Positions 1 to 16,336 are shown, counted from the first letter of the stretch. The stretch: 16,336 bases of DNA from Candidatus Hermodarchaeota archaeon (GCA_016839365.1 JAEOUH010000085.1:1-16336); one strand, 5' to 3'. Made by a program: numbers and translations. The notes: generated from the letters alone by a model not told the origin.

Positions 1-2
1 AA

Positions 3-1286
3 GTGCTAGAGCACCAGATTCGAATTAGCAACTCAGAGATTGACATCTTCAAGCAGTGGAATTACACAGTTCTAGATATCTTTGTAGCGATTGATGGACG
101 AGTTGGTACAACCGAGATTTACAATCCTAGTGTGAAGAGTGTGGACGCTGAATTGGCGCATTTGACAAAGTTTGTCCGGAGTCTGCAGCCGACCCCGTTG
201 TTTTCGGGGGTGCAAGACGAGATCAAGCCACCGACTAAGGTTGATCAGTTGTATGATAAGCGGATTCGTGATTTCCCAGGGCAAGCACCGGATATTGTAA
301 CGGCGGCATTACAGGAGGCCCAGAGAGCAGGAGCTAAGCGTACGGCTGGATCATTTTTCTTTGATGAAACTCAGAATATACTCGAGACTTCAGCGGGATT
401 TAGCGGCAGTTATCCCGAATCAGCATATCGAATAACTCTTCGGAGCTTTGTGGAGCCGGAAAGTTCTGGCCAGGGAGTCGCTGTGGGTCGTACCTTCGCT
501 GATATTCAAAAGCATCTAGCACAAGCGGGCCAGGAGTCGGGTGAGATAGCGAAATTAGCTGTAGGGGGAAAGCAAGGAAAAGTAGGAGTTTATGACCTAG
601 TATTGCATCCTACTGTTGCAGCTTCAGTGCTGGGTAGACTGGCGGAAACCGCAAACCCATTGTTGATGCTGCTGGGTATGAGTCCATTGAAGGATAAGGT
701 CGGCGAAAAGCTGGCACCCGACTCATTGAATATATGGGATGACGGTCGCATTCCCAATGGTCTTGGTAGTGCGCCCTTCGATTTTGAAGGAACCCCAACT
801 CAAAGATCACCCCTCTTCGAGAAGGGAACCCTGCAAGGAGTCGTTCATAACGCTTCATCCGCCCGTATGGAGAAAACCAAGAGTACTGGGAACTGTCAAC
901 TGGTTTTAATTGGTATGGGTTCCAGATTCGTTGTCCCCATTTCTACGAACCTTGTGTTTTCAGAAGGGGATGCATCCTTTGAAGAACTGATCGAACCGCA
1001 AAGACCTACCATCTATGTGACATCGAATTGGTATTTACGATATACAAGTCAACTGGAGGGCACGTTCTCGACAATTCCACGGGATGGGATGTTTCTCATC
1101 GAAAAAGGGGAAATCGGTCAGCCAATTCAGAAACTGCGTATCGCAGACAATCTTCTTCGGATGTATGCTAACATCGAAGCCTTAGGAAAATCAGCCCGCC
1201 AGGTCAAGTGGTGGGAAGTGGACACACCTACTTTCATGCCCTTCGTTCGTGTCAAGGATGTGCCCATGACGGCGGCTACACAGTAA
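3..1286 (+). CDS. TldD/PmbA family protein, PmbA/TldE-type subunit (probably 5'-truncated by the window edge)
   Basis: C-terminal family motifs are present: IWDDGRIPNGLGSAPFDFEGTPTQR, GTLQGVVHN, STGN, GMFLIEKGEI and LRIADNL. There is no HExxxH motif, so it is PmbA/TldE-like rather than TldD. The ORF is open from the window edge. Confidence 0.88.
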   Translation: MLEHQIRISNSEIDIFKQWNYTVLDIFVAIDGRVGTTEIYNPSVKSVDAELAHLTKFVRSLQPTPLFSGVQDEIKPPTKVDQLYDKRIRDFPGQAPDIVTAALQEAQRAGAKRTAGSFFFDETQNILETSAGFSGSYPESAYRITLRSFVEPESSGQGVAVGRTFADIQKHLAQAGQESGEIAKLAVGGKQGKVGVYDLVLHPTVAASVLGRLAETANPLLMLLGMSPLKDKVGEKLAPDSLNIWDDGRIPNGLGSAPFDFEGTPTQRSPLFEKGTLQGVVHNASSARMEKTKSTGNCQLVLIGMGSRFVVPISTNLVFSEGDASFEELIEPQRPTIYVTSNWYLRYTSQLEGTFSTIPRDGMFLIEKGEIGQPIQKLRIADNLLRMYANIEALGKSARQVKWWEVDTPTFMPFVRVKDVPMTAATQ

Positions 1287-1446
1287 CAGACTTACAATAT
1301 AAGACCGGGTTAATTTTATAGGTGGAGAGTGAAAAGAGGTCAGCGCGGTTGCGAAAACCATAATAAGTTCAACCCCGATGAACGTTAACCTACCAATCGG
1401 TGACCAATACCTTAAATTTGACCAGTAGCTCCAATGGGATGATAAG

Positions 1447-3171
1447 ATGGGAAGAAACGGTGGCAAGAAAGTAGTTTTAACCGCCCCAGTTGCTGAAATG
1501 GCGGGATGGGATGCCGACCCCTTCATGGCATTTGCAGGTGGATTTCCGGGTCGATTATTTCCACCCTTTCTACTAAAGCGAATGTATAAGCCCGATAAAC
1601 CAAACGCGGATTATTCCGCACCTTTTGCCCCCTATGGACTCCGAAAAATCGAGGCGTCACTTTTGGAAAATGGCTTCGATGAAGACGATGTGATGACCGT
1701 TCACCCCAGATACCTCAAACATGTTATGGGACCTAACACGAAAGTCGTGGGTATCTCGAGTATGGATCCTCTTGGGATGGCCTACGTGAGTTTGACCTAT
1801 ACATCGCTCACCGGTCTAGGAGACGTATCAGCTACTGGTGTTGAGTTTTGGCGATTATCACAACATCCCGCACTAAAAGAATATAAAGTCCCCCGCATTC
1901 TGGGTGGTGCAGGCTCCTGGCAACTAAAGAACCCTAGGCTGCGTAAAGAATATGGAATCGACTGCATTGTTATGGGTGAATCGGAACACGATGCTCCTGA
2001 ACTCTTCAACAAAGCCATTCGGGGTGAAAAATTACCTCCCATAGTCCAGGCTAAACGCCCAACCGATGAAGAAATTCCCGCCATTCGAAACGGAGCCATT
2101 TATGGAGCAGTAGAAATTTCTCGTGGGTGTGGACGAGGGTGCCAATTTTGCTCGCCAACAATGAAATATCGCCGCAATTTTCCGATTAAAAAAATCCTCC
2201 AAGAAGTCCGAGCGAATTTACGAAGCGGCGCTAATATGATTCTCTTGAATACAGATGATGTCTTTTTGTATGGGTCAAAAGAGAGATTTCTTCCCAACCG
2301 GGAAGCTGTGGTCGGAGTCTACAAAGCGGTTGTGAATGAACCCGGTGTCGATGTGGTTCAAACAGCACATGCCTCTCTTGCCCCAGCAATCCTTGATCCT
2401 CAAATGGTGTCCGAGATCACTGAAACCATAGGGGATAAATGTCGATATCAATACCGAGGGAATCCCGTGGTAACAGTCGAAGTAGGTGTGGAAACGGGGA
2501 GCCCGCGATTGATGCAAGAACATATGCGCGGGAAGGCATTACCCTATGATGTAAGCCAATGGCCTGAAATTGTATGTGAAGCATACGGGATTCTCAATGA
2601 TGCCAACTGGGTGCCCTTATGTACGCTAGTCACGGGATTACCGAAGGAAACCGAAGAGGATGTTTTACTCACTTTAGATTTGATACACCGGATGCGCCGG
2701 TTCAGGACCTTCTTCGTCCCCCTCTTTTTCGTTTCGTTAGAAGACTGTGCATTGCGGAGGGAGAAAACACTGAACCTTCGTCGCCTTACTGACTTACAAT
2801 GGCAAATGTTCATTGAATGCTGGGATCATAACCTACTCCATTGGCGCGACACCTGGCTCGGCGAAATCAAAGACTTCTGGCTCAACCGCCAATTCATCAA
2901 ACTCGTCGGTGGCTTCCTCTATCTAGCCTACTACAAACACAAGCACGGAGGACGATCCAAACAAATGCTTAATCGGATTTCGGGTATCCTCGGAAAGGAT
3001 TTCCGGTTCCTATTACCCTTCCAACATCCGTTTGGAGGAGAACTACCAGAATCCTTGAAACAACGGCGTCAAACCCGCTTAAGCCTTCTCCCTGTGATTC
3101 CTGGCAGTGAGGATGTACCTCGCGAGTTGCACTATGTCAACCATGAACCCCATTATCGGTTGCGATATTAA
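1447..3171 (+). CDS. B12-binding-domain radical SAM protein of the archaeal Grs/Gms (tetraether-lipid modification)-like family
   Basis: It has the CxxxCxxC motif (RGCGRGCQFC). The N-terminal cobalamin-binding-like region carries APYGLRKIEASL, GGAGSWQ and GESE. Barrel motifs include DDVFLYG, HASLA, EVGVETGSPRL and GLPKETEED. The radical SAM call is secure; the specific function is not. Confidence 0.85.
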   Translation: MGRNGGKKVVLTAPVAEMAGWDADPFMAFAGGFPGRLFPPFLLKRMYKPDKPNADYSAPFAPYGLRKIEASLLENGFDEDDVMTVHPRYLKHVMGPNTKVVGISSMDPLGMAYVSLTYTSLTGLGDVSATGVEFWRLSQHPALKEYKVPRILGGAGSWQLKNPRLRKEYGIDCIVMGESEHDAPELFNKAIRGEKLPPIVQAKRPTDEEIPAIRNGAIYGAVEISRGCGRGCQFCSPTMKYRRNFPIKKILQEVRANLRSGANMILLNTDDVFLYGSKERFLPNREAVVGVYKAVVNEPGVDVVQTAHASLAPAILDPQMVSEITETIGDKCRYQYRGNPVVTVEVGVETGSPRLMQEHMRGKALPYDVSQWPEIVCEAYGILNDANWVPLCTLVTGLPKETEEDVLLTLDLIHRMRRFRTFFVPLFFVSLEDCALRREKTLNLRRLTDLQWQMFIECWDHNLLHWRDTWLGEIKDFWLNRQFIKLVGGFLYLAYYKHKHGGRSKQMLNRISGILGKDFRFLLPFQHPFGGELPESLKQRRQTRLSLLPVIPGSEDVPRELHYVNHEPHYRLRY

Positions 3172-3176
3172 AAGGC

Positions 3177-3944
3177 TCATTGAAGCCTTCGAATCGCTTC
3201 AACAATGGCGGTCAATGTGTCTCCTGCCTCAGCGTTGAATACCAGTTCTGCAGTCTGATCAAAGGGAGTAGGTTCTTCGTTTATGATAATGAGTTTTGCT
3301 CCACTTTGACAGGCAATAGTAGGAAGAGAAGCAACCGGGTAGACCAATAACGATGAGCCAATCGCTAACATTAACCTGCATTGTCTAGCAGATTCAATGG
3401 CAATGGCTATTTCTTTTTGAGGTAGTGCTTCGCCAAAAAAAACGGCGTCTAATTTTATGAGCCCTCCACAAGCGGGACACATCACGGGAATTTGCCGTTT
3501 CCTAATTGTCTTTTCAAGATATTTTTGATCAACTTTGTTATGGCATACCGTACATGTTGCACTTGAGAGACTGCCATGAACTTCAATTACATTCTGGCTA
3601 CCTGCGCGTTGATGTAAACCATCAACATTTTGTGTAATGACCAAGTCTAACTTTTTTATTTTCTCAAGTTCGGCCAATTTAGTATGGGCAGGATTCGGCT
3701 TTGCATTCAAGACAACAGGTGCCAATTCTAATGCCATTTCCCACCACGCCTTGGGATCACTGAGGAACCCATTTACACTGGCAAATTTCATGGGGTCAAC
3801 TTTTGTCCAAAGGCCACCAGGGCTCCGAAAATCGGGGATGCCACTTTTTGTCGATACGCCAGCTCCGGTTAGGGCTATTGTAGAGGTTGAATTAAGAATC
3901 ATTTGGGCAGCTCGTTCTATACTTTGAGTTGACACGCCGGACAT
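3177..3944 (-). CDS. cobB: NAD-dependent protein deacylase, Sir2/CobB family
   Basis: Motifs GAGVSTKSGIPDFR, TQNVDGLH, catalytic HG, Zn ribbon CTVC...CPAC, GSSLLVYP and IIINEEPT. Confidence 0.95.
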   Translation of the reverse strand: MSGVSTQSIERAAQMILNSTSTIALTGAGVSTKSGIPDFRSPGGLWTKVDPMKFASVNGFLSDPKAWWEMALELAPVVLNAKPNPAHTKLAELEKIKKLDLVITQNVDGLHQRAGSQNVIEVHGSLSSATCTVCHNKVDQKYLEKTIRKRQIPVMCPACGGLIKLDAVFFGEALPQKEIAIAIESARQCRLMLAIGSSLLVYPVASLPTIACQSGAKLIIINEEPTPFDQTAELVFNAEAGDTLTAIVEAIRRLQ

Positions 3945-4052
3945 CCTTCTTATGGAAGCTAACCACGGTGAGAAGTCATAAACCTGTGGGTGTTGTGATT
4001 TCAGTACACATTATAACTAACTACTAGCCTGTTTAACCCAGGTGTACCATCG

Positions 4053-5600
4053 TTGAATGAATCACAGCTTGTTATGGCAATCGATATTGGAACTAGTGGA
4101 ACCCGCACGGTGGTATTTGATTCAAAGTCAGGTAATCTAGTTGCCCAGACCCATCAGGAGTATTCCAGTATGTTTCCTCAGCCAACATGGGTAGAGCAGG
4201 ATGCCCAAGATTGGTGGCGAACTACATGTAACACCTGCCACGCGACTCTCAAGAAAATCGGTAAACGGATAAAGAACCTTGTGGCGGTTAGCATCACAAA
4301 CCAGCGAGAAACTATCGTTCCTGTTGATTCAGCAGGAAATCCCCTTTACAATGCTCTTGTGTGGCAAGATCGTCGAACGACTCGACAGTGCTCTACAATC
4401 CAAACCGAGTTGGGAGCGGAGAAGGTTTATGAAGTAACGGGATTGACAATCGATCCATACTTTTCTGCGTCGAAAATTCTCTGGTTCAAACAGGATAAGC
4501 CCCGTGTTTTCGAAAAAGCCCATAAATTCCTCCTCGTTCATGATTTCATTCTGCATCGATTAACAGGACGATTTGCGACAGATTATAGCAACGCTTCTAG
4601 GACCATGTTATTTAATGTACAGAAAATGGAATGGTCCAATCTAATATGTAACCAGCTAGAAATTCCAAAAGAGAAACTCCCACCAGCTCATCCATCGGGC
4701 ATGAACATCGGGGAACTTACCACTACCGCAGCAAAGGCAACGGGCCTCCCCAAGGGACTTGCTGTTGTTATTGGAGGTGGAGATCAGCAATGCGGTGCAG
4801 TCGGGGTTGGTGTGGTCAAGGCCGGTACAGTAAAAGCCACCATAGGAACAGGCACCTTCATTTTAGCTTTCGAGGAAAACCCGAAGTTCGATCCTCAACG
4901 ACGCCTACTTTGTAGTTGTCATGCCGTTCCGAACCAATGGGTGATCGAAGCAAGTATATTCACTAGTGGCATAATCTATCGATGGTTCAGGGACCAGTTT
5001 GGACACGAAGAGAAACAACTGGCGAAACTCTTAGAAAGAGATGCTTACGAGTTTATGGACCATCAGGCCCACCAATCACCTCCTGGATCAAGAGGAGTCA
5101 TCCTTTTGCCCCACTTCATAGGCGCTGGCGCGCCTTATTGGAACCCTCAAGCTCGTGGAGTGATTATTGGACTAGCTCTCGGTCATTCTCGTGCAGATAT
5201 TATCCGAGCAATCATGGAAGGCACCAGTTATGAAGTGCGCCGGAACCTAGAGGTCATGGAGAACTTGGGGATTAGACTAAAAGAACTTCGGCTCACAGGT
5301 GGAGCGACTCGAAGCACCGTGTGGAATCAAATTCTAACGGATATTACTGCGGTGCCAGTTCAGCTCAGTCAAGTCGAGGAAGCCACAGCCCTTGGAGCAG
5401 CCATTCTTGCATCAGTTGGTGGTGGTCTGTATCCAACGGTGGATCGAGCAGTCGAATCGATGGTCACGGGTGGGGCACGATTTGAACCATCAGTTGAAAT
5501 CATAGACCACTATAACAAACTGTATGCCGTTCAAACGGATGCCTATCAAGCCTTAGAGAAGGCAAAGGTTTTTTCACAACTGAGCATACTTGAGGCATGA
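4053..5600 (+). CDS. FGGY-family carbohydrate kinase (xylulokinase/glycerol kinase/gluconokinase-like)
   Basis: Motifs IDIGTSGTR, WVEQD, ITNQRET, WQDRRT, TDYSNASRT, GGGDQ, GTG, PHFIGAGAPYWNP, RAIMEG, LTGGATRS and EATALGAA. TTG start. Confidence 0.93.
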   Translation: MNESQLVMAIDIGTSGTRTVVFDSKSGNLVAQTHQEYSSMFPQPTWVEQDAQDWWRTTCNTCHATLKKIGKRIKNLVAVSITNQRETIVPVDSAGNPLYNALVWQDRRTTRQCSTIQTELGAEKVYEVTGLTIDPYFSASKILWFKQDKPRVFEKAHKFLLVHDFILHRLTGRFATDYSNASRTMLFNVQKMEWSNLICNQLEIPKEKLPPAHPSGMNIGELTTTAAKATGLPKGLAVVIGGGDQQCGAVGVGVVKAGTVKATIGTGTFILAFEENPKFDPQRRLLCSCHAVPNQWVIEASIFTSGIIYRWFRDQFGHEEKQLAKLLERDAYEFMDHQAHQSPPGSRGVILLPHFIGAGAPYWNPQARGVIIGLALGHSRADIIRAIMEGTSYEVRRNLEVMENLGIRLKELRLTGGATRSTVWNQILTDITAVPVQLSQVEEATALGAAILASVGGGLYPTVDRAVESMVTGGARFEPSVEIIDHYNKLYAVQTDAYQALEKAKVFSQLSILEA

Positions 5601-5606
5601 GCGTGT

Positions 5607-6902
5607 ATGACAGAACTCCAATTACGATACGGGCAAGGGCATGTCCAGCTGGAAGTACCCAAAGACAACCTTGGTGAAATCATACAGCCACGAAAAAAAG
5701 AAGCTTCAAAGGATGTTGCAGCTTCCCTTCGAACGGCCATTCAAAACCCCGTTGGTATTTCGCTTGCAGAAACCATCGCGAATCGCCGCGTGTGTGTTTT
5801 AGTGGAAGATGGAACCCGAGCAGAACCACACGAGATTATCCTGGCTGAACTGACCCCTCATTTTCAACCCGCAAAAGAACTCACCTTCATCATTACAACC
5901 GGCTCCCATGAACCGAATAGTACACGTAATCAAGAAATCATACAGGCCATCCATCAAAACTGTAAAGCAAACAACCTTGAAGCCTATCGTGTTCTGGTCC
6001 ATGATGCGCTCCAATCTCCCTGTAAATTAGTGGGAACAAGCAGCCGAGGAACCGAAGTTCGCGTAAACGAAGAAGTCTTGGATATGGAAGCATTCGTCGT
6101 TGCCGCGGATATGAAAAACCACTATTTTGCGGGATATTCTAACGTCCTGAAGAATTTCCTGCCCGGCATTTGTGATTTCAATACCATCGAAGGCAATCAC
6201 AGCCTCGCATTGGAACCGGAATCCACCTTTGGTCGCCATCCGTTTCACCCAAATCCCGAACGGCAAACTAATCCCGTAGCAGAGGACATGCTAGAGGGAA
6301 TGCAGATGATTCTACAAGATCGGCCGGTGTTCCTTCTGGCAATGGTAACTAGTGGTCCATACATCATATGGTCAAAGAGTGGATCACTAAAACCTGTCAC
6401 TAGTGAAGGATTCCAGGTCATTGACGATACCGCTTCCTTTTCTGTGCCACCAGCAGATTATATCATCGTCACACCGGGTGGCAACCCCCAAGATGAAAGT
6501 CTCTACAACGCACAACGCGGATTAGAACTCACGAAAAACGCCGTTCAGGATGAAGGCGAAGTACTCCTTCTTGCAGAATGTCCCAAGGGCATTGCACCAA
6601 CCCCTATAGCTCGGGAATTTTTTTATGATTACCTCATCATGCCGCTTCCCGAAATGATGACAAGAATCCGTGACCATTACAGGCTATACACACATAAGAG
6701 CTGGAAATTCGGTGAACTCATCCAGCGTCTCAGTCATATCTGGCTTTATTCGACTCTTGATAGAAACCAGGTAGAAACTGCTCATATCGCTTATGCCCCA
6801 CATCCCCAAAAGGTTGTAGACTCATGGCTACAAAAAGATCCTGCTGCTACAATCCATGTCTTTCATGACGCTAACAAAATAGCCGTTTATGCACGAACTT
6901 AA
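5607..6902 (+). CDS. LarA (lactate racemase)-family nickel-pincer-dependent 2-hydroxyacid racemase/epimerase
   Basis: Motifs LxYG near the N-terminus, EDGTR, TGSH, HDA, GTSSRGT, HYFAGYS-x3-K-x2-LPG (cofactor-binding Lys), NH, GGNPQD-x2-YNAQRG and AECPKG. It starts 6 nt after the kinase stop. Confidence 0.88.
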   Translation: MTELQLRYGQGHVQLEVPKDNLGEIIQPRKKEASKDVAASLRTAIQNPVGISLAETIANRRVCVLVEDGTRAEPHEIILAELTPHFQPAKELTFIITTGSHEPNSTRNQEIIQAIHQNCKANNLEAYRVLVHDALQSPCKLVGTSSRGTEVRVNEEVLDMEAFVVAADMKNHYFAGYSNVLKNFLPGICDFNTIEGNHSLALEPESTFGRHPFHPNPERQTNPVAEDMLEGMQMILQDRPVFLLAMVTSGPYIIWSKSGSLKPVTSEGFQVIDDTASFSVPPADYIIVTPGGNPQDESLYNAQRGLELTKNAVQDEGEVLLLAECPKGIAPTPIAREFFYDYLIMPLPEMMTRIRDHYRLYTHKSWKFGELIQRLSHIWLYSTLDRNQVETAHIAYAPHPQKVVDSWLQKDPAATIHVFHDANKIAVYART

Positions 6903-6958
6903 TAGGGACACCGGTTCCTCCACGTCATCGAGATTATCGGGAATTTGTGCCGACTTAA

Positions 6959-6994
6959 AATGTTTCAGAAGGAAACATTAAGAACGGTTCCGTT
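6959..6994. promoter_or_regulatory. Tandem dyad elements overlapping a putative promoter upstream of the Zn-domain/wHTH gene
   Basis: AATGTTTC-agaag-GAAACATT (6959-6979) and AACGG-tt-CCGTT (6983-6994). GAAACATTAAG also resembles a BRE/TATA element. Confidence 0.4.
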
Positions 6995-7029
6995 GCAATA
7001 TACTCGGAAACAATCCTGGGAGCTCACCA

Positions 7030-7512
7030 ATGCCTGTCGTATACACCTATTGTGAAAAGTGCAAGGCATACATAGCAATAGACGTCTCACCAGATATCAT
7101 CCAACGTCAGAACGTCTTTCCCTTTCCCTACTCCTATGTGCATGGAGACCCTTCGCATGTTATCACAATATACCTAGATCAGGACCTCGTCGAACGTGGT
7201 CATGAAGTATCAGAAATCCATGCAGGCAACGAAGTCGAGGTGCCTCAATCTCAGCCTGGAGCACCACAGCCTACTGCCCCAACAACCAGACAAATGGTCG
7301 GGACGAAAAGCCGTCGAATTGTTCCCCGGGTCGTCGCAGATTTAGAAAAGCAAAAGCTATCAATCACAGAATTCCGAATGCTCAGCTTATGCGATGGAAA
7401 AATAACTCTGCAGGAAATCGCTGAGAAAATGGGCCTACAATTTTTCATTGCCATGCGAATGCTTTTAGACCTCCAGAAGCGTGGGCTTGTAGATTTCGAA
7501 AAACGTTTCTAA
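7030..7512 (+). CDS. Putative Zn-binding (CxxC...H...H) N-terminal domain, P/Q/T-rich linker and C-terminal winged HTH
   Basis: N-domain YCEKC...FPFPYSYVHGDPSHVITIYLD...RGHE; linker PQSQPGAPQPTAPTT; wHTH-like LSLCDGKITLQEIAEKMGL...LLDLQKRGLVDF. Confidence 0.75.
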   Translation: MPVVYTYCEKCKAYIAIDVSPDIIQRQNVFPFPYSYVHGDPSHVITIYLDQDLVERGHEVSEIHAGNEVEVPQSQPGAPQPTAPTTRQMVGTKSRRIVPRVVADLEKQKLSITEFRMLSLCDGKITLQEIAEKMGLQFFIAMRMLLDLQKRGLVDFEKRF

Positions 7513-7578
7513 TCAAGAATAAGAGGAACGAATGATTCATAACCCTAGTTTGATAGTACGAATATATGGTGAAATGAC

Positions 7579-8088
7579 ATGGGTGTCAAAGGTTGGCTCG
7601 GTTGGCACTTCAAAATGCAAAAAACCTCACTGAATGCATTCCAAGCTTTGGTCGCCGCAGTGATCGATGATGTCCTTGAATCCTGTAAGGGCGACGTCAA
7701 CATGGCAAATGAAAAATTATTGCGGTTAGGTAGCGCGATGGCAGAAACTCTCTTGTTCGAATACAGCGATACCATAGGAGAACATGCAACCACCTTCGAT
7801 GGATTCCTCGACACTTTCACACTAGCAACGCGCGTAATGTTAGGGAGAGCCTTTGACAACGCGTTCTACGACAAAGCTGAGAGAAAAATTGTTTACGTCT
7901 TCAACGAGTGCCCCATCTGCGAAAACATTCGAATGTCCGATGAATTCAATGGCTTGAAATACTGCAACATCCTCAGCGGTGTCTTTCAACACGTCCTAAC
8001 GCTCCGCGGTTTCAGCAGCGTCTGTGAAGAAGTCCAATGCAAGACGTGGGGCGCAGATTCTTGTGTGTGGGAGCTACGCGAGGTTTAA
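7579..8088 (+). CDS. Bet3/TRAPPC3-like (V4R-fold) protein with Zn-binding cysteines
   Basis: By eye it is colinear with eukaryotic Bet3 (NEKLLRLG, RVMLG, ECPICENIRMSDEFNGLKYCNILSGVFQHVL). V4R-type Cys pattern: CP..C, YCN, QCKTWGADSC. A GGTGA SD lies just upstream of ATG 7579; an alternative ATG is at 7615. Confidence 0.8.
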   Translation: MGVKGWLGWHFKMQKTSLNAFQALVAAVIDDVLESCKGDVNMANEKLLRLGSAMAETLLFEYSDTIGEHATTFDGFLDTFTLATRVMLGRAFDNAFYDKAERKIVYVFNECPICENIRMSDEFNGLKYCNILSGVFQHVLTLRGFSSVCEEVQCKTWGADSCVWELREV

Positions 8089-8183
8089 AGCCTCTTCATA
8101 GCCTTTGGTTTTTTGTTACCTGAGTGGGTTTTGAGGCTTGGAAAGAAAGTTTGATAAGTTAACCAATATCAGGTCTCGATGGA

Positions 8184-9473
8184 GTGAACATCGTGCCTGA
8201 GAAGACTTCAACTATTAGTGGTTTTTATCGCCTCTCTATCGAAGAGCGTGTCAAAAAGCTTCGAGCCTTCGCCGATCTTTCTGATGATGATGTTGCCCTA
8301 TTATCAGCATTTGGCGCTTTAGACGCAGAAACAGCCGATAGGATGATTGAGAACGTCGTTGGCTCATATGCGTTTCCACTAGGCTTAGCAACGAATTTTC
8401 AAATCAATGGGCAAGACTATCTGATTCCCATGGCATTGGAAGAACCCTCTGTGGTGGCTGCGGCCTCAAACGCTGCTCGTATGACACGAAAAACTGGCGG
8501 GTTTAAGGCTAGCAGTACAGATCCAGTGATGATTGGGCAAATTCAGGTGACAGATATTCCTGATATGAAGGCTGCCCAGGACACTGTTCTTGAACAGAAA
8601 GAGAACTTATTGAAGGTCGCCAATGCACAGGATCCGGTATTGGTAAAATTCGGGGGGGGAGCACGTGACTTGCAACTACGCCAACTGGAAACAATGATGG
8701 GACCAATGCTCATTCTTCATCTTCTTGTCGATGCACGGGACGCCATGGGAGCAAATGCGGTGAACACAATGTGTGAAGCATTAGCCCCATTGATTGAGGA
8801 GCTGACCAAAGGCAAGGTGTACCTTCGAATTCTATCGAATCTAGCGGAGTACCGACGCGCACGGGCTGAAGCGCTTTTTTCTGCTAAAGACCTTGGAGGT
8901 CCACATGTTGTTGAAGGTATTTTGAAAGCGTACGCGTTTGCCCAGGCTGACCCCTATCGGTGTGCAACGCATAACAAAGGAATCATGAACGGGATTGACG
9001 CTGTGTTATTAGCTACGGGACAGGATTTCCGTGCAGTTGAAGCAGGTGCCCATACATATGCGGCGACCCAAGATGGCGGCTATCAGTCATTAACTCATTA
9101 TGAAAAGACACCAGAAGGTGATCTTCGAGCAACTATCGAACTGCCAATGGCAGTTGGCCTGGTGGGAGGCGCAACCCGAACGCATCCTGTAGCCCGCTTA
9201 TGTGTGAAAATACTCGGGGTCAAAACAGCAACTGAACTCGCCCAAATCATTGTGAGTGTGGGTCTTGCCCAAAATGTTGCAGCCTTACGGGCGCTGAGCC
9301 AAGAAGGAATCCAAGCGGGGCATATGAAATTGCATGCGCGTAATGTTGCCATTGCTGCGGGCGCGTTTGAGGGAGAAGTGGACCAAGTTGCCCAGAAGAT
9401 GATTGCTGAAAAACGCGTGCGATTTGATGCAGCCCAAGAAATCCTCGCTGAGATGCGAAAGAAAAAGGTGTGA
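8184..9473 (+). CDS. mvaA: Hydroxymethylglutaryl-CoA reductase, class II (bacterial/degradative type)
   Basis: Motifs MIENVVG, EEPSVVAAAS, DAMGANAVNT, ILSN, THNKGIMNGIDAV, GQDFRAVEAG, GLAQN and GIQAGHMKLH. Confidence 0.96.
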   Translation: MNIVPEKTSTISGFYRLSIEERVKKLRAFADLSDDDVALLSAFGALDAETADRMIENVVGSYAFPLGLATNFQINGQDYLIPMALEEPSVVAAASNAARMTRKTGGFKASSTDPVMIGQIQVTDIPDMKAAQDTVLEQKENLLKVANAQDPVLVKFGGGARDLQLRQLETMMGPMLILHLLVDARDAMGANAVNTMCEALAPLIEELTKGKVYLRILSNLAEYRRARAEALFSAKDLGGPHVVEGILKAYAFAQADPYRCATHNKGIMNGIDAVLLATGQDFRAVEAGAHTYAATQDGGYQSLTHYEKTPEGDLRATIELPMAVGLVGGATRTHPVARLCVKILGVKTATELAQIIVSVGLAQNVAALRALSQEGIQAGHMKLHARNVAIAAGAFEGEVDQVAQKMIAEKRVRFDAAQEILAEMRKKKV

Positions 9474-9570
9474 CACAACAATTTCTTATAGGCTTCCCCA
9501 CCTCATATGTAACAAGAACCTACAGCGTGTGGCTGCATTAGCGTGACACTGTCTAGCGGTGATTAACAAA

Positions 9571-10503
9571 ATGAGACAGTACATCGGGATGATTGAAATC
9601 CTAGGCGAAGGGGGCGAAATGCAACCGCTCCATTGGAATCCCAAGCATCTAGTAGACGGACGATCAATACTCGTTGTTGACGAGACCGAGGGAATTATCT
9701 GGGTATGGCTAGGACATGGGACAACCATGTTACAGCGGACCACGGCACTGCGGCAAGCCCGCTTTATCATGAAAAATGGCACTCATGTTGGAGAAACCCA
9801 CTTTGGCACAAAATGCACGAATTTCATTGAAGTGCCAGGAGATTTGAATAACCCCAAGGTGACTCTCCTCCATAAGCTCCTTGAAGAGCATCCAAAGACT
9901 TCTGATTATCTTATTATCATTAAGAAAGATGTCGAGGTTTCGACATTTGAAGAATCCTTCCAAGACAAAGTCGAGATCATTGAACAGACAATTGTGCCTG
10001 AACCCATTCGCAAAGTTACCCCGATTCGGCGTCGGATTCTAACATATGAAGAGCAATTAGCAACAAAGGTTCTTTTTGCAGTGTCTGATTGTTATGGACA
10101 AGCAACAATGAACCCACTTGGACCTAGCGAATTTCAGGTTTCGGTCCTCCGTTTGCAATTGCGCTTCATCTGCCAAGGGGACGCAATTCTGTTTTCTGAG
10201 ATAAGAGGGGCAGCTCAAGAAGATATCGATGCGTTTGCTCGTTGCTTTGGACAGCAACCCCAACTTACTTCTGATGGACAACTCTACATTGCTTCCACAC
10301 CACAGGTAGTAGAACCAACAGCATCAACCAATGAGAAGACAGTTTCAGTGGTTGATTCCATGCGTGAACAATTATCCCAAATCAGCCAAAAACCGAAAGA
10401 GGAAGAGAAGCAAGACGTAGAGCCAACCCCAGACGAGAAAGAGGATCCTAAAGAGAATGAAGACGAAAAAAGTGGATCCTCCGAATTCGACCTATTTGTC
10501 TAG
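9571..10503 (+). CDS. Gelsolin-like domain protein, paralog A (gelsolin-like domain, unknown C-terminal domain, acidic tail)
   Basis: Gelsolin-like core LVDGRSILVVDETEGIIWVWLG-x7-RTTALRQARFI. The start is moved from GTG 9559 to ATG 9571 because a GGTGA SD lies at 9558-9562. It is homologous by eye to the ORFs at 12912 and 13845. Confidence 0.7.
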   Translation: MRQYIGMIEILGEGGEMQPLHWNPKHLVDGRSILVVDETEGIIWVWLGHGTTMLQRTTALRQARFIMKNGTHVGETHFGTKCTNFIEVPGDLNNPKVTLLHKLLEEHPKTSDYLIIIKKDVEVSTFEESFQDKVEIIEQTIVPEPIRKVTPIRRRILTYEEQLATKVLFAVSDCYGQATMNPLGPSEFQVSVLRLQLRFICQGDAILFSEIRGAAQEDIDAFARCFGQQPQLTSDGQLYIASTPQVVEPTASTNEKTVSVVDSMREQLSQISQKPKEEEKQDVEPTPDEKEDPKENEDEKSGSSEFDLFV

Positions 10504-10547
10504 CTTCTAACTACACTCCCCTGATTTCTAGAGAGGAGCTTTTCAAA

Positions 10548-11954
10548 TTGGACCTAACCATTCACGGCGCTGGACAAACCGTAACAGGCAGCTTGTTCCA
10601 AATCAAGACAAAAGCCACTAATTTTCTCATTGATTGCGGCCTTTTCCAAGGCAATCCATCAGAGCAGCATAAACGCAACCAAACTTTACCCTTCGATGCA
10701 TCTTCCATCGATTATGTTATTTTATCCCATGCTCATCTTGATCATTGTGGCCGACTACCAATCCTTGTCCGTTCAGGGTTTCATGGACCCATTTACGTAA
10801 CTGCCGCCACCTCTGAACTGTGTGCTCTGCTTCTCAGAGATGTTGCTGAAACCGAAGAGGAAGATGCGGAACGAGCACGTTCAAATAAACAATCCGAGGG
10901 GAGTAACCACACCTATTCAACCAAGCCCTTATTTACAAGGCACGATGCGGAACGCACCATCAAACAGCTGCGGATTGTCAAATATGGAAAGAAGAAATCA
11001 CTATCAGGCAATGTAACCTTTCGCTTTCGAGATGCCGGACATATTCTTGGATCATCGATCATCGAAACCTGGATTGAAGATCGTGGAAAGGTGATTCATC
11101 TTGTTGGCACCGGAGATGTGGGGCGAAAGAATGCTCCGATTATTCGAGATCCTGACCTCCCCTCTGCTGCCACATACCTTCTGTGTGAATCAACTTATGC
11201 AAACCGAGTCCACGAGCCACTTTCAAGAGCCATTCGACGGTTTGAGCGGATCATCATCAAAGCCCACCGTCACCGCAGTCACATTTTGGTGCCAGCGTTT
11301 GCTATTGGTCGTACGCAAGCCCTCATTTATGCTCTTAACTTACTGGTGGAAAATGCACGGGTTCCCGTCATTCCTGTTGCTATTGATTCGCCCTTAGCCA
11401 TCAAAGCAACAAAGATTTTCAAACGCCATAGAGAATGCTTTGATGAGGAAACGTGGGACCTAATTGAATCAGGGGACGCCCCATTAGATTTCAAAGGCAT
11501 ACAATATGTTGAACGTCAATATGACAGCGATAACTTGAGCCAACAACGGGGCCCGATTATGATTGTGGCCGGATCTGGAATGATGAACGGAGGACGTATC
11601 CTCCGACATCTATTCAGGCGAATTGAAAACAAAAACACTCATTTGATGGTGATTGGATTTCAGGCTCCAGGAACCCTTGGTCATCGTATTGTCAATGGAG
11701 CTAGAACAGTCAAAATCTACGGTCGAATAAAGCGGGTGAATGCGCGTGTCGAAAGATTATATGGCTTTTCTGCCCATGCGGATAAGACAGAGTTACACGG
11801 GTTCTTATCGTCGCTTCGAGAAAACCCACCAGAAACAATTTTTTGTGTCCATGGAAGTCCTCCGGCTTGTCAGAGTCTCGCAAATACAGCTAAACGTCTT
11901 GTTAGGTGTCCTGCTGTAGCACCTAGGATAGGGCAGCAGTTCGTGCTAGCCTGA
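10548..11954 (+). CDS. MBL-fold beta-CASP ribonuclease (YSH1/TTHA0252-like, no KH domains)
   Basis: Motifs GAGQTVTGS, IDCGLFQG, SHAHLDHCG (HxHxDH), AGHILGS, TGDVG, ESTY, PAFAIGRTQ, SGMMNGGR, GFQAPGTLG, FSAHAD and VHG. Confidence 0.93.
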   Translation: MDLTIHGAGQTVTGSLFQIKTKATNFLIDCGLFQGNPSEQHKRNQTLPFDASSIDYVILSHAHLDHCGRLPILVRSGFHGPIYVTAATSELCALLLRDVAETEEEDAERARSNKQSEGSNHTYSTKPLFTRHDAERTIKQLRIVKYGKKKSLSGNVTFRFRDAGHILGSSIIETWIEDRGKVIHLVGTGDVGRKNAPIIRDPDLPSAATYLLCESTYANRVHEPLSRAIRRFERIIIKAHRHRSHILVPAFAIGRTQALIYALNLLVENARVPVIPVAIDSPLAIKATKIFKRHRECFDEETWDLIESGDAPLDFKGIQYVERQYDSDNLSQQRGPIMIVAGSGMMNGGRILRHLFRRIENKNTHLMVIGFQAPGTLGHRIVNGARTVKIYGRIKRVNARVERLYGFSAHADKTELHGFLSSLRENPPETIFCVHGSPPACQSLANTAKRLVRCPAVAPRIGQQFVLA

Positions 11955-11961
11955 AAAAAAA
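11954..11961 (-). terminator. Oligo-T (T8) archaeal-type terminator for the minus-strand transcript
   Basis: An A8 run on the + strand lies 5 nt downstream of the minus-strand stop at 11967, between convergent genes. Confidence 0.45.
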
Positions 11962-11966
11962 CTATT

Positions 11967-12209
11967 TCATGCGTGGGTTGAAACCTTTTCCACACGGAGC
12001 CAAGGATTCTGTCGTGTGAATTCGAAAAGCGACTGAGTGAATCGCTCCAGGTCATCGAGTTCGATTACAAAATGGTATCGTCCTTCCCCCAACGGTAATT
12101 TACTGATGATTCGTCCATGCTGGTTGAGGAGGAGATTGATCCAACCGGTTTTCGTCGCTGTTTCCTCTCGATTCATCCCTCTATAGGAAAGCGAAATGTT
12201 TGCTTTCAT
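11967..12209 (-). CDS. Small hypothetical protein, probable ACT/ferredoxin-like (beta-alpha-beta-beta-alpha-beta) fold
   Basis: 80 aa with an alternating strand/helix pattern. It has a strong SD (GGTGAGG, 12217-12223) and its own BRE/TATA-like element upstream. Confidence 0.7.
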   Translation of the reverse strand: MKANISLSYRGMNREETATKTGWINLLLNQHGRIISKLPLGEGRYHFVIELDDLERFTQSLFEFTRQNPWLRVEKVSTHA

Positions 12210-12251
12210 GATGTAGCCTCACCTAGGTGTCATTCTTTGACAAACGAGCCG

Positions 12252-12264
12252 ACTTAAACCTTTC
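12252..12264 (-). promoter_or_regulatory. Archaeal BRE+TATA promoter (GAAAGGTTTAAGT)
   Basis: A purine-rich BRE is followed by TTTAAG, about 45 nt upstream of ATG 12209, with an SD in between. Confidence 0.6.
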
Positions 12265-12296
12265 CAAACAAGCGTCGAATGACCCGATAAGTGTAG

Positions 12297-12884
12297 TCAA
12301 GTCGGATCAGTTCCAGCGTTTGGAAACGATTTGGCGCCAAAATAGTAAGCCAAGGCGTCGTAAGCGATGTCAAAGCACCAAAAACCAATTGTGTGGATAA
12401 ATGTCAGTAAACCAAAAAAAGGGAGAATCACAACGCTAATTTTCAATATAGGACGGTGGAGTAGAACATGGTGTATCGCAGCGATGTGAATCTTAGAAGC
12501 CTGTGCATGAAGCACCTCATCAAGTAGGGAAGCAACGAAGATGGCAATTAGGGTAGGAAGAACCAAGATCAGAATTGCAATATCGAAAAATCGAAAGAGG
12601 CTGAGGGGGAAGACAGCGATTGCGAGGACTATGAAGTAAGTATTATCAATCTTACGCGAAGCAATGAGGCTCAATATAATTCCTAGTGCCAAGACAGCAG
12701 TGTAGACATCAAAGAAGACCCAGATGTTGACTAGAATAATCAGGACAGCTACAACCAACCACAGAAGCGATTTGCGGAATCGAATGCGGCTTGGATCATC
12801 AACGGCTTGATCAACAAGTTTAATGCCTGCCCCAATGAGCGCATAGGATATTATTAGAGCCAAGGCAAAAAGAATTAAGCTCAT
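12297..12884 (-). CDS. Conserved archaeal multi-pass membrane protein of unknown function
   Basis: About 6-7 hydrophobic segments with polar motifs GAGIKLVDQAVDD, KIDN, LLDE, HRPILK and FDIAYD. It starts 27 nt after the paralog B stop. Confidence 0.75.
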   Translation of the reverse strand: MSLILFALALIISYALIGAGIKLVDQAVDDPSRIRFRKSLLWLVVAVLIILVNIWVFFDVYTAVLALGIILSLIASRKIDNTYFIVLAIAVFPLSLFRFFDIAILILVLPTLIAIFVASLLDEVLHAQASKIHIAAIHHVLLHRPILKISVVILPFFGLLTFIHTIGFWCFDIAYDALAYYFGAKSFPNAGTDPT

Positions 12885-12911
12885 ACTCCCAGGCCTTTGC
12901 TTAGTTATTAG

Positions 12912-13628
12912 CTAGCCTGCTAGGCTTTTGAGTTCGTGGGCAACCAGGTCTTTGAGTTCTTTGGGAGTCTTGGGATCCCATTTGAAGGTGAGTCTTCCTT
13001 TGCTGCGCTTCATCTGATGTGTGAGACCGTCGGCGCCTTCAATGAGGAGTTCTTCGGTGTCACCTTTGCTCTTATACTCGATGTGCACTTGTTGATGAAC
13101 ACGTATGATTGCCATCAAAGCAGCTTCTAGGTCAAGTTTGGAAATTTTTCTTGTCGGCGTTGGAGTTGAAGGTATGGTGGGTGTAACAGGAGCAGTGGTT
13201 GAGGTCGGTGCACTACTAGTAACTTGAGCAGCCGGAGCAACTCCTTGAAGATGTCCTATTATAAGTGTGCCTTTGGGGTGTGCCACAGTGGCGATTTCCA
13301 TGGGAGATTCTAACAATGCAACGACATTATTGTAGTTGTTTGAGGTGGTTGGATCATCCATGCTGTCCTGATCAATGGGTACTAATGAGAAGCCACGTCC
13401 CAGCAATTCATCACCAATTCGCTGTCCTTCCAAGGCGATTTCTTCCGCCTTTGCTTTGGCTGTACGACGCTTGTCGTATTGTACGCCGCTACCCATCCAG
13501 AACCAAAGAGCCTTATTTTGTTCATCAACAACAGCGACACAGACATCACCTCGAAGCTTTCGAGCACCAGGGCGAATTGACCGAACAAAACCTAAGCCCC
13601 CAATTTCCAACATTATAACTCGTGTCAT
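12912..13628 (-). CDS. Gelsolin-like domain protein, paralog B
   Basis: Gelsolin-like core LRGDVCVAVVDEQNKALWFWMG-x7-RRTAKAKAEEI, a P/T-rich linker (APTSTTAPVTPTIPSTPTPT) and a C-terminal alpha/beta domain. Confidence 0.72.
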   Translation of the reverse strand: MTRVIMLEIGGLGFVRSIRPGARKLRGDVCVAVVDEQNKALWFWMGSGVQYDKRRTAKAKAEEIALEGQRIGDELLGRGFSLVPIDQDSMDDPTTSNNYNNVVALLESPMEIATVAHPKGTLIIGHLQGVAPAAQVTSSAPTSTTAPVTPTIPSTPTPTRKISKLDLEAALMAIIRVHQQVHIEYKSKGDTEELLIEGADGLTHQMKRSKGRLTFKWDPKTPKELKDLVAHELKSLAG

Positions 13629-13814
13629 GTGCTTAACACCCTAATGGATCCCATTTAGTATGAAACACAGTATTCAGTGGACAAATTCTGACCTCGAAAT
13701 ACTCGCCCAAAGGTTAGTGAGTAAGTGTTTTCTATCAAGGTCTGTTTTAGAATTTGATACTTTATTTATTAAGTTGACCCTAGGGATTGATTGGCAAGAT
13801 AACTGATACAATTC

Positions 13815-13832
13815 CTGCAAAAAGTTTTGCAG
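13815..13832. terminator. Palindrome/hairpin just downstream of paralog C (possible terminator or protein-binding site)
   Basis: CTGCAAAA-ag-TTTTGCAG, 12 nt past the stop at 13845, containing a T5 run on the minus strand. Confidence 0.35.
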
Positions 13833-13844
13833 AGTTTCGTGGGA

Positions 13845-14612
13845 TTAAAGGTCTGCTGAGGCTAGTCGGTCACGAAGCAGCCCTAATATATCGTTGCGTC
13901 TTCCACGAAAGTCGTATCTTTGTAAGAATTGTACTGAGCCCTGACTAACCTCAATTTGGCAGATAATCCCCTCAGGATCTTCAATTGAATACCGAGTGCC
14001 ATTTTCGATTTTTGTTGCACTGACGTAGCACATTGGGAAAAAGTCTAGTATTGATGAGATTAGTATTCCTACACGGATCACTCCGAGATCTTGTAGATCA
14101 CGAGAGGGTTCTGGGGCAACGGTTTCAGTACTTTGCCTAACTGTCACCGTTTCAGTTTCAGCGGGGGTAGGGGGCGTTATTTTTTCTGCAGGAGTGGGCT
14201 TTGGCGCAGGAGCAGCGTGTTCAGGAGCTGGAGTAGGAGTTTCTCCAAATCGACCAAGTACGCCTTCAGTGATTTTGAACCGCTGGCTCAACGTGTGTAC
14301 TAATTGATCATAGAAGCCTTTGATTTCTGGGTCGTCAAGTATTTCCCCATCGATGATTTCTATGTTGGTGACATCCCGTCCAATGCGATAGGGGCCTAGT
14401 TGATAGCCGGCACTGACGAGGGATCGGGCTTTCCGTTGGGCTGCTCGACGTTCAACAAGAGAGGTGGAAGCGCCTTGCCACAACCAGACGCGTTCTTTTA
14501 GCTCGTCAATGGCAATTACAATACGGTCTTCGGTGAGGGCTTCTGTTGATAGGGGTAGGGGTTCAATGATTCCTGAGGAAAATTCAAGGAGCAGCACAAA
14601 TTTGTCCGCCAT
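13845..14612 (-). CDS. Gelsolin-like domain protein, paralog C
   Basis: EPLPLSTEALTEDRIVIAIDELKERVWLWQGASTSLVERRAAQRKARSL closely fits the gelsolin-repeat consensus (hhhD-x-hWhWxG-x7-RxxA). It also has a P/T/A/E-rich linker and a C-terminal alpha/beta domain. Confidence 0.78.
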   Translation of the reverse strand: MADKFVLLLEFSSGIIEPLPLSTEALTEDRIVIAIDELKERVWLWQGASTSLVERRAAQRKARSLVSAGYQLGPYRIGRDVTNIEIIDGEILDDPEIKGFYDQLVHTLSQRFKITEGVLGRFGETPTPAPEHAAPAPKPTPAEKITPPTPAETETVTVRQSTETVAPEPSRDLQDLGVIRVGILISSILDFFPMCYVSATKIENGTRYSIEDPEGIICQIEVSQGSVQFLQRYDFRGRRNDILGLLRDRLASADL

Positions 14613-14669
14613 GATGTCTTATCCCGCCGGTTAGTATTTCTAAATAGCAGATTATGTTCCCTTATTATT

Positions 14670-15818
14670 TTATAGGCACAATAAGCTTTCTTGTGGCGGT
14701 GTGGTGACCCTATGCCCTGTTTTGGTTACTGCGACATTGATTTCGCTTCGCACGCCAAACCGTCCTTTGAGGTAAATACCAGGCTCCACCGAAGTGAGAG
14801 TATTCGGCAGTAAGAGTCTGGTTTCAGGCATCTCGTAACTGTCAAGGTTGGCCCCTCTACCGTGGGACCTGATGTCTATGCTATGCCCGGTTCTGTGTAA
14901 GATGGCATGTTCGAAGCCAGCAGCGATCATGATTTTGCGGGCTTGTTCATCGGGGATTCTTGCGGGTATGTTGGGTTCTATTGAAGCCGTAGCTGCATGC
15001 CGGGCTTCAATGATTGTGTCCCAGACTGTCTGAATCTCGTCAGGAGCTTTTGAGCCTGTGTAGGCCATGTGTGTGATATCGGCAAAGATTTCCCATTTTG
15101 CCCATAAATCTATCATGAGTAGCTGGTTCTTTTTGATAGTGACATTTCCGGGGGTGTAGTGAGGATTAGCGGAATTGGCTTGAACCGCTACTATAGGAAC
15201 CTCCATGGAGGTGAGTTCATTTTGTTGAAGTTGTTCCTGCAGATAGTCAACAACTTGACCCTCTGTAACGAACCCCAATCGATCTTTGACATAATCAAAG
15301 GTCTGTTCCATGATATTCGTCAATGTTAAGGCAGCACGATTATGACTGGCTAATTCCTCGTCAGTTAGTACCGAATGAATTATTTGCATTAGATTTTCCC
15401 CTGATTGATACTGCATTCCAGGAAGTGCTTTTCGAAGAGTGGTAAATCGACCTGCAGACAAGACATCTGTCTGGGGGTTTTCGCTGTAATTCAGCGCGAT
15501 GCACTTTAACTCCTTAGTTTTTTGTTTTATCATTTCAAGGAATGAGGACTGGGTTCGCGCGTCGAGGACCTCAAGAGAGGGATGGAGACCAATGAGCTCA
15601 TTGCCTTCAACAGGGGATTTGATGACGATGATAGGGTCAGAATGAGTGATGAATATGGCATATGAACGTGAATGAGGAGCAAGCTCTCCAAGTAGCGCAG
15701 GACCAGTGGGATCGCTTCCTCGAAAGTCGATGATTAACCACGCATCTAAGTTGGATTCTGACATATGTTGTCGAACCAGATGAAGTTTCTCACTCAAGTT
15801 AAGCAGGGGAATTGCCAA
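14670..15818 (-). CDS. M24 family metallopeptidase (Xaa-Pro aminopeptidase-like)
   Basis: Creatinase-like N-domain, NPHY, and metal ligands in IDLW, ADIT, HRTGHSI, SVEPGIY and GVRSE. TTG start with a GGTGA SD. Confidence 0.92.
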   Translation of the reverse strand: MAIPLLNLSEKLHLVRQHMSESNLDAWLIIDFRGSDPTGPALLGELAPHSRSYAIFITHSDPIIVIKSPVEGNELIGLHPSLEVLDARTQSSFLEMIKQKTKELKCIALNYSENPQTDVLSAGRFTTLRKALPGMQYQSGENLMQIIHSVLTDEELASHNRAALTLTNIMEQTFDYVKDRLGFVTEGQVVDYLQEQLQQNELTSMEVPIVAVQANSANPHYTPGNVTIKKNQLLMIDLWAKWEIFADITHMAYTGSKAPDEIQTVWDTIIEARHAATASIEPNIPARIPDEQARKIMIAAGFEHAILHRTGHSIDIRSHGRGANLDSYEMPETRLLLPNTLTSVEPGIYLKGRFGVRSEINVAVTKTGHRVTTPPQESLLCL

Positions 15819-15927
15819 TACTTAATCACCCCATCGAGTTGTCGTCTGAGAGACCAAAAAGATTTAGGCAAAGTGATTCTGAGCTACAACAACTTCGTAG
15901 CATATAATCGATTGTAATGTGGATATT

Positions 15928-16336
15928 ATGGTAGAGGATTCTGCAAGTGAACGAGATGAGTTTGGAGTCATTTTAGAACAGCTACGTAAAACGCAAGCAG
16001 CTATGCGTGTATTAATCCGGGGCATCCGAGATACAAAGAATCAAGCCTGGGAGTGGCGGAAGCGAAGAGACGAATTACGTGCGGAAACCCCTGTGGTACA
16101 CGATGAGCTTTCGAACCGACGGGCGACCAGAGATGAGTTAAACGAAGATGTTCAGCGACAGAAAAAACTCCGCGACGAGGCAAATGAACAGGCTCGTGTA
16201 TTAAATGAACAACTCCAAAAGTTAAGAGAGCAGCGAGGTTCCCACAGAAATATCGTGCCACTAGAGGAGCTGCAGCGTCGATTTCGCGAGTTGGAATGGA
16301 AACAGCAAACCACTTCATTATCAGTGGAAGAAGAGA
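15928..16336 (+). CDS. Archaeal coiled-coil protein (COG1340-like), 3'-truncated; absent from the supplied ORF track
   Basis: Hand translation from ATG 15928 gives MVEDSASERDEF...RRDELR...RDELNEDVQRQKKLRDEANEQ...LEELQRRFRELEWKQQTTSLSVEEE, with no stop before the edge. Repeated RDE motifs and LExxQQTxxLSxEEE are typical of this family. Confidence 0.82.
   Translation, partial: MVEDSASERDEFGVILEQLRKTQAAMRVLIRGIRDTKNQAWEWRKRRDELRAETPVVHDELSNRRATRDELNEDVQRQKKLRDEANEQARVLNEQLQKLREQRGSHRNIVPLEELQRRFRELEWKQQTTSLSVEEE

Follow-up and report, generated by a model that had tools for sequence, protein, structure and literature searches.

Three long-diverged paralogs in a Hermodarchaeota genome point to a separate, unannotated branch of Asgard gelsolin-domain proteins

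The window, by which we mean the whole 16,336-nucleotide stretch of DNA analyzed here (Candidatus Hermodarchaeota archaeon, GCA_016839365.1, JAEOUH010000085.1:1-16336), contains three open reading frames, P0001, P0002, and P0003, that a preliminary description had read as diverged paralogs built from a gelsolin domain, a linker, and a shared C-domain. All three frames are present and were translated (Table 1), and the motifs picked out by eye were all found again: the strands IGMIEI, VIMLEI, and VLLLEF, the hhDE...WxWxG cores, RxxAxxxA, and LNNP, MDDP, and LDDP.

Table 1. Genes and protein parts at the locus, in window coordinates
Feature	Position	Strand	Remarks
P0001, 310 aa	9571..10503	+	gelsolin-fold N-domain, short linker, alpha/beta C-domain, conserved helix, acidic tail
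Gelsolin-fold domain, P0001 residues 1-120	9571..9930	+	AlphaFold pLDDT 77-93
P0001 C-domain, residues 159-240	10045..10290	+	helix, four strands, helix, strand; pLDDT 92-95
P0001 tail	10348..10500	+	conserved helix, acidic low-complexity stretch, C-terminal motif
Conserved ORF, 80 aa, between membrane protein and beta-CASP gene	11967..12209	-	52% identical at the equivalent position of L027
P0004, polytopic membrane protein, 195 aa	12297..12884	-	27 nt downstream of P0002
P0002, 238 aa	12912..13628	-	gelsolin-like N-domain, Pro/Thr/Ser-rich linker, C-domain
P0002 C-domain, residues 160-238	12915..13151	-	strong conservation inside the family
Gelsolin-like domain, P0002 residues 1-115	13284..13628	-	profile homology only
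P0003, 255 aa	13845..14612	-	widespread Asgard type
P0003 C-domain "X", residues 172-255	13848..14099	-	helix, four-strand antiparallel sheet, helix; pLDDT 89-95
P0003 linker, residues 126-171	14100..14237	-	Pro/Ala/Thr-rich, disordered; pLDDT 30-54
Gelsolin-fold domain, P0003 residues 1-125	14238..14612	-	AlphaFold pLDDT 83-94
M24 (Xaa-Pro type) peptidase	14670..15818	-	constant upstream neighbor of the P0003 gene

Each of the three is a conserved gene, with ortholog clusters of about 60 per gene that align over their full length down to about 41%-45% identity. The P0001 tail is disordered in the AlphaFold model and includes a helix, SVVDSMRxQLSQ (residues 260-271), and a C-terminal motif, GSS[DE]F[DE]LF, both conserved; S259, R265, Q267, L268, and F309 are near-invariant in the family alignment. 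The P0002 C-domain has a conserved motif, FKWDPKTPK, in the alignment of its own family. The linker that had been proposed between the domains is seen as a disordered segment in the P0003 model, with pLDDT below 50 at residues 127-170, and its sequence and length differ between orthologs.

As judged by sequence comparison, the N-domains of the three proteins are similar far above chance. Pairwise BLASTP gives E-values of 9e-7, 4e-13, and 1e-11, and hhalign among the three ortholog families, a profile comparison suggested in the preliminary description, is significant at 1.9e-11 to 3.2e-17 over 93-102 columns (for P0002, 3e-17 to the N-domain of P0003 and 2e-11 to that of P0001). Gelsolin domains have a D...W...G signature, in which an Asp is bonded to a Trp and a Gly comes next (10.1101/768580). 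The corresponding residues, D36, W45, and G47 in P0003 and their equivalents, are invariant across the three proteins in our alignment, and in an alignment of 30 N-domain sequences W45 and G47 are invariant and D36 nearly so. The long helix of the domain is followed by an extra hairpin, G-[YF]-x-x-G-x-x-x-h-G.

Searches with the AlphaFold models of P0001 and P0003, likewise suggested at the outset, returned gelsolin-type domains on top. The best Foldseek match of P0003 is 7c2f_B (TM 0.76 by target, rmsd 1.6), and VIA-align places ProGel best for both proteins, with Z 12.1, rmsd 1.8 Å, and 87/88 positions aligned for P0003, and with Z 13.1, rmsd 1.7 Å, and 88/88 aligned for P0001 (7c2f_D). The top structural matches are exclusively gelsolin-type (gelsolin, villin, fragmin, adseverin, severin, Asgard 2DGel, and the gelsolin-like domains of Sec23/24), and ADF-H proteins come next at Z of about 5-6 for both models. 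By profile, the N-domain retrieves from the PDB only gelsolin, villin, adseverin, CapG, and Asgard 2DGel/ProGel, with E-values down to 9e-9, and the match to 7c2f_B itself reaches only 0.021. PF00626 has no match at E ≤ 10 in P0001, P0002, or P0003, and a scan of the genome with this family gave 11.8 bits, for P0003 only, without reaching the gathering cut-off of 21 bits; the N-domain goes undetected by Pfam and NCBIfam. Models and profiles together argue that these are true but highly diverged gelsolin-type domains, as had been claimed, with P0002 assigned by profile homology only.

The closest described relative by structure, the Thorarchaeota ProGel (PDB 7C2F, PMC7444086), has the same single gelsolin/cofilin-type domain, D...W...G signature, and basic long helix, but it consists of that domain alone (88-94 aa), whereas the window proteins add a linker and a second domain. 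Their N-domains are 15%-18% identical to ProGel in structure-based alignment and about 17-18 residues longer, including the hairpin after the long helix. Asgard 2DGel proteins and the gelsolin/villin repeats of eukaryotes have the fold and core motif in common with them, and the profile matches villin, gelsolin, and the Loki/Heimdall 2DGel; unlike these, the window proteins carry one repeat only, which scores below the PF00626 cut-off.

The claim of a shared C-domain holds up only in part. In its favor, the modeled C-domains of P0003 and P0001, compared by the order of their elements, agree in running from a helix through four strands to a helix, and a multi-family Asgard profile of the P0003-type C-domain matches that of P0002 in register over 54 columns, although marginally (E 6e-4). 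The same profile has no match in the P0001 C-domain (E 0.25), BLASTP finds no match among the three C-domains, and hhalign between the family C-domains gives E-values of 0.08-0.7. Against PDB structures, the best matches of the P0001 C-domain reach only Z 4.7-5.1, and those of P0003 a Z of about 5 or less with no clear known fold, where a Z near 5 is within the noise of the structural search; by sequence, the best PDB hit of the P0003 X domain is at E 0.43, which identifies no relative. This P0003-type domain can be aligned between several Asgard families, and by an exhaustive profile search 71 representative proteins contain it, most of them 230-340 aa long. Most have X at the C-terminus with a gelsolin-like N-domain before it; in a few (P0209 type), X precedes another, uncharacterized domain. 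These results indicate that X is one homologous domain in these several families, with this gelsolin domain as its nearly constant partner.

The three types differ greatly in distribution. P0003-type profile matches occur in 264 of 400 Asgard genomes, and five genomes of other families each carry one strong full-length copy. P0001-type proteins were found at E ≤ 1e-30 in the window's own genome and in 17/18 further genomes of its family, and in 0/381 other Asgard genomes; P0002-type proteins at E ≤ 1e-28 in the own genome and all 18 family members, and in none elsewhere among the Asgard genomes searched. Within the family, both lie always inside the same cluster. The clustering, which the preliminary description had proposed to check in other Asgard genomes, is conserved, with the same order on one contig in the own family and also in more distant relatives. 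In the tree, each of the three families is monophyletic (98%-100%), in keeping with long-diverged paralogs, and P0001, P0002, P0003, and the orthologs from other families stand together, apart from 2DGel domains and 1DGelX-type proteins, with support of 100/99. The 255-aa P0003 type would then be the ancestral form, copied locally in this family to give three genes whose X domains subsequently diverged.

The same genome carries a gene for a eukaryote-like actin (PF00022, 382 bits) together with two canonical 2DGel genes (PF00626, 45-53 bits) and, on contigs C7 and C11, two genes of 1DGelX type; therefore, gelsolin-domain proteins would find an actin system to regulate. The 1DGelX type bears on novelty, and here the preliminary description overreached in calling the architecture apparently undescribed, because Akıl et al. 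(2020; PMC7444086) had already given the name 1DGelX to a single gelsolin domain joined to an uncharacterized domain, X. [quoted passage not shown] The models of P0001 and P0003 share the plan of one gelsolin domain, a disordered linker, and a non-gelsolin C-domain. Because two 1DGelXs were counted in MK-D1 when the name was later used for a class (Akıl et al. 2022; PMC9433394), proteins of the P0001-P0003 kind may already be among them, and in a 4.36-Mb single-contig Loki-like genome our search found exactly two such genes, one P0003-type (292-aa frame) and one canonical (348-aa frame). It could thus be that the window proteins simply belong to the published class and that only the local triplication is new. 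We consider this unlikely. The published description fits the C11 and C7 genes of the same genome, and C11 matches ProGel at E 2e-10 with about 37% identity (counted from the printed alignment), whereas the window proteins, at 15%-18%, are much farther from ProGel and fall on the other side of the 100/99 split. Their X is a small alpha/beta sandwich in the models rather than a predicted coiled coil, and when they are compared with the C7 and C11 genes only the gelsolin core aligns, with no similarity detectable in the C-terminal parts. The window proteins are set apart from published 1DGelX here by its description, with C7 and C11 representing the type in the tree. What is new relative to that work is a clade that stands apart from C7 and C11 and whose X domain differs from theirs.

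On balance, the explanation that we find best, and somewhat probable, is that P0001, P0002, and P0003 are paralogs of a distinct, unannotated Asgard gelsolin branch with an N-domain, a linker, and X, which arose by local copying from an ancestral P0003 type and whose role in actin regulation we infer. Because each combines a gelsolin-type N-domain with a small C-terminal domain, they probably add to the set of proteins that regulate the actin skeleton of this archaeon, and would act by binding actin. Each would consist of a single ProGel-like gelsolin-fold domain, a flexible linker that is rich in Pro in P0002 and P0003, and an alpha/beta X of about 85 residues. The three genes keep a fixed arrangement alongside that of a membrane protein. 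The gelsolin domain may bind the actin cleft between subdomains 1 and 3, like ProGel and gelsolin G1. Binding would probably escape calcium control. The type II calcium ligands of gelsolin are an Asp before strand C and a Glu where the long helix begins. In alignments of the window proteins the acidic residue before the strand is conserved. The helix-start Glu, in contrast to calcium-regulated gelsolins, is not conserved across the clade, and we count this against the explanation: it is invariant in the P0003 family (E54), Q in P0001, and K in P0002, and orthologs of other families mostly have P, D, N, or H there. The tethered X could provide a second contact, with the filament side, with itself, or with another partner, and so convert a protein that binds monomers or filament ends weakly into one that severs, caps, bundles, or anchors; the three paralogs might be specialized versions of such a factor. 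As X has no recognizable relative, what it does can only be guessed.

Actin binding does not follow from a gelsolin fold by itself, and in the structural comparison of our models the COPII domains match nearly as well, Sec23a at Z 8.8-9.4 and Sec24 and yeast Sec23/24 entries at Z 6.2-7.7. The fold could accordingly serve here, as in Sec23/Sec24, as a protein-protein module unrelated to actin, in a cluster devoted to membrane or trafficking biology. The surroundings lend this some color: in this lineage, the cluster includes the membrane protein P0004, and genes for HMG-CoA reductase and a V4R/TRAPP(Bet3)-like protein adjoin it. We nevertheless hold this reading to be quite improbable. The actin-bound ProGel is the best structural match, the sequence profile retrieves gelsolin, villin, and Asgard gelsolins only, with no Sec23/24 entry at E ≤ 10, and the neighborhood is lineage-specific, with the P0003-type gene lying among unrelated housekeeping genes in all five genomes examined from other families. 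In Sec23 and Sec24, the gelsolin-like domain is surrounded by zinc finger, trunk, beta-barrel, and helical domains; the window proteins, at 238-310 aa, have two small domains and match no Sec23/24 family in Pfam. The look-alikes of P0004, moreover, are unnamed membrane proteins from other archaeal phyla, which lack gelsolins. Improbable to a similar degree is a single hetero-oligomer of the three paralogs, joined through their X domains into a multivalent actin cross-linker or a membrane-anchored actin organizer. All assembled genomes of the family keep the three genes together on one contig, and among the structures that the P0001 X weakly resembles are heterodimerization domains (the CTDs of IntS9/IntS11 and CPSF73/CPSF100, Z 4.8-5.1), but such scores are at noise level, and other families have a single copy; therefore, the ancestral protein would work alone or as a homo-oligomer.

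Beyond the preferred reading of an actin-regulating gelsolin branch, we entertain only as a long shot that the X of about 85 residues is a new Asgard-specific module through which a primitive gelsolin domain is coupled to another target. The three diverged X domains of Hermodarchaeia might then yield three actin regulators that differ in their targets or associate with one another, one perhaps tied to the membrane protein as an archaeal actin-membrane linker system. P0004 is probably co-transcribed with P0002, and its position is kept in distant relatives (37% identity in L027); it matches no Pfam or NCBIfam family. The M24 peptidase gene adjoins the P0003 gene in this lineage only and not in other families.

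Work on Asgard gelsolins has so far dealt with three types, namely ProGel, 1DGelX, and 2DGel. The proteins described here define a fourth branch, which is without annotation in any family library, was detected in about two thirds of the Asgard genomes sampled, and comes with a partner domain of its own; it is therefore a concrete target for biochemistry. No new principle is involved, in that one gelsolin domain with an extra domain is already published. The count of gelsolin-type genes is corrected by these results, with at least seven in this genome: two 2DGel, two of 1DGelX type, and the three at this locus.

The cluster of P0001, P0002 and P0003 is real and conserved. It consists of three gelsolin-fold paralogs, which lie, as open reading frames, where the preliminary description had placed them (see table). 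The paralogy proposed there is borne out by two comparisons: the N-terminal 100-120 residues of the three proteins are alike in every pairing by BLASTP (E 9e-7, 4e-13 and 1e-11), and the N-domains of the three ortholog families match one another in profile-profile comparison at E values from 1.9e-11 to 3.2e-17. Each gene has about 60 ortholog clusters that align over the full length at identities down to about 41-45%, all of them named "hypothetical" and none with a Pfam domain. A search of the three proteins, the neighboring membrane protein and the small ORF against Pfam and NCBIfam returned nothing above noise. The "hypothetical" labels are explained by the score of the N-domains against the Pfam gelsolin model PF00626, which stays below its cut-off.

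Profile searches and predicted structures both place the N-domain in the gelsolin fold, as had been read from the sequence. A PDB search with a profile of the three N-domains found only gelsolin, villin, adseverin, CapG, the Loki and Heimdall 2DGel proteins and Thor ProGel (E 9e-9 to about 1), and D...W...G, the gelsolin-domain signature of Akıl et al., is conserved. In the P0003 model, the gelsolin domain is predicted with a pLDDT of 83-94 and its top match is Thor ProGel (7C2F), both in Foldseek (TM 0.76 by target, rmsd 1.6 Å) and with an exhaustive aligner (Z 12.1, rmsd 1.8, 87 residues aligned); the P0001 model matches ProGel with the exhaustive aligner at Z 13.1 (rmsd 1.7, 88/88 aligned). 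In the models, the aligned ProGel residues (87-88) stretch across some 102-105 positions, in keeping with an additional hairpin that follows the long helix (strands 70-72 and 75-77; motif G-[YF]-x-x-G-x-x-x-h-G) and is common to the whole clade.

Features of the gelsolin-type cluster and its surroundings in the window
Feature	Position	Strand	Remarks
160-aa protein	7030-7512	+	Cys-rich start, C-terminal winged helix; upstream of HMG-CoA reductase
169-aa protein	7579-8088	+	Weak V4R hit; ortholog in L027 (GCA_016550415.1 locus) weakly matches TRAPP (Bet3-like) in Pfam; likewise upstream of HMG-CoA reductase
P0001	9571-10503	+	310 aa
P0001 tail	10348-10500	+	In orthologs: conserved helix, Glu/Asp-rich disordered stretch, conserved terminal GSS[DE]F[DE]LF motif
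80-aa ORF	11967-12209	-	No family match; 52% identical to the same-position ORF in a distant relative
P0002	12912-13628	-	238 aa
P0003	13845-14612	-	255 aa
DUF7121 coiled-coil protein	15919-16335	+	Runs past the window end

The three genes differ in how widely they occur among 400 sampled Asgard genomes. The P0003 profile finds matches in 264 of them at E <= 1e-5, a few of the weakest of which may be cross-hits to 1DGelX-type genes, and several other families have full-length matches at about 1e-35 to 1e-45. Each of five genomes from other families, complete or nearly so, carries exactly one strong P0003-type copy, with the alignment extending through the C-domain in four. P0001-type and P0002-type genes are present in the archaeon's own genome and in 17/18 and 18/18 genomes, respectively, of f1, the sole family code marked as its own family; none of the 381 other Asgard genomes has either at the thresholds used (E <= 1e-30 for P0001-type, E <= 1e-28 for P0002-type).

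The clustering is conserved both within the archaeon's own family and in more distant relatives. In f1 genomes the three genes share a single contig wherever the assembly allows. GCA_016550415.1 (52-57% identity) has the order LarA, wHTH, V4R/TRAPP-like, HMG-CoA reductase, P0001, beta-CASP nuclease, 80-aa ORF, membrane protein, P0002, an extra 151-aa helical gene, P0003 and M24 peptidase, and on a more distant metagenomic contig the arrangement is tighter, with M24, P0003, a 161-aa gene, P0002 and the membrane protein followed by P0001 on the opposite strand. The membrane protein gene P0004 starts 27 nt past P0002 and is invariably the next gene after it; its look-alikes belong to other archaeal phyla and are unnamed membrane proteins. 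The 80-aa ORF is probably a real gene, given its conservation at the matching position in the distant relative. In the five other-family genomes, the genes that recur near the P0003-type gene are all unrelated housekeeping ones (DNA ligase, an AAA/VWA pair, histidine phosphatase, TrmI and a V-ATPase subunit), and the neighborhood therefore says little on function. A promoter and terminator scan gave results at the level of shuffled sequence, with a bacterial model that is the wrong one for an archaeon.

The preliminary description took the architecture to be undescribed. This claim is too strong, because one gelsolin domain followed by a further domain, X, has already been published as 1DGelX (PMC7444086), one of three architectures described for Thor gelsolins together with ProGel and 2DGel (Akıl et al. 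2020, PMC7444086). The characterized 1DGelX needs no calcium to nucleate and sever actin; its gelsolin domain is 35% identical to ProGel, and its X is predicted to be a coiled coil (PMC7444086). Two other genes of the archaeon's genome fit this description, one of 318 aa on contig C11 (E 2e-10 to ProGel, at about 37% identity by hand count of the alignment) and one of 287 aa on contig C7. A maximum-likelihood tree built from 41 gelsolin domains places P0001, P0002 and P0003 together with orthologs that are single-copy in other Asgard families, and a split with 100/99 support separates this clade from the C7 and C11 genes and both domains of two 2DGels. The tree leaves the duplication order unsettled, and the P0001 branch is long. 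Between the X domain of the cluster and the C-terminal regions of the C7 and C11 proteins there is no similarity; with these two proteins, the gelsolin core alone aligns. The separation from published 1DGelX is drawn from the description of that protein and from the C7 and C11 genes of this genome.

Because Akıl et al. (2022) used "1DGelX" as a class and counted two in MK-D1 (PMC9433394), and a Loki-like genome (4.36 Mb, single contig) contains exactly one gene of the P0003 type and one of the canonical type, proteins of the P0003 branch may already have been counted under the 1DGelX label. In the literature searched, no paper describes the branch. The novelty lies in a separate Asgard branch of "one gelsolin domain plus X" proteins, unannotated and widely distributed, which has an X domain of its own and is triplicated in one lineage.

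A C-domain shared by all three proteins, as first proposed, is plausible, and is weakly shown for two of the three only. The three C-domains have no BLASTP similarity to one another, and hhalign between those of the three ortholog families is not significant (E 0.08-0.7). A broader profile of P0003-type C-domains, built to include orthologs from other Asgard families, aligns in register with the P0002 C-domain (E 6e-4, 54 columns) but does not match that of P0001 (E 0.25). For P0003 and P0001, the AlphaFold models predict an identical order of elements (helix, four strands, helix; pLDDT 89-95). In a fold search with the whole-protein models of these two, where the N-domain fills most of the list, the C-domain gave matches only at Z 4.6-5.3, to the spermine synthase N-domain, AdoMetDC, frataxin/CyaY, Med17C and the CTDs of IntS9/11 and CPSF73/100; the best PDB sequence match to the C-domain profile had E 0.43.

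An exhaustive profile search of 1.84 billion representative proteins returned only 71 hits to the X domain. The majority are 230-340 aa long and carry X C-terminally; among those of at least 220 aa, most also match the N-domain profile. Hits of 700-2400 aa (P0203, P0223, P0250 and others) were partial matches repeated many times and were treated as false positives; one of them, P0203, is a tandem repeat, and another, P0223, has Ig-like domains. Three representatives (P0209, P0216 and P0239) have X at the N-terminus, followed by a Pro-rich linker and a different, unknown domain, with the X of P0209 matching P0003 at E 1.2e-6; X thus behaves as an independent module.

The proposed link to actin is based on a fold nearest that of an actin-bound Asgard protein and on the conserved two-domain design with its flexible tether. 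Further, the cluster co-occurs with actin and other gelsolins in one genome (2.2 Mb, 84% complete, with the window as contig C67), which encodes a eukaryote-like actin (382 bits to PF00022), two canonical two-domain gelsolins and two actin-like proteins of shorter length. This gene content marks the genome as that of an Asgard archaeon, and almost identical proteins in public databases carry the labels Promethearchaeota or Hermodarchaeia. The N-domain would bind actin in the manner of ProGel, probably without a calcium switch; the helix-start glutamate is kept solely in the P0003 family of the archaeon's lineage. The X domain would supply a second contact, as proposed for 1DGelX, whose X its authors suggest binds the filament side (PMC7444086). 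The terminal motif of P0001 looks like a short docking motif for a partner. The main functional rival is use of the gelsolin fold outside actin binding, as in Sec23/24, whose gelsolin-like domains do match the models at Z 8.8-9.4; we rate it lower than actin binding because the N-domain sequence profile finds only actin-binding gelsolin relatives.

Several minor observations concern the same genome and its relatives. The main actin gene (C21:30585-31622; L012 1477-2514) ends at a contig edge, with 346/381 residues, and a complete version at 99% identity is present in a same-genus genome (381 aa, L041:1495-2640). P0209 (L056 2332-3003) typifies proteins of about 225 aa with X and then a second unknown domain, and its gene lies after one for a coiled-coil plus multi-pass membrane protein; a stand-alone 140-aa homolog of the second domain, with no Pfam match, is encoded in the archaeon's own genome (C43:41846-42088; L058 1414-1836, minus strand; E 5.6e-11). 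The extra helical gene of 151-161 aa between the P0003 and P0002 orthologs of more distant relatives (L027 10914-11369) corresponds in position to a gap of only 216 nt here (13629-13844), and a weak full-length homolog (E 4e-4, 20% identity) sits elsewhere in the archaeon's genome (C11:8652-9050), some 2.3 kb away from the 1DGelX-type gene. The 160-aa and 169-aa genes hold their position in L027, at 51% and 66% identity, respectively, and the DUF7121 ortholog there is reversed relative to the cluster; two further genes separate it from the M24 gene, which is about 2 kb away.
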